Shown here one piece after another: positions 1 to 64,000 of a DNA stretch of 64,000 nucleotides. The stretch is from positions 36,339-100,338 of the forward strand of contig JBBCKI010000031.1 in NCBI GenBank assembly GCA_037190965.1, in the 5' to 3' direction. This DNA is from Chthoniobacteraceae bacterium. GTDB lineage: Bacteria > Verrucomicrobiota > Verrucomicrobiia > Chthoniobacterales > Chthoniobacteraceae. Every line of letters starts with the position of its first letter. Within the stretch, counting starts at the first letter, position 1. The notes beneath the pieces are model-generated. The model worked only from the letters and a program-made list of their open reading frames with translations. It did no database searches and was not told the DNA's origin. Position numbers and translations under genes: made by a program.

Positions 1-93
1 GGCTGCCTGTGCCGGGATGCAACCCTGATGAAGCCACGGAAGCCGAACCCCGCGCTCGACGGCGCGAGCGGGCTACCGGTGCTGCCGCACCAT
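1..93 (-). repeat. Family-1 GTAG-REP/REPIN-like element, copy A (cut by window edge)
   Basis: Reverse complement reads ATGGTGCGGCAGCACCGGTAGCCCGCTCGCGCCGTCGAGCGCGGG...CCGTGGCTTC...GCATCCC, matching the copies at 45933, 51873 and 58173. Confidence 0.85.
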
Positions 94-100
94 GCCGCGA

Positions 101-562
101 TCAACGTCGGAGGTCGGGTGAAACGGAATCTGAAGTCGACGCAAGTTGACGACGCGACCGATACCTCGAAAGCAGGAATACCAGAACCGCTCCGGTCAAT
201 GCTCCGCAAAAGTCCGCCAGCCAATCGCCAAAATCCGCACCGCTTCGTCCAGGCGTGAAAAGCTGATGGATCTCGTCGCCCCATCCAAACAAGGCCAGGG
301 AAAGAACGCTAGCGAACAGGACTTTCCCCCACGCCCAGGGCATGGTTCCACGAACCGCCATCGTCAGAAGAATCGATCCTGGAAAAAACAATGAATAGTG
401 AACCACCTTATCAAATCCCTTGAAGAAATGAGGAGCCGACGCCAACTTGCTTGCGCTTAAAGAGGACAGAAAACAGACGAATATTACCCAGGAGAAAAAT
501 CCGCCCCACAAAGCAATCGTTGTTCGCGTCATCGGATAGAACTGAGGCATTCTACAGGCCAT
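101..562 (-). CDS. VanZ family membrane protein
   Basis: Motifs DKVVH and DEIHQLFTPGRSGADFGDWLAD; hydrophobic helices. True start may be the ATG near 532. Confidence 0.8.
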   Translation of the reverse strand: MACRMPQFYPMTRTTIALWGGFFSWVIFVCFLSSLSASKLASAPHFFKGFDKVVHYSLFFPGSILLTMAVRGTMPWAWGKVLFASVLSLALFGWGDEIHQLFTPGRSGADFGDWLADFCGALTGAVLVFLLSRYRSRRQLASTSDSVSPDLRR

Positions 563-792
563 GGGGATCCAATATAAAGCTAAAGCGGCAGCATCATCGG
601 AGGGACTCTTTTAGTCAACTCAGATGTCGACTTCGATCGCGAGGCCGGTGATTCCCCCCCTCCTTGGCGACCCAGTAAAGCAGCAGATAGCCGTTCCCTA
701 TCGTCTAAACTATTTTATGATCGACGATTTGAAGACCGGGCCACTAAAACGACAAAGAACCATCAACTGCCGTTTCTACATTTAATAATACC

Positions 793-1305
793 ATGGGCTC
801 TATCGGATTACGGATCTTTTCATCCATCTTTATCCTCATCGGAGGCGCTGTTTTGTTTTTCGGAGTCAAGTCACTGGTGACGGCAAAGGCGAGCGAAACC
901 TGGCCAACGGTTCAGGGCAAGGTGGTTTCATCCTCTGTTGACTCGAAACAGGGCGATAAGGGGGGCACCACTTACCATGCCGAGGTTCTGTATGAGTATA
1001 CCGTCGCGGGTCAACTCCAGTCATCCAATAATATCGCCTTCGGCAGTTATGGATCGAGCGATCCATCGCGCGCGAGGGGAACCGTCAACAAGTATCCGGC
1101 GGGCTCGGCGGTGACGGTTCATTACTCGCCGACCAACCCGGGAAAAAGCGTTCTTGAAGCAGGAATTAGCGGAAAGACCTTTTTCCTGCCTGCTTTTGGA
1201 ACCGTTTTCTTTAGCGTGGGTTTGTGGGTGTTCATCTACATGCCGGGCATCATTGCGCGACAGCGTGCTGCAAGCAACGGCCAGAATCCAAGTTTTACTA
1301 ACTAG
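793..1305 (+). CDS. DUF3592 family membrane protein
   Basis: N- and C-terminal TM helices around WPTVQGKVVSS...YEYTVAG...VTVHYSPTNPGKSVLE. Confidence 0.8.
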   Translation: MGSIGLRIFSSIFILIGGAVLFFGVKSLVTAKASETWPTVQGKVVSSSVDSKQGDKGGTTYHAEVLYEYTVAGQLQSSNNIAFGSYGSSDPSRARGTVNKYPAGSAVTVHYSPTNPGKSVLEAGISGKTFFLPAFGTVFFSVGLWVFIYMPGIIARQRAASNGQNPSFTN

Positions 1306-1389
1306 TGTAGTAAAAGATCAGTTCGTCCCAGGAAACGCCCACAGGCACGAGTTGTCGAGAAGAAGAAATTGAGGGCCTTTGGGCATCAA

Positions 1390-1471
1390 CGGCGTCGTGG
1401 AGCTCCGCCCTCCGTCAGAAGAGATGCGCGACGGAAATCCTCCCGGCGGAGGGCGGAGCTCCGCGACGCCG
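1390..1471. repeat. Family-2 inverted-repeat (REPIN-like) element
   Basis: 25-bp arms at 1390-1414 and 1447-1471 (CGGCGTCGYGGAGCTCCGCCCTCCG) with one mismatch, between convergent genes. Second copy at 11070-11184. Confidence 0.8.
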
Positions 1472-1569
1472 CACCCGTTGCGGCCGAAGGCTTACTCTCT
1501 TTCCTCTATTGATGACCCTCGATTTATCGATGAACTAAGCTTTCACCACAGTAGCCAAACTCCCGAAGC

Positions 1570-2727
1570 TTAACTTTTCGGCACCAGCGACACGATCTCA
1601 ATCCTCTGCAGAATCACTCCCCGGCGGCGCTGGGCGATCCCCACGCTCATATCGACGCGGGCGTCCTTTTTTGCCTGAACGAGCAGTTTCTCGGCATCGG
1701 CAACGCTTCGAATGGCATAGTTGCCGATCTGGAAGATGACAACGCCGCGGCGCAGGCCGCTCTCTTCGGCCACGCTGCCCGGCTCCACGTCGGAAACGAG
1801 CACGCCGCTCCCCGGCTCGACGCCGAAGGCTTCGCTCAGGTCCGGCGTAAGATCCTGCAAGGAAAGCCCGAACCGCTTCCGGGCCGCCGAACCAGCGAGG
1901 GTTCCCGCCTCGGGATTGAGGGCAGCCTTGCGGAACTCCTCCACTTTTTGCGCCACCACGGGGGCAGGGATGGCAAAGCCGATTCCCTGCACCGGCACCC
2001 CCCTGTCTCCATAGGCCATCTTTGCCGAGGCAACGCCGACGAGCTTGCCGGAGAGATCGATGAGGGGCCCTCCGCTGTTGCCCGGGTTAATTGCGGCATC
2101 GGTTTGCAGCAGGTTCTTCAACTCAATCTCCGCGATGGCCAGGTTCCGGTTGGCCGCGCTCAGAATCCCACGCGCCACCGAGTGGCCGTACCCCATCGGG
2201 TTGCCCACCACCAGCACCGTCTGCCCGAGCAGATTGGCCGAAACGTTCTTGAGCGAGATGAACGGGAGCGGCTTCTCACTCTCGATCTTCAAGAGCGCAA
2301 GGTCGGCCTCCGAATCCCCCGTGACATACTTCGCGTCGTAAGTCTTTCCGTCGGAGGTCGTCACCGAGATTTTAAGGTCTTCGGCCCGCTCCACGACGTG
2401 CTCGTTTGTCACGATGTAACCTGCCGGATCGACGATGAAGCCCGACCCGAGGCTTTGCACTTTCTGCCGAAGCTCGCGCGGCCTCGCCCTCGCACCGCCG
2501 AAGAACTGGTTAAAGATGTCATCGTAAGGGTCCCGGTAAGTCCGGCGAATCACCCTCTCGGTGTTGATATTGACGACTGCCGGAAGCGCCTTTCCCACGG
2601 CGATCACTGCCGGTTCGGTCGCAGGATCCTGGGTATCGCCGGCGGCGGCGCGGGCCGGGAAAGGTGCCGTGCCTATAAAGACGGCTGCCAAAAGCGATGG
2701 AAGTGCGAAAAGGAATCGTGATTTCAC
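1570..2727 (-). CDS. HtrA/DegP-family serine protease with one PDZ domain
   Basis: GSGFIVD, TNEHVV, DLALLK and QTDAAINPGNSGGPL motifs, then a C-terminal PDZ. A signal peptide follows the GTG at 2727; the longer ORF upstream is antisense to sucA. Confidence 0.9.
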   Translation of the reverse strand: MKSRFLFALPSLLAAVFIGTAPFPARAAAGDTQDPATEPAVIAVGKALPAVVNINTERVIRRTYRDPYDDIFNQFFGGARARPRELRQKVQSLGSGFIVDPAGYIVTNEHVVERAEDLKISVTTSDGKTYDAKYVTGDSEADLALLKIESEKPLPFISLKNVSANLLGQTVLVVGNPMGYGHSVARGILSAANRNLAIAEIELKNLLQTDAAINPGNSGGPLIDLSGKLVGVASAKMAYGDRGVPVQGIGFAIPAPVVAQKVEEFRKAALNPEAGTLAGSAARKRFGLSLQDLTPDLSEAFGVEPGSGVLVSDVEPGSVAEESGLRRGVVIFQIGNYAIRSVADAEKLLVQAKKDARVDMSVGIAQRRRGVILQRIEIVSLVPKS

Positions 2728-2865
2728 GCTGGATTCCGACAAAAAAGCTGGAAGGTTGCTCAAAATTTTCCGTTCCAAGTCCATTATTAGCAAAATTTGT
2801 GATCCGCTCATTTTTTCATTGGTCCTGCAAAAAACCGGCCTTACATTGCGGGCTGCCAAAGTGCC

Positions 2866-5631
2866 ATGAGAACTTCGCTGGTTAACGCCTTTAACGCCGG
2901 TTTGTTGGACGAAAATTACGAACTCTGGAAGCGCGACCCCTCGTCGGTCGACGCTGCCTGGTCCGCTTTCTTCGAAGGATTTGAACTCGGGTTTGTCCAA
3001 TCCAAAAACGGCGCTCCCCCCAAAGCCGGCGTCGCCGCCGAGCCCACCCTCACAGACGGGGAGCTCCCCCTGCAAACCCGTGTGGAAGGGCTTGTCTATG
3101 CCTACCGCACCCTGGGCCATACGATCGCGATGATCGACCCGCTCAACCCCCAGCGCCCGGAGCAGCCGCTCCTGAGCCTGCGGGAGCTTGGCTTCAGCGA
3201 AAAGGACCTCGACCTCGTCGTCTCCTCCAAGTTTTTCAAGGGCGGAGAGAAAATGTCCCTCCGGGAGATGATCGCCTCCCTTCAGGCGATCTATGCCGAC
3301 ACGATCGGCGTGGAGTTCATGCATATCCAGAACCCGTATGTGCGGAACTGGATTCGCGAGCGCATCGAATCGCGCCCGCCCGCCAGCGCCCTGCCGGTGG
3401 AAGAACAGAAGGCGGTCCTCCTCGAGCTTTTGGAAGCCGAAGCGTTTGAGCGCTTTCTGCACACCAAGTATGTCGGCCAGAAACGCTTCTCGCTGGAAGG
3501 CGGCGAGTCGCTGATGGTCATCCTCGATACCCTTTTCGAGCAGTCGCCGCAGAAAGGCGTCAAAGAGATCGTCATGGGCATGGCCCACCGGGGCCGTCTC
3601 ACGACGCTCGCCAACTTCCTCAACAAGTCGCTGAAGGTCATCTTCACGGAGTTCTCCGAGAACTACGTCCCCAATCTCGTCGGAGGTGACGGCGACGTGA
3701 AGTACCACCTCGGATACCACACCAAGCGCACCACGCGCGGGGGTGAAGAGGTCGAAATCCGTCTTGCCGCCAACCCGAGCCACCTGGAAGCGGTCAACCC
3801 GATCGTCGAAGGGACGGCCCGCGCCCGCCAGCGGATCTGGGAAGACACCGAAGAACGCTCCAAGGTGCTCCCCGTACTGGTCCACGGCGACGCCGCCTTC
3901 GCAGGTCAGGGAATGGTGGCCGAGGTTTTGAACCTCTCCCAGCTTTCCGGCTACAAGGTCGGCGGCACGGTGCACATCATCGTCAACAACCAGATCGGCT
4001 TCACCACCCTGCCCGCCGACGCGCGTTCTTCCCAGTACGCGACCGACGTGGCCAAGATGATCGAAGCGCCGATCTTCCACGTCAACGGCGACGACCCGAT
4101 CGCCGTCCGTTACGTTGCCGAACTGGCCTTCTCCTTCCGCCAGCAGTTCAAGCGCGACGTCGTCATCGACATGTACTGCTACCGGCGGCACGGGCACAAC
4201 GAGACTGAAGAGCCCGCGTTCACCCAGCCGAATCTCTACGCCAACATCGCCAAGCATCCTTCGGTGGGTAAAATCTTCACCCAGCGCCTCGTCGATTCCG
4301 GCGTGCTGACTGCCGAAGAAGCCGCCGCCCTCGATGACGAGTACGAGCGCAAGCTCGAAACGACGCTGGAAGAAGTGCGCCAGGCGGAGAAGCAGCCGCA
4401 GGAGAAAGACGCCACGAAGTTCAGCGAATCGACGGCGGTTTTCCAGCCTCCCTACTCGCATGAAACGGTCGATACGACCGTCCCCAAGGCCACGCTCGAC
4501 CAGATCGTGCGGGTTCTCACCAACGTCCCCGAAGGGTTCAACGTTCTCCCGAAGGTCAAGCGCACGGTGCTCGACCGCCGCGCCAACGCCCACGCCAACA
4601 ACGGCCCTTACGACTGGTCGTTCGCGGAGGCGCTCGCCTTCGGATCGCTCCTGCTCGAAGGCACCCCTGTCCGGCTCTCCGGTCAGGACAGCCGACGCGG
4701 CACGTTCACCCAGCGCCAGTCGGTCATCTACGACGCGCAGACTCGCGAACGTTACATCCCGCTGCAAAAGCTCTCCGATTCGCAGGCCCGCTTCTGCGTC
4801 TACAACTCGTTCCTCTCTGAGGCGGCAGTGCTTGGGTTCGACTACGGATACTCGCTGCACTACCCCTCCATGCTCTGCATGTGGGAAGCGCAGTTCGGCG
4901 ATTTCGCCAACGGCGCGCAGGTGATCATCGACCAGTTCATCAGCTCGGCGGAGTCCAAGTGGCAGCGCCCCAGCGGCATCGTCCTCCTCCTGCCTCACGG
5001 CTACGAAGGGCAGGGGCCGGAACACTCCAGCGCCCGCCTGGAACGCTTCCTCCAGCTCTGCGCCGAAGACAATATCCAGGTCGGCAACCTCACCACTCCG
5101 GCCCAGTATTTCCACGCCCTGCGCCGCCAGATGAAGCGCGACTTCCGTAAACCGCTCATCCTGATGACCCCCAAGAGCCTGCTGCGCGCGGAATTCTGCA
5201 CGTCGAAGCTGGAAGACTTCACGGAAGGCCGGTTCCACGAGATCCTGCCCGGGCCGGTTATCGGCAAAGCGGCCGAGGTCAAGCGCGTCATCTTCTGCTC
5301 CGGCAAGGTCTACTACGATCTGCTCGCCGCACAGACCGCCGGGAACCGGACCGACACGGCGATCATCCGCATCGAGCAGCTTTATCCGCTCAACGAAGCG
5401 GCCATCAAAGAGGCGCTTGCCGGGTTCACCAAGGCGAAGAAATTCGTCTGGGCCCAGGAAGAGCCGCAGAACATGGGCTCCTGGAGCTTCATCGAACCTC
5501 GCCTGCGCGCCCTGCTCGGCACCGACATCGTTTACGCCGGACGCGGCGAGGGCGCGAGCCCGGCCGTCGGCGCGATGTCCATCCACAAGATCGAACAGAA
5601 GCAACTCGTCGATGACGCGTTCGCTCTGTAA
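2866..5631 (+). CDS. sucA: 2-oxoglutarate dehydrogenase E1
   Basis: [27 protein letters not shown] and [24 protein letters not shown] motifs. Confidence 0.97.
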
Positions 5632-5675
5632 GTCAGGCCTCCTTTTTTACCCCACCTTTTAGCAAACCACCCCAC

Positions 5676-6803
5676 ATGAGCATCGAAGTCAAAATCCCCG
5701 CGGTTGGTGAATCGATCACCAGCGGCCTGATCTCCACCTGGCACAAGAAGGACGGAGAAACGGTCGCCGCCGGCGACGCCCTTCTCACGCTGGAAACCGA
5801 CAAAGTCTCCACTGAGATCACCGCCGAACAAGCCGGGGTGCTCAAGATTCTCGTCCCCGAGGGCGAAGAGGTCAAAATCGGCACCGTTGTCGCCACGCTG
5901 GAAGAAAGCGGCGCTGCCGCTGCTCCGGCCCCTGCGGCCCCGGCCCCCACCACTCCCAAGGCAGAAGCCGCTCCGGCTCCTGTGGTGGAAACAAAGCCCG
6001 CTCCCGTCGCCGCTCCGGCGGCTCCCGCGCCTGTCGTCTCCAAGCCGGTCGAAACGGCCCCGGAAGCCCAGCCCTTGGCTCCGGTCGCTGCCGGTACGCC
6101 CGACAGCCGCACCACCCGCAAGAAGATGTCACCGCTGCGCCGCAAGATCGCCGCGCAACTCGTCATGGCCCAGCAGAACGCCGCCATGCTCACAACCTTC
6201 AATGAGTGCGACATGAGCGCGACGATGGATCTCCGCTCCCGGATGCAGGAGTCCTTCACCAAGGAATACGGAGTCAAACTCGGCTTCATGTCGTTCTTCA
6301 TCAAGGCGACCGTCAAGGCGCTCAAGGCCGTCCCCGGTATTAATAGCCGCATTGACGGCGACGACCTGATCACCAACCACTTCTACGACATCGGTGTCGC
6401 CGTCGGCACCGAGCGCGGGCTCATCGTCCCGGTCATCCGCGATGCCGATCAGAAGAACTTCGCCGAGATCGAAAAGGACATCATCGCCTACGCCGGGAAA
6501 GCCCGCGAAGGGAAGATCAAGGTGGAAGACCTGCAAGGCGGCGTTTTCACCATCTCCAACGGCGGCGTCTACGGCTCGCTCCTGAGCACCCCGATCCTTA
6601 ATCCGCCACAAAGCGGTATCCTCGGTCTGCACAAGATCCAGGAACGCCCGATCGCGATCAAGGGGCAGGTGGTCATCCGCCCGATGATGAACCTCGCGCT
6701 CAGCTACGACCACCGCGTCGTGGACGGCAAAGAAGCGGTGACGTTCCTCATCAAGCTGAAGGAATGCATCGAAGACCCGATGCGCCTCCTGCTCGATCTG
6801 TAG
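5676..6803 (+). CDS. sucB: 2-oxoglutarate dehydrogenase E2 (dihydrolipoyl succinyltransferase)
   Basis: Lipoyl motif ETDKV, Ala/Pro linker, catalytic SYDHRVVDG; directly follows sucA. Confidence 0.96.
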
Positions 6804-6853
6804 GAGTAATTTCTGTTTGCGGCGTGTCTAGGGACACGCATCACGAGGGATTT

Positions 6854-6954
6854 CAGCCCGGAGGGCTGGTGGAAATTAGCCGGGGGTGAAGCAAAGCGGA
6901 ACCCCCGGAATCTCATCATAAAACCATCTCCACCCTGGAAGGGTGGTGGAAATC
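6854..6954. repeat. Family-3 triple-hairpin intergenic element
   Basis: Hairpins CAGCCC-GGA-GGGCTG, CCGGGGGT-GAAGCAAAGCGGA-ACCCCCGG and CCACCCT-GGA-AGGGTGG. Homologous to 40533-40640. Confidence 0.7.
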
Positions 6955-7058
6955 GTCGCTCGTGGTCTCTTCTCTCGCGATCCGCAACGACTTTTGCTCT
7001 GTAACTTAAGCATCCATTCCGCTTGGCTTTGGGAGCGCAGGCATGTATCACGCCTGCC

Positions 7059-8750
7059 ATGGCTATCCCCCGCGCGTTTCGATGGACCTCGACCCCGCTG
7101 ATGCTGCTCGCAATGGCGGCATGTCAGAAGAACCCTTCCTCCAGTTCCACCTCATCCACCCCTTCCACCCCGCAACAGCAGGCTGCGTCCAAAAAGATAA
7201 TTTCGGCGGAACCGACCAGCTTTGACGCCATCGCGCGGCATCTCGACCCAGGCGGCGGCTTCTATTTCTTCCTTTCCACCGAGAACTTCCTCAAAGCCGC
7301 CTCAACCAAACTGGCCCAATTGCAGCCGCTTCTCCTCGGCAGCATGCCATCCGAAAACCGGGCGAAGGCCACGGAAGCCTGGGATTACGCTAGCCGGATC
7401 GCCAGCCAGAGCGGGCTCAACGAAATCAGCGGCTTTGGAATCAGCTCCATCGCGGTGGAGCCCGGCTATTACCAGACGAAGTGGATGCTCCACCACTACG
7501 AAGGGAATGGGAACGGCGTTCTCTGGAAGCTCAATGGCAATGCTTCCGACGCCCTGGAGATTATCTCCTATCTGCCCGAACGCACCGCCCTGGCGAGCAG
7601 CGGCGATTTTTCGCTCCAGCCGGTGTGGAACCTCCTCAACAAAGAAGCGGCAACGAAGCCCGAACTGCGCCAGGGGATCGACCTGTTCGCCCGGCAGCTT
7701 GAAGCCAACGCCGGCCTGAAGCTGGTCGACCTGATCGCTTCCGTCGGCCCCCGCTACGCCGTCGTCGTCACGCTGGACGAAAGCCGCCAGGCCACCCTCC
7801 CTTCCGCTCCCGGCAGAAAACCCCTCACCGTCCCCGAACCGGGGCTGGCCATCCTCATCCAGGTGAAAGACCCCGCGCTGCTGGGCCGCGTGGAGCAGGA
7901 GCTTGCCAAAATCCCGGGCATCGTGATCGCCGACGACGGCGACCTGAAGCTGAGGAGCATCCCCGTTCCGGTTCCCTTGCCCTTCCTGCGCCCCGCGGTG
8001 GCCTGGCAGAAAGACACCCTCGTCCTGAGCAGCAACGAAGCGTTGATCCGCGAGATGTTTGAAGTGAAAGCGGGCAAAAAGCCGGGCCTCGCCGCTTCCG
8101 AGAACTTCAAAAAACTGACCGCCGACCTGCCTGCGCCGGCCTGCCAGTTCCAGGTGATCGCCCCGATCTTCCAAAAAACGCTCCTGGATATCCAGATCGC
8201 TGCGGCACAACAACCCAACACCCCTCCCGAAGCCCAGCGGTTCCTGGAGTTTTTCGCCTCCTCGTCGGCGGCAAACTGGGCGTGCAGCGTCGTCCAAGAC
8301 ACCCCCGAAGGGTGGATTGGCTTTAGCCGCGGCGCAACCGGGCCGACCCAAATCGCCGGCATCGGCTCGGTAGCTCCCGCCGCCATTCTGGCGGGCATCG
8401 CAACCCCGGCTTTCATCAGCGTGAGGGAAAGAGGCAAGCAAACAAAGAGCCTCTCCCGCGCCAAGCAGATTTACCTTGGCTGCAGACTGTATGCGGGCGA
8501 TCACGACGGGAATTTCCCCGCCACTCTGGACGAACTGGTGCCTCAATACCTCCCCAACAAGAGCATCCTGACGGATCCGATGGCCCCCGATGCCGAGGGC
8601 GTCGGCTATCATTATTTTGGCGGCAAAGACACCGACGCGCCCAACAAGGTGCTGCTGGTCAGCAAGGCCGCCGGGAAGAATAATACGCGGGTCGTCATCA
8701 CCTGCGACGGCGCGGGCAGAATCAAGCCAGCAACGGAGAATGGCTTGTAG
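7059..8750 (+). CDS. Predicted lipoprotein with a C-terminal PVC-type pilin-like domain
   Basis: Lipobox LAMAAC and a Ser/Thr linker. The C-terminal AAILAGIATPAFISVRERGKQTKSLSRAKQIYLGCRLYAGDHDGNFP resembles a pilin alpha-1 helix. Confidence 0.7.
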   Translation: MAIPRAFRWTSTPLMLLAMAACQKNPSSSSTSSTPSTPQQQAASKKIISAEPTSFDAIARHLDPGGGFYFFLSTENFLKAASTKLAQLQPLLLGSMPSENRAKATEAWDYASRIASQSGLNEISGFGISSIAVEPGYYQTKWMLHHYEGNGNGVLWKLNGNASDALEIISYLPERTALASSGDFSLQPVWNLLNKEAATKPELRQGIDLFARQLEANAGLKLVDLIASVGPRYAVVVTLDESRQATLPSAPGRKPLTVPEPGLAILIQVKDPALLGRVEQELAKIPGIVIADDGDLKLRSIPVPVPLPFLRPAVAWQKDTLVLSSNEALIREMFEVKAGKKPGLAASENFKKLTADLPAPACQFQVIAPIFQKTLLDIQIAAAQQPNTPPEAQRFLEFFASSSAANWACSVVQDTPEGWIGFSRGATGPTQIAGIGSVAPAAILAGIATPAFISVRERGKQTKSLSRAKQIYLGCRLYAGDHDGNFPATLDELVPQYLPNKSILTDPMAPDAEGVGYHYFGGKDTDAPNKVLLVSKAAGKNNTRVVITCDGAGRIKPATENGL

Positions 8751-8835
8751 AGCGGTCTCGTCTTCCTGTGGGTAAGTTCGGGTTGGCGCCGCAATCGGAC
8801 TGGCACCCGCCTTCAGTTGCGGTTACAGATAGCCA

Positions 8836-9267
8836 ATGACTCGAATCCTCGGCATTGACGTGGGTGAAGCGCGCATCGGTCTGGCCCTTTCGGACGATCT
8901 CGGGATGCTCGCGCACCCGCTGGAGACCATCCTCGTCAAAGAGGGGAAACCGCTGCAACGCGTGGCGGAGGTCGTTCGCCGGGAGAAGGTCGCCACGGTG
9001 GTGATCGGCCTACCGCGCAACATGAATGGCACTTACGGCCCGGCGGCGGAAAAGACGAGGGAGTTCGCCAAAAAACTCCAGGCGCTCGCCCCGTGCACCG
9101 TCAAGTTCTGGGATGAGCGGCTCACCACCGTCGCCGCGCAGAAGTCGCTCCACCAGGCAGGCAAAAACGTGAAACAAAGCCGGCAGGTGATCGACCAGGT
9201 CGCCGCGCAGTTGATCCTGCAAGGCTACCTCGACTCCCAGGCGTTGCTCGACCCGATGGCGGAATAA
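8836..9267 (+). CDS. ruvX: Pre-16S rRNA nuclease / Holliday junction resolvase-like RuvX (YqgF)
   Basis: ILGIDVGEARIGLALSD, VIGLPRNMNG, DERLTT and IDQVAAQLILQGYLD motifs. Confidence 0.93.
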   Translation: MTRILGIDVGEARIGLALSDDLGMLAHPLETILVKEGKPLQRVAEVVRREKVATVVIGLPRNMNGTYGPAAEKTREFAKKLQALAPCTVKFWDERLTTVAAQKSLHQAGKNVKQSRQVIDQVAAQLILQGYLDSQALLDPMAE

Positions 9268-9326
9268 CGGCCTTTCTCGTCAATCTCCAGAACGAACATT
9301 GGAGGCCTTACTCACGTCAGGGAGCC

Positions 9327-9951
9327 TCACTGAAGGTAGGGTGGTCCAGGGACTTCGCTCGGACTCACGAAATTAGAGGCTTCACCGTCGTCCGGGAGCT
9401 TCACTGCAGACACCGGTGGTCCGGGGACTGGCGGTCTCACTAAAATCGCGTCCTGATCGACGGTGAACTGCACCCCCGCCAATTGGCCCACATAGCGCAG
9501 CGCGTCCCAGCTGGGGACATCGTTGAGACGGAGCGTCACCAGCGCGGAGCGATTGACGTCGGCTTGCAACACAAAGCTCAACTTCAACCCACCGTCCGAC
9601 GCTTTAATGATCTGTTGGCGAAGGTATTCGAGGGCGGAATCGAGCGTCGCCTCCCGGATCTCCACCTGCGGCTTTCAGCTTTCTCAATTGCACTATCGTT
9701 TTAGCCGCCGGCGTAACTTCAGCCGCCGCGATCATTGCGAGATATTTCTGCGCCATGGCGCTCTTGGAATGCTCGTCGAGAAGCAACTCGAACTTCGCCC
9801 TCGCCGACTCGTAATCGCCGGCTAAATAATCGTTTTGAGCATCGCGGGCGAACGATTCTGGCCCCCGCGCGAAGAGGATCGGAATGGACGAGATGACAAA
9901 CAGAACAGGCAGGAGACGCTTAGCCGCTGCGCTAATGAAATCTTTCATCAT
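9327..9951 (-). pseudogene. Frameshifted paralogue of the TPR + secretin-N-like protein at 11229-11804
   Basis: ORFs 9604-9951 and 9327-9665 align in order with the intact paralogue. ATCCTG is replaced by AAAG at about 9672-9675 (net loss of 2 nt). Confidence 0.8.
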
Positions 9952-10040
9952 AGAGAACTTGAAATTCTACCGCATCGACGCGGATATCCTATTTGATGCG
10001 CCTCCAGAGATCAAACCGGAAACCACCCTGCGGCACGAGC

Positions 10041-10068
10041 TTGGCAAGAGACCGTTTTGGAGTAGAGT
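10041..10068 (+). promoter_or_regulatory. Putative sigma70-like promoter, duplicate of the one upstream of the COG0523 GTPase
   Basis: TTGGCA-N16-TAGAGT here versus TTGGCA-N16-TAAAGT at 15163-15190. The boxes are conserved while the spacer has diverged. Confidence 0.45.
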
Positions 10069-10094
10069 GTTCCCCTGTTTTAACGACCCATCCG

Positions 10095-10234
10095 ATGACT
10101 CGAAAACCGTGCATTTCCGTCGCCATTCTGACCGGCTTCCTTAACGCCGGGAGAAAATCGCCACGGTCGTCATCGACCTGCCGCCCAACATGAATGGCAC
10201 GTACCGCCCGGCAGCGAAGAAGACCCGGGAATTT
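10095..10234 (+). pseudogene. Chimeric remnant: 5' end of the COG0523 GTPase joined to an internal ruvX fragment
   Basis: 10095-10150 encodes MTRKPCISVAILTGFLNAG (compare [19 protein letters not shown] at 15220). 10145-10234 encodes RREKIATVVIDLPPNMNGTYRPAAKKTREF (compare ruvX 8977-9066). Confidence 0.85.
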
Positions 10235-10257
10235 ACACTTCAGGGGCCATTGTCGGA

Positions 10258-11037
10258 ATGACCCCTCCGTCTATCATATCGATCAAGCGGCTCAAGCTCA
10301 CCCTTGCCTACGATGGACGCCCGTTCTGCGGGTGGCAGAGTCAGGCCGCGGGGGGGGCCATCCAGGACCATCTGGAAGCCGCCTTTGCCAAGCTCTGCGG
10401 ATCGCGGGTTAACGTTCAGGGATCAGGCAGGACCGACGCCGGTGTCCATGCGTTGGCCCAGATCGCCCACGCTGATGTCCCGAAAGATCGTTTTACGGTC
10501 GATCAATGGCGTAACGCGCTCAACGGACATCTGCCCCGGGAGATCCGCGTCATGCGTTGTCAATGGGCCCGACCCGATTTTGAAGCCCGGTTCTCCGCCA
10601 CTGGAAAAGTCTATCGTTACCGGATCTGGAACGGTTCCGTTTTCCCTCCCTCTGAAATTGGCCGGGCGTGGCACGTTTTCATGCCCATCGATATCGAAGT
10701 GCTGCGAGAATGCGCGCACGGCCTCATAGGCACCCATGATTTTGGCGGATTCGCCGCTAACCGGGGCGTCCCATCCGGCGACACGGTGCGGACCATTCGG
10801 CGGATCGACGTCACCGGGAGAACCGGCGGCGCAATCACGCTCACCTTCGAAGGTGACGGCTTTCTCTACAAAATGGTGCGGCTCCTTACCGGCTCCATGA
10901 TGCGCTGCGCTCAAGGCAAAGCCTCACCGGATTGGCTCTTCAAATTTCTCGAAACGCCTGAAAAGACGGACCCCCGGCTCAAGACCAGCTTCGCGGCACC
11001 CGCCGAGGGGTTAACTCTCGTCCGGGTCCTTTACTAA
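10258..11037 (+). CDS. truA: tRNA pseudouridine(38-40) synthase
   Basis: LAYDGRPFCGWQ, GSGRTDAGVHA, GFLYKMVR and APAEGLTL motifs. Confidence 0.95.
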   Translation: MTPPSIISIKRLKLTLAYDGRPFCGWQSQAAGGAIQDHLEAAFAKLCGSRVNVQGSGRTDAGVHALAQIAHADVPKDRFTVDQWRNALNGHLPREIRVMRCQWARPDFEARFSATGKVYRYRIWNGSVFPPSEIGRAWHVFMPIDIEVLRECAHGLIGTHDFGGFAANRGVPSGDTVRTIRRIDVTGRTGGAITLTFEGDGFLYKMVRLLTGSMMRCAQGKASPDWLFKFLETPEKTDPRLKTSFAAPAEGLTLVRVLY

Positions 11038-11069
11038 TCTGAGGGCGAGGAACGAGCCTGCGGCTGAGG

Positions 11070-11184
11070 CGGCGCCGCGGAGCTCCGCCCTCCGACGACC
11101 GCGCGACAAGCGCGCGCGGGAAGGATGCACCAAGAAAAAATGGCGCGGTAGCGCCCTCTGGGAGGGCGGAACTCCGCGACGCCG
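11070..11184. repeat. Family-2 inverted-repeat element, second copy
   Basis: 24-bp arms at 11070-11093 and 11161-11184 with two mismatches, between convergent genes. Confidence 0.8.
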
Positions 11185-11228
11185 GTAACGCCGAAGGCGC
11201 CTGCCTTTGCCTTTCTCTTCACTCCTCC

Positions 11229-11804
11229 CTAGGGAGTCTCCGCCGCGCGGACTTCCACCGGCGCCGCCGCAGGGACACTCGCCGCCTTGGGCCTGACGGA
11301 GATGGCATATTGATCAATGGAAAACTGCACCGCCGCCAGTTCGCCCACGTAGCGAAGTGCCTCCGTGAACGGGATATTGCTCAGGCGCAACGTGACCGGT
11401 GCGGCGCTGTTGACGCCCGGCTGCAGCACGAAACTTGGCTTCAGCTTGTCCCCCGACGCCTTTGCCGCCTGCTGCCTAAGATATTCGAGGGCGGAATCAA
11501 GCGTCGCCTCCCGGATTTCCACCTGCGGCAGGATCAGCTTCTTCAACTGCGCTTCCGTCTTGGCTCCCGGCCCAGCCTGAGACTCGGCCGCCGCGATCAT
11601 TTTGAGATAGTTCTTCGCCACGACATTTTTCGGGTCGGCAGCGAGGACCAGCTCGAATTTCGTCTTTGCCGACGAGTAGTTGCCCGCCGCGTATTCGCGC
11701 TGGGCTTCGGTGATCAGCGATGCCTGCGCCCGTGCGGGGGTGGCGGGGAGCGTCATTGCGGCCAGGAGGAGGGAGAACAGGGAGCGTTTGATGAGCAGGT
11801 TCAT
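11229..11804 (-). CDS. Secreted protein with a TPR-like repeat and a secretin-N/STN-like domain
   Basis: Signal peptide ending PARA, TPR-like AQREYAAGNYSSAKTKFELVLAADPKN, then LILPQVEIREATLDSALEYL...VTLRLSNIPFTEALRYV. Confidence 0.75.
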   Translation of the reverse strand: MNLLIKRSLFSLLLAAMTLPATPARAQASLITEAQREYAAGNYSSAKTKFELVLAADPKNVVAKNYLKMIAAAESQAGPGAKTEAQLKKLILPQVEIREATLDSALEYLRQQAAKASGDKLKPSFVLQPGVNSAAPVTLRLSNIPFTEALRYVGELAAVQFSIDQYAISVRPKAASVPAAAPVEVRAAETP

Positions 11805-11894
11805 GAGGATTGAGGGGTTGAAATCGTCCGCTTCAGCAAGGCCCATGTTAGACGATCTTCCCGGCGAAATCAATCTTTGAACGCCGGGCAGCGA

Positions 11895-12302
11895 TCAACT
11901 GCCGCAGCTTGACGGGCGTTTTCTTTCATTCCAAATTTTACCGCAATCACTGCATTTGTATCTGTTCTTGGCGAACAGGAATGGAAAATTAAGAAGCAGC
12001 AGTGACAAAAAGGAAATACGCCTTGGCAATTCGTCTATTCCTGTATTGGCAGAGTCGCAGAAAGGACATTGAACGGCTACAGCCTCTTCCAGGGCAACAC
12101 TCTCTTGCTCCAATAATTCCTTGGCTTTAGGAATATCCTCCTCTGCAATCTGAACTCGCACTCCGCCAATCGCATTGGAATACAACCAATCCATTTGCAC
12201 AAGATTCTCATCTTGAACAAATGCGGGAATCCCACCTGCTTCCAGCCGCATACGGAGCAAATGAGCCTCTTCGGGTTTACTGAATGTAGCGATGGTAATC
12301 AC
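11895..12302 (-). CDS. DUF2007 family protein with a C-terminal CxxC...CxxC zinc ribbon (cassette gene)
   Basis: EAHLLRMRLEAGGIPAFVQDEN...AIGGVRVQI, plus CPFC and CSDC. GTG start lies 6 nt after an attC-like core. Confidence 0.8.
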   Translation of the reverse strand: MITIATFSKPEEAHLLRMRLEAGGIPAFVQDENLVQMDWLYSNAIGGVRVQIAEEDIPKAKELLEQESVALEEAVAVQCPFCDSANTGIDELPRRISFLSLLLLNFPFLFAKNRYKCSDCGKIWNERKRPSSCGS

Positions 12303-12308
12303 AATTTC

Positions 12309-12367
12309 GCCTAATGTCCAAGGTGAGTCACGGAGTGCCGGGGAATTGTCCCACCGCTTTGCCCCCA
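12309..12367 (-). mobile_element. Degenerate attC-like site 4
   Basis: Minus strand: AAAGC-GGTGGGAC...GACTCACC-TTGGAC-ATTAGGC. R' is a GTTRRRY with G changed to A; R'' is lost. Confidence 0.5.
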
Positions 12368-12580
12368 TCGCGGAAAACGACCAAATAAAATTCCGCAAAT
12401 AAGAATAAGTCGGAACGCCTCCCAAAACGCAATCGGCCGAACACCAAATATCTGAGGAATGGTCATGTTCCAAAGCCATCGCAGGAGAGCCGGGGCGAGA
12501 AAAAAGAAAATTACGGCAATGAGCGCAATCGCAGCCAGATCAGGCCCGGCAGGATTAAATTTGTAAACACCGGCAAGCAT
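12311..12580 (-). CDS. Small membrane protein (cassette gene)
   Basis: Hydrophobic ORF (LLRWLWNMTIPQIFGVRPIAFWEAFRLILICGILFG) that reads into attC-like site 4. Confidence 0.6.
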   Translation of the reverse strand: MLAGVYKFNPAGPDLAAIALIAVIFFFLAPALLRWLWNMTIPQIFGVRPIAFWEAFRLILICGILFGRFPRWGQSGGTIPRHSVTHLGH

Positions 12581-12607
12581 ATTCGAAAATGTGGGATGTT
12601 GTTGGAG

Positions 12608-13117
12608 TTATTGGATGACTTGTATCTGCTGTAAGAGTTTTGAGTCCTTTCCTGATGAACTCACCCATAAAATCGTAAAACCAGTCGTAAATAAAAGCCA
12701 GGTGATTGCAAAGGCGATAGTCAGAAATGTTGAACGATCGAATCCTGCCGCTAACACCGATTTGTTTGGATCGGCAGGATCATATTTGACAAAAACGGCG
12801 TTGGCATTAATAAGCTTATCATGAATAGCTTTATGCTCTTCTCGTGTGCTGCTGCCACCATAACCATATGCGATGCGATCCCCAGAATAGCTGACGCCTT
12901 CTACTGAATAGTCATACAGCACCTTGACCTTCCAAGTTGTTCCATCGCCGTCGGAATTTTCTTCGATCTTACATTTACTGATGTTCGCCGGCACTTGGGG
13001 CCATGAGAGCGACCTTCTTCCTTGATAATATGAAAACCCGCCGTAGCCGAGCAACCCAAAGCCGACAGCAAAAAAGAGGCCAATGAAGAGAGCAAAGAGG
13101 ATCATGCCGTTTTTCAT
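12608..13117 (-). CDS. DUF3592 family membrane protein (cassette gene)
   Basis: Same architecture as 793-1305 (WPQVPANI...YDYSVEG...VFVKYDPADPNKSVL). ATG lies 6 nt after an attC-like core. Confidence 0.8.
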   Translation of the reverse strand: MKNGMILFALFIGLFFAVGFGLLGYGGFSYYQGRRSLSWPQVPANISKCKIEENSDGDGTTWKVKVLYDYSVEGVSYSGDRIAYGYGGSSTREEHKAIHDKLINANAVFVKYDPADPNKSVLAAGFDRSTFLTIAFAITWLLFTTGFTILWVSSSGKDSKLLQQIQVIQ

Positions 13118-13123
13118 TATTTG

Positions 13124-13184
13124 TCCTAATGATCAAGACTGAGGCACGGCGCGAAGCGGAGCTGCCTCCACCGCCTTGTTTGAC
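13124..13184 (-). mobile_element. attC-like site 3
   Basis: Minus strand: GTCAAAC-AAGGC-GGTGGAGGC...GCCTCAGTC-TTGATC-ATTAGGA. It starts 7 nt after the SUFU stop and has the 5- and 6-nt spacers of attC. Confidence 0.6.
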
Positions 13185-13191
13185 TTGTTTC

Positions 13192-13788
13192 TCATATGAA
13201 AGAATGGCGCGATTCATCCAAGATGGGAGACATCTCCGCCTCTTGGAGTCGCTGTTCAAGGGCTTGGGATCCTTGCTCGCGTGCAAACTCGCGTTCGGAT
13301 TCAGTAATCGGAATCATCCAAAGGAAGTCGACACGGTCACCATTTAGATCAAAACCACGGAATCCGTCTGATTCAAAGTAAGGAGGAAGAAAGAAGTAAG
13401 ATGTCAGTAAAGATGGCTTCGCGGTCATCGGCATTCCGTTGGGAACGGTGTGCCACCAGTGCAGGAAAGTCTTATCCTCAAATGGCATCTCAGCCAAACC
13501 CTTCAGCACGGAGAACATCCACCCCTGCGGTTCCGGCACATACATCAAAATCTCCGCTCTTGAAGACATATGCTTATCACAATCCTGAGGTTGAAGCTGT
13601 CGCTCGTTACTCATCCCACTGGTGATGAGAGTCCAGTATGGACGATCAACCGTCGGCTCGAATTGGTAAATGTCGATGTGAACAGGCTTGATGTCGGTGG
13701 AGTGCATTACATCCTGGGTCATCGGCCCGAAAAATTTCTGATAGTGGCGCTCTCTTGCTTCGAGAAAGCCGTTTGGATGGGTGAGCAT
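13192..13788 (-). CDS. Suppressor-of-fused (SUFU) domain protein (cassette gene)
   Basis: VHIDIYQF, WTLITSGMS and VDFLWMIPITESEREFAREQGSQAL motifs. Confidence 0.85.
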   Translation of the reverse strand: MLTHPNGFLEARERHYQKFFGPMTQDVMHSTDIKPVHIDIYQFEPTVDRPYWTLITSGMSNERQLQPQDCDKHMSSRAEILMYVPEPQGWMFSVLKGLAEMPFEDKTFLHWWHTVPNGMPMTAKPSLLTSYFFLPPYFESDGFRGFDLNGDRVDFLWMIPITESEREFAREQGSQALEQRLQEAEMSPILDESRHSFI

Positions 13789-13796
13789 GGTTTTCT

Positions 13797-13855
13797 GTTG
13801 ATCGATTTAGCTCAGCCGCCGCGCGAGCGCGGTTGGCTGCAGCGCTTGGTTAGGT
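13797..13855 (-). mobile_element. attC site 2 (59 bp)
   Basis: Minus strand: R'' ACCTAAC, spacer CAAGC, L'' GCTGCAGC (extra G), central hairpin, L' GCTGAGC, spacer TAAATC, R' degenerated to GATCAAC. Confidence 0.75.
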
Positions 13856-13976
13856 GTTGCGGTTGCTTGGAGGAATCGCACGAATAGATATCACGACGGC
13901 AAAAGCAAGAAGATTTAAGATACCGCAGTTCCCTGCTCGCGCGCTAGCGTCAAGGGAATGGAAAGAAAGCAAGACG

Positions 13977-14077
13977 GCATAAGGCACGATCAATCCTCGC
14001 CTGCCACACGGCCCGCTGGGGGCCACGATGGCTACGAAAGCGCGATGGCCGGGTTCGCTGCGGCACCCTGGTTAGGT
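13977..14077 (-). mobile_element. attC-like site 1, right end degenerate
   Basis: Minus strand: ACCTAAC-CAGGG-TGCCGCAGCGAACCCGGCC...GGCCGTGTGGCA forms an imperfect hairpin. No intact GTTRRRY. Confidence 0.55.
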
Positions 14078-14784
14078 GGCAAATACTCACAGCCAAACTT
14101 GGTATTCTTCATGGAAGCACAACCAGCGATATTCAAAAGCAAAGAACCACACAGCACTATGAACAGCCAAGAGAACACAACACGCCGTTTGGCTCGTAAG
14201 CTCAAAGTCGTCAACGCAACATAGTAACTCCACCCCACAAAAGCTGCGAAGTATATGTTTGCGGAACTATTTGGGACAACAGGGGCAAGAAGCATGAAGA
14301 ACGGAAATCCTGCGGGACTAAAAACCGGCGGCAGCAGAATGCCCGCCCAACTGAATTGCCAATCTTCTACAAAGGCCATTGCGATAATCGCCGCAATCCA
14401 AGCCACTACGCAAAGCGAGCCTTTCAGCTGCAACGAAATCTGTGATGATTGCTCCATGCGTACGATGATTGGCAGTGGCCCGAAATCTATTCCGCGCTCT
14501 CGGTATGCTTCGTTCCAGTTGTAAATCGGCTCAGTCGCCCAATCAAAACGATCTCCATTATTTCCGACCGCCTCGGTTGGGCAGCACTTGACACCTCCTT
14601 CTTCTAGAAGCTTAGCCTCTTCTTCATTTTCCGGCTGCTTAAAAACATATGATGTTCCAGTCCGGTCATCGCGTTTGACATTATTGGGCGCAGTCTCGCG
14701 GCACAAATCGCAATCAGTGCATTGACTGTCGATGTAGTAACGACCCGGGATATTCAACGGGTATCTTTCGTAGAAATTGGCCAT
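14032..14784 (-). CDS. Single-cluster ferredoxin domain fused to a membrane domain (first cassette)
   Basis: YYIDSQCTDCDLCRETAP...CCPTEAVG followed by about four TM segments. The ORF reads into attC-like site 1. Confidence 0.7.
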   Translation of the reverse strand: MANFYERYPLNIPGRYYIDSQCTDCDLCRETAPNNVKRDDRTGTSYVFKQPENEEEAKLLEEGGVKCCPTEAVGNNGDRFDWATEPIYNWNEAYRERGIDFGPLPIIVRMEQSSQISLQLKGSLCVVAWIAAIIAMAFVEDWQFSWAGILLPPVFSPAGFPFFMLLAPVVPNSSANIYFAAFVGWSYYVALTTLSLRAKRRVVFSWLFIVLCGSLLLNIAGCASMKNTKFGCEYLPPNQGAAANPAIALS

Positions 14785-14800
14785 GGCGTTTTTGGTTTCC

Positions 14801-14818
14801 GCCTAACATTATGTAGAT
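14801..14818 (-). mobile_element. attI-like site
   Basis: Minus strand: ATCTAC-ATAAT-GTTAGGC, an intact core 16 nt before the first ATG. It is preceded by AT-rich DNA rather than an attC hairpin. Confidence 0.5.
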
Positions 14819-14881
14819 TGAGAAATATCTATTTAAATTCTGTAAAACCAGAAAAAAGTGGATCGAAATGCCATAGGGGTG

Positions 14882-15124
14882 CATGACGGGAAAGTTACGA
14901 TAAGAAAAAACAGGGTGCGAGAGAGCAGCGGTGACAGGCTCGCGCCGCCGGGCCCGAGGTTCGCCTCCCATCGTTCCCCCGTGGCTTTATGAGGGCCGCA
15001 TCCCGGCAAACGCGGTCCGTCCTGCGGGGATGAACGCCAAACGCGTCTCGAAAACCTATTCCGCGCTCTCGGCGAGAGCGGTCTACCTTGTATCGTCCTC
15101 CAAATCGGTCACTTTCCCGTCATG
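14882..15124 (+). repeat. Family-1 element, copy B (full length)
   Basis: Perfect 14-bp outer IR CATGACGGGAAAGT/ACTTTCCCGTCATG encloses a degenerate left REP, a CATCCC/GGGATG stem and the right REP. Confidence 0.85.
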
Positions 15125-15162
15125 ACCGTGGCTTGGCATCGTGCAGAGACTTTTTGGAAGAC

Positions 15163-15190
15163 TTGGCAACGCGCACGTTTGAGCTAAAGT
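15163..15190 (+). promoter_or_regulatory. Putative sigma70-like promoter of the COG0523 GTPase
   Basis: TTGGCA-N16-TAAAGT, 29 nt before the ATG; conserved in the duplicate at 10041. Confidence 0.45.
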
Positions 15191-15219
15191 GACCGACTCT
15201 TTTTCACCCGATCCATCCG

Positions 15220-16176
15220 ATGACCCAAAAACCGCGCATTCCCGTCACCATCCTCACCGGCTTCCTGGGCGCCGGTAAAACCACGCTGCTCAACTACATC
15301 CTCAAGCAGCAGCACGGCTACAAATTCGCCGTTATCGTCAACGAAATCGGCGAGATCGGCATCGACGGGCAATTGGTGGAGAACGCCAAGGAAGAGATCG
15401 TGCAAATGAACAACGGCTGCGTCTGCTGCACCGTGCGCAAGGATCTCGTCAAGAGCGTCCAGACCCTCATCAAACGCGGCGGATTCGACTACCTCCTCAT
15501 TGAGACGACCGGCATCGCCGATCCCGGCCCCGTCGCCCAGACCTTCCTCAATATCCCCCAGTTGCAACAGTACGTGCAGCTCGACTCGATCATCACCGTC
15601 GTTGACGCGGAGCAGATCGAAAAACAGATGGCAGACGTGGAGACCGCCCGCGAACAGATCGCGATGGCCGATTTTGTTCTCCTCAACAAGACCGACCTGG
15701 TGGACGAGCCTCGGCTGCAATGCCTGGAAACGAAGATCGCCAACCTCAACCCGCACGCGCAGACCTTCCGGACCAACCAGTCGGAGGTGAACCTGAAGGA
15801 AGTACTCGATATGGCGGCGTTCGACGTCGACCGGAAGCTGGCCGTTGACCCGAAGTTCCTCGACGAACTCAATACCCGGCATCACCATGACATCCAATCG
15901 TGCTCGTACACCTTCGATCAACCTTTCAGCATCGAACGTTTCGAGGCGTTCGTCGGAGAGTTGAGCGACAAAGCGAAGATCTTTCGCTCGAAGGGGTTCG
16001 TCTCGCTGGCCGGGAACCCGCGCCGCGCGCTGTTCCACGGCGTCAACAACCGCTTCACGATCTTCTGGGATCGCCTCTGGGAGAAGAACGAAACGCGCAC
16101 CAGCCAGTTCGTCTTTATCGGCAAGGGGCTCGACGCCGAGGCGATCCGCGCCGGTCTGGCGAAGTGTCTGGCATAG
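15220..16176 (+). CDS. COG0523/CobW-family metallochaperone GTPase
   Basis: [30 protein letters not shown] and NKTD motifs, and a C-terminal CobW_C domain (FRSKG). Confidence 0.93.
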
Positions 16177-16193
16177 CGGGCCTCTCGGTCAGC

Positions 16194-18449
16194 CTAGGTT
16201 CGGCCCAGCCGCTCCCGCAGAGCGGCGGGATCGAGCGGCTTGAGCATGAAATCATGGAATCCGGCCTGCGCCGCCCGGGCGCGATCGGCCTCCTGCCCAT
16301 AGCCGGTGATGGCAATCAGTTCCAATTTCCCAAGCCCCGGATCGGAGGAAAGCGCCCCGGCCAAAGCGTAGCCATCCATTCCGGGCAACCCCAGGTCGAT
16401 CAGCGCCACGTCGGGCTTAAACCCGGACCCCTTGCCGAGGGCCTCGCGGCCGTTGGCGGCCACCTCCACCTGGTGTCCCCATCGAATCAGGAGGCGGCGG
16501 AGCGTTCCGGCAAGGTCAGGATTGTCCTCCACGATCAGGATACGGCGCGAACGGCCGGGATCGACCACAGCGGTCGCCACGCTCGTTTCCGCCACGTTGG
16601 AAGCGGGGGCCTTTGCGAGGGGGATGCGTACAAAAAACTCCGAGCCCTTTCCGGGGCCGTCGCTCCGGACTCCCACCGTGCCTCCGTGCATCCCGACCAA
16701 CTGCCGCACGAGCGCGAGCCCAAGGCCCAGGCCCCCCCGGGTCATCGTCAACGATTCCTCCGACTGTACGAACGGCTCGAAAATCCGCTCCTGCATTTCG
16801 GGGACAATCCCGATCCCGTGGTCGCGGACTTCCAGCAACGCCTCTTTGCCTTCCCGCCGGAGTGAAAGAGAGATCGGTTTGCCCGGTCCCGTGTATTTTA
16901 CGGCGTTATTGAGCAGATTCCCGACGATCTGCTCGATCCGAACAGGATCAGCGTCCACCCAGAGCCGTTCCGTGGGAAAATCTGCCGCAAAAGCCCGGTC
17001 CGCGAGCAGGGCACGGGCTGTCCTGATGGCAGCGCGAACGGAGTCCGCCAGGTCGAGCCGCGTTTTATGCAGCGTGATCTTGCCCCTCGTGACCCGCGAA
17101 ACGTCGAGCAGGTCCTCCACCAGCCGCGCCATGTGCCGCACCTGACGCTCGATCACCTCCACGGCGTCGCCCGGGTCCGGTGTGCGAAGCAGTTCCACGG
17201 CATTGAGAATGGGCGCCAGCGGATTACGCAACTCATGCGCCAGCATGGCCAGGAAATGATCTTTAATGCGATTGACCCGGCTCAGTTCGGCCTCGTGCTT
17301 TCGCAAACGCTCGTCGAGTCCCTTGCGACGGAGGGCGGCGCCCAGTTGCAGGATCACCTCTTCGACAAAAGCGACAAGCTCGGGCAGCTCCGCGCCCGGC
17401 TCTTCGATCAAAAACTCCAGCACTGCCGCCGCCCTGCCATCGACCAGCACGGGGAAAACCGCCGCCGTCTTGAAGCCGAGTTCCGCCGCCGCCTCAAGCC
17501 CATGCAGGGCAGCCTCGGAAGCGACATCGGCCACGAGAACCGGGCGTGCCTCCTGCCAGACCCGCACGCGTAACGGCCCGCCGTGTTTGAACCGGTCCTG
17601 TGATGTCGAAGCCCGGGCTTTGAGAGATTCGAAGCCGCTTCGTGACGCGTGCCACGCTTTGCAGCTTTCCGGGGATTTTCGCTCTTCATCGCGTGTCCAC
17701 GCCGCGCCGAGCGTCCATCCGGTCGCCTCGCAGATCTGTTCGAGAGCCGCCTGCAATGCCTGGGCCACATCGGGAGCCTCGGCGATTGCCCCGGAGATGC
17801 GGCACCTCAGGAGTTGCTGCATCTCTGCCCGTTTTTGTTCCAGAAGCGCCTCTGCCAATCTCCTTGAGGATTGTTGCAGGTTCGCACGGGCCATCGCCTC
17901 CAAACCCAGGGTAAAAAGAAGCTTCTTCTGCGCCGCATTGAGCCCCGGCCGGGGCCGGGTATCGATGACACAAAGCGTTCCGAGCGCATGTCCCGCAGAG
18001 TTGGTCAGAGGCGTCCCGGCATAAAAGCGGATATGGGGCGACTCTCTCACCAGGGGATTGTTGGCGAACCGAACATCCTCAAGCGCATCCGGGACCACCA
18101 TCCCGTCCGGATAGAGAATCGTATGGGCGCAGAAAGCGTGTTCTCTGGGAAACTCGGTAAAAGTCACCCCCACACGCGATTTGAACCATTGTCGATCCTT
18201 GTCGACCAGGGAGATCATCGCCATCGGGGTTTGAAACAGGTAACTGGCCAGAGCGGTGATTTCATCGAATTCCGACTCGGACCCTCCGTTCATCCACCCC
18301 GAGGCGTCGAGCGCCCGGAGGCGCTCCTCCTCATTGGGAGGGCAGGGACATTGCCAAGGAGGGGCATTCACATAAGGACCGCCAGAGGGTGGGTCAGACG
18401 GCGATTTTACTTTGTGGATCTTCTTCATGGAGGACGATTTTTGGGGCAT
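16194..18449 (-). CDS. Hybrid sensor kinase (GAF-GAF-HisKA-HATPase-REC)
   Basis: GAF motif IRFYAGTPL, AHELRNPL, NLLNNAVKYT, GLGLGL and receiver LIDLGLPGMDG. Confidence 0.92.
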   Translation of the reverse strand: MPQKSSSMKKIHKVKSPSDPPSGGPYVNAPPWQCPCPPNEEERLRALDASGWMNGGSESEFDEITALASYLFQTPMAMISLVDKDRQWFKSRVGVTFTEFPREHAFCAHTILYPDGMVVPDALEDVRFANNPLVRESPHIRFYAGTPLTNSAGHALGTLCVIDTRPRPGLNAAQKKLLFTLGLEAMARANLQQSSRRLAEALLEQKRAEMQQLLRCRISGAIAEAPDVAQALQAALEQICEATGWTLGAAWTRDEERKSPESCKAWHASRSGFESLKARASTSQDRFKHGGPLRVRVWQEARPVLVADVASEAALHGLEAAAELGFKTAAVFPVLVDGRAAAVLEFLIEEPGAELPELVAFVEEVILQLGAALRRKGLDERLRKHEAELSRVNRIKDHFLAMLAHELRNPLAPILNAVELLRTPDPGDAVEVIERQVRHMARLVEDLLDVSRVTRGKITLHKTRLDLADSVRAAIRTARALLADRAFAADFPTERLWVDADPVRIEQIVGNLLNNAVKYTGPGKPISLSLRREGKEALLEVRDHGIGIVPEMQERIFEPFVQSEESLTMTRGGLGLGLALVRQLVGMHGGTVGVRSDGPGKGSEFFVRIPLAKAPASNVAETSVATAVVDPGRSRRILIVEDNPDLAGTLRRLLIRWGHQVEVAANGREALGKGSGFKPDVALIDLGLPGMDGYALAGALSSDPGLGKLELIAITGYGQEADRARAAQAGFHDFMLKPLDPAALRERLGRT

Positions 18450-18595
18450 GGAAGTAAAGCAGCGTTGCGCCTACCTAATCGCGCTGCAAACAGAGCGCGC
18501 GGGCAGGAGCTTGCCCCCCCGGATGTCCCGGTTGAACCGGCGGTAGTCCTCCCTTACAGCGGTTTCAGCCGGCTCGCCTTGCCCTTTTTTGCCCT

Positions 18596-20110
18596 ATGGA
18601 AAACCTGACTGCGATTGGCTGGGCAGTCCCCTATCTGCTGGTAGTCGGCGTGCTTGCCCTCTACGGGTTCCACCGCTTTTGCATCGTCTACCTCTATTTC
18701 AAATACCGGCATCAAACGCCCCGTGCTTTGCAGGAATTCGCCGAACTGCCCAGAATTACCGTCCAACTCCCCATCTACAACGAACTCTACGTGGCCGAAC
18801 GGCTTCTGAAAGCCGTTGCGAAACTCGACTATCCCAAGGAAAAAATTCAAATCCAGGTACTCGATGACTCCACGGATGAAACACGCGATCTCTCCCGCAA
18901 CGGTATCGAAAAGTTGCGAGAACAGGGCTTCGACGCGGAGCTGATCCACCGGGAGAATCGTGTCGGATTCAAAGCGGGCGCGCTCCAGCACGGCCTTACC
19001 ACCTGCAAGGGAGAGTTCATTCTCATTCTCGACGCCGATTTTGTACCGCCCCGCGATCTCCTGCACCAAACGGTTCATTTCTTCACCGACCCCGGGGTCG
19101 GCATGATCCAGAGCCGCTGGGGACATCTCAATCGCGACTACTCCCTGCTAACCCGGCTACAGGCTCTGTTCATGGACGGCCACCTCATCCTCGAACAAAC
19201 CGCACGCAGCCGGAGCGGCCGCTTTTTCAACTTCAATGGCACCGCGGGGCTCTGGCGGAAAAGCTGCATTGTCGATGCCGGAGGATGGCAACACGACACC
19301 CTCACCGAGGATTTCGATTTGAGCTATCGCGCTCAGCTTGCAGGGTGGAAGTTCGTTTTCCTCAAAGATGTCGTCACTCCGGCGGAGCTGCCGGTTGAGA
19401 TGAACGGATTCCGCAGCCAGCAGCACCGGTGGACAAAGGGTTCCATCCAGACCTGCAAAAAACTCCTGGGCACAATCTGGAGAAGCCCCTTGCCCCTGCT
19501 CGTCAAACTGGAGGCGACGGTTCACCTCACCTCCAACTTCGCCTATCTTCTCCTCGTCTTTCTCTGCCTACTATTGCAGCAGGCCTCCACCAGTTCCAAC
19601 GCGCTCTGGTCAGGGCCATGGCGCATGGTTCTCTTTGATATCCCGGTATTTGTGCTCGCCACCGTGTCGGCGGCAGTCTTCTACGCCTGCGCCCGGAGGG
19701 AGACTTCTCCCCGCACCTGGATCAAGGATCTGCTCTGCCTTCCTCTCCTGCTCGCGCTCGGCATTGGCATGTCGGTCAATAATGCCCGGGCAGTGATGGA
19801 AGCTCTCTTCAATCACCAGAGCGAATTTTCCCGCACCCCGAAATATGGGATCGAAGAACACACTCCCCGGCGTGACCGCGCGCGCTACCGGCCCCTTCGC
19901 AGTCTGCTGCCGCTGGTGGAGAGTGCCTTTGCCCTCTACTTCGCCCTGTTCTTCATCGCGGCCGCCGCAGAGGGAAACTGGTTCGCGGTCCCGTTTCTCG
20001 GCCTGTTCTTCGCAGGTTTCGCCTACGTCGCATTCTCCTCGGTGATCCCCTCGTTTCCGCCCGCCGAATCACCGGAGGAAGCCGCAACCCATAGAGCGCC
20101 AGCGGTTTAA
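18596..20110 (+). CDS. Processive GT2 glycosyltransferase (cellulose synthase-like)
   Basis: QLPIYNE, LDDSTD, KAGAL, DADF, TED and QQHRW motifs, with flanking TM helices. Confidence 0.92.
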   Translation: MENLTAIGWAVPYLLVVGVLALYGFHRFCIVYLYFKYRHQTPRALQEFAELPRITVQLPIYNELYVAERLLKAVAKLDYPKEKIQIQVLDDSTDETRDLSRNGIEKLREQGFDAELIHRENRVGFKAGALQHGLTTCKGEFILILDADFVPPRDLLHQTVHFFTDPGVGMIQSRWGHLNRDYSLLTRLQALFMDGHLILEQTARSRSGRFFNFNGTAGLWRKSCIVDAGGWQHDTLTEDFDLSYRAQLAGWKFVFLKDVVTPAELPVEMNGFRSQQHRWTKGSIQTCKKLLGTIWRSPLPLLVKLEATVHLTSNFAYLLLVFLCLLLQQASTSSNALWSGPWRMVLFDIPVFVLATVSAAVFYACARRETSPRTWIKDLLCLPLLLALGIGMSVNNARAVMEALFNHQSEFSRTPKYGIEEHTPRRDRARYRPLRSLLPLVESAFALYFALFFIAAAAEGNWFAVPFLGLFFAGFAYVAFSSVIPSFPPAESPEEAATHRAPAV

Positions 20111-20173
20111 AAAGTGAGCTGATCGCATTATCGGGGAAACCCGGCATGCCGGTTGCTCCATTTGGGCTTCGCG

Positions 20174-20812
20174 ATGCGCGCGAAGTTCCTCCCCCTCCTG
20201 TTCCTTCTCATGGCCGCCTGCCGTTCCGGGGCGACGCCCATTCCCATGCCGGTCATCCTTGTCAGCGTGCCGGAGCAGAAGCTCGTTCTTCTACAGAATG
20301 GCCGCCGGGTGGCCGCCTATCCCATCTCAACTTCCCGCTACGGCCTCGGCGACCGCTTCAATAGCTACGCCACCCCTGCAGGAAGGATGGAAGTGGCCCA
20401 GAAGATCGGCGAAGGCGCTCCGCTTGGAGCAGTCTTCAAATCCCGCAGACGCACCGGCGAAGTGCTCACCCCAAATGCCCCGGGGCGCGACCCGATTGTG
20501 ACCCGCATTCTCTGGCTGCGGGGTCTCGATCCTCAGAATCGCAACGCGTTTGCCCGCAAAATCTACATCCATGGCACCCCGCAGGAAAAATTGATCGGCC
20601 GACCGGCCAGCTACGGCTGCATCCGGATGCGTTCGCGCGACGTGGCGGAACTTTTCAGCCGCGTCGGCGTGGGAGCCCGGGTGGAAATCGCCAACACACC
20701 GGTACGCAAGGCGATCTCCACTCTGGCAGCGGCGGAAAAGGAGAGCCAGAGAGCTGCCCGTCTGAAAACACTGGCGACGGCGGATGCCCGCCAGTCTCGG
20801 AATTCGGGTTAA
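20174..20812 (+). CDS. L,D-transpeptidase (YkuD family) lipoprotein
   Basis: Lipobox LMAAC and IYIHGT...ASYGCIRM. Confidence 0.9.
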   Translation: MRAKFLPLLFLLMAACRSGATPIPMPVILVSVPEQKLVLLQNGRRVAAYPISTSRYGLGDRFNSYATPAGRMEVAQKIGEGAPLGAVFKSRRRTGEVLTPNAPGRDPIVTRILWLRGLDPQNRNAFARKIYIHGTPQEKLIGRPASYGCIRMRSRDVAELFSRVGVGARVEIANTPVRKAISTLAAAEKESQRAARLKTLATADARQSRNSG

Positions 20813-20814
20813 AT

Positions 20815-20910
20815 GGTAGCCCGCTCGCGCCGTCGAGCGCGGGTATCGGCAGCGGCGGTAATACGCAGCACCCTATCCCGAGGTCGCTATATCAGTTTTC
20901 CTTCGGGATG
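20815..20910 (+). repeat. Family-1 element, copy C (partial)
   Basis: Left REP GGTAGCCCGCTCGCGCCGTCGAGCGCGGG and an inner ATCCCGA/TCGGGAT stem; no right REP. Confidence 0.75.
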
Positions 20911-21193
20911 ACTGGCAACTCCGCACCGAAGTTTCTGACCCGACCGACTCGTCCATAATGAGATCACCCGTTTCCCTGACGGCATCAGGTATCAAGCACC
21001 CCCCCACCTCCGCCAAAAAAATCAATGGGTTAGTGGTGGGCGCAGTGTTAGTCTCCTCCGCATAGGAGATAACGGGCTGCTCTAGCTCTCTGCCGTGACA
21101 GAGAGTGAAGGAACAACGAAAAAGAGCCTATGACTCTATCGGTTCCATCGGCGGGAAAATTATCCGCTCAGCCGAAAAAATTAGCTGAGATCA

Positions 21194-21838
21194 TCAACGC
21201 CTGCGTCGATCAAGGGTGCTTTCTTTTTCTATCCACATCCATGCTCGTGAGGCTTCAGGTGTCAGCGTGTATGCCATTGTGTAAACCTGAATTGAGCGTC
21301 CGTTGAATTCATAAACATCTCCAGTCGGCACTGCGACGATCTTAAACCGTTGATCCGGCAGAATGCTTTTTTCATTCGGATGATCCCTTAAAAGGATAAC
21401 TCCTTCCGCTGTAGCTTCAGGAACAACATCGGCATAGTGGAGGCGGCCATTTCTTGCCTCCATCAACGGCCCATATGGTTTTTCTTCCAACTGCATTGCA
21501 AGCTTGGCAAGCCTGGCGGTGTCCGCAGCGCCCGCATTTGCAGGCAGATGCGACGCCAGCATCTGCGACTGCGCTGAAATGGTCTCATTCTTGCACTCTA
21601 CAATTAGACCATCTGCTGATCTGGTGGATACACTGCCTCTGATGACGACCAAATCAGGAATCGCTACGGGAGGAGGGGACGACGCGACAAACGGACGTGG
21701 AACTGAAGAGATCGGTGCAGCGGGTATTTCGAGGGGCGTGGGACTCTCGGCAATGGGGGGCTTGGGAGGCTCAACAATCTGAGTTGAAAATACGAGATAG
21801 ATACCTAAACCAAGCAGAATAACGACTATGATTTTCAT
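21194..21838 (-). CDS. Hypothetical membrane-anchored protein
   Basis: Open frame with an N-terminal hydrophobic segment and a Pro-rich linker, in AT-richer DNA. No family recognised. Confidence 0.6.
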   Translation of the reverse strand: MKIIVVILLGLGIYLVFSTQIVEPPKPPIAESPTPLEIPAAPISSVPRPFVASSPPPVAIPDLVVIRGSVSTRSADGLIVECKNETISAQSQMLASHLPANAGAADTARLAKLAMQLEEKPYGPLMEARNGRLHYADVVPEATAEGVILLRDHPNEKSILPDQRFKIVAVPTGDVYEFNGRSIQVYTMAYTLTPEASRAWMWIEKESTLDRRRR

Positions 21839-22296
21839 TTGAGTCCCTTCCAAATTTTCTAGTTATCCCTGCCTTAATGAGACGGTTCCATTTGTCCTGC
21901 TGTAACAATGCACAGTGCAAATGCCAGTAAGAAACGGTGATGAATTCGAGTCAAGACAAGACTTATGCCCGCTTTGAGACGGTCAAGGCCGCCGCTGTTC
22001 ATCTTCATTGCCACCCAAATGCAATCAGGCTGGCTGCAGTCGCGGGCCAATGCCCACGAATGCCCGACGCACTAAAACCTTCCTGAAATGACTACTCGAA
22101 ACCCTCAAACCTTCGGAATTTCGGGGAAATCACCCCGAAATCTTCTCCAATCACCTCAGCGCCTCGAAAACCTTCGTAAGTCGTTGGTGTTCAGTGCAAT
22201 TCAGAATTTTTCGGCCGGATTCAGGAATTCCTAAACCTCCTCCGGCAAGGGGCACTTGCCATTCCACCGTCCCTCCGCGATCAACGTCGGGTCGGG

Positions 22297-22956
22297 CTAA
22301 AAAAACGTCGCTATGCCGATCATACCGCCTGCGGCGTTCACTCCGACGTTGCGCTCGGCGCTGTCCGCGTTGGAGATGTGCTCAAAATTGGCGGTGACTA
22401 CAACCGCCCAGCGCGGGTTGATGAAATAGCGCAGGCCGATATCGCCCACGAGAGTGAACTCAAATCCGCTGCCGATAAGGCGTTGCGACTGGTCGCGGTG
22501 GATATTGTTGCCCAGCCCCCCTGCTCCAATTTGGAAGAACGGCACCCACCTTGCCCCGGGCTGCACAAAGTTATACCTGAGAAGAAGCCGCCCTCCCGCC
22601 ATCCAGGAGCCAGGGCCTTTGGTGACCTCCGCGCCAAAAGCGTTGATCAAGAACTCGAAATTTCCCCGATACCAGCTCTCGCCGCGAGGGGTGTTCAGCA
22701 TCCAGCCGAGTCGAATATCCTGTCGCGCGTAGTTGAGAGTTTCCCGGTGGGAACCGGTGACGGGCGAAACGAGATAACCTGCCGTGATGTCGAACTCGCG
22801 CGTTCCCCTGCGGAAGGGAGAGAATTCGGCGACCGGCTCGACGAGGGTTTCCACGCGCACTGTCCCGGCGTTGCCGGAAACCGCGCCCAAGGTAAGTGCC
22901 AATCCCAACATCGAAATGACACCGGCTTTATAGCGATTAAGAGGATGGTAACACAT
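22297..22956 (-). CDS. PagL/acyloxyacyl hydrolase-like outer-membrane beta-barrel
   Basis: Signal peptide, alternating beta strands, FEHISNA His-Ser motif and a terminal Phe. Confidence 0.8.
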   Translation of the reverse strand: MCYHPLNRYKAGVISMLGLALTLGAVSGNAGTVRVETLVEPVAEFSPFRRGTREFDITAGYLVSPVTGSHRETLNYARQDIRLGWMLNTPRGESWYRGNFEFLINAFGAEVTKGPGSWMAGGRLLLRYNFVQPGARWVPFFQIGAGGLGNNIHRDQSQRLIGSGFEFTLVGDIGLRYFINPRWAVVVTANFEHISNADSAERNVGVNAAGGMIGIATFF

Positions 22957-23096
22957 AGGAGAGTCTTGAGCAGGATTCGCACCCCAAGGGAAAAGCAGTC
23001 GTATCTTTTCCGTGTTCTCCGCAACGCCCGGCAGGGGGCGGCCCCGGCTTGCATGCGCGGGCGTTTCCGGTCTACCCTTGCGACACTTTTCCGGTG

Positions 23097-23633
23097 ATGA
23101 CCAAATCCGAACTTCGCAAAGCCATTCGCTTTCGCCTCGATGCGCTCCCTCCGGAAACGCGCGACGAAAAATCCGCCGCCATTTGCCGGGAGATCGCCGG
23201 TTGCGAGGAATGGAAAGCGGCGCGCACCATCGCTTTTTTCTCTCCGCTCTCTTCGGAACCAAACGTCGACCTTCTCTGGGCGGTGCTCGAAACGCGGGCT
23301 GTCTGCTACCCGCGCGTGAACGGTGAAAATCTGGTTTTTCTCAGAGTGCCCGATCGCGCCGCGTTGCTGGAATCACGCTGGAACCTGCTGGAACCGCCGC
23401 ATCGCGAGGATTCCATCGTGCCCTTCAACGAGATCGACCTGCTGCTGGTCCCCGGGTTGGCGTTCACGCCCGGCTGCCACCGGATGGGACGGGGAAAAGG
23501 ATACTACGATCGTCTCCTCGCCGATCCCGCACTCCGCGCCACCGCGCTCGGCGTCTGCTTTGCCGAACAGGTTGTTCCTCATCTCCCGACGGAAGAACAC
23601 GACCGGCCTGTCGCACGAGTTGTTTCTGCGTAG
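23097..23633 (+). CDS. 5-formyltetrahydrofolate cyclo-ligase (YgfA family)
   Basis: KSELRK, DLLLVPGLAF, RMGRGKGYYDR and EEHDRPV motifs. Confidence 0.93.
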   Translation: MTKSELRKAIRFRLDALPPETRDEKSAAICREIAGCEEWKAARTIAFFSPLSSEPNVDLLWAVLETRAVCYPRVNGENLVFLRVPDRAALLESRWNLLEPPHREDSIVPFNEIDLLLVPGLAFTPGCHRMGRGKGYYDRLLADPALRATALGVCFAEQVVPHLPTEEHDRPVARVVSA

Positions 23634-23638
23634 CGATT

Positions 23639-23994
23639 ATCCCGAACTCCGATGTTGGAGCGGATGAGCTGGCGCAAGAGGTTGAGTCGCGATAACTTGA
23701 GGAAGGGCGAAGCCTTTATAGCGTTTCTCGAAAATAATTTCCGAAAGGTAATGGGAGCGCCGTGGCTTCTGGAGCAAGGAGCAGAGCGCAGTGGCTGGGG
23801 CCGCAGTGCCCCTGCCCCTGCCCCTGCCCCTGCCCCTGCCCAAGCTCAGCGACGCCGCGCCAGAGGCCGCGCCGCCCCAGTGCCGCCGGAAAGGATTTTT
23901 GAGAGGCGCTTTAGATACGGTGAGCCTCTGACGAAAGGCACTCGCGGCCAACAAATTGCGTCAGATCACCGCGAGCAACGTCGGGGTTCGGGAT
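23639..23994 (+). ncRNA. Candidate ~360-nt rod-like structured RNA (or hairpin mobile element)
   Basis: 23639-23692 pairs with 23942-23994, and 23720-23775 pairs with 23857-23910. Ten G-U pairs on the + strand. Confidence 0.55.
23807..23841. repeat. (TGCCCC)n tandem repeat, 5 full units plus a partial one
   Basis: Read directly from the sequence. Confidence 0.95.
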
Positions 23995-24317
23995 TAGCGC
24001 AGGTAGGGAGCGCACCGGATCTTCAGGAGCGCAATCAAGGCAGGATCCATATAGTCGTAGTTGTCGGGAATATTCAGGACGACAATCCTCTTGCCTTTGA
24101 GATGTTCGCCGTAAAGGCGGGTCAATCGGTCACGATGGGCCCTTTCCATCACCAGAATCAAGTCCGCCCACTCCAGTTGCTCCGGGCTCAACGGCACCTC
24201 GGCGTCATGATTCAAACCCGCCGAATCGACTTCAATGCCCGGGATATCCGCGAAAATCGTTTCGGCGGTAGGGCTCCGAAGTTTGTTCTGCGAGCAAAGA
24301 AAGAGCAGATTTTTCAT
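23994..24317 (-). CDS. Low-molecular-weight protein-tyrosine-phosphatase-like protein
   Basis: LLFLCSQNKLRSPTAE (CX5R), VDSAG, WADLILVME and LNIPD motifs. Confidence 0.88.
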   Translation of the reverse strand: MKNLLFLCSQNKLRSPTAETIFADIPGIEVDSAGLNHDAEVPLSPEQLEWADLILVMERAHRDRLTRLYGEHLKGKRIVVLNIPDNYDYMDPALIALLKIRCAPYLR

Positions 24318-24325
24318 TACACGCT

Positions 24326-26515
24326 CTACCTTTTCCTCCCTCGCCTGCGCCATGCCTCGCTTCGCGCGCTCGCCTGCGAGCCGGTATGCAACCTCAGAAG
24401 ACATAGCGAACGATCGACAAGCTCCACTTCGTCGCCCGCCGTGAGAAGCTGACCGACGGCGGCGAACCCCTCATCGAGCTGGGTGTCTAGCACCAGCGCC
24501 CATTGCACGTCCTCTTTCCCGGGGAGAACAAATTTGACCGGTTCATAATGCGCGTTGAGCATCAAGAGAAAGGTGTCGTCGCGGATCGGCTCCCCGCTTT
24601 CGTCGCGCACATCCATGGTGTCGCCGCTCAGGAGCATCGCCAGGCAGCGGACGAAACTGAAATTCCACTCTTCGTCAGTCATCTCCCGGCCATTAGGCGC
24701 AAACCACATGATGTCTTTGACATCCGAACCCCGGATCTTGCGCCCCTGGAAAAACTTGGGTCGCCGGAAGATCGGGTGCGCGTGGCGGAGGGCGATGAGC
24801 CTCGAGGTAAACTCCAGGAGCTGTTCGCCCTCCTCGTCGCGCTGCCAGGAAAGCCAGCTCACCTCGTTGTCCTGACAGTAGGCATTATTGTTTCCATACT
24901 GCGTGCGGCCACACTCGTCGCCCGCCGTCAACATCGGCACACCCTGGCTCAAAAACAGCGTTGCCAGAAAGTTCCGCCGCTGACGGGCACGCAGCCGGTT
25001 GATGGCGGGGTCATCCGTCGGCCCTTCCACGCCGCAGTTCCACGAACCGTTGGCGTTTTCGCCGTCGCGGTTATCCTCGCCGTTCGCAAGGTTATGCTTG
25101 GTATTATAGCTAACCAGATCGGCCAGCGTAAACCCGTCGTGCGAGGTGATGAAATTGATGCTCGCGTAAGGCCGTTTTCCGGTGGACTGGTAGAGATCCG
25201 GGCTGCCCGCGAGGCGATAGGCTATCTCCCGCGCGTGCCCTTCGTCGCCCTTCCAATACCGGCGCACGGCGTCGCGATACTTCCCGTTCCACTCCGCCCA
25301 GAGCACCGGAAAATTTCCCACCTGATAGCCGCCTTCGCCCACGTCCCACGGCTCCGCGATCAACTTCACGCGGGAGAGGATCGGGTCCTGATGAATAATG
25401 TCGAAGAACGCGGAAAGCTTGCTGACGGCATGCGACTCCCGCGCGAGGGTGGAGGCGAGATCGAACCGGAACCCATCCACGTGCATCTCCGTCACCCAAT
25501 AGCGGAGCGAGTCCATGATGAGCTGGAGCACGCGGGGATGCATGACATTGAGCGTATTTCCGCACCCGGTGTAATCCATGTAATACCGGGGCGATTCTGA
25601 AATCAGCCGGTAATACGCAAGATTATCGATCCCCCGGAAGCAGAGCGTCGGCCCCAGGTGATTTCCTTCCGCCGTATGGTTGTAGACCACATCCAGGATC
25701 ACCTCGATCCCGGCGGCATGAAGATTCTTCACCATCGTCTTGAATTCGTTGACCTGCTGCCCGATCACGCCCGATGCGGAATACTTCGCCTCCGGCGCGA
25801 AATAACCGATAGTGTTGTAGCCCCAGTAGTTCGTGAGCCCGCGATCCACGAGAAACTTGTCATCGACATGCTGATGGACCGGCAGCAGTTCCAGCGTGGT
25901 GATACCTAGTTCTTTGAAATACTCGATGGCGAAAGGGCTCCCCAACGCGGCATAGGTGCCGCGGATCTTCTCGGGCAGCGCCTCGCAAAGCTTGGAGAAT
26001 CCTTTGACGTGGACTTCGTAAATGACCGACTCGTGCAACGGCTTGCGCGGAGGCTTGTCATTGCCCCAATCGAACGCGGTATCCACCACCACCGACTTCG
26101 GCACGCCCCACCCGTCGTCGCGATAATCGCGGGAGAGATCGGCCTGAGGTGCGCGGAGACTATAGCCAAGCATCTCGTCGCTCCAGCGGATCTGCCCCGC
26201 GAGCGCCTTCGCGTAGGGATCGATGAGCAGCTTGGAGGAGTTGAAGCGCTGCCCGCGCGCCGGATCGTATGGCCCATAGACGCGGTAGCCGTAGAGCTGC
26301 CCGGGGCGGATGCCGGGGAGAAATACGTGCCAGACCTGGTCGGTCTGCTCCGTCATCCGAACGCGCACCTGCTCGTGCGGCGAATCGACGCTTTCGAAGA
26401 GGCAGAGATCGACCCCCGTGGCATGCTCCGAGTAAAGGGCAAAGTTCACCCCGTCGCCGCGCCATGTGGCGCCGAGCGGATACGGTTCACCGAGCCAGAC
26501 TTTCACGGGGGTCAT
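24326..26515 (-). CDS. glgX: Glycogen debranching enzyme
   Basis: PYPLGAT, NYWGY, DVVYNHT, DGFRFDLAS and IAEPWD motifs. Confidence 0.96.
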   Translation of the reverse strand: MTPVKVWLGEPYPLGATWRGDGVNFALYSEHATGVDLCLFESVDSPHEQVRVRMTEQTDQVWHVFLPGIRPGQLYGYRVYGPYDPARGQRFNSSKLLIDPYAKALAGQIRWSDEMLGYSLRAPQADLSRDYRDDGWGVPKSVVVDTAFDWGNDKPPRKPLHESVIYEVHVKGFSKLCEALPEKIRGTYAALGSPFAIEYFKELGITTLELLPVHQHVDDKFLVDRGLTNYWGYNTIGYFAPEAKYSASGVIGQQVNEFKTMVKNLHAAGIEVILDVVYNHTAEGNHLGPTLCFRGIDNLAYYRLISESPRYYMDYTGCGNTLNVMHPRVLQLIMDSLRYWVTEMHVDGFRFDLASTLARESHAVSKLSAFFDIIHQDPILSRVKLIAEPWDVGEGGYQVGNFPVLWAEWNGKYRDAVRRYWKGDEGHAREIAYRLAGSPDLYQSTGKRPYASINFITSHDGFTLADLVSYNTKHNLANGEDNRDGENANGSWNCGVEGPTDDPAINRLRARQRRNFLATLFLSQGVPMLTAGDECGRTQYGNNNAYCQDNEVSWLSWQRDEEGEQLLEFTSRLIALRHAHPIFRRPKFFQGRKIRGSDVKDIMWFAPNGREMTDEEWNFSFVRCLAMLLSGDTMDVRDESGEPIRDDTFLLMLNAHYEPVKFVLPGKEDVQWALVLDTQLDEGFAAVGQLLTAGDEVELVDRSLCLLRLHTGSQASARSEAWRRRGRKR

Positions 26516-26531
26516 CGCGAAAGCTCGGGGG

Positions 26532-26924
26532 TTATGCCGTCAACACCTGAAGCGCCTTCTTGGTATTACTGGGGCGCAGGATGAGGAGCCCCTTTTTGGA
26601 ACCCGGGCTGGTGGCCAGATAGGCGTATTCGATATTCACCTTGGCCTTGCTCAGCCTCTCGGCGATGAGCGAGAGACTCCCCGGCTTGTTGCTGTTCTCG
26701 ATCATCAACACCTCGTTCTCCACCACCAGCACGCCCCGTTCTTCGAAAAGGCTGACCGCCTTCTGCGTATTGCTGACCACCATCCGGACCACCGCGTGAT
26801 CCGCGCTGTCAGAGATGGTCAAGCCGTAGATATTGATGCCGGCCTTGCCCAGGGCTTCACACACCTCCGCGAGGGTGCCGGGTTTGTTGGCGAGAAAGAC
26901 GGAAAGCTGGGTAACGAGATCCAT
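26532..26924 (-). CDS. Tandem ACT-domain protein
   Basis: QLSVFLANKPGTL...GINI and NKPGSL...VNIEYAY. Confidence 0.88.
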   Translation of the reverse strand: MDLVTQLSVFLANKPGTLAEVCEALGKAGINIYGLTISDSADHAVVRMVVSNTQKAVSLFEERGVLVVENEVLMIENSNKPGSLSLIAERLSKAKVNIEYAYLATSPGSKKGLLILRPSNTKKALQVLTA

Positions 26925-27010
26925 GGCTGGAATTGTGCGCCGGGATGAGGGAATGCTCAACCTGATTTCCAATCGGATCGCCCCGGACCCTGCCGCAGAA
27001 AGAAAATTGT

Positions 27011-27089
27011 TTCGCGCCAAGATCGCCAAGGCCGCCAAAGCCCATAAGGGAATTCCAAACCTTGGCGAACTTTGCGTGCTTGGCGCGAA
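27011..27089. repeat. Family-4 CGCCAAG-unit hairpin
   Basis: TTCGCGCCAAG...CTTGGCGCGAA with reiterated CGCCAA(G) units. Second copy at 51757-51832. Confidence 0.75.
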
Positions 27090-27093
27090 CCCT

Positions 27094-29670
27094 TTACACC
27101 AGGCTCCCAAGCCGGACCAATCGCAACGCCGGTTCCCCGGCTTCGCGCGAGCGGGCGAGATCGACCTCGAACTCCGCCACCCAGTCGTTGGCTTCGTCAG
27201 GATCGACCAGCATCTGCTGCACGCGCCATTGCTTCCGATCTTCGGAGGGCGTCATATAAGTATGCCGCCGGTTGCGCGCCTCGGGGTCGAGGCGAATTCT
27301 GCCGTGCCCGGCAAGATATTCCTCCGTCGCCTGCCGCAGCCGTTCGACGGTCCATGGTTCCTCTTCAGAAGCGGGCTCCAGCCCCGTGAGCGCCAACTCG
27401 TAGTCGGCGTTGGCCAGCGCGCGCAGAAAGGTGAAGAGACGATTACGGATCGCGGCGGTGAACGCCTTGGCGTCGCGGGTGATGTCGCGGGCGGCCTCTT
27501 CCGCGCCGGGCGGACGAACTTCATCGGTCTCGCCGGGGCGATAGTTCGGGTCGCGCATCTTCTCCCACTCGTCGAGAAGACTGGAATCGACCTGCCGGAT
27601 CATTGTGGCGAGGTAAACCTCCATTTCGCGGATCGTCTCGTTTTTGGCCGGATCGGGAACCGTCTGCGCCAGCACTTTGTGGACGCTGGACAAGTAGCGC
27701 AAAAGAAGCCCTTCCGCGCGGTGAAGCTCATACACCTTGATGGTGTCGGCAAAAGAGCGGAACTCCTCGAACATCTCGCGAGCGATTGACTTGGGCCGGA
27801 TGTTCTCCTGCCCCACCCACGGGTGGCGGTCGGAGAACGCATTGAAAGTGGAATAGATGAACTCGCGGTGCGGCTTCGGGTATTCCAGCTTCTCGAGTTC
27901 CTCCATGCGGGCCTCGTATTCCATCCCGTCGGCCTTCATCTCCGCGAGTGCCTCGCCTTTGATCTTGTCGAGCTGCTTGCGAAGGATGGCGTCGGGGTTT
28001 TCCAGAATCGCCTCTACGAGCGTCAGCACCATGAGCGCGTAATCCGGCGCTTGCGGATCAAGCATCGGAAGCGTGTCGTGCAGGTAGAGCGAGAGCGTCT
28101 GGTTCATCGAGAACTCATCCTGCAAATCGACGTTGAGCCGGAGGCGGGAACCGTCGGCGGTCTTCGGGATGATCTCGACAATTTTTCGCTCCACCAGCCC
28201 CCGGAAAAGCTGCCACGAACGCTTGATGTGCGCCTTGCGGGCCTTCGCCGGTTCATGCGACCGGGCGATGAGCGCCTGCATGGCGCGGCGGCCGTCGCCT
28301 TTGCGGCTGAGCACGTTGAGCAACATCCCGTGCGAAACCTGGAAGCGCGAGGCGAGCCGTTCCGGCGGCGCGGCGATGAGCCGGGTAAAGGTCTGCTTGT
28401 CCCAGTTGACGAAGTTCTTCTCCGGCGGCTTCCGTTTGACGAACTTGCTCCCCTTCTTGCGTTCGAGTTGGATGTTCTCGATGACATGCTCCGGGGCCTG
28501 CGCGACCACCCAGCCCAGGTTGTCGAACCCTTTGCGCCCGGCCCGGCCGGAGATCTGGTGGAAATCCCGCGCGCTCAGGATGCCGGTTTTTTCGCCGCTG
28601 TATTTGCAAAGGCGCGTGAAAAGAACGGTGCGGATCGGCACGTTGACGCCGACGCCGAGCGTGTCGGTGCCGCAGATCACTTTCAGCAACCCCTGCTGGG
28701 CAAGCTGCTCGATCAAAATGCGGTACTTGGGGAGGAGCCCCGCGTGATGCAGGCCGATGCCGTGCCGAAGCCACTTCTTGATGTCAGGGCCGTAAGGACT
28801 GTTGAATTTGAACCCCTCCAGCGCCGCCGCAATGGCGGCTTTTTCCTCGCGGGTGGCGACGGCGAGGCTTGTGAAATCCTGCGCGCTCTGCGCCGCCTCC
28901 AATTGCGTGAAATGCACGATATAGACCGGAGCCTTTTGCTCTTCCAGCAAGGCCTCGACGGTCTGCGAGAGCGGGGTTTCCGCATAGGAAAACTCCAGCG
29001 GCACCGGCCGGTCGCGCGAGGAAATCGTGACCGTGGGCCGTTGGTTGAGCCGGGTCAGTTCCTCCTCGAAAAACGCCGTCTCCCCCAACGTGGCGGAGAT
29101 CAACAGAAAGCGGCTCTGCGGCAGGGTGAGCAGCGGCACCTGCCAGGCGACGCCCCGGTCGCGGTCGGCGTAGTAATGGAACTCGTCCATGATCACGTCG
29201 TCCACGCGAGCCTCGAGCCCTTCGCGCAGGGCGATGTTTGCAAGGATCTCTGCGGTGCAGCAAAGGATCGGCGCGTCGCGGTTCACCGTCGCGTCCCCGG
29301 TGCTCAGGCCGACATTCTCCGGGCCGAATTCCCGGCAGAGCGCGAGCCACTTTTCGTTGACCAACGCCTTGATAGGGCAGGTGTAGACCGAGCGCCGTCC
29401 CTGCGCGAGCGCCTTGAAATGGAGCGCCGCCGCCACGAGCGATTTTCCCGAACCGGTGGGCGTATTGAGGATGACGTTGTTCTCCTCGAACAACTCCAGA
29501 ATCGCGTTCTCCTGCGCGGGATAGAGCTGAAGCCGCTTGGTTTCGACGTACTCCAGGAAACGCCCCAGCAGGGCATCATTATCGGGGACGCCTTCGCCAT
29601 CCCGCCGCGCGATCAGGCTCGCGAGCGGGTAACGTCCGTCACGTTTGAAAGCATCCGTGGCATCGTCCAT
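27094..29670 (-). CDS. Ski2/HelY-like DEAD/DEAH helicase with a DUF3516-like C-terminus
   Basis: [20 protein letters not shown] and [10 protein letters not shown] motifs. Confidence 0.9.
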
Positions 29671-29683
29671 CCAATAATTCTCT

Positions 29684-32575
29684 CTAGAGCGGTGCGCTGT
29701 TTGCGCCCACGCGGGTGGGACGGAAGATCAGCCGAACCGCGTCAAGCCGCAACCGGGCGGAGGCCAGCGCGTCGCGCAGATCGTATAGATGCTGCTCCGC
29801 CGCTTCGATTTCCGCCTGGCGCACGTTCGGGTTGACCGCCTGCAAATCACGAAGCCGGTCGGCCTCGGCGGTAATCGCCCCGTGCATGGCAAGCAGGCTG
29901 GCGGCGACGATCTGATCGCCCTTTGCCTCGGCCAGTTTGTGGGAATGCTCCAGCAAGCGGGGCAGGAGTTTGTAGCAGAGATCCGTCTTGCCAAGCACGG
30001 CGCTGAGCGGGCCGTTCTCCAATTTCCCCAGCGGCTCCTTGAGCTCTTCAAACCGGTTGTCGATGATGACGCTCACCGGCGTGGCGGGAAGGAAACGGCT
30101 GGTGTGCAGTTCCGCTGGGGCCACGGGCTCCAGCAGGTAGAGCGCCTCCAACAGGACCGACTCCGGCCCCGGGACGGGCGTCACTGCGAGCGAAGCATTG
30201 CCGAGAGGGCTGCCAAGCAGCATCTCGAAAGCGCCGCGCACCGCCGGGTGATCCCACGTGAGGAACCCGACATCTTCGCGTGAAAGCGCCCGCTGTCGGT
30301 CGGCGGTAAGCGTGGTGCCCTCCGCCGGAATCCCGGGGAACGGCTCGCCCCCGGCGCCGGGAATAACGATCCAGGTGCGCGGGGCGATGTCCTCCACATG
30401 CACGCCATACTGGTCGAACACGCGGAGCATGAAATCATCGAGAGTGGTGTCGGCGTCGAGCGCGGTGATCTCCTTGATCATCGCCGCGGCGGCCCCGGGA
30501 CGGCTGCTGTTGAGTTCCAGCAAGCGATCCTGCCCTTCGGCAAGCCGGGCGCGAACCTCCTCGCGTGCGGCCTTCCCTTCGGCAAGCAATGTTTCGAAAC
30601 CGGCGGGAGCGGCCACCGCTTTCGCCTTGGCCTTTGGTTTTGCGGCGGTTTTGGCCTCTTTGGTGGCTTTGGCGTCTTTGGTTTTGGCCCCCTTCTTCGG
30701 CTTTGCCTCCGCAGCCCCCTCCCCTAACGCGTGGTTTCTCACCGATTCCTGGAACCGCGCGAAAAGCTCCGCGCCGCCGTGGAGGCTTTCTTCAAAAGCA
30801 TTCAATCCTTCGTGGAACCACCGCGCCAACACGCCGTAAGCGCCACACTCCACATACGGGACGTGAATCTGGATATCGGCAGTCTGACCGATGCGATCGA
30901 GCCGCCCGATCCGCTGTTCAAGCAGTTCGGGGTTCTCCGGCAGATCAAACAAAACGAGATGGTGGGCGAACTGGAAGTTGCGCCCTTCGCTGCCGATCTC
31001 GGAACAAATCAGGATCTGCGCGCCCTCTTCCTCCGCAAAATAGGCGGCGTTGCGGTCGCGCTGCAAAAGGGTGAGCCCTTCATGGAAGACAGCCGAAGGG
31101 GCGCTGGTTTTTTCGCGCAGGGCGGCTTCCACCGCCTCGGCCTTCTCGCGGGTGCGGCAGATGAGCAACACCTTCGCGCCCTTGAGCTTCTTGAGAAAAG
31201 CGACGAGCCATTCGATGCGCGGGTCGCCGTTGAGATCGACGGCTTCTCCCTGAAACTCTGCGAGCGCGGCGGCGGGCTCCCCCGCAAGCGGAATCAGTTT
31301 GGCCGAACGCTTCGGGAATCCCGTAAGCGCGGTGCGCGTGTTGCGGAACATGACGCGCCCCGTGCCGTGCTGATCGAGCAATTCCTCAAGCAGCGGTTTG
31401 GCGGCCTCGGCATCCCCTCCCTGCAGGGCTTCCACATGACGGCTGATGCGGCCGGGCATGGCGGCGAGACGGGCGACTTCCTTGACGGTAAGCTTCTTCT
31501 TGCTGATGAGCTTGCCCGCGATCTGAGCGACGGGCTGATAATCGTCGGCTTCCTTCAGGAAAGCTTCGAGGGAAGGGTAGCGATCCGGATCAAGGAGACG
31601 CAACCGGGCGAAGTGCCCTTCAGCCCCGAGTTGCTGCGGAGTCGCGGTCAAAAGCAGCAATCCCTTGGTGGCGGTGCCTAGTCGCTCCACCAGCGTGTAC
31701 TCCGGGCTGGCCTCTTCGGGAGTCCAGACGAGGTGATGCGCTTCGTCCACGACCAGCAGATCCCAGCCCGCCTCCGTCACCTGGGTGCGGCGGGCTTCGT
31801 TGCGCGCCAGCCAGCCCACGGGAGCGAGGACGAGTTGATCGTCAAGGAACGGGTTGGCCCCGGCGTTGTTCGCCTCGATCGCCACGCAGCGCTCTTCATC
31901 AAAGATGGAAAAGAGGAGGTTGAAGCGGCGCAGCAACTCCACAAACCATTGATGGATAAGCGCCTCAGGAACAAGAATGAGAATCCGGGAGGCCTTCCCC
32001 GTAAGGTGCAGGCGATGGAGGATAAGGCACGCCTCGATGGTCTTCCCAAGGCCGACTTCATCCGCCAGCAAAACGCGCGGCGCATGGCGATTGGCAACTT
32101 CATGCGCAATCGAAAGCTGATGCGGAATCAGATCGATGCGCGCCCCCGAAAAGCCGTAAGCAGGGGACTTCAGAACGCGGTGCTGGTGTTGCAGCGCTTC
32201 CATCCGCAGGTCGAAGGCCGACGAGTCGTCCACCTGCCCCACGGGAATCCGGTCGCCCGGCTTGTCGAAAGTCAGGAAGTCGCTCAGTTGCGTCTCCACA
32301 AGGCGTTCGCCCTTCGCGCCTCCATAGGTCAGCACCCCGTCGGAGCGTTCATTGACGATCTGCACCACGAAGCTTTCCCCTTCATGCGAGCGGACCGTAT
32401 CGCCGACTTTGAAACGGACCCGCCGCAATGGGGCGATCCCACCGGCGTAAAGCCGCATGGCGTTGGTGGCGGGATAGAACATCTTGACCCTGTTGTTCTC
32501 CACATCGAGCACGATGCCCAATCCCAGTTCGGGTTCCGGTTCGCTAATCCAACGCTGACCTGCTGCAAAACGCAT
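29684..32575 (-). CDS. rapA: RNA polymerase-associated protein RapA
   Basis: [42 protein letters not shown] and [12 protein letters not shown] motifs. Confidence 0.95.
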
Positions 32576-32824
32576 GATGAAATTTACCTGAGAAAAAATA
32601 CGTCCTTCTGTGGTGTCTCCCGCCTCCCGCGAAAGACCGCATCTTTCATGCCCGGGAAACATTACGGTGAAGGAATCCCGTAAGAATCTCCAACGATCCG
32701 ACTACCGCCGAAACCTTCGACCGAACCGCACGGAAACGGATGCAAATCGATCAAAAGGTTACAAAAGGCCGGTAAGACTCTCCGAATTTGGCCCAAACGC
32801 AAGACAACAGCTGCGAATTCGGGC

Positions 32825-32862
32825 AACAAAGAACGGAGAATCGGTCACCCAATTCTCCGTTC
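32825..32862 (-). terminator. Rho-independent terminator of cysK
   Basis: GAACGGAGAATTGG-GTGA-CCGATTCTCCGTTC followed by TTTGTT. Confidence 0.65.
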
Positions 32863-32889
32863 CGTGGTGAAAATCCGGCGTCCTGCCGT

Positions 32890-33855
32890 TTATCCGCCGA
32901 CTTCGGCTTTCGCCTCCGCCGCCAGCGCGGTGGAGAGATACCGTTCGCCGGTCGAGCAGGCGACCGTGACGATCAGTTTGCCCGCATTCTCGGGCCGTTT
33001 GGCGAGCTCCACGGCGGCCCAGACATTGGCGCCGGAGGAAATTCCCGCGAGAATCCCCTCTTCCTTGGCGAGGCGGCGCGCCATGGCAAAGGCGTCGTCA
33101 TTGGAGACGGCGACGACCTCGTCAACGATCGGCATGTGAAGGTTGCCCGGGATGAAACCGGCCCCTGCTCCCTGGATCTTGTGAGGGCCGGGCTTGAGCG
33201 GCTCGCCCCTGAGGGTCTGGCCGATGACGGGAGAATCCTTCGGCTCCACGGCGACGGCCCGGAACTCGGGCTTCCGCGCTTTGATGACTTCGGCGACGCC
33301 CGTAATGGTGCCGCCCGTGCCGACGGCGGACACAAGAATATCGACCTTGCCGTCGGTGTCGTTCCAGATTTCCTCGGCCGTGGTCTTCGAGTGAATCGCC
33401 GGGTTGGCCGGGTTGTTGAACTGCTGGGGCATCCAGGCGTTGGGGGTGTTCTTGACGATCTCTTCGGCCCGCGCAATGGCTCCCTTCATTCCTTCCGTGC
33501 CGGGGGTGAGAACGAGCTTCGCGCCGAGCATCGCCAGAAGCGTGCGACGTTCCAGCGACATGGTCTCCGGCATGGTGAGGATCAGCTTATACCCGCGTGA
33601 CGCCGCCACGAAGGCAAGCGCGATGCCGGTGTTGCCGCTGGTCGGCTCGACGATGACCGTGTCCTTGTTGACGATCCCCGCGCACTCGGCAGCCTCGATC
33701 ATCGCCATGCCGATACGGTCTTTCACACTCCCGAGCGGGTTGAAAAACTCACACTTGATCGCGATGGTGGCGTTGAGGCCTTCCGAGATGCGGTTCAGTT
33801 TGACGAGCGGCGTACCGCCCACAGTTTCAACGATGTTGTTATAGAGTCTGCCCAT
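32890..33855 (-). CDS. cysK: Cysteine synthase A
   Basis: [25 protein letters not shown] and GISSGA motifs. Confidence 0.96.
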
Positions 33856-33992
33856 GGTAAAGTGCTCCTGTTGCTGCTTCGTGAAGGTTAAAGATTGCAG
33901 CGGGAGCCCGGTTTTACACCCACGCGCCTTTCCATTCAAGGGCGATGTCACGGTGTAGGCATTGACCAACACGAAGAACGATTTTCCGGCTT

Positions 33993-34277
33993 ATGGCGAC
34001 TCTGGTTCCAAACTCCGATATCAAAACGCTGATGAAACGGGTTCCCGAGTGGGAAACCGATCAAAAATCGATCGACCGGGTTTTCGAGTTCGACGACTTT
34101 TCACAGGCCATCGACTTCGTCAACGCCGTGGCCGAGATCGCGGAGGAGGAAGATCACCACCCGGATATCGACATCCGCTGGAACAAAGTCCGCCTCAGCC
34201 TCTCCACCCATAGCGAAGGCGGATTGACGGAGCTTGATTTCCAACTCGCCCGGAAGATTGATACGCTGGCGGAGTAA
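33993..34277 (+). CDS. Pterin-4-alpha-carbinolamine dehydratase
   Basis: AEEEDHHPDI and THSEGGLTELD motifs. Confidence 0.93.
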   Translation: MATLVPNSDIKTLMKRVPEWETDQKSIDRVFEFDDFSQAIDFVNAVAEIAEEEDHHPDIDIRWNKVRLSLSTHSEGGLTELDFQLARKIDTLAE

Positions 34278-34317
34278 ATTTCAGCCCCGGTCTCCTTTGG
34301 AGCGGTTTAAGTATTTC

Positions 34318-34446
34318 TGTAGCCATTTCTTTGCGGCGGCGTAGGCCGTTGCGCGGCCCTTCAGGCTCGGGCAGTATTGAAAATACAGCCGCTTCGCTTG
34401 AAAAACCGCGCACCGACCCACGGAGCTCGCAAAATAAACGGCTACA
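34318..34446. repeat. 129-nt imperfect hairpin with TGTAGCC/GGCTACA ends
   Basis: Nested pairings TGTAGCC/GGCTACA, TGCGCGG/CCGCGCA, TTCAGGC/GCTTGAA and GTATT/AATAC, between convergent genes. Confidence 0.6.
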
Positions 34447-34449
34447 TCT

Positions 34450-35169
34450 CTACTTAAAACGCTCCAACCAGATCGCCTGCCGACAGGGGAAAAACCGTCG
34501 CTGTCCGAAGTTGCACCACCCGGCGCGCCTGGCTAGTTGCCCGAGTTCGCCATACGAAAACGCCCGCCTCGCGGAGAGTCGGCCATCGTACTGAGTCATC
34601 GGGTCCCGATAGAGAGTGGCCGTGACCAGCCAGACGGCGACCTGCGTCAGGCGACTGCGCTCCAGGTCAGCCACGAGAACCCGCCCCTTGGGGCCGGCCA
34701 GTTCGCGGCACCGCCGCAGGATCCGCTCCGCGTCGGCTTCGCTGAAGTGATGCAGCGCAAGGGAGCAGTGCACCAAATCATAGGGTTCATCCCCTCCCGC
34801 AAAGTCGCGCGCATCGGCCTGCAAGTAGCGGATGCCGGGATCGCCGTGGCTGCGTTCGCGGGCGATCTCCAGGGTGGAGGGATGGAAATCGACCGCATCC
34901 ACCGTCAATGGCACGCCTCGGTTTCGCGCCCATTCGCGCATCAGGCGGGGAATATCGCCATACCCGGTGCATAGGTCGAGCACACGACAGGTGTCGGTAT
35001 TGATGGCACTTGGCTTGAACCAGCGATCCAGAAATGAGCGCACGATGGCATGGCTGCCAAAGTGGCGGTTGAGTCCCTCCAGATTCTCCAGATCGCGTTT
35101 CAGTTCCGGCGTCACCGGCTGGGGGCGATCCATCATTTCCGGCTCATCGGGACTCCAATCACGTTTCAT
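34450..35169 (-). CDS. Class I SAM-dependent methyltransferase
   Basis: EMMD, VLDLCTGYGD, YDLVHCSLALHHF and DGRLSARRAF motifs. Confidence 0.88.
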   Translation of the reverse strand: MKRDWSPDEPEMMDRPQPVTPELKRDLENLEGLNRHFGSHAIVRSFLDRWFKPSAINTDTCRVLDLCTGYGDIPRLMREWARNRGVPLTVDAVDFHPSTLEIARERSHGDPGIRYLQADARDFAGGDEPYDLVHCSLALHHFSEADAERILRRCRELAGPKGRVLVADLERSRLTQVAVWLVTATLYRDPMTQYDGRLSARRAFSYGELGQLARRAGWCNFGQRRFFPCRQAIWLERFK

Positions 35170-35175
35170 AGATGC

Positions 35176-35209
35176 AAAAAGGCCGCGCTTCCGAAGAAAC
35201 GCGGCCTTT
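35176..35209 (-). terminator. Rho-independent terminator of gndA
   Basis: GGCCGCGTTTC-TTCG-GAAGCGCGGCC followed by TTTTT. Confidence 0.75.
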
Positions 35210-35240
35210 GACATTAAGTCGAACTATTTCCCCGGACGAA

Positions 35241-36659
35241 CTACCCGAGCCACTCGGTGTGGAAGAATTCCCCACGCGGCTTGTCCACGCGCTCGTAGGT
35301 GTGCGCGCCGAAGAAGTCGCGCTGCGCCTGGAGCAGGTTTGCCGGGAGGCTGGCGCTCCGGTAGCTGTCGTAATAGGCGAGCGAAGCGCTGAAGGCCGGG
35401 GCGGCAACGCCCTGCTCGATCGCGGTCACGATGGCGTAACGCCAGTGATCCTGCGTCTTCACGATAATATCGCGGAAGAACGGAGCGAGCAGGAGGTTCT
35501 TGAGGCCGGGGTCCTTCTCGTAGGCTTCCTTGATGCGGTTGAGGAACTGGGCCCGGATGATGCAACCGCCGCGCCAGATGGTGGCGATGTCCCCGAAGTT
35601 GAGCGGCCAGTTGTAAAGCTCCGCCGCCGCGCCGAGCTGCACAAAACCCTGGGCGTAGCTGACGATCTTCGAAGCGTAGAGAGCGTCGCGCACGGCGGCG
35701 ATGAGCTTGGCGCGATCGCCGGTGAACGGCTTGGGCGCAGGCCCGGGCAGCACGCTGCTGGCGGCGACGCGCTCGTCCTTCATGGAGGAGATGATGCGCG
35801 CTTCCACGGCGGCGGCGATGGTGGAGAGCGGGACGCCGAGTTCCACGGCGTGGCCGACCGTCCATTTGCCGGTGCCCTTCTGGCCCGCTTTGTCGAGAAT
35901 CACGTCAACGAGCGGCTTGCCGGTCTCCGGGTCGACCTTGCTGAAGATCTTCTCCGTGATGTCGATGAGATAGCTGTTGAGTTCGCCGCCGTTCCACTCC
36001 GCGAAGATTTGGTGGAACTCCTCGGCGCTCGGGTTGATCGTCGCCTTCAGGATGGCGTAGGCCTCGCAGATCAACTGCATGTCGCCGTACTCGATGCCGT
36101 TGTGGACCATCTTGACGTAGTGACCCGCGCCGTCCGGCCCCATGTGGCGGCAGCAGGGCTCGCCGTCCACGATGGCGGCGATCTTCGTGAAGATCGGTCC
36201 CACGGCTTCCCACGACTCCTTGGAGCCGCCGGGCATGATTGACGGGCCTTTGAGCGCGCCTTCTTCGCCGCCGGAAACGCCCGCGCCGACGAAGTGAATC
36301 CCCTTGGGAGCGAGCTCCTTTTCACGCCGCTGCGTGTCGGTCCAGAGCGAGTTGCCGCCGTCGATGATGATGTCGCCCGGCTCAAGAAGCGGAACGAGCT
36401 GCGCGATCACTGCGTCCACGGGAGCGCCGGCCTTCACCATGATCATCGCCTTGCGGGGACGCTTGAGCGCCGCGACAAATTCCTGCAACGTCCGGGTGGG
36501 GACGATGTTCTTCCCCTTGGCGCGGCCTTCCGCAAATTTTTCGGTTACTTCTGTGGTGCGGTTATAGACCGCTACCGTGAATCCCTTGCTTTCCATGTTG
36601 AGAACGAGGTTCTCACCCATGACCGCAAGGCCGATCAGACCGATGTCACACGATGTCAT
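35241..36659 (-). CDS. gndA: 6-phosphogluconate dehydrogenase (NADP, decarboxylating)
   Basis: [23 protein letters not shown] and [12 protein letters not shown] motifs. Confidence 0.97.
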
Positions 36660-36761
36660 AGCTTCAGTTTTAAAGTTTTGATTTGAAGCCGGGCAGCGTA
36701 TCGGGGAAGTGTCCGGCGTGGCAATTGAGTTTTTGCCCCATAACCGATTCCCTTCAGTTCC

Positions 36762-37334
36762 ATGAATTTACCCAATCGCCTCACTGTCGCCCGCTTTTTC
36801 CTGACGCTCGGCTTCGTCGCCGCGCTCAGCGCCGAGTGGCAGTATGGGTATACCGTTGCCCTGGTGCTTTTCGTCGTCGGCACCGTGACCGACTACGCCG
36901 ACGGCGCGATCGCGCGGAAGTACGGATTGATCACCGACTTCGGCAAGCTCATGGACCCGCTGGTCGACAAGATCATGGTTTCCGGCGCGTTCATCTGCCT
37001 GATCCCGGAGATTCCCGCCTGGGCGGTGGTCGTCATCATCAGCCGCGAATTTCTCATTACCGGGCTGCGGCTCCTGGCCGCTTCCAAAGGCCTCGTGCTG
37101 CCGGCGGAGTCGATTGGCAAACACAAGACGGGATGGCAGCTCGCCACGGTGATTTTCTTCCTGACCATTCTGGCGGCCCGCGAGTTCGATGGCGTCGGGC
37201 TTCCCGGAGAGTTCCTTGAAGGTGCGCTCGACTACGGCGGAACCCTGCTGATCGCCGTGGCCCTCTCGCTGACGCTCTATTCGGGCGTTGGCTATCTTTG
37301 GAAAAACCGGGCTATTATCGATACCGCGCGATAG
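36762..37334 (+). CDS. pgsA: CDP-diacylglycerol--glycerol-3-phosphate 3-phosphatidyltransferase
   Basis: MNLPNRLT and [27 protein letters not shown] motifs. Confidence 0.93.
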
Positions 37335-37348
37335 CCCCGGACACGAGG

Positions 37349-38428
37349 CTACGTTGTCGTGCCGTGAAATAACTCCACTGGAAGGCAGACGTGCCGGGGC
37401 GTTTCCGTGTTTCGGCTCATAATCGCCACGGCCTCCTCGCCAATCCTTTCGAACGGCACCACAAGGCTGCTGAACCCTTTGGCCTCCGCGTTTCGCCCCG
37501 CTCCGCACGAGAGCAATCCGACGCGCTCGGGCACCGACAGCCCGGCTGAACGGAGTTTCTCCAGAAGCAGCGTGCTGACGTTGTCCTCGGGGCAAAACAG
37601 GGCGATGCGCACCGGAGATGCCGCCACCTCGGCCACCAGGGCCTGACGTTCCGCCGGGGTGGAAGCCATCCGCAGATCGCTCTGCTCCAGCGGGAAGCCG
37701 ATCTGCTGCGCTGCCGCAAAAATCGCCTCCAGAAACCGGTCGGTCGGCTCATCGCCCTCGAAGGGTCGAACGGCCAAGATTTTCTGATACCCACGCGCGG
37801 CAAGGTGCCCCAGGGCAAGAGTCGCTCCCAACCTGTCGTCGGGAAAGACACCGGAGACAAAATCGAGTGTCGAGCGCCGGTCGGTCACCACCACATTGCT
37901 CAATTGCTTGCGGAACCGGGCGATGACTTCGTCTTTCCAGAGGTGATCGAGGACAAAACCATGCAACGGCTCCGGGTGGATCTCGAAAAACTGGGTCAAC
38001 GCCTGGATCTGATCGGCGGCCGACCCGAAAGTCGGGGGTAGCGAAGTATCGGGATGACGAACCAGAAAGTCGTTGTGCGTGAGGATCATACTCCGACTGG
38101 ATCGCCCGCAGGCCGCGCTCACTCCCGCCATGATCCCCTGATAGGCGAACGCCCAAACCTGAAGCTGGCGCAGCAGGCAGACCAGCGGTTTCGGCTTTTC
38201 GAGAATCGGCTGCGCCAGGGCGGAGTAATACCGTCCCGACCCATTGCGCCAGAGCAGCCCACGGCCCGTCATCTTGCGCAAAACCCGGTGAACACTCGCG
38301 TTGGAAAGGCGGTGCTCTTCCGCCAACTGCCGAGTTGTCGGCAGCGGAGTCTCCACGCTCCATGTTTCAGAGGCGATTAGCTTCCCAAGGTCCTCTTCGA
38401 ACCGGGCAATGACGGAAATTGGTTTCAA
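37349..38428 (-). CDS. GntR-type HTH plus periplasmic-binding-fold (LacI-like) regulator
   Basis: LPTTRQLAEEHRLSNASVHRVL HTH and a C-terminal GLSVPERVGLLS sensor domain. Start is uncertain (TTG at 38428). Confidence 0.8.
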   Translation of the reverse strand: MKPISVIARFEEDLGKLIASETWSVETPLPTTRQLAEEHRLSNASVHRVLRKMTGRGLLWRNGSGRYYSALAQPILEKPKPLVCLLRQLQVWAFAYQGIMAGVSAACGRSSRSMILTHNDFLVRHPDTSLPPTFGSAADQIQALTQFFEIHPEPLHGFVLDHLWKDEVIARFRKQLSNVVVTDRRSTLDFVSGVFPDDRLGATLALGHLAARGYQKILAVRPFEGDEPTDRFLEAIFAAAQQIGFPLEQSDLRMASTPAERQALVAEVAASPVRIALFCPEDNVSTLLLEKLRSAGLSVPERVGLLSCGAGRNAEAKGFSSLVVPFERIGEEAVAIMSRNTETPRHVCLPVELFHGTTT

Positions 38429-38498
38429 ATGGGTAACGTCGAGGGCGTGGAGGCCAGCATCCTGCGCGGAATTTCGTTCGAAAGCTCGTAAAAAATCT

Positions 38499-38559
38499 TG
38501 TCTCGCACAAAATTGCGAAACACTATCACCTCTGTTCCGTAACAAAATCAATTTGTTAC
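38499..38559. promoter_or_regulatory. Two candidate operator palindromes in the divergent promoter
   Basis: TGTCTCGCA-N6-TGCGAAACA (38499-38522) and GTAACAAA-N5-TTTGTTAC (38539-38559). Confidence 0.45.
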
Positions 38560-38623
38560 ATGACGATTCGCCCTCGTTTCACTTCAAAAAATCGCCGCCA
38601 AAAAACCGGCACAAAAAAGCTGT

Positions 38624-39649
38624 ATGCAAAAGATCGCCATTGTCGGACTCGGATTCATGGGCCAAATGCACGCCCAAGTTTATACCCAACTTTGCGACGC
38701 CGAATTGACGGCGATCGTGGATGCGGACGTGGAAGGCGCAACCCGCAAAGCCAAGGACGCGGGCGTGGAAGCGCCGATATACCCGTCGTTGGAAGAGGCG
38801 TTGAACCGCCACCCCGAAATCACCGTCGTAGATATTTGCCTGCCGACCTCGCAGCACCGCGAATTTGCGTTGAAGGCAATCGGGGCGGGGAAAAATGTCT
38901 TCTGCGAAAAGCCGCTCGCGCTCAACGCGTGCGACGCCGACGAAATCGTGGAAGCGGCGCGCGCAAAAAATGTCGCGTTGCAAGTTGGACACGTGGTCCG
39001 GTTTTTCCCGGAAAGCCGGGCCTTCGCGGAATTCCTGAAATCGAACCGAGCCGGAAAACTGCTGAGCCTGAACCTGACGCGCCGCGCGGGACGCCCGGGA
39101 TACAGCAAAGACAACTGGCTGAGCGACCCGGCAAAATCGTTGGGCGCAATTTTTGACCTCCACATCCATGACACCGATTTCGTCCATCATTTGCTGGGGA
39201 CGCCCAAGGCGGTGACAAGCTATGGAACCAAAGACGCGGGAGGATGGACCCATGTTTTCACGCACTATCATTTCGATGACGTGATCGTCCGGGCCGAGGG
39301 AGGATGGAACTACCCCGTGAATTGGGGATTCCGCGCGACCTTCGAAGCGGTGTTTGAAAATGGAACCGTGGAGTACGACACCGCCGCAACGCCGACGCTC
39401 CGGCTGACCCTCGGCGATGCAGCTCCGGAACCGATGGAGTTCGAACCCTCCTCCGCCGGAAAATCGCAGGCCGAAAATGGGAACATCTCCTCGCTGGCCG
39501 GTTACTACGACGAACTGGAAGCGTTCATCGAATCGCTGGAACGCGGAGAAAAACCGGTGATCGCCACCGGAGAACAAGCGGCCCGATCCGTAAGAACCGC
39601 GCTGGCGGAAATCGAGTCCGTCGAAACCGGACGAACCATCTCCCTGTAA
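38624..39649 (+). CDS. Gfo/Idh/MocA family oxidoreductase
   Basis: IVGLGFMG, VFCEKP and DLHIHDTD motifs. Confidence 0.92.
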   Translation: MQKIAIVGLGFMGQMHAQVYTQLCDAELTAIVDADVEGATRKAKDAGVEAPIYPSLEEALNRHPEITVVDICLPTSQHREFALKAIGAGKNVFCEKPLALNACDADEIVEAARAKNVALQVGHVVRFFPESRAFAEFLKSNRAGKLLSLNLTRRAGRPGYSKDNWLSDPAKSLGAIFDLHIHDTDFVHHLLGTPKAVTSYGTKDAGGWTHVFTHYHFDDVIVRAEGGWNYPVNWGFRATFEAVFENGTVEYDTAATPTLRLTLGDAAPEPMEFEPSSAGKSQAENGNISSLAGYYDELEAFIESLERGEKPVIATGEQAARSVRTALAEIESVETGRTISL

Positions 39650-39676
39650 ACCGTCACCCAAAAACCTGAAAAACCG

Positions 39677-40528
39677 ATGAAAAAATCAATCAGTATCTGG
39701 TCGTTCCCCGGCGAGTGGTCGCTGGAGAAAAAGATGCAGCTCGCCAAAGAGGCCGGGTTTGCAGGATTCGAGGTCGATCTTACCGAAGATGGTCCCGTAA
39801 ACCTCGGGAGTAACCCCGAAGAAGTCAAAGCCGTGCGCGCCCTCGCTGAGAAAACGGGCCTCGAATTGAGCGGGCTCGCCACCGGCCTCTATTGGGGGGC
39901 CAACGGAGCCAGCGCCGACCCCGCCGTTCGCGAAAAAGCCGCGAACCTCCTGAAACGGCAGATCGAAATTGCCAACGGGCTCGGGATCGATTCCATCCTC
40001 GTCCTTCCGGCCTCAGTGGGGGTCGATTTTATCCCCGGCTGCGAGACGGTACCTTACGAAGTGGCGTGGGATCGCGCCCGGGCATTGATCTCCGGCGCGC
40101 TGCCGCTGGCGGAACAACTGGGCGTCAACCTTCTGGTGGAGAACGTCTGGAACAAGTTCCTCCTGAGCCCGCTGGAGTTCCGCGCCTTTGTCGATTCGTT
40201 CGAGAGCAAGCATGTCGGCGCGTATTTCGACGTCGGCAACGTGTTGGCGACGGGATACCCGGAAGACTGGATCGCGACACTCGGCAGGCGGATCGGAAGG
40301 GTTCACTTCAAGGATTACCGCCGCAACGTGGGGAGCGCGGACGGCTTCTGCGATCTGCTTTCGGGCGACGTGAACTGGCCGGAAGTGATGCGTTCCCTGC
40401 GGGCGGTTCCTTACAACGGGTGGATTGCAGCGGAGATGATCCCGCCGATTCCCTTCTACAAGCATTGCCCCGAGGTATTGATCCATAACACCAGCAGGGC
40501 GATGGATTCGATCTTCGCGCTTTGTTAG
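39677..40528 (+). CDS. Sugar phosphate isomerase/epimerase (xylose-isomerase-like TIM barrel)
   Basis: ENVWNKFLLSPLE, YFDVGN and VHFKD motifs. Confidence 0.9.
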   Translation: MKKSISIWSFPGEWSLEKKMQLAKEAGFAGFEVDLTEDGPVNLGSNPEEVKAVRALAEKTGLELSGLATGLYWGANGASADPAVREKAANLLKRQIEIANGLGIDSILVLPASVGVDFIPGCETVPYEVAWDRARALISGALPLAEQLGVNLLVENVWNKFLLSPLEFRAFVDSFESKHVGAYFDVGNVLATGYPEDWIATLGRRIGRVHFKDYRRNVGSADGFCDLLSGDVNWPEVMRSLRAVPYNGWIAAEMIPPIPFYKHCPEVLIHNTSRAMDSIFALC

Positions 40529-40532
40529 CCTC

Positions 40533-40640
40533 CGCCCCTCCGGGGCGAATCACTCCAATCACGAAAAACCGGTGGTGAAGCGCAGCGAAACCACCGGTGT
40601 CCCGCATCACAAACCCATCGCCCCGGAGGGGCGGCGGAAT
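40533..40640. repeat. Family-3 triple-hairpin element, second copy
   Basis: CGCCCC-TCC-GGGGCG, ACCGGTGGT-GAAGCGCAGCGAA-ACCACCGGT and CGCCCC-GGA-GGGGCG. Confidence 0.7.
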
Positions 40641-40642
40641 CT

Positions 40643-43204
40643 CTACGCTGCCACGATGTTCACCAGCTTCCCGGGAACCACGATCACTTTTCGAACCGTC
40701 TTCCCATCGATGCTCTCCTGAACTTTCGCGCTATCTTTGGCCGCCGCTTCGACTTCCTCCTTCGAGGCATCTTTGCTGACAACCAGCTTGTCGCGGTTCT
40801 TGCCGTTCACCTGGATGACGATTTCAATTTCGTCTTCCACGAGAAACGCCGGGTTGAACTTCGGCCAGGGCTGATCCACCAGCGAAACCGGGGAAGCCGC
40901 AAAGCGCCGGTCGAGCGTCTCCCACAGCTCGGCAGTAAGATGCGGCGCAAACGGGTTAAGGAGTTGCAGCAGTGTCCGGATCGCGGAAACCGGGCGTGGT
41001 GAAACGCCGGTGAGCGCGTTCGTACAGATCATCATCTGCGAGATGGCGGTGTTGAAACTGAGCGATTCGATGTCCTCCCCGACCTTCTTGATAGTGGCGT
41101 GAAGCACTTTGAGCAGTGCCTTGTCGACCGGGGTGGAATCCGAGAGCGCTTGCGAAGGCACCCATTCGCCCGCCTGATTTTCCTCCATCACCAGTCGCCA
41201 GACACGCGCGAGAAAACGCGAGACGCCTTCGACGCCGGTCATGCTCCACGGCTTCATCTGCTCGAGAGGTCCCATGAACATCTCGTAAAGGCGGAACGCG
41301 TCCGCGCCGTATTGAGAAATCACGTCGTCGGGGTTGACCACGTTGCCCCGGCTTTTCGACATCTTCTGCCCGTCTTCACCCAAAATGATCCCCTGGTTGA
41401 CGAGCCTCTGGAACGGCTCCGGGGTGGAGACGTAGCCGAGATCGAAGAGAACCTTATGCCAGAAACGGGCATAGAGCAGGTGCAACACCGCGTGTTCGGT
41501 GCCGCCGACGTAAAGATCGACGCCGCCGGGCTGGCCGCCGCCCATCCAGTATTCTTCGGCGGCTTTGCTGACAAAACGGTCGCTGTTGGTGGGATCGCAG
41601 TAACGCAGATAGTACCAGCACGAGCCCGCCCATTGCGGCATCGTGTTGAGTTCGCGGGTCGCCGTCTCCGAGTAACGCACCCAATCGACCGCCTTGGAGA
41701 GCGGCGGCTCCGGGGTGCCGGTCGGCTTGAAATCATCCAGCGGCGGTGGCGTCAACGGGAGCTCACTCTCCGACAACGCGCGGTGGCGGCCCCCTTCCCA
41801 AAGGATCGGGAACGGTTCGCCCCAATAACGTTGGCGGGAAAAGAGCCAGTCGCGCAGTTTGAAATTGATGGAGCGTTTGCCAAGGCCGCGCTCTTCCAGC
41901 CACGTGGAGATCTTCGATTTCGCCTCGGGCGTCGGCAAGCCATCGATAAGCGGCGAATTGACGGCGACGCCGTTGTCACAAAAGCCGATCGACTCCTCCT
42001 CGCTCTTGCCGGGAGCCAGCACGACCGGTTTGACGGGAAGCTTGAACTTCTGAGCAAACTCCAAATCCCGCTCGTCATGGGCGGGAACCGCCATGATCGC
42101 TCCGGTCCCGTACCCTTGGAGCACGTAATCGGCAATCCAGATCGGGACGCGCTCGCCGTTGACCGGATTGATCGCGTAAGCTCCGGTGAAAACGCCGGTC
42201 TTCTCCTTCGCCAGTTCCGTTCGCTCCAGATCGCTCTTGCGCGCGGTGCGTTCGCGGTACTCGCGGACGGCGGGCCACTGGTCCTCCACGGTGATCTCGT
42301 CCACGATCTTGTGCTCGGGGGCAAGCACCATATAGGTCGCGCCGAAGAGAGTGTCGGGCCGTGTGGTGAAGACGGTGATCCGCCGATCGCCTTCCGCCAG
42401 CTGGAAGTGCACCTCGGCCCCTTCGCTGCGGCCGATCCAGTTGCGCTGAAGGAGCTTGATGCTCTCGGGCCAGGTCAGGCCGTCGAGTTCGTCGATGAGC
42501 CGCTGGCCAAAGGCGGTGATGCGGAGCATCCACTGGCGCATCGGGCGGCGTTCCACCGGATAACCGCCGACTTCGCTCTTGCCGTCGATCACCTCTTCGT
42601 TGGCGAGCACCGTGCCGAGCCCGGGGCACCAGTTGACGGGCGCTTCGGAGACATAGGCGAGACGCACACTGTCGGGGTTTTCCCCGGAGTATGTCTCAAT
42701 CGGCTCGGCCTTGTTGGAAGCCGGGTTGAACCACGAGTTGTAAAGTTTTAAGAAGATCCACTGCGTCCAGCGGTAATAGTCAGGGTCGCTGGTGGCGATC
42801 TCGCGCGACCAGTCGTAGGCGAACCCGATGGTCTTGAGCTGAGTCTTAAACTTCGCGACGTTCTGCGCGGTGGTGACCGCCGGGTGCTGCCCGGTCTTGA
42901 TGGCGTACTGCTCCGCCGGAAGGCCGAACGAATCCCACCCCATCGGGTGCAGGACGTTGAAGCCGTTCATGCGCTTGTAGCGACCAATGATGTCGGTGGC
43001 GGTATATCCCTCCGGGTGACCGACGTGCAACCCCGCGCCGCTCGGATACGGAAACATGTCGAGCACGTAGAACTTGGGCCGCGAAGCATCGAAGCCGGGT
43101 TCGCCGGGGTTGCGCACGCGGAAAGTCTCGTGGGCGTCCCAATGCGCCTGCCACTTGGGCTCGAAAAGGTCGAACGGATACGGTTTGCGTCGGTCGCTGC
43201 TCAT
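40643..43204 (-). CDS. leuS: Leucine--tRNA ligase
   Basis: [32 protein letters not shown] and KMSKS motifs. Confidence 0.97.
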
Positions 43205-43289
43205 GGAAGGTCAAGAACATGGAGTCACTCCATGGCCGGGGGAAGCCAAAAATTGAAACGGAGAGAGCAGTCTCCGCTTTCCGGTCTTC

Positions 43290-43775
43290 TTACTCCTCGT
43301 CGTCTTCCTCTTCCTCCGGGTGTTCCCCCGGTTCGCTGCTTTCAGACATCTTGCGGAGCACCTCGCTCATGTCGTCCACTTCCTCCCATACATCCCGGGT
43401 GACATAGATGGGCGCGCTCTGCTGCACGGCGAGGGCGATGGAGTCACTGGGGCGGGCGTCGAGTTCGATGATTTTTCTCTGCTGAAGCTCGTTCTCCGCG
43501 CTGATGATGAGCCGGGCGAAGTAAGTGGCGGTCTTGAGATCGTTGATGATCACCCGCTCAACCTTCGCGCCGAGCGCGGCCATGAGATGGCCCATCAGGT
43601 CATGTGTGAGGGGGCGCTCTTTCGGCGTGCCGCTCATGAACATCGTGATCGCGCTGCCGACACCCTCGTCGACATAGATCACAAATGTTTTTTCCTCGTT
43701 TCCGAGAAACACCGCCCGACCGGCCGTGGTGGGCAAGACGGCTCGAACCCGAATTTCAACCACCGGTTTGCTCAT
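43290..43775 (-). CDS. Bifunctional nuclease (DUF151) family protein
   Basis: RPLTHDL and DARPSDSIALA motifs. Confidence 0.9.
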   Translation of the reverse strand: MSKPVVEIRVRAVLPTTAGRAVFLGNEEKTFVIYVDEGVGSAITMFMSGTPKERPLTHDLMGHLMAALGAKVERVIINDLKTATYFARLIISAENELQQRKIIELDARPSDSIALAVQQSAPIYVTRDVWEEVDDMSEVLRKMSESSEPGEHPEEEEDDEE

Positions 43776-43949
43776 TCGGGAACCGTAGCAGCGCCGGCTC
43801 GAAAAACAAGGCGCGTTACAAGGAGGTTCACCGTCTCGGTGGAAAGGAAAAAAATCTCGGTCCCGGACGATTTATCTCTTACAAATACCGTCTTGCGGTC
43901 TCAACCGAGGCCTCCAGAGCCCCTTTTTTTTGGAATCCCTTGGAATCTC

Positions 43950-45848
43950 ATGGACTCGACCCTCTTACTGAAATTGGCCCTTACCCTCTCCATAGGCGCT
44001 GCGGTCGGCTTTGCCGCCGGAAGCCGCTCCTCCTCCCGCGGTACCGCGCTCCCGGAATCCCGTCCGATCCTGATAGGCGATGCCGTGCCACACAACGCCC
44101 TCAATATCCCCAATGCGTCGGGCTCGAACGCCGGCAGCAGCCCCACCACCATGCATGCCATTGAGGATGCCCTCAAAGAAACAGATACCCGCAAACGAGG
44201 CCGAACGCTCCGACGCTTGCTCGACGGGATCGACACGAAAAATATCCCCAAAGCATTGGATTGCCTCCGCGCGAAGAAAGGGGACTGGAGTCTCTACTTC
44301 CTCGAAATGGAGCTATTGGCAGATTGGGCAAGCACCGACCCGAAAGCGGCGCTCGCTTACGCGGAACAATACGACCGGCAACGCCGCTACGGCGCGATCA
44401 GCAGTATCGCATCCGCCTGGTTTGAAAAGGATAAGGCGGCTGCGCAGGCGTGGCTCCAAAGCCTTCCGAAGGGAGACCTTCGCACTGCGGCCGAGCAGGG
44501 CATCCTCAGTTCCCTCGCCTCCCGGAACATCGGTGAAGCCGTCGAAATGCTCAAAGCAAGCCCGGCGCTTTCGACACGCGGGGGATGGCACACCGTTTTC
44601 TCCACGCTCGCCATCAAAGACCCAAGGAAAGCCGTCGAGGCAGCCTTGGCGCTCCCGGAAGGCAGCAACCGGAACAACGCCATCTCGGCGCTCGCTTCCA
44701 CTTGGGGCGCTTCCGACCCGAAAGCGGCACTCTCATGGGTCAAAGAACTCCCTCAAAGCGCCGCTCGCAAACAGGCGCTGCAGAATCTTCTCTTCACCAT
44801 GGCGTGGCAGGACCCTTCGGAAGCGATCAAGGTCGCCATGGAGGAGCTGCCCGGGGGCAGAGAGCAGCGCAACATGGTTGCACAAGCGGTGAGCCAGTGG
44901 TCCCAAAAAGATCAAGCCGCCGCTCAGAGCTGGGTCGAACAGCTTCCTTCGGGAGAACTCCGCAATAACGCGATCTCCTCCCTCGTCCGGCAGTGGGCCG
45001 AAAACGATCCCAAAGCCGCCCTGCGGTATACGCTCGAGACTCCCAGTTCCCAGGCCCGTAATGACCTGCTCGGGAGCACCATTGCTCAATGGCTTGCGAA
45101 CGACCCCAAAGGCGGGATGAAGTGGCTGGAGGAGAATCCCGCCGCCGCCGCGCCCAGCGTCCTCTCCAACGCGATCAGCAATCTTTCCTATCAAAACCCG
45201 GCGCAAGCCGCCGAACTGATGGCCCGCATGCCGCAAAGCGACCAGCAGAGCGGCCAGTATCAAAACCTGGCCACCCAGTGGACGCAGAACGACCCTGCCG
45301 CCGCGAATGCATGGTTCGAGAAAATGCCCGAAGGACCCGCGCGCGACCAATTCTTCCTGGGAATGATCGGTGGCATGGCTAGCTACGATATCATTGGCGC
45401 AAGCCAGAAAGTGGATAGTCTCCCACCGGGAAGCGCCAAGGACGGAGCATCGATTCAGCTCGCTTCCACCTGGGCGCAGAATGACCCGGCGTCCGCGCTC
45501 GACTGGGTCGCCAGAGCTACCGAGGGAAAGACGCAGGAGAACGCCGTGGGCAACATCGTCAGCCAATGGGCTCGTCACGACATCGACGCCGCCTCGGACT
45601 GGCTCAATACCCTGCCAAAGGGCGCGGTCCGCGACACCGCCGTCACGCAGTTCAGCCGAGCCGCCGCCAATAGCGACCCCGAGACTGCCGCCGCCTGGGC
45701 CGTTACCATCGGCGACGAAAAGGCGCGCAAAGCCTCCCTGACCCGCGTGGTCAGACAATGGATGACTAGCGACGAAAAGGCGGCGAGCGCGTGGTTGCAA
45801 AGCGCTTCGGTTCCGGCGGATTGGAAGGAAGGTTGGTTAAAGAAATAG
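43950..45848 (+). CDS. Exported or anchored alpha-helical repeat protein (W-x3-DP-x-AA-x2-W repeats)
   Basis: N-terminal hydrophobic segment followed by about 16 repeats of about 33 aa. Confidence 0.85.
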   Translation: MDSTLLLKLALTLSIGAAVGFAAGSRSSSRGTALPESRPILIGDAVPHNALNIPNASGSNAGSSPTTMHAIEDALKETDTRKRGRTLRRLLDGIDTKNIPKALDCLRAKKGDWSLYFLEMELLADWASTDPKAALAYAEQYDRQRRYGAISSIASAWFEKDKAAAQAWLQSLPKGDLRTAAEQGILSSLASRNIGEAVEMLKASPALSTRGGWHTVFSTLAIKDPRKAVEAALALPEGSNRNNAISALASTWGASDPKAALSWVKELPQSAARKQALQNLLFTMAWQDPSEAIKVAMEELPGGREQRNMVAQAVSQWSQKDQAAAQSWVEQLPSGELRNNAISSLVRQWAENDPKAALRYTLETPSSQARNDLLGSTIAQWLANDPKGGMKWLEENPAAAAPSVLSNAISNLSYQNPAQAAELMARMPQSDQQSGQYQNLATQWTQNDPAAANAWFEKMPEGPARDQFFLGMIGGMASYDIIGASQKVDSLPPGSAKDGASIQLASTWAQNDPASALDWVARATEGKTQENAVGNIVSQWARHDIDAASDWLNTLPKGAVRDTAVTQFSRAAANSDPETAAAWAVTIGDEKARKASLTRVVRQWMTSDEKAASAWLQSASVPADWKEGWLKK

Positions 45849-45932
45849 AACGAGCCACTCCCTATTGTGGAGTTTGATTTTGGAGCGCGTGGAAGGTTTT
45901 CCGCTGTTTCGGTGGGATTTACACAACGATGC

Positions 45933-46094
45933 ATGGTGCGGCAGCACCGGTAGGCCGTTCGCGCCGTCGAGCGCGGGTATCGGCTCCCGTGGCTTCATGA
46001 GGGCCTCATCCCGACAACCAGAAGCCGTCCTGCGGGGATGGGCGTCAAACGCGGTCCTTCACCGATCCCGCGCTCTCGGCGAGAGCGGGCTACC
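45933..46094 (+). repeat. Family-1 element, copy D
   Basis: GGTGC-GGCA-GCACC hairpin, left REP, CATCCC/GGGATG stem and right REP CCCGCGCTCTCGGCGAGAGCGGGCTACC. Confidence 0.9.
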
Positions 46095-46117
46095 TCGTCA
46101 GTAGTCTGACGGACATT

Positions 46118-46150
46118 AAAAAGCCGCGCAGGGTTTCCCCTGCGCGGCTT
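46118..46150 (-). terminator. Rho-independent terminator of the pdh operon
   Basis: GCCGCGCAGGG-GAAA-CCCTGCGCGGC followed by TTTTT. Confidence 0.8.
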
Positions 46151-46178
46151 AAGATTGATAATTGACTAGCGAACCAAC

Positions 46179-47561
46179 CTAAATATGAATCGCGTGGCCG
46201 AAGGCGTTTTCGGTGGCTTCGTGCACGGCTTCGCTCAAGGTCGGGTGCGCGTGGATGGTCGCCTCGATTTCTTCGTAGGTGGCTTCCAGCGTGATGGCGA
46301 GGCCAAGCTCGGCAATCATTTCGGTGGCTTCAGGCCCGATGATGTGTGCGCCCAGGATTTCACCGTTCGGCTCGCCGATGAGGATCTTGACGAAACCGTC
46401 GATCTCCCCGATGGCGCGGGCTTTGCCGCTCGCCATGAACGGGAACTTGCCGATCTTGAACTTGAGGCCCTGCTCCTTGGCGGCGCGCTCGGTAAGGCCG
46501 ACGCTGGCCACCTGCGGCTGGCAGTAGGTACAACCGGGGAAGGTCGTCACCTTCTTGGGCTTATAACCGGGCTTGAAGATCCCTTCGACGGCCTGGATCG
46601 CCTCGAAGCTGGCGACGTGGGCGAGCCAGGGTGGCCCGATGATGTCGCCCGCTGCGTAAACGCCGGGAACGCTGGTCTGATAACGGTCGTTCGTCTTGAG
46701 GTAACCGCGCTCGGTCAGCTCGAACTTGAGGCTGCCGGTGGGGAGAAGCGGCTGAACGCCGATGGCGACGAGCGCCACGTCGGCTTCAAGCGTTTCGCTC
46801 TTGGCTCCTTCGACGGTGATCTTGACCCCCTTGTCGGTCGCCTCGGTTTTGGTGACCTTGGTGTTGGTCAGCGCGGTAATCCCCTGTTTCTTGAACGCTT
46901 TCTCGATGGTCTGGGAAACTTCGGTGTCTTCGACCGGGAGGAGATTCGGCAGCATTTCGACGATGGTAATTTTCGTGCCAAATGCGTTGTAGAAGAAGCC
47001 GAACTCCATGCCGATGGCACCCGCGCCGATGATGATCATCGACTTCGGCTGCTCGGGCAGGATCATCGCTTCCTTGCTGCTGATAACCGTCTTGCCGTTG
47101 AAGGGCAGGCCCGGCATCGGACGTGGGAGGCAGCCGGTAGCGACAAGGATATTGGAAGCGGTATGCGTCTCTTCCTTGCCGTCGGCAAAGCGGACCTTCA
47201 CGCAGCCGGCTTTCTCGATGTCGGCTTCGCCCCGGATATAATCGACCTTGTTCTTCTTGAAGAGAAACTCAATCCCCTGCGCGTTTTTGTCGGAGACCTC
47301 GCGCGAGCGCTTGATGATCTTGTCCCAATCGAAGCTGAGATTGTCGAACTTGAACCCGAACTCGGCGGCTCGGTGCGCCATCAGGTGGTAAAGCTCCGCG
47401 TTGCGAAGGAGCGACTTGGTAGGGATGCAGCCCCAATTCAGGCAGGTGCCGCCCGCGCGCTCTTTTTCGATGCAGGCGACTTTTTTGCCAAGCTGGGCCG
47501 CGCGAATCGCGCCGACATATCCCGCAGGGCCGCCACCGATCACAATCAGGTCGTAGTTCAT
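46179..47561 (-). CDS. lpdA: Dihydrolipoyl dehydrogenase (E3)
   Basis: GGGPAG, GGTCLNWGCIPTK and HAHPTLSE motifs. Confidence 0.97.
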   Translation of the reverse strand: MNYDLIVIGGGPAGYVGAIRAAQLGKKVACIEKERAGGTCLNWGCIPTKSLLRNAELYHLMAHRAAEFGFKFDNLSFDWDKIIKRSREVSDKNAQGIEFLFKKNKVDYIRGEADIEKAGCVKVRFADGKEETHTASNILVATGCLPRPMPGLPFNGKTVISSKEAMILPEQPKSMIIIGAGAIGMEFGFFYNAFGTKITIVEMLPNLLPVEDTEVSQTIEKAFKKQGITALTNTKVTKTEATDKGVKITVEGAKSETLEADVALVAIGVQPLLPTGSLKFELTERGYLKTNDRYQTSVPGVYAAGDIIGPPWLAHVASFEAIQAVEGIFKPGYKPKKVTTFPGCTYCQPQVASVGLTERAAKEQGLKFKIGKFPFMASGKARAIGEIDGFVKILIGEPNGEILGAHIIGPEATEMIAELGLAITLEATYEEIEATIHAHPTLSEAVHEATENAFGHAIHI

Positions 47562-47589
47562 AAAAGGTAATGTCCGAAAAACCTCGAAC

Positions 47590-48855
47590 CTAGAAAAGCA
47601 ACAACGTCGGGTTTTCCAGGAAGTGCCGAAGTTCCTTAAGGTACTCCGCCGCGATGGCTCCGTCCACGACGCGGTGGTCGCAGCTCAACCCCAGCGCCAT
47701 GCGTTGACCGGCGACAATCGCCCCGGCGGCATTGATGACCGGCTTCTTGACGATGGAGCCGACGGCGAGAATGGCGGCCTGCGGCGGGTTGATGATCGCG
47801 GAGAAACTCTCAATGCCGTAGCTGCCGAGGTTGGAGACCGTAAAGGTACCGTTCTGATACTCCTCGGGCTTCAACTTCTTGCTGCGGGCGCGGGCGGCGA
47901 GGTCCTTGACGGCTTCGCTGATCTCGCGGAGCGATTTCTTGTTGGCGTCGCGAATGACCGGCGTGACGAGGCCATCCTCGATCGCCACCGCCACCGCGAG
48001 GTTTACCGCGGCATACTCGATAATCGCGTCACCCGCAAAGGCGGCGTTGACCTTCGGCACCTTGACGAGGGCGGCTACGACGGCTTTGAGCACGAAATCG
48101 TTGATCGTGACCTTGCTGCTTCCGGCTGCTTCGGCCGCGGAGTTGATCTCGGCGCGGAGCTTCACGAGCGGTTCCGTGTCGACTTCGATGTTCAGGTAGA
48201 AGTGCGGCAGCGTGGTCTTGCTGAGGAGGAGGCGTTCCGCGATCACACGGCGCATTCCGGAGAGCGGCAAGCGATTATCGCCAGGGCCAGCCGGCGTGGC
48301 AGGAGCGGCGGTGAGCGGGGCGACGGCTCCGGCGACGGCCTGCACGGTGGCGTCAGGCTGCGAGGAAAGAATGTCCTGCTTGACGATGCGGCCTCCCGGG
48401 CCGGTTCCGGCAATACGGGAGAGATCGACGCCACGCGCGGCGGCAATTTTCCGGGCCAGGGGCGATGCTTTGACGCGGCCTCCCGCAGAAAGAACGGGAG
48501 CGGCTGCTGGCTTGGTCGCAGGGGCGCTCGTGGGAGTCGCGGCGGGGGCGGCAGGGGCCTTGCCAGAGGTTGGAGCGGCCGCAGGGGCGCTTTCTCCAGC
48601 CGCAGGGGCGCTCTCGCCTTCTTCGAGGAGGAGGGCAATCTTCTGCCCCACCATGGCGGGCTGGCCTTCCTGGACGTAAATGGCTCCCAGCGTTCCGTCG
48701 TCGAATGCTTCCATCTCCATGGTCGCTTTATCCGTCTCCACCTCGGCGAGCACGTCGCCGGAGGCCACTTTATCCCCGACTTTCTTGCGCCAGCGCAAGA
48801 GGGTGCCCTGGGTCATCGTGTCGCTCAGTTTGGGCATTTCAATCGGGATGGACAT
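47590..48855 (-). CDS. pdhC: Pyruvate dehydrogenase E2
   Basis: ETDKA lipoyl motif, PSBD ASPLARKIA...GTGPGGRIVKQD and catalytic DHRVVDG. Confidence 0.95.
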   Translation of the reverse strand: MSIPIEMPKLSDTMTQGTLLRWRKKVGDKVASGDVLAEVETDKATMEMEAFDDGTLGAIYVQEGQPAMVGQKIALLLEEGESAPAAGESAPAAAPTSGKAPAAPAATPTSAPATKPAAAPVLSAGGRVKASPLARKIAAARGVDLSRIAGTGPGGRIVKQDILSSQPDATVQAVAGAVAPLTAAPATPAGPGDNRLPLSGMRRVIAERLLLSKTTLPHFYLNIEVDTEPLVKLRAEINSAAEAAGSSKVTINDFVLKAVVAALVKVPKVNAAFAGDAIIEYAAVNLAVAVAIEDGLVTPVIRDANKKSLREISEAVKDLAARARSKKLKPEEYQNGTFTVSNLGSYGIESFSAIINPPQAAILAVGSIVKKPVINAAGAIVAGQRMALGLSCDHRVVDGAIAAEYLKELRHFLENPTLLLF

Positions 48856-48921
48856 GGAGGAATAAAAAGGTGGAGTTAAAAAGCGTTAGAGATGGAAATT
48901 GACGGCTGAATCCTCGTGGGT

Positions 48922-49896
48922 TCAGCAAATGGAAAGTACCTTCTGCACCACCCGCTGCGGAGTGGGAAGCTGAATCTTTTCCAAGGGCGGGCTATAAATC
49001 GCGGGAGCGTCGAGCGACGAGACGCGGGCGATCGGGGCGTCGAGGTCGTCAAACGCCTTTTCCTGAAGCATGGCCGCGATTTCGGCGGCAACCCCGCAAA
49101 ACGGTTTGTTCTCCTCCACCAGCACGGCGCGATGCGTCTTGCGAACGGATTGAAGGATCGTTTCCTCGTCGAGAGGTCGGATGGAGCGGAGGTCGATCAC
49201 CTCGGCTTTGATGTTGTGTTCGGCTTCCAGAAGTTCAGCCGCCTTGAGACAGGTGATCACCGCACGCCCATGGGCAATGAGGCTGATGTCGGTCCCCGCG
49301 CGCTTCACATCGGCGGAACCAAGCGGAATGAGGTATTCCTCTTCCGGCACTTCCCACTGTTCTCCGTAGAGAAGCGTGTTCTCCATGAACATGACCGGAT
49401 CGTTGTCCCGGATGGCGCTCTTAAGCAGCCCCTTGGCGTCGTAAGCGGTGGCCGGGCAGACCACCTTGAGACCGGGGACGTTGGCGAGGAAGTTCTCCGG
49501 CGTATGGGAGTGGGTCGCACCCACGTTCGTGCCGCCATTGGCGGGGCCGCGAATGACGATCGGGCAATTGATCAGGCCGCCGGACATATACCGGACACAT
49601 CCGGCATTGTTGACGATCTGGTCGAAGGCGACATAGGCGAAGCTCCAGAACATCAGCTCCATGACGGGACGCACCCCGAGCATCGAGGCCCCGATGCCCA
49701 TGCCGATGAACCCGGCTTCCGAGATCGGCGTGTCGACCACGCGCTTGTCGCCAAAACGAGCCCAGAGCCCTTCGGTGACTTTGTAAGCGCCGTTATATTC
49801 GGCGACTTCCTCGCCCATGATGACGACGTTCTCGTCGCGAGTCAGTTCCTCGGCGAGGGCGTCGTTGAGAGCTTTACGGTAGGTAATAAGCGGCAT
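48922..49896 (-). CDS. pdhB: Pyruvate dehydrogenase E1 beta
   Basis: DTPISEAGF and IDLRSIRPLD motifs; operon context. Confidence 0.95.
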   Translation of the reverse strand: MPLITYRKALNDALAEELTRDENVVIMGEEVAEYNGAYKVTEGLWARFGDKRVVDTPISEAGFIGMGIGASMLGVRPVMELMFWSFAYVAFDQIVNNAGCVRYMSGGLINCPIVIRGPANGGTNVGATHSHTPENFLANVPGLKVVCPATAYDAKGLLKSAIRDNDPVMFMENTLLYGEQWEVPEEEYLIPLGSADVKRAGTDISLIAHGRAVITCLKAAELLEAEHNIKAEVIDLRSIRPLDEETILQSVRKTHRAVLVEENKPFCGVAAEIAAMLQEKAFDDLDAPIARVSSLDAPAIYSPPLEKIQLPTPQRVVQKVLSIC

Positions 49897-49956
49897 GACT
49901 AAAAAAACGTGCGAAGCAGTGTTTGCTGAGCGATTAAAAGAGCGGGAAGAGCACGA

Positions 49957-51030
49957 TCAATCATTGAAGAAGTGCTTGCCGCGCCGACCGCTCTCGGTTT
50001 GGTGGTCCACTTCGTAGTAGACGTCGCTGAAAATTTCGTCCTCGCTCGGGAAGGGGCTCTCCTCGGCGAAGCGGGCCGAAGCATCGGCCTCCTTGCGGGC
50101 CTCCCTCTCGATCTCGGCGGCCAGTTCCGGCGTCACGACTCCCTCTTCGATCAGGCGCTGCTGCCAGAGCTGCAGCGGGTCGTGATGCGTCTTGTAGGTT
50201 TCGATCTCTTCGGGCGAACGGTATTTCTTCGCGTTGGCGTCGGCGACAGAATGCCCGTAGTAACGGTACGTCTTGATTTCGAGCACCGTGGGGCGGCACT
50301 CCTTGTGAGCCCGCTCGATGGCCACCTGCGTTTTGGCGCGAACTTCGTAAAGATCCTCCCCGTTGACGACGTCCCACTCGATGTTGTAACCCTCCGCGCG
50401 GGCGGCGAGGGATTCGCGATAGGACGAGGAACGGCTCAGGCTGGTGCCCATTGAGTAGCCGTTGTTCTCGATGACGTAGATCACCGGCAGCCCCTGGAGC
50501 GCCGCGAGGTTGAGCGATTCATGGAAAGTGCCCTGGTTGACCGCGCCGTCGCCCAGATAGCAGAGGCAGCAGCCTTCGAGCCCTTTGTATTTGAGTCCGT
50601 AAGCGAGCCCGAGGCCAAGCGGGGTCTGCCCGGCGACAATGCCGTGGCCGCCCCAATAGTTTTTGTCGGGCGCGAAAAAGTGCATCGAGCCGCCTTTCCC
50701 TTTGGAACAGCCGGTGGCTTTTCCAAAAAGTTCGGCCATGCATTCCTCCATCGTCATTCCGACGGCGAGAGCATGGCCGTGATCGCGGTAGGCAGTAATG
50801 ACATGGTCATTTTTGCCCAGCAGTGAAATCGTGCCTACGGCAACCGATTCCTGCCCGCTGTAGAGATGGAGGAAGCCGCCCATCTTTCCGGTATTGTAAA
50901 ATTTGAGCGACACCTGCTCAAAGCGGCGGATGCGATGCATCTCGCGAAGCAGCCGGATTTTGTCATCCGGGGTCAGCTTCCGGTTGATGGCAGCATCGGC
51001 GTAGGACGAATTTTGAACGGCGGTTTGCAT
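49957..51030 (-). CDS. pdhA: Pyruvate dehydrogenase E1 alpha
   Basis: GFLHLYSGQE, GKGGSMH, GDGAVNQG and TYRYYGHS motifs. Confidence 0.95.
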   Translation of the reverse strand: MQTAVQNSSYADAAINRKLTPDDKIRLLREMHRIRRFEQVSLKFYNTGKMGGFLHLYSGQESVAVGTISLLGKNDHVITAYRDHGHALAVGMTMEECMAELFGKATGCSKGKGGSMHFFAPDKNYWGGHGIVAGQTPLGLGLAYGLKYKGLEGCCLCYLGDGAVNQGTFHESLNLAALQGLPVIYVIENNGYSMGTSLSRSSSYRESLAARAEGYNIEWDVVNGEDLYEVRAKTQVAIERAHKECRPTVLEIKTYRYYGHSVADANAKKYRSPEEIETYKTHHDPLQLWQQRLIEEGVVTPELAAEIEREARKEADASARFAEESPFPSEDEIFSDVYYEVDHQTESGRRGKHFFND

Positions 51031-51511
51031 GGGTCAAATCACAATATCAACTTCTTTGGCACCTCATTCCAGTCTTTTGGCTCAAAATCGAACCTTGTCG
51101 TGGAGCGCACCACCCGGCTCGGGAAAACTGCGCTCCCCCGAGCCTGCGGCGCAGCCTGCACAGAAACCGATTTCCACAATGGGATTTCGGTTGCCATCGG
51201 CCTGGCGCGGCTGAGTGACATACATGCGCCTGCCCGCCCTGTAAACAGCAAATCTTTCTACCCCTTAAGACAAAAACAGTCGTTACTACAAAATGAATTA
51301 CCGATGCTTATGGCAGTCGTAATTTTCAAATTTCCCGCCCCACAAGGCCCAAAAACTATCACGTGCTAAATTCCAAAGGAAGGGATCGCCGCTTCAAAGC
51401 GAATAGGGACACTGCCAAATCGCGAACCATCCAGCGGCAAGCCCCGAAGAACGCGCGCATTGATGGGGCACTTTTTAGCGGGAAAAGATACTTCCCATTC
51501 CGGGAGGGGAG

Positions 51512-51737
51512 CATGACGGAAAGTTTAAAAAGAAGAAAATGGCGCGACAGCACCAGTAGACCGCTCGCGCCGCCGAGCGCGAGGGGCGATTCCCGTGGCG
51601 TCGTGAAGATCGCATCCCGATATGCAAAGTCCATCCTGTGGGGATGGATGCCATGCGCGACTCGCAAACCCGTCCCGCGCTCTCGGCGAGAGCGGGCTAC
51701 CTTGCCGGTCCTCCAAATCAGGTGCTTTTCCGTCATG
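51512..51737 (+). repeat. Family-1 element, copy E (full length)
   Basis: Outer IR CATGACGGAAA/TTTCCGTCATG enclosing a REP doublet. Confidence 0.88.
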
Positions 51738-51756
51738 TACCGACGCTCCCGAGGGT

Positions 51757-51832
51757 TCGCGCCAAGGACGCCAAGCTCTCTCCAAGTCTTTAAAATCTTT
51801 CAATCTTGGCGGGCCCGGCGTCCTTGGCGCGA
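51757..51832. repeat. Family-4 CGCCAAG-unit hairpin, second copy
   Basis: Perfect 16-bp IR TCGCGCCAAGGACGCC/GGCGTCCTTGGCGCGA. Confidence 0.8.
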
Positions 51833-51843
51833 GACAAATGCCT

Positions 51844-52055
51844 ATGACGGGAAAATTTTCGAAAAGGAGAAAATGGTGCGGCAGCACCGGTAGCCCGCTC
51901 GCGCCGCCGAACGCGGAGGGCGACTCCCGTGGCTTCGTGAAGGCCGCATCCCAATACGCAGAGCCCGTCCTGCGGGGATGGACGCCATGCGCGACTCGTA
52001 AATCCATCCCGCGCTCTCGGCGAGAGCGGGCTACCTTGCCTGCCGGTCCTCCAAA
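51844..52055 (+). repeat. Family-1 element, copy F
   Basis: Left outer arm ATGACGGGAAA, REP doublet and trailing GTCCTCCAAA, as in copies B and E. Confidence 0.88.
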
Positions 52056-52236
52056 CAGTGCCAGCCTCACCGGATCGACTACCTTTCCTTTCAGCCATCA
52101 TCCGGAACGCGCCAACCGCCCCCCCAATGATTCCAATTCACCTCATTCCCGGGGTTGATTTGATGCCTAAATTAAGGAACTCTTCACGGCTTCAGAACAA
52201 TCCCCGCCCCTCTGAAGAGGTGCGCCGCCGGAAAAT

Positions 52237-52252
52237 TGTTCCACGTAGAACA
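52237..52252. promoter_or_regulatory. parS-like site overlapping the mnmG start codon
   Basis: TGTTCCACGTAGAACA versus the consensus TGTTNCACGTGAAACA. Confidence 0.7.
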
Positions 52253-54117
52253 TGTTTGTTTACCCTAAAATTTACGATATCGCCGTGATCGGCGCCGGAC
52301 ACGCCGGCATCGAAGCAGCCATGGCCGCCGCCCGCCTCGGTTGCGAGGTTGCCATGTTCACCCAGAATCTCGACACCATCGGCCAGATGTCGTGCAACCC
52401 CGCCGTCGGCGGCCTCGGCAAAGGGCATATGGTGCGGGAGATTGATGCGCTCGGCGGGTTCATGGGAATCAACACAGACGCCACTGCCATCCAATGCCGG
52501 ATGCTCAACGGAAACAAGGGGCCAAGCGTTCGCTCCCCCCGCGCCCAATGCGATAAGAAGGCCTACCAATTCCGCGCCAAGGCAGCCTGCGAGCGCACCC
52601 CCGGTCTTTCCATCAAGCAAGGGAATGTCGTTGAAATCCTCGAGGAAGGGGGACGCGCGGTTGGCGTTCGGACCAATATGGGAGTCGAACTCCGTTGCCG
52701 GGCCGTCATCATCACCACCGGGACGTTCATGCGCGGGCTTCTCCATGTCGGCCTTCAAAACGCCCCGGGAGGCCGGATGGGAGATACCCTCTCCACGATC
52801 AGTGACTCTCTTCAGCGGCTTGGATTCGAGATCGGGCGGTTCAAGACCGGCACCCCATGCCGACTCAATGCCCGCTCCGTGGATTTCGCGAAATGCCAGC
52901 CGCAACCGGGAGATTACCCACCCCCGTCCTTCACCTATTTGCCGGAACTCCTAGAGCGGGATCCAAAGGACCTCTTTACCCTCAACGAGGTGAAAGATGG
53001 TATGTTCCACGTGGAACAACAACCCTGCTGGATTACCGAAACGAATCCCCGCACCCACGACATCATCCGGGCCAACCTCGACAAGTCGCCCATGTATTGC
53101 GGGCGTATTGAAGGAGTGGGAGCCAGGTATTGCCCCTCCATCGAAGATAAAGTCGTCCGCTTTGCGGAAAAGGAGCATCATCAACTCTTTCTGGAGCCGG
53201 AAGGCCGCCATACGGAGGAGATGTACGTCAACGGGATCTCCACCAGCCTCCCCTACGAGGTTCAGTACGCCTTTATTCATTCCATTCAAGGACTGGAGAA
53301 TGCGGAGATCCTTCGGCCCGGCTACGCGGTCGAGTATGATTTCTGCCCACCCACGCAACTCTTCGCCACCCTGGAGACAAAACGGGTCGAAGGGCTCTAT
53401 TTTGCGGGCCAAATCAACGGAACTTCCGGATACGAAGAGGCGGCAGCACAAGGGCTTGTGGCGGGAGCGAACGCCGCCCTCAAGCTGTTGGGGCGGGCCC
53501 CTCTCATCATCGGACGGAGCGAGGGCTACATCGGCGTGATGGTCGACGATCTCGTCACCAAAGGCACCACCGAACCATATCGGATGTTTACCAGTCGGGC
53601 CGAGTATCGCCTTCTCCTGCGGCAAGACAATGCGGACCTTCGCCTGACCCAAAAAGGTCGCGAGCTTGGTCTTGTATGCGACCGCCGCTGGGCCGCCACC
53701 ACCCGGAAGCTGGGCCAACTTGCGCAGGCCCGCCTTCTTGCCGACGAAGCCCGGCACGAGGGAACCAGGGTTTCGCAATGGTTGCGTCGCCCCGAGGTCA
53801 CTGCCTCCGACCTTCCGGCTGAGCTCCGCTGCAAGCTCCCCGAGACGATCTGGAGCCTTCTTGAGACCGACCTGAAGTACGAAGGCTATATCCGTCGCCA
53901 GGAAACGCAGATCAAACGCGACAAAGCCTCGGAAAACCGCCCTATTCCCGCCGACCTCGATTTCACCGTCATTCCCGACCTCCGTGCCGAGGCAAGGCAG
54001 AAGTTCTCCGCCATCCGTCCCGGCACCTTCGGGCAGGCGGGCAGAATCAGTGGGATCACCCCGGTCGATCTGGCCATTCTCGAAATCTGGATGCGAAAAC
54101 ATGCCGGTGAGGCATAA
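52252..54117 (+). CDS. mnmG: tRNA uridine-5-carboxymethylaminomethyl modification enzyme (GidA)
   Basis: [40 protein letters not shown] and [13 protein letters not shown] motifs. Confidence 0.97.
53003..53018. promoter_or_regulatory. parS site inside mnmG
   Basis: Perfect 16-bp palindrome TGTTCCACGTGGAACA. Confidence 0.85.
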
Positions 54118-54188
54118 TCACTCTTTAACAAAATGGAGTAGCGCCATCGCCCGGCGTTGTTTATCCTAAATCTTTCCCCTGCCACTTT

Positions 54189-57100
54189 ATGAAGTTCCGA
54201 CACCTCCCAGCCCGCCTCGCCCTCGCCTCGGCCCTAGCCACCACGGCCCTGACCCCGTTGGCTCACGGACAGGTCACCGCAGATCAGGCTTCCGCCGCCG
54301 CGTTGCAGCTCTTCAATGGAGGCCAGTACAAGGACGCCATCACGGCGTACGAAGGCGTCGTCAAGGATTACCCGACTTCCATCGTCATTTCCGAAGCTTA
54401 CTTCCGCCTCGGCTACCTCCACTTCCTTGAGGGCAACTTCGACAAGAGCCTCGACTATCTCAAGAAGATCCTCGCGCCGCCCGCCTCGTCCGACCTCCAG
54501 GAACTCGGCTACAGCATGATCCCCCAGGCGCTCGCCGGAAAAGCCGCCAAGATCGAGGATGAAGGCAAGCGAAACGCCGGTTTGGAAGAGGCCATCAAGG
54601 GCTTCGATTCCTTCCTCCAGAAATACCCCAACAGCCTCCAGGTGGAGAGCGCCACCTATGGCCGCGCCCTCTGCGCCTTCCAGGTTGGCAAGTATGACGA
54701 CGCTGCCTCCGGCCTTCGCAACAACCTCAAGAACTTCCCGAAGAGCGAATCGATCCTCGACAGCCAGTACCTTCTGGCGCTCGTCCTCGCCACGCAGGGC
54801 AGCATGGGCCTTCAGGCCAACGCCGATGACGCAGCCGCCGCCGCCAAATGCGACGAAGCAGAGAAGCTCCTGAAGGACATCATCACCCAGCGCAAGGACA
54901 TCGCCCTCCTCAACGACGCCCAGTTCCAGATCGGCGAGCTTCTCTTCAACCGGGGAATGCTCGGGCCGAAGGCCACGCAAGCTGATTTCTGGAAGCGTGC
55001 CATCGAGGCATACCGCGGAGTCCAGCCCAAGGAGCCGATGATCAAGGCGCAGGAAATGCGCATCGAATCGGTCAAACAACGCCGACTCGCCGCCGGTATG
55101 GCGAAAGACACCGCCACCTTCAAGCGCCTTGAGCGGCTTGAGGACGCCGAGAGGAGCAAATTGCAGGCCGTCAAGGCGAAGGGCGACCTCACGGTATCCG
55201 CAAAGGTCAAGGTCGGGCAGATCTTCTTCCAGGAGAAAGGCTACGACGAAGCACGGGTTCTGTTTCGCCATATCCAGAAATTTGCCGAGGAGGAGGACCA
55301 GAAAAAATCGATCCTCTACTATACCACGCTCACGTACGCCTCGCAGAACCTGCGGGATCAAGCCGTGGAGGCCTACAATGCCTTCCAGAGCAGCTTCAAG
55401 GGCGATCCCACGGCGGACAACCTGCCCCTGGTGATCGGGTCGCTCTTCCTCGTCAACCCCGCCGACCCGAACAAGGCGACTGAATACTTCAAGGAAGGGA
55501 CAACCCTCTATCCCAAGGGCCGCTTCACCGCGGAAACCCTCACCTCGCAGGCCACGGCCCTCGTCCAGCTTCGCCGGTTTGACGAAGCCCTGAAGACGTA
55601 CACCAACTTCGTCGCCACCAAACCGAAGCCCGAACTCGCCGCCCAGGCGGAATTGGGCATCGCCACGATTCATCAGCAAACCGGGAAATTTGCCGAGGCG
55701 ATCGCCGCCTTCAAGAAAGTGCGCGACACCTACCCGGGAACCCCGCAGGCGGAACAAGCGGCCTTCTGGGTCGGTCACCTCGCTCTCCAGACCAACGACC
55801 TTGGCAATGCGCTGCCGGAGCTGACCGCATACATCAAGAACTTCCCCAAGAGCGAAAACATTCCCACGGCGAAGTTCGACGTCGCCTTGATCGAAAGCCG
55901 CAACGACAAAGCCAAAGCCCTCACGCTGTTCAAGGAAGTCGCCGACGAATTCCCCCAGAGCCCGGCCGCGCCGTTCACCTACTTCCAGCGCGTCTCGATC
56001 CTCATGGCAGAGCAGAAGCTCGATGATGTCGAAGCGGTCTTGAACGAATTCATCCAGCGCTACCCCGAAAACGAAAATCTTTATCGCGCTTACGACACCA
56101 TCGGGCAGATGAAGATCAACGCAGGGAAACCGCAGGAAGCGATCGTCACCTATTCGACGATGGCTGAAAAGCACCCCGCCAATCCGCAGGCGGCCGCCGC
56201 GCTTCTCAATGTCGCCCAACTCTGGAACCGCTTCACCGAATCGCAGGGGCGTTACCTCGCCCTCAACGAAGAGGAACGAGTGGAATGGAACAAAGGGGTG
56301 ACCAACTCCATCGCCGGGGTGGAAAAACTCATCGCCCAGTACCCCGACTCGCAGCAGGTCGCGCTCGCGTTGAAGACCCTTCTTTCCAACCAGAAGCTCC
56401 TTCTCAACGCCAAGCTGAAAACCGACGAAGAAGTCACCAAATACTTCCAGACTCTCGCCGGGAAATTCGAAGACAAGCCCCAGGCGAAGAATAAGATCCT
56501 CTTCACCCTCGCGTCGTTCACGTTCGAAAAGGACAAGCAGAAGGCGCTTGAACAGATGACCGCCGCTTACAACCCGGAACTCATCTATGCCCCCGAGGAT
56601 CTCGATCTCTACGGCTCCTCGCTCCTGAACACCGGCAAGCTGGAGGAATCCGTCGCCGTCTACACGAAACTGGCGGCCGATTATCCGATCCCCGCCGGCG
56701 TCGCTCCCGAGCGCGCTCCAGGCCCGATTCAGGAAGCCCAGGCCATTTCGCTCTACGGCCTAGGCAAGGCGCTCCAGACCCAGCAAAAGATTGATGAAGC
56801 CGCCGAGATGTTCAACAAGCTCAAGGCTCACTATGCCTGGTCGCCAAAGCTGCTCGAAGCCAACTACGGCATCGCCGAAGCCAACTTCCAGCAGAAGAAG
56901 AATGACGACGCCATCGGGCTGCTGATCGGCATCATTCGCGCCCCCACCGCGACGGCGGAGCTGCGCGCCAACTCCACGCTTCTCCTCGGCAAAATCCAGG
57001 AAGCCACCGGCGACATCCCCTCCGCCATCGACCAATACATCAAGGTCTCCGTCTTCTACGAGAGCGTCGCTCCCGCAGCCGCCGAAGGGCTCTGGCTCGG

Positions 57101-57311
57101 CGCGCAGCTCCTGGAGAAGCAGGCTGCCACCCTTCCTGAGACGCTTGATCCCAAGAAGAAACATCCGAAGAACGCGCCCACCCGTGGCGGACAGCTCGCC
57201 AAGGCGTACATGGCTTACAAGGATCTCGTCGACAAATACGCGAACTCACCCAATGTGGAAGCGGCCAAGGCCCGCCTTCAGGCGCTTCCGGCCCCGGCCC
57301 CTAAAAAATAA
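54189..57311 (+). CDS. Large secreted tetratricopeptide-repeat protein
   Basis: Signal peptide ending AHG and many TPR-like units ending in YP/FP-x-S. Confidence 0.88.
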   Translation: MKFRHLPARLALASALATTALTPLAHGQVTADQASAAALQLFNGGQYKDAITAYEGVVKDYPTSIVISEAYFRLGYLHFLEGNFDKSLDYLKKILAPPASSDLQELGYSMIPQALAGKAAKIEDEGKRNAGLEEAIKGFDSFLQKYPNSLQVESATYGRALCAFQVGKYDDAASGLRNNLKNFPKSESILDSQYLLALVLATQGSMGLQANADDAAAAAKCDEAEKLLKDIITQRKDIALLNDAQFQIGELLFNRGMLGPKATQADFWKRAIEAYRGVQPKEPMIKAQEMRIESVKQRRLAAGMAKDTATFKRLERLEDAERSKLQAVKAKGDLTVSAKVKVGQIFFQEKGYDEARVLFRHIQKFAEEEDQKKSILYYTTLTYASQNLRDQAVEAYNAFQSSFKGDPTADNLPLVIGSLFLVNPADPNKATEYFKEGTTLYPKGRFTAETLTSQATALVQLRRFDEALKTYTNFVATKPKPELAAQAELGIATIHQQTGKFAEAIAAFKKVRDTYPGTPQAEQAAFWVGHLALQTNDLGNALPELTAYIKNFPKSENIPTAKFDVALIESRNDKAKALTLFKEVADEFPQSPAAPFTYFQRVSILMAEQKLDDVEAVLNEFIQRYPENENLYRAYDTIGQMKINAGKPQEAIVTYSTMAEKHPANPQAAAALLNVAQLWNRFTESQGRYLALNEEERVEWNKGVTNSIAGVEKLIAQYPDSQQVALALKTLLSNQKLLLNAKLKTDEEVTKYFQTLAGKFEDKPQAKNKILFTLASFTFEKDKQKALEQMTAAYNPELIYAPEDLDLYGSSLLNTGKLEESVAVYTKLAADYPIPAGVAPERAPGPIQEAQAISLYGLGKALQTQQKIDEAAEMFNKLKAHYAWSPKLLEANYGIAEANFQQKKNDDAIGLLIGIIRAPTATAELRANSTLLLGKIQEATGDIPSAIDQYIKVSVFYESVAPAAAEGLWLGAQLLEKQAATLPETLDPKKKHPKNAPTRGGQLAKAYMAYKDLVDKYANSPNVEAAKARLQALPAPAPKK

Positions 57312-57342
57312 GGCCTGCATATAAACGACTGCACCCGGAGAG

Positions 57343-58002
57343 ATGACCAAACAGGAACGGGCTGACGCCCTCGTACAGGCGTTCGCACGGGTTTATCCCA
57401 CCGCTCATTGCGAGTTGGTGTTTTCAAACCCGCTGGAACTCCTCGTCGCCACCATTCTCTCCGCTCAATGCACCGACAAACGGGTCAATCTTGTCACGGA
57501 AACCCTCTTCCAGCGGTATCGGAGCGCGGCTGACTACGCCCGCTCCAGCCAGGAGGAGTTGGAGGAAGCGATCCACTCCACGGGATTCTACCGGAACAAG
57601 GCCAAGAATATTCGCGCCATGGCCGCCGACCTTGTCGCCCATTACGGCGGCAAGGTTCCCGACACCATGGAAGCCCTTACCGCCCTCGCCGGGGTTGGCC
57701 GGAAGACCGCCAATGTCGTCCTGGGCAACGCCTTCGGGAAGAACGAAGGCGTCGTTGTGGACACCCATGTCTCCCGTCTCTCCCAACGGCTTGGCCTGAC
57801 CAAGGCCACCGCCCCGGAAAAAATCGAGCAGGACCTCATGCGGCTTATTCCACGCGACGACTGGACCAATTTCAGCCATTGGCTGATCTGGCACGGGCGT
57901 CGACGCTGCTTCGCCCGCAACCCCGATTGCGCTGGCTGCGAAGTGCAGACGCTCTGCCCCAGCGCCTTCAAGGTGGGGAAGACAGGCGGGGCGAAAGCAT
58001 AG
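57343..58002 (+). CDS. nth: Endonuclease III
   Basis: LSAQCTD, LAGVGRKTANVV, VDTHV and the Fe-S motif C-x6-C-x2-C-x5-C. Confidence 0.96.
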   Translation: MTKQERADALVQAFARVYPTAHCELVFSNPLELLVATILSAQCTDKRVNLVTETLFQRYRSAADYARSSQEELEEAIHSTGFYRNKAKNIRAMAADLVAHYGGKVPDTMEALTALAGVGRKTANVVLGNAFGKNEGVVVDTHVSRLSQRLGLTKATAPEKIEQDLMRLIPRDDWTNFSHWLIWHGRRRCFARNPDCAGCEVQTLCPSAFKVGKTGGAKA

Positions 58003-58144
58003 GATGACTATGCATAGCCTCGATCTTGAGTAGCGACGGCGCCATGTCTACTGGGCCGGGATATAGCTTCTGGATCGACTGATTCAGCGATGCGGCAATT
58101 CCCGCCTTCGAGCCCAAAAAACAACGTGTTTTCCGGCGCGGGCG

Positions 58145-58336
58145 CATGACGGAAGAGTAGCGAACAGAAGGAATGGTGCGGCAGCACCGGTAGCACGCTC
58201 GCGCCGTCGAGCGCGGGCATCGGCTCCCGTGACTTCAACAAGGCCCCATCCCAATATCAGCAGCCCGGTCCTGCGGGGATGGGCGTCAAATGCGACTCTT
58301 TGTCAAATCCCGCGCTCTCGGCGAGAGCGGGCTACC
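58145..58336 (+). repeat. Family-1 element, copy G
   Basis: Left outer arm CATGACGGAA plus a REP doublet, between convergent genes. Confidence 0.88.
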
Positions 58337-58392
58337 TTGTAGACACGGAAAGACACGACCCGCTACCTGGCGCGCCGCCTTTTCCTCTCTCG

Positions 58393-58746
58393 TCAGCACC
58401 CAAAGTGCGCGAACGCGGCTTCCCGGGTCTCGAAGATCGGGTAGGCGGTGGCGAAACCGGCGAGCTGAAAGACCCGCTTCACTTCGCCTTGCAAGGCGCA
58501 CACGGCCAGGGCACCCCCTTCGCGGCTCATGTGGCGGCCCGAAAGGAAGAGTTCCCGAAAGCCCGAACTGGCAATGTATTCAAGCTTTTCAAGATCGACC
58601 AGCAGGACACCCTTCGGCGTTGCGCTGGCGGCCTTGGCCGTCTGGTCCAACGCCTCTTTCAGGCTTTTCCAGTGATCGGGCTCGATACGTCCGGCAACTT
58701 CCAAAATGTGAATGTTGCCCTGGGAGGAGGAATGGAATGTGGCCAT
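58393..58746 (-). CDS. STAS-domain anti-sigma-factor antagonist (RsbV-like)
   Basis: LLVDLEKLEYIASSGFR phospho-Ser motif and VKRVFQLAGF. Confidence 0.9.
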   Translation of the reverse strand: MATFHSSSQGNIHILEVAGRIEPDHWKSLKEALDQTAKAASATPKGVLLVDLEKLEYIASSGFRELFLSGRHMSREGGALAVCALQGEVKRVFQLAGFATAYPIFETREAAFAHFGC

Positions 58747-58916
58747 CGGGAAAATCTGCTCGGCTGTTGCGTTCTGAATAAAGGGGGGGCCAAATGCTCT
58801 ATCTGAAAAGACTTGCCCGGCGCAACAGCAATCTTAGCATTGCCGGGATGCTCCGGCCTCCTCCAACGGTGGAACCCCGAGGATGGAGCGCTCCTTTTCC
58901 GTCTCTTTAAGCGCCC

Positions 58917-61490
58917 ATGCACCATTCCCTTCGCTCCAAGGTTCTGGCCTGGTTTGTCACCATTATCGCGGCCATCGTTGTCGCCGGATGGATCGGGTAC
59001 ACTCAGTTATCGCGGCACATTCATAAGGAAGCCAACGCCCAGATCGAGTCCAGGCTCCATCACGTCATGGACATTCTGTCTGCGACGGACCAGACCACCT
59101 CCAGCCTGGTAAAAGCCTCCATGGGCTTTCTTAAAACCGAAGCCCTGAAAACAGGCGCCCCCTCTCTCCAGTCTCCCGAAGGGGGCGGTAAGGCCACGCT
59201 CGCCTTCGGCGGAAAGCCCGTCGCGGGGAGCTTCGAAATTGTCGATGTCGTCAAAAGTGTCATGGGGGGCACGGCGACCCTCTTCGTTCGCGATGGCGAG
59301 CGATTCTTTCGCGTCAGCACCAATGTGCTCAAACCGGACGGCAGCCGCGCCATCGGCACTGAACTCAACCCCAATGGACCCGCCATCCGCGAACTTCGCG
59401 AGGGCCGCCCGTTTTATGGCGTGGTCGATATTCTCGGGAAACCGTACCTCACCGCCTACGAGCCGATTCGCGACGAAGCGGGAGAGATCATTGGCGTCTA
59501 TTATGTCGGCTACGCGCTTGAAACGCTGACTGCCATTGGCGAGACGATCAATAACAACGGCCTGCTCAAGCGTGGCTTCTTCGCCCTGGCCAATTCCGCC
59601 GATCATGTTGTCTTCCTGACCCACAGCAAAATCGACGCAGGACAGGCGGCGACGGCTGCCCTGGCGGCGGAGGAAAAGCCGGTAGGCTCCCAATGGGCCG
59701 TCCTGAAGCAGACCTTCAAACCGTGGGACTATGATGTCGTCGCCGGGCTCCATCTGCCGGATGTCCGCAACCTCGCCCTTCAGATCATCTGGAAGGTCTA
59801 CGGCGTCACCGGGTTCGTCCTGCTGGCGGCGCTCGGCGCATCCTACTGGCTCGCCTCGAAGCTCTCGACGGCCCTGGAAGACTCGGAGCGGAGCAACCGC
59901 GAGGCGATCGAAGCCCGCAACGCCGCGGAAACGGCCAACCGCACCAAGAGCGCCTTCCTCGCCAACATGAGCCACGAACTCCGCACGCCGATGAACGCCA
60001 TCATCGGCTACAGCGAAATGCTCATCGAGGAAGCCGAAGACCTGGAGCAGGACGAAATGATTCCCGACCTGCAAAAGATCCGCTCCGCGGGAAAACACCT
60101 CCTCTCTCTCATCAACGACGTGCTCGACCTCTCCAAGATCGAAGCGGGAAAGATGACCCTCTACCTCGAGGAATTCGCGGTCGAAGAAATGCTCGACGAC
60201 GTGGTGACAACCATTTCGCCACTGTTGGATCAGAACAAAAACCGGCTGGTGATCGAAAAAGCCCCCGGTCTCGGCACGATCCGCGCGGACCTCACCAAAG
60301 TTCGCCAGACCCTCTTCAACCTCCTGAGCAACGCCACCAAATTTACGGAGGAGGGCGAAATCAGGCTGGTCGCTTCGCGCGAATCCACTCCCGAGGCCGG
60401 AGGAACCGGCGAGTACCTTACGCTGCGCATCACCGACAGCGGCATCGGAATGACGCCGGAACAACTTGGGCGGCTTTTCCAGGCCTTCACCCAGGCCGAC
60501 GCCTCCACCACCCGCAAGTACGGCGGCACCGGGCTGGGCCTCGTCATCAGCCGCAAGTTCTGCCAGATGATGGGGGGCGACATCACCGTGAAGAGCACCA
60601 TCGGCTCCGGGAGCACGTTCACCGTCATCCTCCCTGTCGCCGTGATCCAGCCGGAGACTGAAGCGGCGGCCATGCCGGAAAACGCGTCGTCCCTCCCCGT
60701 CCCCCTGCCGCGCCGTCTGGTGCTGGTCATCGATGACGACGCGGCGGCCGCCGATCTCATCAAACGCTCGCTGGAGAAAGCGGGCTACAGCGCATTGATT
60801 GCCCCTGACGGGACCACCGGCATCGCGATGGCCCGTGAGCACAAGCCGGTGGCGATCACGCTCGATGTCATGATGCCGAACATGGACGGCTGGTCGGTGT
60901 TGACGAAGCTCAAATCCGACCCGGATCTCGCCCACATTCCCGTCATCATGGCGACGATGCTTCAGGATCGCCCGCTTGGCTTTGCCCTGGGCGCGGCGGA
61001 TTTTCTCACCAAACCGATCGACCAGATAAAGCTTCGGGCCTTGCTCGAGCGGCTCTGCGGCAAGGGAAAAGGGCGCGTCCTCGTGATCGACGACGACGCC
61101 ATGAGCCGTGACGTGCTCCGCCGCCTGCTGGAGAAGGAAGGGATCACCACCCTCGAAGCCGTCAATGGCAGCGCCGGTCTGGAAGCCGTTGCCGCCGACC
61201 CGCCCGACCTGATCCTGCTCGACCTGATGATGCCGGTCATGGACGGCTTCGACTTTCTCGCAGCGTTGCGCGCCAACCCCGCCACGCGGCATATTCCCGT
61301 CGTCGTGGTTACTGCAAAAGACCTCACGGATGCCGACCACGCCCGGCTCAACGGTAGCGTGCGCGACGTCATCCAGAAAGGCGCGCTCGACCGCGAAGGG
61401 CTCCTCCGGGAAGTCTGCGCCATGATCGCCCTGTCCGCTCCGTCCGAAAAACCTTCTCAATCTCCTAACTCCGCCGCACCCGTTCAATAA
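58917..61490 (+). CDS. Hybrid sensor kinase (Cache-like sensor, HisKA, HATPase, two REC)
   Basis: TM-flanked ATLFVRDGERFFRVSTNV...GSRAIGT, FLANMSHELRTP, GGTGLGL and two receiver domains. Confidence 0.93.
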   Translation: MHHSLRSKVLAWFVTIIAAIVVAGWIGYTQLSRHIHKEANAQIESRLHHVMDILSATDQTTSSLVKASMGFLKTEALKTGAPSLQSPEGGGKATLAFGGKPVAGSFEIVDVVKSVMGGTATLFVRDGERFFRVSTNVLKPDGSRAIGTELNPNGPAIRELREGRPFYGVVDILGKPYLTAYEPIRDEAGEIIGVYYVGYALETLTAIGETINNNGLLKRGFFALANSADHVVFLTHSKIDAGQAATAALAAEEKPVGSQWAVLKQTFKPWDYDVVAGLHLPDVRNLALQIIWKVYGVTGFVLLAALGASYWLASKLSTALEDSERSNREAIEARNAAETANRTKSAFLANMSHELRTPMNAIIGYSEMLIEEAEDLEQDEMIPDLQKIRSAGKHLLSLINDVLDLSKIEAGKMTLYLEEFAVEEMLDDVVTTISPLLDQNKNRLVIEKAPGLGTIRADLTKVRQTLFNLLSNATKFTEEGEIRLVASRESTPEAGGTGEYLTLRITDSGIGMTPEQLGRLFQAFTQADASTTRKYGGTGLGLVISRKFCQMMGGDITVKSTIGSGSTFTVILPVAVIQPETEAAAMPENASSLPVPLPRRLVLVIDDDAAAADLIKRSLEKAGYSALIAPDGTTGIAMAREHKPVAITLDVMMPNMDGWSVLTKLKSDPDLAHIPVIMATMLQDRPLGFALGAADFLTKPIDQIKLRALLERLCGKGKGRVLVIDDDAMSRDVLRRLLEKEGITTLEAVNGSAGLEAVAADPPDLILLDLMMPVMDGFDFLAALRANPATRHIPVVVVTAKDLTDADHARLNGSVRDVIQKGALDREGLLREVCAMIALSAPSEKPSQSPNSAAPVQ

Positions 61491-61503
61491 CCCCACATTA
61501 CCG

Positions 61504-61893
61504 ATGATCAAGATCCTCCTTGTCGAAGACAATGAAATGAACCGCGACATGCTCAGCCGCCGGTTGACGCGACGTGGTTACCAGGTGGAAATCGCGGTGG
61601 ACGGAGGGCAGGGAGTCGAAATGGCCCACGCCCTGCAACCCGATTTGATTCTGATGGATATGAGTCTCCCCGTGCTCGACGGTTGGGAGGCAACACGGCG
61701 GCTCAAGGCCGATCCGGCCACCTGCGGCATCCCCGTCATCGCTTTGACGGCGCACGCCATGGCAGGCGACCAGGAACAGGCGCGCGCGGCGGGTTGCGAC
61801 GACTACGACACCAAGCCGGTGGAGCTTCCGCGCCTGCTCGGCAAGATCGACGGCCAGCTCGCGCGCGTCGGCAAAACGGGGACCCCCTCATGA
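61504..61893 (+). CDS. Single-domain response regulator
   Basis: ILLVEDN, LILMDMSLP, ALTAHA and TKP motifs. Confidence 0.93.
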   Translation: MIKILLVEDNEMNRDMLSRRLTRRGYQVEIAVDGGQGVEMAHALQPDLILMDMSLPVLDGWEATRRLKADPATCGIPVIALTAHAMAGDQEQARAAGCDDYDTKPVELPRLLGKIDGQLARVGKTGTPS

Positions 61894-63356
61894 GCGACCC
61901 GGTTGTCCCCGTTCCGCCCGCTCCGCCCCGGGATTCGCTCGCCCACCTGCGGCACGACCTGCGCACGCCGATCAACCATATCCTTGGGTACTCGGAGCTG
62001 CTCCAGGAAGAGCTTGAGGAAAGCGGTTCCGACGAGTTCTCCGGCGATCTGAAGAAGATCCACGGCGCGGCGCAGTCGCTTCTCAAGCTCATCAACACCC
62101 ATCTCACCCCGGAAGGCTTCGAGGCGCTGGCCTCGGGACAGCCGATCTCCGCGACGAAAAGCGAAACGACGGCCTTACCGGCGAGCTATGAGGAGCCCGA
62201 AGCCCCCATCCCGGGAAAAATCCTCGTCGTTGACGACAACCCCGAAAACCGCGAAACGCTCTGCCGACGCCTTCAGAAACAGGGGCATCTGACCGTGGAG
62301 GCGGGCGACGGCCTGGCCGCGCTGGAACGGCTCCGGAACGAAGCATTCGACTTGGTGCTACTCGATGTGATGATGCCGCGGCTCGACGGTTATTCGGCCC
62401 TGTGCGAACTGAAGGCCGACCGCTCGCTACGGGAAATTCCCGTCATCATGATCTCGGCGCTGGATGAACTCGGGAGCGTCGTCCGGTGCATCGAGGCGGG
62501 GGCAGAAGACTATCTTTCGAAACCGTTCGAGCCGACGCTCCTGCGCGCCCGCATCGGCGCGAGCCTTGAGAAGAAGACGCTACGCGATCAGGAGCGGCAT
62601 TACCTTCGCACCATCGAGGAGACACAGCGCCGCCTCGGCAAAGAGCTCGAAGAAGCCGCGAACTACGTCCGCTCCATCCTGCCGCCGCCGGTAACGGAGC
62701 CGCCCATCCGGATCGACTGGCGGTTTGTCCCTTCGACGGAACTTGGCGGCGATTCCTTCGGCTACCATTGGCTCGACGCCGATCATTTTGCCGTCTACCT
62801 CCTCGACGTCTGCGGACACGGCGTCGGCGCGGCGCTCCTTTCCGTGGCCGCCTCCAACGTGTTGCGTTCCTGCTCGCTGGCAGCCGACTTCCGCAATCCC
62901 GCGAGCGTTCTCTCGCTGCTCAACGAGACGTTCCCGATGGAGCGGCACAACAACATGTATTTCACCATCTGGTATGGCGTCTACCATCGGCCCACGCGGA
63001 CGCTGCGCCACGCCAGCGGCGGACACCCCGCCGCATTCCTGCTGAATGGCGACGCACCGGTGCAAAAACTCCGCTGCCCCGGCCTCGTTGTCGGGGTGAT
63101 GCCGGGGATTGAATACCAAAGCGAAACGATCCCGGTGCCCGAAGGAGCGCGGCTCTTCGTACTCAGCGACGGCACCTATGAGATCAAGCAGGCCGAGGCG
63201 ATGCTGGCGTTTGAGGAATTCGAAGCCTTCTTCCAACAGCATGGCAATGCGCCCGACTTTCTCGACCATCTGACCCACTGGATTAATTCGCTCAACGCCG
63301 CGAACGGCCCCGGCCCCCTGGAAGACGACTTCTCCATCGTCTGTCTCGATTTTTAG
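61890..63356 (+). CDS. HisKA(DHp)-REC-PP2C/SpoIIE phosphatase (RsbU-like)
   Basis: ATGA overlap with the upstream gene; RHDLRTPINHILGYSELL, receiver LLDVMMP, then GGDSF, DVCGHG, SDG and DDFS motifs. Confidence 0.9.
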   Translation: MSDPVVPVPPAPPRDSLAHLRHDLRTPINHILGYSELLQEELEESGSDEFSGDLKKIHGAAQSLLKLINTHLTPEGFEALASGQPISATKSETTALPASYEEPEAPIPGKILVVDDNPENRETLCRRLQKQGHLTVEAGDGLAALERLRNEAFDLVLLDVMMPRLDGYSALCELKADRSLREIPVIMISALDELGSVVRCIEAGAEDYLSKPFEPTLLRARIGASLEKKTLRDQERHYLRTIEETQRRLGKELEEAANYVRSILPPPVTEPPIRIDWRFVPSTELGGDSFGYHWLDADHFAVYLLDVCGHGVGAALLSVAASNVLRSCSLAADFRNPASVLSLLNETFPMERHNNMYFTIWYGVYHRPTRTLRHASGGHPAAFLLNGDAPVQKLRCPGLVVGVMPGIEYQSETIPVPEGARLFVLSDGTYEIKQAEAMLAFEEFEAFFQQHGNAPDFLDHLTHWINSLNAANGPGPLEDDFSIVCLDF

Positions 63357-63379
63357 TCTGTCTTGATTTTTAAGAAGAT

Positions 63380-63808
63380 ATGCCCGCCCGCCTGGATCTT
63401 GAGATTCCCAATGAACTCCCAGCCCTTGAGCCGGTAGTCCATAGTGTCATTGCCCTGCTGGAAAAACACGGCGCGGATTCCGCCGCGATCTTCGCCGCGA
63501 ATCTCGCGCTGGAGGAGTTGATCACCAATATTATTAAGTATGGCTATGACGACCAGGAGCGGCATCTCATCGGCGTGCGCGCTGAGATCGTTGATGACCG
63601 GTTCGAACTGGAGGTCACCGACGACGGCCACCCCTTCAACCCCTTCGACCAAGCCCCTCCGGACACCTCCCTGCCGCTGGAAGAGCGCCAGATTGGGGGA
63701 CTAGGCATCCACTTCGTCCGCAATATGCTAGATGAGGTTCGCTACCAACGAAACGGGAAGCACAATCTAGTCATCGTGGGCAAAGCGTTGCGCTCTGGAG
63801 ATGCATGA
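63380..63808 (+). CDS. Anti-sigma factor / Ser kinase (RsbW-like)
   Basis: LALEELITNIIKYG, DDGHPFNP and GGLGIHFV motifs. Confidence 0.92.
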   Translation: MPARLDLEIPNELPALEPVVHSVIALLEKHGADSAAIFAANLALEELITNIIKYGYDDQERHLIGVRAEIVDDRFELEVTDDGHPFNPFDQAPPDTSLPLEERQIGGLGIHFVRNMLDEVRYQRNGKHNLVIVGKALRSGDA

Positions 63809-63854
63809 CAGGAAGATCCCCGATTTAATGAGGGGTATTTGAAAGACCGGTGAA

Positions 63855-64000
63855 GGTAGCCCGCTCGCGTCGCGAGCGCGGGTATCGACTCTCATTATTC
63901 CTCAAACCTTAATCCGACAATAACTCGATTACGTCCGTCCTGCGGAGTTTTGCCCCCAATGCCACTTCTTGTCATCTCCCGCGCTCGACGGCGCGAGCGG
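63855..64000. repeat. Family-1 element, copy H (cut by window edge)
   Basis: GGTAGCCCGCTCGCGTCGCGAGCGCGGG...CCGTCCTGCGG...CCCGCGCTCGACGGCGCGAGCGG. Confidence 0.8.

What the first reader, a model, noticed from the sequence alone, without database searches (positions are those of the whole stretch)
11895..14870. Integrase-less integron cassette array with an attI-like site and uniformly inactivated attC cores
Seen: five co-oriented, AT-richer genes on the minus strand (ferredoxin-membrane fusion, SUFU, DUF3592, small membrane protein, DUF2007-Zn ribbon). The first follows an intact GTTAGGC core in AT-rich, non-hairpin DNA. Four attC-like hairpins lie within the array, and 13797-13855 is 59 bp with R'' ACCTAAC, 5- and 6-nt spacers and the extra G in L''. 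Downstream start codons sit 6-8 nt after the cores. All three readable R' cores have lost GTT (GATCAAC, ATTAGGA, ATTAGGC), the attC expected after DUF3592 is reduced to CTCCAAC, and there is no intI next to attI. Established: IntI recombines at GTT, and attC clusters lacking an integrase (CALINs) exist. Inference: this array has been locked in place and is turning into an ordinary operon while the ORFs stay open.
Basis: partly seen in the sequence, partly recalled or inferred. Interest (0 to 1): 0.75.

Follow-up and report, generated by a model that had tools for sequence, protein, structure and literature searches.

The report
Decaying integron array keeping its genes
A soil bacterium with no detectable integron integrase carries a worn-out row of captured gene cassettes whose recombination sites are damaged throughout while most of the genes stay open, likely an ordinary late stage of a known kind of element rather than a purpose-built lock.

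Summary
The array is real. An attC model built from relatives scores 13797-13855 at 32.5 bits (E 7e-6); three more sites score weakly. The upstream GTTAGGC has the attI layout seen beside intI in relatives. No IntI was found in this 97%-complete genome or in five congeners. SUFU and DUF3592 homologues are intact cassettes elsewhere. The R' cores have lost GTT as stated, but the damage is not GTT-specific. 15 of 84 other conserved attC positions are also changed (GTT 4 of 12; p=0.25), and none of the four sites folds better than shuffles. One attC is nearly gone, a sixth cassette is a 45-codon remnant, and the first gene looks like two cassettes fused at a lost attC. IntI-less relatives show no GTT-over-AAC bias. 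The open genes are likely under purifying selection. Best reading: a degenerate CALIN left by intI loss, decaying by drift around retained genes, a state Cury et al. 2016 proposed. Selective locking is unproven but not excluded; co-transcription is untested. This scan noted similar decayed arrays in other genomes.

The parts
14801..14818 (-). attI-like simple site: ATCTAC box, 5-nt spacer, intact core GTTAGGC; no intI upstream
   Evidence: Same layout as the cores between intI and the first cassette in relatives, e.g. GTCTAC-5-GTT in G006 and GCCTAA-5-GTT in G017. Only genome match of that pattern with a GTTAGRY core, in 80% AT DNA (pattern written after seeing the site). Core pairs 6 of 7 with the first R''.
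14032..14784 (-). 250-aa ORF: ferredoxin part (residues 1-109) fused to a membrane-protein part (110-250); likely two cassettes joined after loss of the attC between them; reads 46 nt into the next attC
   Evidence: Fer4_13. Of 19 other hits of 137-438 aa none covers more than 60% of it. Met110 aligns to Met1 of stand-alone P0007, 145 aa, 56% identical.
13981..14077 (-). attC s1, 93-bp type, heavily decayed: extra spacer base, L' broken, R' GTGCCTT
   Evidence: Aligns to intact 93-bp sites with 27 substitutions and 6 gaps; model 11.3 bits, E 1; z +1.0
13850..13987 (-). Remnant sixth cassette: 45-codon open frame ending at the TAA inside R'' of s2
   Evidence: Sequence. No credible homologue among 1.84 billion representatives: 3 weak hits in long, multi-stretch proteins.
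13797..13855 (-). attC s2, 59 bp, best preserved; R' GATCAAC
   Evidence: 32.5 bits, E 7e-6 in window; E 4.6e-4 genome-wide; top genome hit of two position-weight models, one trained only on 13 intI-adjacent sites
13192..13788 (-). SUFU-family cassette gene, 198 aa, full length
   Evidence: PF05076; 60% homologue L063 lies between two intact attC sites; branch dN 0.048
13124..13184 (-). attC s3, 61 bp; R'' GTCAAAC, L' partly unpaired, R' ATTAGGA
   Evidence: 19.2 bits, E 0.013; 3 of 24 conserved positions changed
12608..13117 (-). DUF3592 cassette gene, 169 aa
   Evidence: PF12158; best homologue in 250 order genomes (G028, 37%) is a cassette between attC sites
12581..12607 (-). 27-nt spacer where an attC is expected; only CTCCAAC remains
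   Evidence: Sequence; no model hit; attC origin inferred from position only
12311..12580 (-). Small membrane protein, 89 aa; the last ~17 residues are read-through across attC s5
   Evidence: No Pfam family; the single homologue in 150 family genomes stops a few codons after the aligned part
12309..12367 (-). attC s5: R'' lost, 1-nt deletion in L'', L' intact, R' ATTAGGC
   Evidence: 16.5 bits, E 0.057; highest right-arm score in the genome, 21.3 vs null maximum 19.7; 8 of 24 conserved positions changed
11895..12302 (-). DUF2007 + Zn-ribbon gene, 135 aa, GTG start
   Evidence: PF09413; a 59% homologue in G572 follows an attI-type core nearly identical to that of G553
11850..11917 (-). Possible remnant of a last attC; not distinguishable from chance
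   Evidence: 27 substitutions in 66 aligned bases to the nearest intact site; no model hit

Best explanation
This is an integron cassette array with an attI-like site and damaged attC sites in a genome with no detectable IntI; it was likely left behind when intI was lost, and its attC sites are likely decaying by drift while selection likely keeps most of the proteins intact. Inferred sequence: an integron loaded about seven cassettes at attI; intI was deleted; with no recombinase the attC sites gained substitutions and indels everywhere (cores, L boxes, stems); deletions removed one attC (fusing ferredoxin and membrane genes), nearly removed another, and cut one cassette to a remnant. The array is predicted to be immobile even if an integrase returned, as a by-product of decay. 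Expression from the attI side is plausible but untested.
For: attC identity by independent models. attI layout matches relatives' integrons. Best IntI-profile score 81 bits vs cut-off 265 in G000; 0 of 5 congeners but 61 of 150 family genomes have a match. Cassette origin of homologues. Decay is general: 15 of 84 non-GTT conserved positions changed (18%) vs 8.7% in loci of IntI-negative and 5.1% in loci of IntI-positive relatives; GTT 4 of 12, Fisher p=0.25; no site folds better than shuffles. With both triplets masked, IntI-negative relatives show AAC changed in 16 and GTT in 10 of 87 sites, p=0.29. The genome holds three more low-GC decayed loci (C45, C31:32.5-34.9 kb, C30), one site keeping GTT. 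ORF constraint: all five frames stayed open in 0.7% of 2000 neutral simulations at 5% divergence and in none at 10% or 15%; SUFU branch dN 0.048 vs 0.048 and 0.070 for two homologues, dS saturated.
Against: AAC is intact in 3 of the 4. Elsewhere in this genome R' is also damaged more often than R'', although those sites were found by their left arms and left arms often lie in coding sequence. In IntI-positive loci GTT changed more often than AAC (14 vs 4 of 121, p=0.013; some are spacer mis-parses). The ORF simulation conditions on genes that survived and assumes attC and ORFs aged together. No close strain was available for within-lineage dN/dS. No intI remnant marks the deletion, no congener has the array at this place, and the genome is a 73-contig assembly.
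Confidence: 0.68

Rival explanations
1. Selective locking or domestication: selection favoured mutations that destroy the R' crossover or melt the hairpins, to stop excision by an integrase acting in trans or to relieve the translational block of attC hairpins, turning the array into a stable operon.
For: 4 of 4 triplets hit (p 0.04); R' more damaged than R'' across this genome; hairpins no better than shuffles; ORFs constrained; attC destabilisation raises downstream translation according to the review PMC8876359 (reporting Jacquier 2009, which I did not read).
Against: No GTT enrichment over other conserved positions (p=0.25) or over AAC in IntI-less relatives. No integrase found in 6 genomes of the genus to select against. 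Two of four hits are G>A, among the commonest changes in the site alignments. One cassette was destroyed. Congener G001 keeps GTT at 3 of 3 complete sites without IntI. No shared function among the genes; no transcript data.
Confidence: 0.17
2. The array never had intI here: it was moved by rearrangement from a larger integron, or built at a secondary chromosomal site (attG) by an integrase acting in trans, and then decayed.
For: No intI pseudogene nearby; several separate cassette clusters in this genome; no array between truA and cobW in G012 and G036 or upstream of the TPR/STN gene in G001, G002 and G005; these routes are listed in PMC4889954 and 10.1101/2022.09.11.507474.
Against: The first core carries a family-type attI box and AT-rich upstream DNA, more than the GWT consensus of attG needs. 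95% of CALINs lack an intI pseudogene anyway.
Confidence: 0.11
3. An integrase exists in the unassembled part of the genome and the array is the old, still partly mobile tail of a live system.
For: Assembly is 97% complete in 73 contigs; relatives' intI genes often sit near contig ends.
Against: 0 of 5 congeners has IntI, including an 8-contig genome; only 2 attC hits reach E<0.01 in the genome and both are damaged.
Confidence: 0.03
4. Chance resemblance: an ordinary AT-rich gene cluster with unrelated spacers.
For: Only one site is strongly significant; none folds better than shuffles.
Against: The top three window hits fall at gene junctions on the coding strand; homologues are cassettes; no orthologous attC-less arrangement was found.
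Confidence: 0.01

Closest known systems
[quoted passage not shown] 2016, PMC4889954; passages and section 25 read)
   Same: Two or more same-strand attC sites between small co-oriented genes, no intI nearby; the paper proposes very degenerate CALINs as an intermediate before stabilisation of cassette genes.
   Different: More decayed than a default detector would likely call (one strong, two weak sites with my model); keeps an attI-like core; no IntI found in the genome or genus sample.
Fused gene cassettes of class 1 integrons (PMC4670013, abstract read; PMC8876359, passages read)
   Same: Partial or total loss of an attC joins neighbouring cassettes, sometimes as one ORF.
   Different: Here chromosomal, non-resistance genes (ferredoxin plus membrane protein) and no integrase.
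Xanthomonas integrons with inactivated or deleted intI (10.1101/2025.06.18.660453, passages read)
   Same: Lineage-wide integrase loss freezes cassette arrays; CALINs occur at several chromosomal loci.
   Different: Those arrays are called from recognisable attC sites at conserved loci; this one is lineage-specific in the genomes searched and its sites are far more eroded.
attG/SALIN insertions (10.1101/2022.09.11.507474, passages read)
   Same: Cassettes in a chromosome away from intI.
   Different: attG needs only a GWT core; this array has about seven cassettes and an attI-type box.

Membership tests
CALIN | At least two attC sites on one strand within a few kb | tested here: met
   Own model from relatives: E 7e-6 and 0.013 (third 0.057) within 1.6 kb. 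IntegronFinder's own model was not available, so its default call is untested.
CALIN | No integron integrase nearby | tested here: met
   TIGR02249 best 81 bits vs cut-off 265 in the whole genome; tblastn with a relative's IntI gives nothing on this contig at E<10
CALIN | Cassette organisation: co-oriented ORFs, start close after R', stop in or near R'' | tested here: met
   homologues in intact cassettes
Functional attC site | Paired AAC/GTT triplet and a stable bottom-strand hairpin | tested here: not met
   Triplet broken in 4 of 4 sites; z-scores +1.0 to -1.0 vs -2.8 to -4.0 for intact controls
Functional attC site | Recombined by IntI | not testable with these tools
   Needs an excision assay; IntI1 data in PMC2811028 predict low activity
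Complete (sedentary chromosomal) integron | intI next to attI | tested here: not met
   upstream DNA holds a genome-wide repeat and then cobW
Complete (sedentary chromosomal) integron | attI simple site ahead of the first cassette | tested here: met
   Layout matches intI-adjacent cores in relatives; function untested
Complete (sedentary chromosomal) integron | Pc promoter driving the array | tested here: inconclusive
   One 9/12 sigma-70-like match ends at 14808, but 5 found vs 2.5 +/- 1.4 in shuffles
Operon | Co-transcription of the genes | not testable with these tools
   No RNA holder listed

The most novel reading that the evidence does not exclude
After integrase loss, selection actively erodes the R' arm and stem of attC sites and converts cassette arrays into fixed, co-expressed operons that also spawn new fusion proteins such as this ferredoxin-membrane protein. 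This IntI-less genus (near-intact array in G001, partly damaged in G005, four eroded loci in G000) would then be a natural time series of cassette domestication.
Probability: 0.17. Interest if true: 0.6.

Novelty: new member of a known kind. Interest (0 to 1): 0.3.

Why it matters
It is a concrete case of the end stage Cury et al. only proposed: attC sites eroding while cassette proteins appear to stay under constraint. It also suggests that standard attC scans undercount cassette-derived genes, since this genome has at least four such loci and only two sites score well. If the erosion were shown to be selected rather than neutral, it would give a testable route from mobile cassette to ordinary chromosomal operon. 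As it stands it is an instructive but ordinary CALIN.

Tried and rejected
Sequencing runs: one full holder that may be the source of the DNA, one partial holder from the same study, no RNA holder listed. Laying both gave no strain variants at the cores, only a depth-4 contig with an extra base at 13825 that could come from another organism. First hairpin scan of the genome was unspecific. The first position count (part 1) used wrong offsets for s1 and s5 and was replaced. Genome-collection scan with the membrane half found no relative. The remnant ORF found no credible homologue. Promoter and terminator scan was not clearly above shuffles. CpG-methylation hotspot as the cause of CGTT>CATT was considered and dropped: CpG is not depleted (observed/expected 1.16). 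An orthogonal ATT x ATT recombination between s3 and s5 (identical first bases suffice in PMC2811028) was rejected because it needs compensated R'' partners, which are absent. The C46 masked hit lies inside a GC-rich coding region and was treated as a false positive. Not every homologue is a cassette: of 10 homologue loci scanned, only L063 and L125 had model hits; the closest SUFU homologues (77-83%) have none, and one carries a frameshift. Literature searches found no study that measures attC decay against ORF retention in CALINs; the library lacks most subscription papers and I opened no supplements.
Full report
Observation. The five genes, their lower GC and every quoted motif are present at the stated coordinates. 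To test the attC claim independently I collected intact attC sites from relatives and built a covariance model from 36 of them and position-weight models from 57, or from only the 13 lying beside intI. Part of the larger training set came from loci found by BLAST with the window, so the 13-site model is the fully independent one. In it 13797-13855 is the top genome hit (24.2 bits; reversed-genome null maximum 18.4). The covariance model ranks s2, s3 and s5 as the top 3 of 16 window hits, with E 7e-6, 0.013 and 0.057. s1 scores only 11.3 bits but aligns to the family's 93-bp attC type.

Between s1 and s2 lies a 45-codon frame ending at the TAA of s2's R'', a remnant sixth cassette with no credible homologue. 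The 250-aa first ORF has no full-length homologue among 19 other hits of 137-438 aa (longer and shorter proteins were not searched), and its Met110 aligns to Met1 of a stand-alone 145-aa protein. It is best read as two cassettes fused after loss of an attC, a known event (PMC4670013 abstract). The attC expected after DUF3592 is reduced to a 27-nt spacer. The small membrane gene runs through s5, past the stop of its one family homologue. So about seven cassettes were present. The first core, with an ATCTAC box 5 nt upstream, matches the layout between intI and the first cassette in relatives and is the only such GTTAGRY match in the genome (pattern defined after seeing the site).

Integrase and context. 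The IntI profile reaches 81 bits against a cut-off of 265 in this genome, and tblastn shows no remnant on this contig. None of 5 congeners has a match, while 61 of 150 family genomes do and 81 of 150 have attC hits. G012 and G036 have truA directly before cobW, and three congeners carry the TPR/STN neighbour without the array. A SUFU homologue and the best DUF3592 homologue are cassettes between attC sites, and a DUF2007 homologue follows an attI-type core. Eight of the 10 homologue loci scanned had no attC hit.

Is GTT singled out? At 24 positions conserved in at least 90% of 137 intact sites, the four readable sites have 4 of 12 GTT bases and 15 of 84 other bases changed (Fisher p=0.25). None folds better than shuffles, unlike three intact controls. 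With AAC and GTT masked during detection, 22 loci of IntI-negative relatives gave 87 sites with AAC changed in 16 and GTT in 10 (p=0.29). The 32 loci of IntI-positive relatives gave 121 distinct sites with 4 and 14 (p=0.013, partly spacer mis-parses). Either triplet was damaged in 24 of 87 vs 16 of 121 (p=0.012; about 0.1 at stricter thresholds). These loci were chosen around good attC hits, sites in one array are not independent, and IntI absence in draft genomes is uncertain. This genome has three more decayed low-GC loci; one site keeps GTT. The verdict: general decay fits; a mild R' excess is not excluded.

Are the sites dead? In PMC2811028 (abstract and parts 2-3 of 5 read) compensated second-position changes are tolerated, but a one-sided triplet mismatch lowered IntI1 recombination from 2.2e-3 to 6e-6, and first-position changes in one partner by 1,000- to 10,000-fold. 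All four sites here have one-sided or worse lesions, so low activity is predicted by analogy, not shown.

Are the genes kept? Under neutral substitution all five frames stayed open in 5.9% of 2000 runs at 3% divergence, 0.7% at 5% and none at 10% or 15%. The attC excess over IntI-positive relatives is about 13 points. Over 133 codons SUFU's branch dN (0.048) is no larger than its homologues' (0.048, 0.070), with dS saturated. This favours purifying selection, with the caveat that surviving genes are a selected sample. There are no expression data.

Mechanism. Shown: cassette architecture, attI-like site, no detectable IntI, damage spread over the attC sites, open ORFs. Inferred: loading by an integron, loss of intI, neutral erosion of attC, deletions causing fusion and truncation, selection on the remaining proteins. 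Untested: immobility, co-transcription, any benefit of the erosion.

Comparison and verdict. It meets the CALIN definition with my model and fails the tests for functional attC and complete integron. Cury et al. already wrote that very degenerate CALINs may be an intermediate before stabilisation, and integrase loss freezing arrays is described in Xanthomonas. Earlier notes of this scan describe similar decayed arrays in other genomes. The label 'soil Verrucomicrobium' comes from those notes and was not tested. New member of a known kind; interest 0.3.

Noticed in passing
window 14975-15092: A genome-wide repeat of about 120 bp: 226 BLAST hits, 194 of at least 70 bp. Its palindrome begins with GTAG on one strand and resembles the GTAG-type REP repeats of PMC3733652 (passages read; family not matched)..
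   Followed up: partly
G000:C45:14690-16963 (+): Second low-GC cassette cluster with four open ORFs including an ankyrin-like one; its attC at 15344-15403 keeps GTT but has broken L boxes.
   Followed up: partly
G000:C31:32519-34866 (+), just left of the window: Third, more eroded cassette cluster: five open ORFs with attC left arms at 32519 and 33493.
   Followed up: partly
G000:C30:78716-78814 (-): Decayed attC-like site with both triplets lost, in a low-GC island.
   Followed up: partly
window 9327-9951 (-): A second copy of the TPR/STN gene at 11229-11804, split across two frames (44-71% identical pieces), inserted between ruvX and truA where relatives have none.
   Followed up: no
window 793-1305 (+): A second DUF3592-like gene (34-36% to the cassette copy) behind AT-rich DNA with no attC hit; possibly a fully stripped former cassette.
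   Followed up: partly
L119 (G001:C134:61600-65700, +): An IntI-less congener has a five-cassette array 3-6 kb downstream of cobW with GTT kept at 3 of 3 complete sites; G005 has a site with GAT, like s2 (L120:10052-10111)..
   Followed up: partly
L140 (G021:C265): A ten-site array in an IntI-negative, 95%-complete relative with 8 of 10 sites damaged at AAC, GTT or both; a parallel decay case.
   Followed up: no
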